This document shows, one piece after another, positions 1 to 11,421 of a stretch of DNA of 11,421 nt. The stretch's first letter is position 1; each line of letters opens with the position of its first letter. This DNA is from Candidatus Heimdallarchaeota archaeon. GTDB taxonomy: Archaea > Asgardarchaeota > Heimdallarchaeia > Hodarchaeales > Hodarchaeaceae. A model generated the notes under the pieces. The model was given only the letters and a program-made list of their open reading frames with translations, was not told the DNA's origin and made no database searches. The DNA is taken from positions 20,995 to 32,415 of the forward strand of contig JBHLSH010000043.1 in NCBI GenBank assembly GCA_048881705.1, in the 5' to 3' direction. Position numbers and translations under genes: made by a program.

Positions 1-909
1 CTAAGGCCGCAGGCTGTCCAGCTGGCGGAGATGAGTCAACTCATGCGCAGCAAAGTAGCTAACCTGCTGTTTTAGTGTTACCCGGCCAAACTCCTCATGT
101 TCCCCACTGCGCATCCAGTCCTTCCTTGAAATTCCTTCCAACATGGTAATGGTTTCATCTCTTGAGTTTTGATATTGTTGAAAGATGTCGGCTGTTGTGG
201 TTTGTTTGCCTTCCTCTCGAGTGGCCCAATCAAAAACCGCCTCGGCAGTCAGGATCGGATTGTCCTGTTCTAACAAGAGAGTTAAACGATGACTCAGCAC
301 ACCCTGGGCATCCCGAAGGTGCGTTACCACTTGCTGGATAGACCAGCTCCCTTCTGTAGGCGTTTTCGTAAGAATTTCCTCATCTAGACCTGCCATGAGC
401 ATGCTCACCTTTTTTGGGGTTTCACGAAGGTTTTTCATGGCCTCTAGGGTTTCAAACTCGTTGAGATAATATATGGGCAAAAAATGTTGAAAGGTGTGCG
501 GCCAGGCCCCACAGCCTGGGCATTTAGCGGATGGCATGCCAAGATTACTTTGCCCACATCGACGACAGACGTACGGGTCAGGGATTTCGGTGATAAAAGG
601 TAATCGGTTTTCTTTCATTGCATTTTTTCCAGTTTCCAAGGCATCAATAAAATGGGGGTTAACCTTGTGTTTGCCTAGGATTTCTTTCGCCCTTTCAAGT
701 TCTTCATACAGCTCATTATTGCTTTTGGTCAGTCCACGTTGAAATACCGCCTGACCTGTAATTGCAGTAACGCTGGCACGTAATACCTTTGCTACGTTGA
801 GCTGACCTTTACTTTCCAGACTGGAGGCTAACGCCACCAGATGAAGAAGGTCCGTCCCCAATCTATCATCCTGCATGGTTCTGATTCCATCCTTAATTCG
901 ATCAAGCAA
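1..909 (-). CDS. DinB family (DinB_2/YfiT-like) metalloprotein with N-terminal rubrerythrin/rubredoxin-like module
   Basis: Complete ORF with TAG at 1-3 and TTG at 909 (alternative ATG at 876). The C-terminal half has DinB hallmarks WSIQQVVTH197LRD and AAH289ELTH293LRQL (His triad). The middle has YVCRRCG-x10-CPGCGA..F (C115/C118/C130/C133). Confidence 0.85.
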   Translation of the reverse strand: MLDRIKDGIRTMQDDRLGTDLLHLVALASSLESKGQLNVAKVLRASVTAITGQAVFQRGLTKSNNELYEELERAKEILGKHKVNPHFIDALETGKNAMKENRLPFITEIPDPYVCRRCGQSNLGMPSAKCPGCGAWPHTFQHFLPIYYLNEFETLEAMKNLRETPKKVSMLMAGLDEEILTKTPTEGSWSIQQVVTHLRDAQGVLSHRLTLLLEQDNPILTAEAVFDWATREEGKQTTTADIFQQYQNSRDETITMLEGISRKDWMRSGEHEEFGRVTLKQQVSYFAAHELTHLRQLDSLRP

Positions 910-1092
910 TCAGCATCAGTAAAATAACCAGATTATCAAAAGATGTTCAGTAAATTCTTCGTAAATCGTTTTTTTACCCATATTGGGAGCTAGATTACTC
1001 GATAAGTCACTTTTGATTGATTTGAGCCGATTATAGGAGGGTTTCGAGGGATGACATTGAATATTCAAAATATCAAGGTTCAAGACAGAGTC

Positions 1093-1854
1093 TTATGGTT
1101 TGAACTTCTTAAGATCTTTTGCAGTGTCTTTATGAAGTGATTCCAGCTTTTTATTGGCGCTATGGAGTACCTTGAAGCTTTTTTCTATTTTATCAAGTTT
1201 TTTATTGATTTCATCTATGCTCGATTCCAGTTTCTTTATATCAGAATCAGATTTCTTTTGATGAGCGTTAATCTTATTGAAATGCGACTCTACTTGTTTG
1301 AATTGATCCTTGATTTCCTCTAGAGGCACCAGTGTTTCAGAATTATGCTGTACACCTTTAATAGATAGTTTGGGCGGGACAGGAGCAGGAAATTGTTCTA
1401 TCATAGGTTCAGGACGAGCTGCTGGAGTCAGCGGAGGGGTGGGCTGTATCTTCTGCTCTACTCGGGGAGGCGAAGGAGTGGGCGGAGGAGCGTATGTTCT
1501 TTTCTGTTCGACACGAGGCGGAGCAGGAGTCGGTGGTGGTCGTTCTAGAGGGGCAGGTTTCGCAGGTACTGGTTCTGGAATCGGAGTGGATGGGGGGGTA
1601 TAAACTGGTCTAGTTGGAGGAGGTGAGACTGGCGGAGTTTTGGTTGGAGCCTCGGGTGGTCGATAAGGAGGAGAATAGGATTGTTCTGACCCATCTGATG
1701 GTGGCGGGGGTTCTCCAAACGATTCCTGGAGATCTAAAGGAATAATCGGTTTTATTTCATCCTCTTCACGATCTGTGAGTGCCTGTTCACTCCCACAATG
1801 GGGACAAGGGAAATTCATAACATAGTTCCGACATTTCTTACATACTGGACTCAA
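1093..1854 (-). CDS. Zn-ribbon / proline-rich / coiled-coil protein (hypothetical adaptor)
   Basis: The longest ORF is 1093..1965, but the preferred start is TTG at 1854 just before CKKC-x8-CPHC, because the ATG at 1965 sits upstream of a TATA-like TTTATAT at 1955-1961. About 130 aa of Pro-rich linker follow, then a ~75-aa heptad coiled coil (LEEIKDQF...LKKFKP). Confidence 0.8.
   Translation of the reverse strand: MSPVCKKCRNYVMNFPCPHCGSEQALTDREEDEIKPIIPLDLQESFGEPPPPSDGSEQSYSPPYRPPEAPTKTPPVSPPPTRPVYTPPSTPIPEPVPAKPAPLERPPPTPAPPRVEQKRTYAPPPTPSPPRVEQKIQPTPPLTPAARPEPMIEQFPAPVPPKLSIKGVQHNSETLVPLEEIKDQFKQVESHFNKINAHQKKSDSDIKKLESSIDEINKKLDKIEKSFKVLHSANKKLESLHKDTAKDLKKFKP
1451..1539 (-). repeat. Diverged 51-bp-period tandem duplication encoding PPPTP(A/S)PPRVEQK twice
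   Basis: 1451-1488 ttctgctctactcggggaggcgaaggagtgggcggagg aligns without gaps to 1502-1539 ttctgttcgacacgaggcggagcaggagtcggtggtgg. The differences are almost all synonymous. Confidence 0.85.
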
Positions 1855-2006
1855 GATGAGCCAACTCCATTTATTTTGACCATTGCCACTTATTTTAATT
1901 CCATCACATATATGTCTTTTACCGTTTGTTTCATCCTGTAAAAAGCGTGCTCTGATATAAACCATAGTGAATGGTAAGGAACCCCTCTATTTCTAACCAT
2001 CTGAGA

Positions 2007-3050
2007 TTAGTAGGTCAGAAATTTAATTTGAGTCGCCTTAAAATTATTTGGCCTGCTGACAGTAGAATAGGAAACAGGAATGAAAGAAACTCTCTTATTA
2101 ATTAATGCAGAAATGTCCTTACAATACCATGTGAGGCATTCGGGGAAGAAAATACAACTTAACCCGTTGCTTGTAATGATCCCGAACTTTCTTTTGGCAT
2201 CAAACTTCTTGATTTTGCCAATCTTCCTCTTCTTTTCATTTCTCACGATCTTTCTAAGGTTCAGCAGTGATTCGGTTATTTTCTCATCATTGGAAACTGC
2301 TAAGCCTTTTCTGACATAAATGTCCATTAACGTCCAATTTGGACGTTCCTTTGAATTTTCATATTCTGCCAAATTATAATACGCAATCGTTAGAGCTTCA
2401 TTATTGGTTGAGAAGTGTTGTCCATGAATTCTGATATCTGCGATGACACGCCGCAAATAACGGGCTCCAATCCTCTTATCCCCCCTTTGAAACATCCTGA
2501 GTCCAATGTCTAAACAAAGTTTTTTATGGAGTCGGTGAATTCGTTTATCATAAACACCTAGATCTACGGCTAGTAACACAGAATTAAAGGCTTTATTCAC
2601 GTTTGCTCTCCATGATCTATAGTGTTTCTTATGGTACTCATCAGATGCCCAATCGATATAGTTGTCTGTAATATAGAAAAGAATATCCATCTTTCGGATT
2701 CCTGCAATGTCTGATTCTGACTCGACAATCCCTCTGAATATTTCTTCTGCTTCGGGATACTTTTTCCGAAAGGTCATGACTCTTCCAAGTTCTTGGAGAA
2801 CCGGAGTATTGCGCGGTTCAATTTCTAGTGCGTTTCTAAGGTATTTTTCCGCAGCTGGAAGGTCATCCTGTAATTTCTTAACAACCCCCCATGCATACCA
2901 GACATGGAAATTTGATGGTTTAGAGTCTGCCGCTTGCTGAAGCAGCTTGTCAATTGTCAGGATGTTTTCCTGCTTGGTATAAAGGATGGTTTTTATTCTA
3001 TTAACACTTTTTAGTTCTTCTAGAAAACTAACATCCTGCAAATTATTCAC
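2007..3050 (-). CDS. Tetratricopeptide repeat protein with C-terminal cold-shock (OB-fold)-like domain
   Basis: GTG start. TPR pair FHVWYAWGVVKKLQDDLPAAEKYLRNALEIEPRN / TPVLQELGRVMTFRKKYPEAEEIFRGIV. The C-terminal GKIKKFDAKRKFGIITSNG..IFF....L.NKRVSF......KATQI resembles the CSD consensus GxVKWFxxxKGFGFI...VFVH...V.F...A.nV. Confidence 0.8.
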   Translation of the reverse strand: MNNLQDVSFLEELKSVNRIKTILYTKQENILTIDKLLQQAADSKPSNFHVWYAWGVVKKLQDDLPAAEKYLRNALEIEPRNTPVLQELGRVMTFRKKYPEAEEIFRGIVESESDIAGIRKMDILFYITDNYIDWASDEYHKKHYRSWRANVNKAFNSVLLAVDLGVYDKRIHRLHKKLCLDIGLRMFQRGDKRIGARYLRRVIADIRIHGQHFSTNNEALTIAYYNLAEYENSKERPNWTLMDIYVRKGLAVSNDEKITESLLNLRKIVRNEKKRKIGKIKKFDAKRKFGIITSNGLSCIFFPECLTWYCKDISALINKRVSFIPVSYSTVSRPNNFKATQIKFLTY

Positions 3051-3079
3051 GTGAGCAAGAAAGTAAGTAAATCGGGACC

Positions 3080-3086
3080 TATTTAA
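3080..3086 (-). promoter_or_regulatory. Putative archaeal TATA box (TTAAATA) for the TPR-CSD gene
   Basis: Minus-strand TTAAATA about 30 nt upstream of GTG 3050. Confidence 0.5.
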
Positions 3087-3226
3087 GCGATACTTTCGAG
3101 TTTATTGAAAACGGGAATGTAAGGGCGCATTTCCTTAAAAAGCTTTTCAACCATCACTTCTCTATTCATAAGGATTTCGATCACAGCGCCTTTTGTTTGG
3201 ATCTAATGCCTACGAATTTGTAAACA

Positions 3227-3233
3227 TTAAATA
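3227..3233 (+). promoter_or_regulatory. Putative archaeal TATA box (TTAAATA) for the 94-aa ORF
   Basis: TTAAATA preceded by A-rich gtaaaca, about 25 nt before TTG 3258, which is consistent with a leaderless transcript. Confidence 0.5.
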
Positions 3234-3257
3234 AGTCAGAATGTAGATGAAATTAGT

Positions 3258-3542
3258 TTGTTTTCCAAGAAAGATGTACCCAACTATCCACAGAATAGGG
3301 AAGAATGGCAGAACGCAATATACGCTGGGATCGGATTAAGCAAACCGGAAGGGGAGACAAGATATCAATCACAGGAATTTCCTTATTCAGATCTCGAAAA
3401 ATGGATTCAGAGGTCTTATAGTAGAGGATTTCATCCCGATTTTGTTCCGGCATTACTCAGAAATATCAAGGGATTAGTAGCTTGGGTTTATGGTGGAAGG
3501 AACGAGCCAAACTGGTCGCAAGCTGATAAAGAGACTTCCTAA
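3258..3542 (+). CDS. Small hypothetical protein (94 aa)
   Basis: TTG start with a correctly spaced TATA box. It fills the gap between flanking genes without overlap and has protein-like, Trp/Tyr-rich composition. No family recognised. Confidence 0.7.
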   Translation: MFSKKDVPNYPQNREEWQNAIYAGIGLSKPEGETRYQSQEFPYSDLEKWIQRSYSRGFHPDFVPALLRNIKGLVAWVYGGRNEPNWSQADKETS

Positions 3543-3625
3543 GTGTAAAAACCGAGCCATATCCCCTCCATATCAAATTTTCAAACCCAGTTTTCATTCT
3601 GCGTTAGGTTCGTACCGCTGCGGAT

Positions 3626-4414
3626 TCACAAATCTTGTCTCTTGGAATACACGATTACTATCATCATGATAGAGATAATAAACAGAAGATGGAAGCCCTC
3701 TGTGATCTCCGATGTTTTGGTACTATCTGTCATAGACATTGAAGTAGTCGAAGTGGTCGAAAGTTCCGGCCCCATTGAAGGATTGGCTATTTTAACATTA
3801 TATTTCGTCAAGGCAAGAATGGGATTTCCTTGATAGGTTGTTCCCCCTGCCTTAATGCTATCATAATGCCAGACCGTTATATCAATTGAATCATTTATGG
3901 TGAGGCCGAGGTCCGCCAATAGGTAATAATATTCGATGATGCGCTTTGTTGTCAGATCGATGGCAATTGAATCCTGGTATTCAGCCACAGATTCTGGTAC
4001 CTCGATGTTGTTGTAAGGGGAAAGAAGATCGAGGCCATTAACAATGGCTGTGAATCCCCAATGTGGCAGCGTATCGTAAATGATTTGGGCCATTAAGATG
4101 TAGATGGCACCATCTGGGGTGCGAATGGTCATATTTGCCAAGAGTGAATTCCAATAATCCAGTGGAGCTTCATAATCGACTCGAACGAAGAGATGCGATC
4201 CATTCGCGGTAATAAAGACGGAATTAATGTCTAGGAAGTAAGTTTCGTTCACCATAGGTTCCCTAATAATCGGGTCTAGACCCGCCCAGTCATCCAGATT
4301 TCCGTCAATGATAATCGATGTCCCTTGCACGCCTCTTACATTACCTGCAGTCAGAAAACCCAAGAAAATCACTATTACAACAAAAATTCTCTTTTTATTG
4401 GGTTTTGGGATCAT
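3626..4414 (-). CDS. Secreted, membrane-anchored protein with CBM9/DOMON-like beta-sandwich and PGF-CTERM-like (EGF) C-terminal anchor
   Basis: Signal peptide MIPKPNKKRIFVVIVIFLGFLTAGNVRG. IIIDGNLDDW followed by DINSVFITANGSHLFVRV is typical of CBM9/DOMON-like domains. It ends in a Ser/Thr linker, TEGF, a hydrophobic helix and a KRQDL tail. Confidence 0.75.
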   Translation of the reverse strand: MIPKPNKKRIFVVIVIFLGFLTAGNVRGVQGTSIIIDGNLDDWAGLDPIIREPMVNETYFLDINSVFITANGSHLFVRVDYEAPLDYWNSLLANMTIRTPDGAIYILMAQIIYDTLPHWGFTAIVNGLDLLSPYNNIEVPESVAEYQDSIAIDLTTKRIIEYYYLLADLGLTINDSIDITVWHYDSIKAGGTTYQGNPILALTKYNVKIANPSMGPELSTTSTTSMSMTDSTKTSEITEGFHLLFIISIMMIVIVYSKRQDL

Positions 4415-4451
4415 TTGTGGATCTCACGGGTCTTTCTCAATGCCATCGAAC

Positions 4452-4459
4452 TATATAAA
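4452..4459 (-). promoter_or_regulatory. Putative TATA box (TTTATATA) for the 262-aa surface protein gene
   Basis: Minus-strand TTTATATA about 40 nt upstream of ATG 4414. Confidence 0.5.
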
Positions 4460-4622
4460 ATTTTAGAGCGAGCGACTTCCGAACCTCCCTCGCTCAATCA
4501 GTCCTAGAAAACCACCAGTTTAAATCTTAAAAGTCATTAGCAGGCACTAGATATCCCTTTCTCTTCTCTCTCTCCCCCATTGCTTGTGATTATTCCTATT
4601 ATCTCATTCAATACATTATAAC

Positions 4623-5723
4623 CTATAAATTACTCAGATAGCGTCCCCACACTCGCAATACCTGATTTTTATGTTCCTCCCGCAGCAGATTGAGATTTTC
4701 CAGATCTTTATCCACGAATAACTCCAGATTTTCACTGCCTTGCTTAAAATACGTATCCAACAGTATTTCTCCCGATAACTGGTTCAGCTGGTCCTCATTA
4801 TACTGAAGAATTTCTTCTATAATCAACTCCTTAATCCCAGCAGCCAGGTCTTTCATGACTTCATATCGGGCATCGAAGAATTGTTGCTGAAAATGGCGTT
4901 TTAACAGGAGATCAATCATGAAAGCTCGATCGATGGCCATGAAATACGTTTCTCCATAAATAAACCGTAATCTCCGAATCCTAATCGATCCGAATGTGAT
5001 GTTTTTTGGTTTTGATTTAAAGAGAACCTCGATCAGGCTGATTATGGCCGAGAAATATCCCCCGAATAGCACTTCATCTTGCATATTGTAAGAAAAGGGG
5101 ATATCCCCCCCATCTAAATGCGAGATCAAACACCAACTTGATGGGGCATAATAGCTTTGGATATCTGCTTGTTTTCTCAGATATACGTGTAATAACAAAC
5201 ATTCTTCAAACGTTAAAGCCGAAAAATTGCACCCCGACCTGCCTGCAATCGTATTAATTGACCCATCAGTGCCATATTCCTGGTTCAGGTCTAGGATGAT
5301 ATCCCTAAACAATTGAATGGCTTGTTCTTTTTCTTCCAAAGTGACATTCTCTGTATCAATACCGGCCCCATATAGGATTGAAGCTTGTCCTACCAAGACA
5401 GCATTCATAATTTCTTTAATATCGTTTGGAATTTCGGCTTCAGTCATTATAAGCCGAAGGGTCAGGATCGGATCACTGATAATAAAGAAAAACTTGTCGT
5501 ATAACGAGACAATAAAAATTTCTCCGGCTTTAAATCCTGAATGCTTTTCTAAATCAAAGGTTATATTTGCAATACCGCCTTCCCCAAATAAATCGTTTCC
5601 CAACTTTCCTAAACCAATGAAAAAACTGAACACCTGCTCCTGAAACTTTTCTACGTCAGAAACTCCATAAGACCATTTAATGGAGTTTTCCTCAACAAAT
5701 ATCGCCCAATTTTCATCAAGCAT
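4623..5723 (-). CDS. Tandem longin-like domain protein (Asgard-type)
   Basis: ATG start. Two internally alignable units at aa ~5-120 and ~197-305. The second has DEVLFGGYFSAIISLIEVLFKSKPKNITFG..RLRFIYGETYFMAID, the typical Asgard longin alpha1-beta3-beta5 pattern. Confidence 0.7.
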   Translation of the reverse strand: MLDENWAIFVEENSIKWSYGVSDVEKFQEQVFSFFIGLGKLGNDLFGEGGIANITFDLEKHSGFKAGEIFIVSLYDKFFFIISDPILTLRLIMTEAEIPNDIKEIMNAVLVGQASILYGAGIDTENVTLEEKEQAIQLFRDIILDLNQEYGTDGSINTIAGRSGCNFSALTFEECLLLHVYLRKQADIQSYYAPSSWCLISHLDGGDIPFSYNMQDEVLFGGYFSAIISLIEVLFKSKPKNITFGSIRIRRLRFIYGETYFMAIDRAFMIDLLLKRHFQQQFFDARYEVMKDLAAGIKELIIEEILQYNEDQLNQLSGEILLDTYFKQGSENLELFVDKDLENLNLLREEHKNQVLRVWGRYLSNL

Positions 5724-5858
5724 AATCTTAAAGCGGCCTCTCTGCCATTTTTTGGTTCTGATATAATAGGCTAATTACTTGGGGTGATCCATTAGATATT
5801 TAAGAATGTCCTGATCGTTTCGCGACTCAAAAATCTCCGTTTCTCATTTTTCCTAGGC

Positions 5859-6002
5859 CTACTTACTTTGTGGCTTTTTTTTTACTGATAATATCTTCTT
5901 AATATCATTTACATCGTTAGGCATCGCAATTCTTACCCATACCCATCGACCATCACGTAATTGTCGACTTTCTTGTACTACATTGAATGTTCGAGAACTT
6001 AA
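5859..6002 (-). pseudogene. C-terminal remnant of a DUF3788-like gene
   Basis: A start-less frame reads LSSRTFNVVQESRQLRDGRWVWVRIAMPNDVNDIKKILSVKKKPQSK*. This resembles the DUF3788 C-terminus as I recall it (DGkWlw..v.....DIkkll.iKrkP). In-frame TGA at 6003-6005 blocks extension. Confidence 0.55.
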
Positions 6003-6082
6003 TCAACAGACATCAGACTGGCTTGTTTCCCCCACACGCCTTCAATTGTGCGTGATTTGTTCTCGTTCCAAACGGCAGGATT

Positions 6083-7066
6083 TTATTCAGCTGTTTCTTC
6101 AATTACATTGATGACTACTTTCCCTGCGGTATGGCCCAATTCATAATATCTATGTGCATCCGCAGTTTCATCTAGCGAGAACGATTTATCGATCACTGAT
6201 TTGATTTTCCCTTCATCGATGAGCTTGGCCAGAAACTCAAGATCCTCAGTGCTCGTTTTGGTTATCAGAAATCCCATTTTCTTCTTGCGAAACCGATTCC
6301 CTAAAATCTGCAAAAAGAACCGTACCATTCTCATTCTCGGACTGCCGGCTTGGAGGAAAATTCCTTCTTCTTTTAACGCGTTTTTCCATCTCCATTGAGG
6401 AGATTTTCCTACAGTATCAAAAATCAGATCATATTTCTCTGGCATTTTGGTGAAATCTTCTTTTGTGTAATCTATTACTCTATCTGCCCCAAGATTTTCC
6501 ACTAGGCCTCTATTTTTCCCGCTGCAAACCGCTGTTACTGTCACATCGAAGGTTTTTGCATATTGAAGAGCATAGGTGCCAACACCACCCGATGCACCGT
6601 AAATCAGAACGTCTTGGCCATCCTGAATATTTCCGCGGTCTCGCAAAAACTGCAATGCAGTTAACGCCGCCAAAGGCACCGCGGCCGCTTCGGCATAGCT
6701 CATGGTAGTCGGCTTAATCACAACTCCTCGTTCAGATACCTTTGCATATTCCGCACAGGTTCCAGTTCTTGCAAATCCATAAACCTGATCCCCAACCTTG
6801 AACTTCGTGATATCCTTCCCAATTTTTACGATTTCGCCTGCCACATCACTTCCCATGATCTTTTTTTTCGGTCGTCTAATTCCGCTTTCCAAGCGCGCGA
6901 GCCCAAACAGCGCCTTTATTCCACTTCTCCCTGCGGTATCCGGAGTGTTCACCGAGGATGCATATACCTTGGCCAGCATCTCATCGTCGGCCAATATTGG
7001 TAGATTAATTTCTTTTATTTCAATAACATCAGGGGGCCCATATCTTTCAATTACAGCTGCTTTCAT
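6083..7066 (-). CDS. NAD(P)-dependent medium-chain dehydrogenase/reductase (zinc-independent, quinone oxidoreductase-like)
   Basis: MKAAVIERYGPPDVIE N-terminus, ASSVNTPD, GSDVAGEIVKIG, EAAAVPLAALTALQ, Rossmann GASGGVG, DLIFDTVG and C-terminal GHTAGKVVI. The Cys/His catalytic-Zn ligands of classical ADHs are absent. Confidence 0.95.
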   Translation of the reverse strand: MKAAVIERYGPPDVIEIKEINLPILADDEMLAKVYASSVNTPDTAGRSGIKALFGLARLESGIRRPKKKIMGSDVAGEIVKIGKDITKFKVGDQVYGFARTGTCAEYAKVSERGVVIKPTTMSYAEAAAVPLAALTALQFLRDRGNIQDGQDVLIYGASGGVGTYALQYAKTFDVTVTAVCSGKNRGLVENLGADRVIDYTKEDFTKMPEKYDLIFDTVGKSPQWRWKNALKEEGIFLQAGSPRMRMVRFFLQILGNRFRKKKMGFLITKTSTEDLEFLAKLIDEGKIKSVIDKSFSLDETADAHRYYELGHTAGKVVINVIEETAE

Positions 7067-7169
7067 TATCCGTGTTGTTCCTAGTTCTACCGAACCAATG
7101 TGTTCATAATCGGTTTTTCTCTACTGAGTAGATTATCCCAGAGAAGATACTCTAGTACTATGTATTCGC

Positions 7170-7343
7170 TTGCTATTCAAATTTAACTATCCAATCTTCG
7201 TACTTTTTCTAGGTGGACTCAATCCCGTAATCAACAAGGATAATATCCAAACTTTAGCAGCCGATGCAAAAACTGCTGCAAAGCTGGCTGAAATGAACAC
7301 GGAACTAATTAAAACGAAACAGAAACCTTACATTACTGTTTGA
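7170..7343 (+). CDS. Possible small protein or gene remnant (57 aa, below the ORF-track cutoff)
   Basis: The frame is open 7128-7343. From TTG 7170 it reads LLFKFNYPIFVLFLGGLNPVINKDNIQTLAADAKTAAKLAEMNTELIKTKQKPYITV*. The stop ends 1 nt before the convergent subtilase stop. Confidence 0.3.
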   Translation: MLFKFNYPIFVLFLGGLNPVINKDNIQTLAADAKTAAKLAEMNTELIKTKQKPYITV

Positions 7344-7344
7344 G

Positions 7345-7425
7345 TCATTTCCTTCGCCGATCTCGGCCGATTACTATTGCACTAATCACTAAAATCCCCG
7401 TAATAATCGCAAAGGTAAACCCAGG
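7345..7425 (-). other. PGF-CTERM archaeosortase (ArtA-type) sorting signal
   Basis: PGF + FTFAIITGILVISAIVIG + RDRRRK* directly after a Thr-rich linker. Confidence 0.85.
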
Positions 7426-9786
7426 AGTAAGCGTGCTTGTAGGAGTTGTCGTTGTCGTAGTCGTCGTCGTAGAAGTAGAAGGGGATGTGGTCGTAGATGT
7501 GGGAGGGGGTGTTGTTGTGGGGGGAGTCGTCGTGGCAGATGTTGAACTGGGTGCAGTGGTGGTGGTGGTTGTGGTGGTGGTTGTAGATGTTATCACATAA
7601 ATGGTGGGGTCATCCATCACGATGTCATACGAATCATTCGCCCAAATTTTCACGTAAATCGTCGAGGCGCTTACCGTGGGAATTGTGGCATCCCAAATTC
7701 CCTTGGTGACTGGCCCACTTCGACTGGCTTTTAGCGTCATCCACGTCACTCCCAGATCTGTTGAATAATTATAGAGGACAGTTGAAACACCTGAGATGTC
7801 CGATACATTGGCCATCAGGAGAATCGACGAGCCACTTGTGAACGTAGTCGGAATCGAGGTCCATACCACTCGGGGTGGCATCCCGTTCAGCACCAGATTG
7901 GCAACATCGAGCTTTCCATACCCAAACACCTGATTCGGTACATTTCCCAGGCTCAAAACGAACCCATCTTGATCGGTTGTCGTGCGTAACAGCGCAAGGA
8001 TTTGGTCGTAAGTAAGTTTAGGATTCATTTGCAACAGTAAGGCAATGGCACCTGCGACCATGGGCGTGGCCATACTTGTTCCCGATTTATGTTCAAAGTA
8101 GTAATACAGAGGGAAGATAGGTAGTTGTTCATCTTGGCTTTTAGTCGAAAACAGATATTCGCCCGGCGCGGACAGGTACGGCCGTAGGTCACCATCTATT
8201 CTCGGCCCTCGACTACTAAAGCGAGTAATGTTCCCGAGGATTTGGATAAAGGGCAGGTTAGGATCTTGAGCCGAAATGTGGGCCCCCACGGCTATGGCCG
8301 AGTCGGATGTGGCAGGAACCGTAATCGTATAATTGGGAGAGATTTGAAGTGGATTGTTAAAACGTGTGAACGCCCAGTCATTGTCAATCATGCTGTTGGA
8401 GAGGTAAAAATGGTACTCTTGAGCAGTTGCATTTCTGAAAACAACCGAATGTCCACTATCATTCATACCCAAAATGGCTAATGGATTATTACCAGCAAAA
8501 GTTTTTGTGTCATGATCTTGAAATTGACCTGACAGCTTTTGAATTCGAATCTGTTGCTTCATAGTCCCCCTTGTCCCATTTATTTGACGTCCAGTGACTA
8601 GGTACGAGTCTGCTACGAAATTTGCGTCAGTAAATTGGAATGTCGAACCATCTTTTGGAACAGAGGCGATGACAGTATTGTCATGCATCAGCAGAGAGAA
8701 AGTCGCATCATGATGCGGGTACCGCCACAGAACCGTAAATCGGATTTCATCAATGGGAGGATCATCAGTGGTCCAATCAAACTCCCAATCAACATTATTT
8801 AGCGTGTTAGCCGTAAATGTGTCCTGCGCGTGAGTATCTTTATCCGCATAATTTCCTGCGGCAACCACCACTATGGCCCCTTGTTGTTTCGCCCAATCGA
8901 TTTTTTGATCCAAGAGATCACTTCCATCCCGATACAACCCATCAAGGGTCGCGTTATCTAAGAATGAAAAAGAGAGCGAGATAATATCGGCCCCCTCTTT
9001 CACCGCCCAATCGATTGCACTCAGGACCTCGCTTTCAATATAGCCTCCAGTTGTGTCATTTACCACTTTGGCTACGAGAAGTGTGGCGTTCGGGGCCACT
9101 CCGGTAAACCGCGTTAAATTGGGATACCCCCCTGCCAGGATTCCGGCTACATGTGTACCATGCCCAATTGTATCGTTTTCGGTATTGATAACTGGGCTGG
9201 TTAGGTTTATACCTCGAATGAATAGGTTACCCCTATCCCAGATTTTCTCAATTTTTGGTTCTGTTAGAGGGAGCAATTTATCGCTAGCAGTTATTGTATT
9301 AGATTGGTCGGTATCATTGAATAAAAGCATCGTTTCCCCCGAATCTACCTGCCCATTGGCATTGCTATCAATATACAAGAAATCGAGCCCCTCCTCGAAG
9401 ACATCAGGATACGCAAAAACCGTACCATTTGGAAACGCCAATTCTTCCCGGGTGAAATTCAGGCCTTCATTGCTGTCCATGATATTATCTTTATCTAAAT
9501 CAATGTACGGATCATTTGGCGGCGATATCTTCACGGTGTACAGGGATTTATCATACGTAGATGAAGGGAAATAAAAACTGGGATGTTGCCAGTCTATTCC
9601 CGAATCTATAACTGCTACTCGTATATTGGTTCCCCATATTGGCGCTCCATTCGTATCAGTCAGATCCCAGGTGGACTCTGTGTTCGCATCCCTGGTGGCA
9701 TTATTCAAACCATTGAAATACGCGAATCCCATCGTCGAAATCATCAAAACAATAAGTAGAAGTTCCCATCGTGCTTTTTGATTCAC
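7345..9786 (-). CDS. Subtilisin-family (S8) serine protease, cell-surface anchored via PGF-CTERM
   Basis: Catalytic triad VAVID61SGID, GH209GTHVAGI and GTS571MATP, oxyanion AAGN312. N-terminal signal/TM segment, C-terminal Ig-like domain, Thr-rich linker and TPGF-TM-RDRRRK. GTG start with GGAAGG at 9793-9798. Confidence 0.95.
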   Translation of the reverse strand: MNQKARWELLLIVLMISTMGFAYFNGLNNATRDANTESTWDLTDTNGAPIWGTNIRVAVIDSGIDWQHPSFYFPSSTYDKSLYTVKISPPNDPYIDLDKDNIMDSNEGLNFTREELAFPNGTVFAYPDVFEEGLDFLYIDSNANGQVDSGETMLLFNDTDQSNTITASDKLLPLTEPKIEKIWDRGNLFIRGINLTSPVINTENDTIGHGTHVAGILAGGYPNLTRFTGVAPNATLLVAKVVNDTTGGYIESEVLSAIDWAVKEGADIISLSFSFLDNATLDGLYRDGSDLLDQKIDWAKQQGAIVVVAAGNYADKDTHAQDTFTANTLNNVDWEFDWTTDDPPIDEIRFTVLWRYPHHDATFSLLMHDNTVIASVPKDGSTFQFTDANFVADSYLVTGRQINGTRGTMKQQIRIQKLSGQFQDHDTKTFAGNNPLAILGMNDSGHSVVFRNATAQEYHFYLSNSMIDNDWAFTRFNNPLQISPNYTITVPATSDSAIAVGAHISAQDPNLPFIQILGNITRFSSRGPRIDGDLRPYLSAPGEYLFSTKSQDEQLPIFPLYYYFEHKSGTSMATPMVAGAIALLLQMNPKLTYDQILALLRTTTDQDGFVLSLGNVPNQVFGYGKLDVANLVLNGMPPRVVWTSIPTTFTSGSSILLMANVSDISGVSTVLYNYSTDLGVTWMTLKASRSGPVTKGIWDATIPTVSASTIYVKIWANDSYDIVMDDPTIYVITSTTTTTTTTTTAPSSTSATTTPPTTTPPPTSTTTSPSTSTTTTTTTTTPTSTLTPGFTFAIITGILVISAIVIGRDRRRK
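7440..7592 (-). repeat. Low-complexity Thr/Pro/Ser linker (ACN-codon repeats)
   Basis: Plus-strand ggt/gtt/gtc triplet runs encode TSTTTTTTTTTAPSSTSATTTPPTTTPPPTSTTTSPSTSTTTTTTTTTPT, a likely O-glycosylated spacer. Confidence 0.85.
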
Positions 9787-9809
9787 TTACTACCTTCCAT
9801 TTCGTTGTT

Positions 9810-9830
9810 TATTGTTAGAATGTAACAATA
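9810..9830. promoter_or_regulatory. Perfect 8-bp inverted repeat TATTGTTA-N5-TAACAATA (putative operator or 5'UTR hairpin) upstream of the subtilase
   Basis: Read directly from the sequence. It lies between the TATA box (9859-9866) and the GTG start (9786). Confidence 0.5.
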
Positions 9831-9858
9831 GCGATTTGTAATTTCTACAATTTTTCAA

Positions 9859-9873
9859 TTATAAAACTTTTCC
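9859..9873 (-). promoter_or_regulatory. BRE-TATA promoter of the subtilase gene
   Basis: Minus strand GGAAAAG-TTTTATAA matches an archaeal purine-rich BRE directly followed by a TATA box. Confidence 0.6.
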
Positions 9874-10116
9874 AAATGAGCTTTTCCCAGTCATGAGCGT
9901 TCAATCAGGCTTTTCCTTCTATGTCAGCCTGAGTTGTTTCCCTATCCTCTCGAAACTCCAACCTAACCAGTTAAAATCCTCGAACCCCCAGCGAATGCCA
10001 CCATTGTTGCTTCTGCCCTATAAATAGACACATTAAGGCTAGCCATTAACTCCTTGTTTCACTCATTCTATCAGATGTTACGAACTTATAATCTGCAAAA
10101 AGATCTGAAAACCCCC

Positions 10117-11421
10117 CTATTGAGTTCTTTTGAGATTTCCTTGGCAGTAGGGGCACACCACTATACCTACTTTGCCAGCACTAGTGTAACAATCTTCGCA
10201 GATCATTCGAGAACAAGTACTACACTCATAAGCTGAATCTGTGGCAGGATGCTGTTCATTGTCCAACTGACAGAAGAAAGCTTTGGGTGCGATAGGAGAC
10301 GCAAACTCTTCGATCTTTCTCGATCTCCCTCTTCCGGCCTGAATGCCCAATACAACTAGCCCCATACTGCCGAATATCAGGAGAACCGCTATCCACTCCA
10401 AAGGAATATCAAAAAGAGAACTTCCCTGTATAGTGGTTGTGGTACTGTCCTGAAAACTCTTGGCTTCGATTGAATCCCAGTTTAATGCGGCAGGAGCCGG
10501 TTCCAAGTCCTGGCGGGATCGATGAATGTACAGTGCAAGAAAGGTGGGATTACTCCTTTGAAAAACAATTGATGGATCAATATTTAGATCTGTCCAAGTC
10601 TCCGAGACTGGGGTGAACACTCTGATTGAAGTGTTTGTAATAATTATCGACAATTTGCCCTGTGTCACCACTGGATCCGATCTAAATGCCATTGGAAGGA
10701 TTTGATAGGTACCTCCAGTCACATCAAAATAAAAGGCCCGATGCCCTGTTTTGTGATCATTTGCGGAACCAGATGAATCAAGTAACTCCAATAGGAATAA
10801 GTTTTCCAGATTTTCCCCCAATATGAGTAAATTCATGGTTCCCATAAATGAATACGGGTTAGATACTGAGGTTGGATTAAAATTCACGGTTGATTCGATT
10901 AACAGATCATCCCGATTGGTAGGAAGTTGGCGGTAAAACACGATATCTCGTGGCGTAATGGTAGATGCGGGAGGATTCCACCAATTACTATCAGGGGTGA
11001 AAACGCCGCCAGAAGCCGTTAAACTATCTGTTAGTCCAGGAATGGCTAATTCCGAATAATCGTAACTGGTTCCGTCCGCATTGATCCAGTCTGATATATC
11101 TGAACAATCTTCAAACCAATCCGAAATGTTATTGCTCGAGGATCTAACAACTTGGAGCAGATTTCCATTTGTCTCACTGACATGTACGAATCCTGGCAAA
11201 TTTATCGCAATATCCAGAGACGCATCAAATTGACCTTGTTTCGTTCCAGTTGGCTCCCAATTGGTTACAACCAACTCGGATGCGAAATTCTGCTGGTTCT
11301 GGTTCTGAACGGTTTGATTCGTTCCGATCTTAAGACTTAGGAAAGGGAAAAGATGTGGAACCGTCGCAATAATGACAAAAAAGACTATCAGCAATAAGAA
11401 GAAGGCTCTGGGACTTCTCCT
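10117..11421 (-). CDS. Single-pass membrane protein with extracellular beta-rich domain and cytoplasmic C-terminal RING-like zinc finger (5'-truncated)
   Basis: The frame is open to the window edge (RRSPRAFFLLLIVFFVIIATV...), so the true start is probably outside the window. It has an N-terminal hydrophobic segment, a ~300-aa beta-rich ectodomain, TM WIAVLLIFGSMGLVVLGI (10342-10395), basic GRGRSRK, then C-x2-D-x3-H-x8-C-x2-C-x4-C-x2-C-x11-C-x2-C. Confidence 0.85.
   Translation of the reverse strand, partial: RRSPRAFFLLLIVFFVIIATVPHLFPFLSLKIGTNQTVQNQNQQNFASELVVTNWEPTGTKQGQFDASLDIAINLPGFVHVSETNGNLLQVVRSSSNNISDWFEDCSDISDWINADGTSYDYSELAIPGLTDSLTASGGVFTPDSNWWNPPASTITPRDIVFYRQLPTNRDDLLIESTVNFNPTSVSNPYSFMGTMNLLILGENLENLFLLELLDSSGSANDHKTGHRAFYFDVTGGTYQILPMAFRSDPVVTQGKLSIIITNTSIRVFTPVSETWTDLNIDPSIVFQRSNPTFLALYIHRSRQDLEPAPAALNWDSIEAKSFQDSTTTTIQGSSLFDIPLEWIAVLLIFGSMGLVVLGIQAGRGRSRKIEEFASPIAPKAFFCQLDNEQHPATDSAYECSTCSRMICEDCYTSAGKVGIVVCPYCQGNLKRTQ

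Follow-up and report, generated by a model that had tools for sequence, protein, structure and literature searches.

The minus-strand reading frame at positions 10117–11421 of the window (the whole 11,421-nt stretch of DNA analysed here) encodes a protein whose order of parts was confirmed as a signal, an ectodomain with a concanavalin A (ConA)-like/L-type-lectin fold, one transmembrane (TM) helix and a cross-brace, RING-like zinc finger. We regard it as a good candidate, short of proof, for a prokaryotic ubiquitin ligase with the shape of a receptor. On the predicted models, the finger would be a membrane E2 recruiter, that is, an E3 in the broad sense, a reading to which we assign a probability of roughly 0.55. 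Membrane-bound RING ligases that tag membrane proteins with ubiquitin are a hallmark of eukaryotes. The host lineage has been proposed to contain the closest relatives of eukaryotes, and Asgard ubiquitin and ESCRT systems have been reconstituted with small soluble RINGs only; to our knowledge, Asgard membrane-side ligases are unknown. The new elements are the lectin-fold ectodomain, the co-distribution of the finger with one E2 subtype and a non-classical predicted interface. The literature covered, which mostly excludes subscription titles, contained no account of this finger or of Asgard TM-RING proteins, and none was found by term look-ups in PMC10936438, PMC9192718, PMC12962969, PMC13037920 and bioRxiv 10.1101/2020.10.19.343400.

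The visible frame (P0001) comprises 434 aa, and its 5′ end is open, running off the end of the host contig (C43). The last 50 nt of the window (11372–11421; 5′ end of the gene on the minus strand) overlap exactly with positions 253–302 of another contig (C150), an overlap that is unique within the host genome. Beyond it, C150 extends the frame by seven codons, up to an in-frame ATG. With this start codon, and given the inferred join of the two contigs, the protein would probably comprise 441 aa, and its first helix is probably a signal. The 252 bases of C150 past the overlap (C150:1–252) have a GC content of 55% and resemble a chimeric contig end, and a fusion of a PD-(D/E)XK nuclease with a HerA-like ATPase is encoded upstream on the same contig (L126, C150:538–2805).

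Hydropathy placed an N-terminal hydrophobic segment, a putative signal peptide or signal anchor, at aa 7–25 after an Arg-rich n-region (11347–11403, minus strand), and a TM helix at aa 344–362 (10336–10392, minus strand). The 318 aa between the two helices are acidic (36 D/E versus 15 K/R) and contain all three N-x-S/T sequons. The second helix is followed by the basic stop-transfer sequence GRGRSRK (aa 363–369; 10315–10335, minus strand); no K/R occurs in the 15 residues preceding this helix and four occur in the 15 residues following it, which by the positive-inside rule would place the tail in the cytoplasm. Type I topology with a cytoplasmic finger is supported by three sequence features that agree, namely the hydropathy profile, the charge bias and the position of the sequons. 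The architecture read from the letters in the original prediction, namely a signal or TM segment, an ectodomain and a single TM helix with positive-inside residues leading to a finger inside the cell, was accordingly recovered.

The ectodomain core (aa 92–335; 10417–11148, minus strand) was assigned by a predicted model and structure searches. The model, computed from six sequences, was an all-β sandwich with a pLDDT of 65 and a pTM of 0.70, with the first 50 residues poorly modelled. Foldseek searches with this model returned 217 matches at E ≤ 0.001, among which carbohydrate-binding, GH16 and lectin domains ranked highest. In VIA-align, the best match was the CBM2 module of phage J-1 (Z 14.5, rmsd 4.0, 203 residues aligned); ERGIC-53 (Z 12.4, rmsd 4.9, 191 aligned) and VIP36 (Z 12.0, rmsd 3.8, 185 aligned), as well as galectins and GH16, also matched. 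The Atlas's own model and structure search indicated the same fold, and in these predictions the fold of the ectodomain is ConA-like. Pfam gave no PA hit for the receptor at E ≤ 1, and a PA ectodomain was ruled out by the positive assignment of the domain to an all-β ConA-like sandwich. The fold suggests that the ectodomain probably binds a glycan or glycoprotein, and enzymatic or adhesion roles are also possible. The L-type lectin cargo receptors ERGIC-53, VIP36 and Emp47 (the last with Z 11.8) likewise display a ConA-like domain outside, carried by one TM helix, with only 4–8% identity to the ectodomain and scores level with those of GH16, galectin and CBM folds; however, their C-termini are short sorting tails, whereas the present protein ends in a zinc finger. 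Sequence relatives of the ectodomain are few (approximately 50% identity over residues 92–335) and either end in fn3 and a C-terminal anchor or lack the finger. For example, a protein of one other genome (G010, L009:1039–3075) contains the ectodomain as a tandem pair, followed by fn3 and an anchor.

The finger spans C384–C426 (10144–10272, minus strand) and reads C384-x2-D387-x12-C400-x2-C403-x4-C408-x2-C411-x11-C423-P-Y-C426, ending eight residues before the stop codon. The cysteine motif was thus exactly as originally described, and a motif of this spacing was found in 7 reading frames of the host genome but in none of 20 shuffles, so that it is not a product of chance. Across 97 aligned domains, seven cysteines were invariant, whereas ligand 2 (position 387) varied, 65% having Asp there and 29% Cys. 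The second ligand had been flagged as atypical; Asp387 is indeed present here, but it proved to be a family trait, in which Asp goes together with a His four residues on. This residue, His391 (10249–10251, minus strand), is a probable substitute zinc ligand that accompanies Asp387 in 60/64 domains and Cys387 in 3/29. The pattern suggests, at the level of the sequence, that the second zinc-ligand site is filled by His391 or Asp387. As proof, this covariation (60/4 versus 3/26, with approximately 10 changes on the best tree) was set aside, as only two independent pairs fell on well-supported branches and it was not significant.

The predicted model of the finger (pLDDT 90) comprises hairpins, a helix and the terminal CPxC, and a terminal CPxC following a helix is a RING-like character. 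In a profile search against solved structures, the C4C4 finger of plant cellulose synthase (CesA) ranked first (1weo, E 3e-5), followed by the RINGs of TRAF3, RNF4, Bre1, MAT1 and TRIM proteins, and comparison of the finger profile with the six Trp-type RINGs of the host gave a probability of 86.6 (E 4.5e-6), with the C-x2-C-x4 middle in common. The finger of TFIIH p44/Ssl1, put forward as a close match in the original prediction, was far down (E 0.008), well below CesA and several RING E3s, and was rejected as the nearest relative. In structural comparison, the archaeal ribosomal protein aS34, ZZ domains and RING E3s were level at Z 5–6.8, with aS34 (Z 6.8, rmsd 3.1, 55 aligned) and the Nbr1 ZZ domain (Z 6.1, rmsd 1.7, 45 aligned) among them; archaeal aS34 has been described as resembling RING domains (PMC11698992). 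Foldseek with the finger found zero matches at E ≤ 0.001, the best match in the Atlas feature search was below 0.85, and in Pfam neither the receptor nor the finger had a hit above the curated cut-off, the weak zf-UDP and zf-RING_4 matches falling below it, so that Pfam supplied no family name. FYVE, PHD and C1 domains were absent from the best 50 structural matches, an absence that is not itself evidence. The R(R/K)HHCR patch of FYVE fingers is missing, STCSRMIC standing in its place with only R405 conserved, and where ZZ domains have a C-terminal His pair as last ligands, the finger has the invariant CPxC. Structural scores do not clearly set the finger apart from ZZ, B-box and FYVE folds, but the sequence profile favours RING. 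Taken together, the model and the profile matches support the RING-like cross-brace fold that had been proposed.

Alternatively, the finger might be a docking or oligomerisation module without ligase function, of the CesA, p44 or aS34 type, or a ZZ-type peptide reader, and would then mark surface proteins for sorting or assembly by tying them to a common cytoplasmic partner, for example an ESCRT-II-like or SPFH protein. We consider this unlikely, although several observations agree with it: aS34 and ZZ domains are the best structural matches, level with RING E3s, the best sequence match is the CesA finger, which is not known as an E3, and the finger lacks both the Trp and the linchpin of classical RINGs. 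The terminal CPxC, which is RING-like and differs from the His pair of ZZ domains, argues against it, as do the genomic linkage and the predicted E2 complex described below.

The finger belongs to a family. At E ≤ 0.001, 109 database representatives (clustered at 50% identity) matched the tail. Counting the proteins with this tail gave 13 matches in the host genome, and genomes of the lineage hold 4–15 each. The finger was C-terminal in 93 of 108 proteins; 38 of the 69 longer proteins had a TM helix before it, and 29 of these had more K/R after the helix than before. The ectodomains of these proteins differ and include a YCF48/BNR propeller, LVIVD repeats and a two-pass protein with a weak APD1-4_N match, among others, and soluble members are fused to PCI/winged-helix domains. 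The finger is therefore a mobile, lineage-specific module that occurs on many unrelated ectodomains. The closest paralogue (66% identity; L031:2281–3948, host contig C1), which is conserved through the genus, has a Gly/Arg-rich N-terminus, two TM helices and a double zinc ribbon, and several of its orthologues show weak APD1-4_N matches below the cut-off.

Searches of the protein collection, among proteins of similar or greater length, and of 41 relatives yielded no orthologue with the same layout as the receptor. The receptor gene was also not found at the syntenic place in the closest relative (G001), with respect to which the stretch holding the gene is variable. The fusion of lectin fold and finger looks recent, because no second case of it was found and the segment that holds it is missing from the closest relative. 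Such a singleton could have arisen of late through shuffling of domains, its outer and inner parts not being coupled by selection, or it could be a chimera made by the assembly close to the end of a contig; the variable region, the 7.5% contamination of the host genome bin, and ectodomain relatives that end in fn3 and an anchor or lack the finger would all fit. We nevertheless consider this very improbable. The joint between ectodomain and finger is a single unbroken frame, lies approximately 1 kb inside the contig and contains no DNA repeat, and the GC level across it stays at 0.43–0.47 without a step. All family-conserved residues of the finger are intact, and grafts of the finger are common in the host genus. 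In addition, positions 1–7275 of the window are 87–95% identical to the closest relative, which indicates that the contig belongs to the host lineage.

The presence of a ubiquitin system in the host, which had been expected for an Asgard archaeon, was borne out. The host genome contains four UBC-family matches (three with the active Cys), three ubiquitin matches, three E1-like genes and a JAMM gene, and UBC-family and ubiquitin matches were absent from all 14 control genomes. The UBC-family and ubiquitin matches lie in three clusters with the E1-like genes. The cluster on contig C15 includes a UEV-Vps23 protein, a Rab-like GTPase, a Yip1-like protein and ubiquitin, an arrangement in agreement with that described for Hodarchaeia (bioRxiv 10.1101/2023.07.25.550441); for the host, an Asgard archaeon, a position in the Hodarchaeales is the most likely. 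A second cluster (L029, C57:6960–11763) holds a multi-pass membrane Trp-type RING, a JAMM protein, an E2 and an E1, together with two ubiquitin-like proteins ending in AG. Further Trp-type RINGs of the host are encoded at C1:73590–74609, C27:23121–24491 and C77:12603–15563; two of these proteins have predicted TM helices and one RING ends a 986-aa protein. The receptor gene itself has no ubiquitin genes as neighbours.

The link between the finger and ubiquitin came from the third kit, which we refer to as the C72 type. Its gene order in the genus consists of JAMM and E2 genes on one strand and, on the other, a zinc-finger/UBC-like gene, ubiquitin, E1 and a PCI/winged-helix protein with two fingers. 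The two-finger gene was downstream of ubiquitin and E1 on the same strand in 8/8 mapped loci, starting approximately 0.5 kb after E1. The possibility that this operon finger protein is the UFL1-like E3 of Asgard clusters was dismissed, the only PF09743 match of the host being on another contig. In 17 of 23 genomes the finger gene of the kit was located within 6 kb of the C72-type E2; in the others, the two were on separate contigs or far apart on a scaffold, or the E2 was not found. Among 301 Asgard genomes, 23 carried the finger and 21 the C72-type E2, all 21 being within those 23, and neither was found in the remaining 278; the thresholds behind these counts were self-chosen, with 21 scored candidates per genome. 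The two finger genomes without the E2 were 74% and 80% complete. One genome (G022) has both genes while its sister (G023) has neither, and a distant genome (G102) has the finger with matching ubiquitin, E1 and E2 at 57, 41 and 52% identity, on contigs that are short and could be misbinned. The co-distribution amounts to about two independent events, because genomes of kin are not independent. In this distant genome, the ubiquitin–E1–E2 trio and one finger protein (L135 and L136, on C139 and C134) may reflect transfer, old retention or misbinning. These observations showed that the finger module is linked to one particular Ub–E1–E2–JAMM system.

The exact co-distribution with one Ub–E1–E2 module, including that in the distant genome, counts against a docking or sorting role for the finger. 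However, SPFH and ESCRT-II-like genes border the end of the gene row of the kit in all loci mapped, so that the operon finger gene abuts them, and in G022 the finger gene follows SPFH/ESCRT-II-like genes on the same strand while the E2 is on another contig; both arrangements are compatible with such a role.

The E2 of this kit (L087:1459–1998, host contig C72:19850–20389), whose orthologues are 62–96% identical, carries inserted segments before and after the catalytic Cys and does not have the Ser-Pro of loop 7. Co-prediction of the finger with this E2, one of the three active-site E2s of the host (the others being at C15:23747–24214 and C57:9011–9568), gave a score of 0.63, whereas the highest-scoring of three controls reached 0.00. 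The pass mark applied is reached by 58/80 solved complexes and 2/110 mismatched pairs, counts that are approximate for our own alignments. At least 97% of contacts were common to the runs, and the partner pLDDT was at least 89. On the finger, the predicted interface lies on the RING face for E2, comprises residues 386–388, 414–422, 424–425 and 427 and is centred on Val418-Gly419 (10165–10170, minus strand), a motif conserved in the family (60% and 75%, respectively). The predicted E2 contacts (residues 9, 12–13, 15–17, 20–22, 28–30, 33 and 35) fall on helix 1 (in its second half), on the loop behind it and on the first hairpin, and loop 4 (65–67) and loop 7 (112–115), which are part of the classical RING site, lie outside the interface. 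This patch fits the edge of the E2 'backside' surface as defined previously (PMC4822130).

The passing score may reflect the predictor's memory of solved complexes, because RING–E2 is a textbook pair. The non-textbook pose is harder to attribute to such memory, but it may also be wrong. The predicted patch presumably overlaps the E1-binding site, and the pose could be that of a tether or of a regulator in competition with E1, or could be mistaken. The passing E2 complex centred on the Val-Gly motif and the conservation of hydrophobic residues on the E2 face both speak against a docking module. That conservation is strong: among the 97 domains, a hydrophobic residue occupies the position two after the first Cys in 92%, Pro follows the seventh Cys in 92%, and the next residue is hydrophobic in 90%.

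In the receptor, L386, P424 and Y425 occupy these classical E2-contact positions, which raises the alternative that the finger is a classical RING E3 working with another E2 of the host; the C15-type and C57-type E2s retain the classical loops. The features for which the finger departs from a classical RING have to be weighed here. The central-helix position four after ligand 6 is Ala415 in the receptor and is hydrophobic in 58% of the family but Trp in 0/97, and the linchpin position after the last Cys is Gln427 and is unconserved, with Arg in 6%. In the RING E3 of Caldiarchaeum (srfp), the one archaeal RING E3 to have been reconstituted, the matching Ile, Trp and Arg matter, and W58A and R69A impair its function (PMC5654768). 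The Gln after the last Cys had been raised as an objection to ligase activity, but it carries little weight: the residue following the last Cys in the six Trp-type RINGs of the host is H, Q, K, N, Q and Q, and some eukaryotic E3–E2 pairs do not need the linchpin, such as Doa10–Ubc6, which works with a poor one (PMC7667886). Both points would also suit a classical RING. Even so, we judge that alternative improbable, considering that the C15-type E2 has a class-wide distribution (22/24 genomes), which the finger does not share, that the six Trp-type RINGs already suit those E2s, and that the finger family as a whole lacks the Trp and leaves the linchpin position unconstrained. The proposed link to ubiquitylation was thus upheld by gene order, co-distribution and the predicted E2 complex, but not by a Trp or a conserved linchpin. 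If the finger is an E2 recruiter, it would be an E3 by recruitment, more likely via a non-classical E2 surface than through activation by a Trp and linchpin.

Comparison with known systems places the protein between families. The PA-TM-RING ligases (RNF13, GRAIL/RNF128 and RNF43/ZNRF3) likewise combine a signal, an outer domain, one TM helix and a cytoplasmic RING-fold finger, and the RING of RNF13 (5zbu) was among the structural matches of the finger (Z 4.5, rmsd 3.0, 53 aligned). The resemblance suggested originally therefore extends to the type I layout with a cytoplasmic finger but not to the ectodomain, which is ConA/lectin-like rather than PA, and the finger differs in lacking the Trp and the Arg linchpin. 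The narrow Asgard range points to an assembly independent of the PA-TM-RING ligases. The idea of a precursor of RNF43/ZNRF3-type ligases finds no support, and the protein can be called no more than an analogue, because nearly all finger matches were found in one Asgard family and the fusion in a single genome. Compared with RING-H2 domains, C403 and C408 are invariant Cys instead of His at ligands 4 and 5. The zf-UDP finger of CesA (1weo) has the same ligand spacing (x2-x12..15-x2-x4-x2-x11-x2) and was aligned end to end. The C4C4 RINGs of CNOT4, p44 and CesA have eight Cys, whereas Asp387 is present here and Asp/His in two thirds of the family, and the finger sits in a membrane-receptor setting, unlike those fingers. 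CNOT4 is the established E3 among these three, and the structure of a Not4–Ubc4 complex is available (PMC4431670). The receptor falls outside the PA-TM-RING, RING-H2 and strict C4C4 families, although it may work like a TM-RING ligase.

The small archaeal RING E3s, from Caldiarchaeum (srfp, PMC5654768) and Helarchaea (bioRxiv 10.1101/2023.07.25.550441), share the Ub–E1–E2–JAMM setting. The published proteins are, however, small and soluble and possess the Ile/Trp/Arg triad, whereas the receptor finger lacks the Trp, has Cys where srfp and the Asgard Trp-type RINGs have the His ligands of the middle pair, and goes with a different E2 subtype, one lacking the loop-7 Ser-Pro. The backside E2 recruiters gp78 (G2BR, PMC4822130) and Cue1 likewise work from a membrane anchor and contact the E2 at helix 1 (in its C-terminal half), at the loop behind this helix and at the first strands; these are helices outside a RING, whereas here a RING-fold surface is predicted to make the contact.

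In the reading that we prefer, in which the finger recruits E2 at the membrane, the lectin-fold domain would bind a glycan or glycoprotein outside the cell, while the finger, which would contain two zinc ions, would bind the C72-type E2, as in the predicted complex, and hold it at the membrane. The receptor itself or a bound neighbour would then be tagged and might be handed to the ESCRT or proteasome machinery. As a module, the finger would plug many surface proteins into one Ub–E1–E2–JAMM system. A more far-reaching version, which we offer as speculative and doubtful, is that Hodarchaeales possess a private receptor–ubiquitin layer, in which one dedicated Ub–E1–E2 kit would serve about a dozen surface and soluble proteins by way of a common RING-fold adaptor that docks on a non-classical surface of the E2, and this gene would encode a glycan-sensing, lectin-type receptor ligase that labels membrane cargo for sorting by ESCRT. 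In any case, the lineage seems to build receptor-shaped candidates by placing one finger on many ectodomains; the single receptor gene is strain-specific, and the value lies in the finger family. Since a specific E2, ubiquitin, E1 and interface residues can be named, the idea is testable with four small recombinant proteins. If it is true, recruitment of an E2 by a RING fold through the edge of helix 1 and the backside would constitute a new E2-binding mode.

The other genes noticed in the window are all on the minus strand. A subtilase (7345–9786; Peptidase_S8, E 5e-51), which has a linker rich in Thr and, at its C-terminus, an anchor starting with PGF, is also missing from the syntenic place in the closest relative. 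The product of 3626–4414 is a secreted protein that carries a C-terminal anchor and has no match in Pfam, and the 366-aa product of 4623–5723, which the genus conserves, belongs to no known family. The frame at 2007–3050 encodes a TPR protein whose C-terminus looks cold-shock/OB-like by eye. A DinB_2 family protein (1–909) contains an internal CxxC...CxxC pair, and the protein encoded at 1093–1965 combines a small CxxC pair, a long Pro-rich linker and a C-terminal coiled coil, with both ends conserved in relatives.
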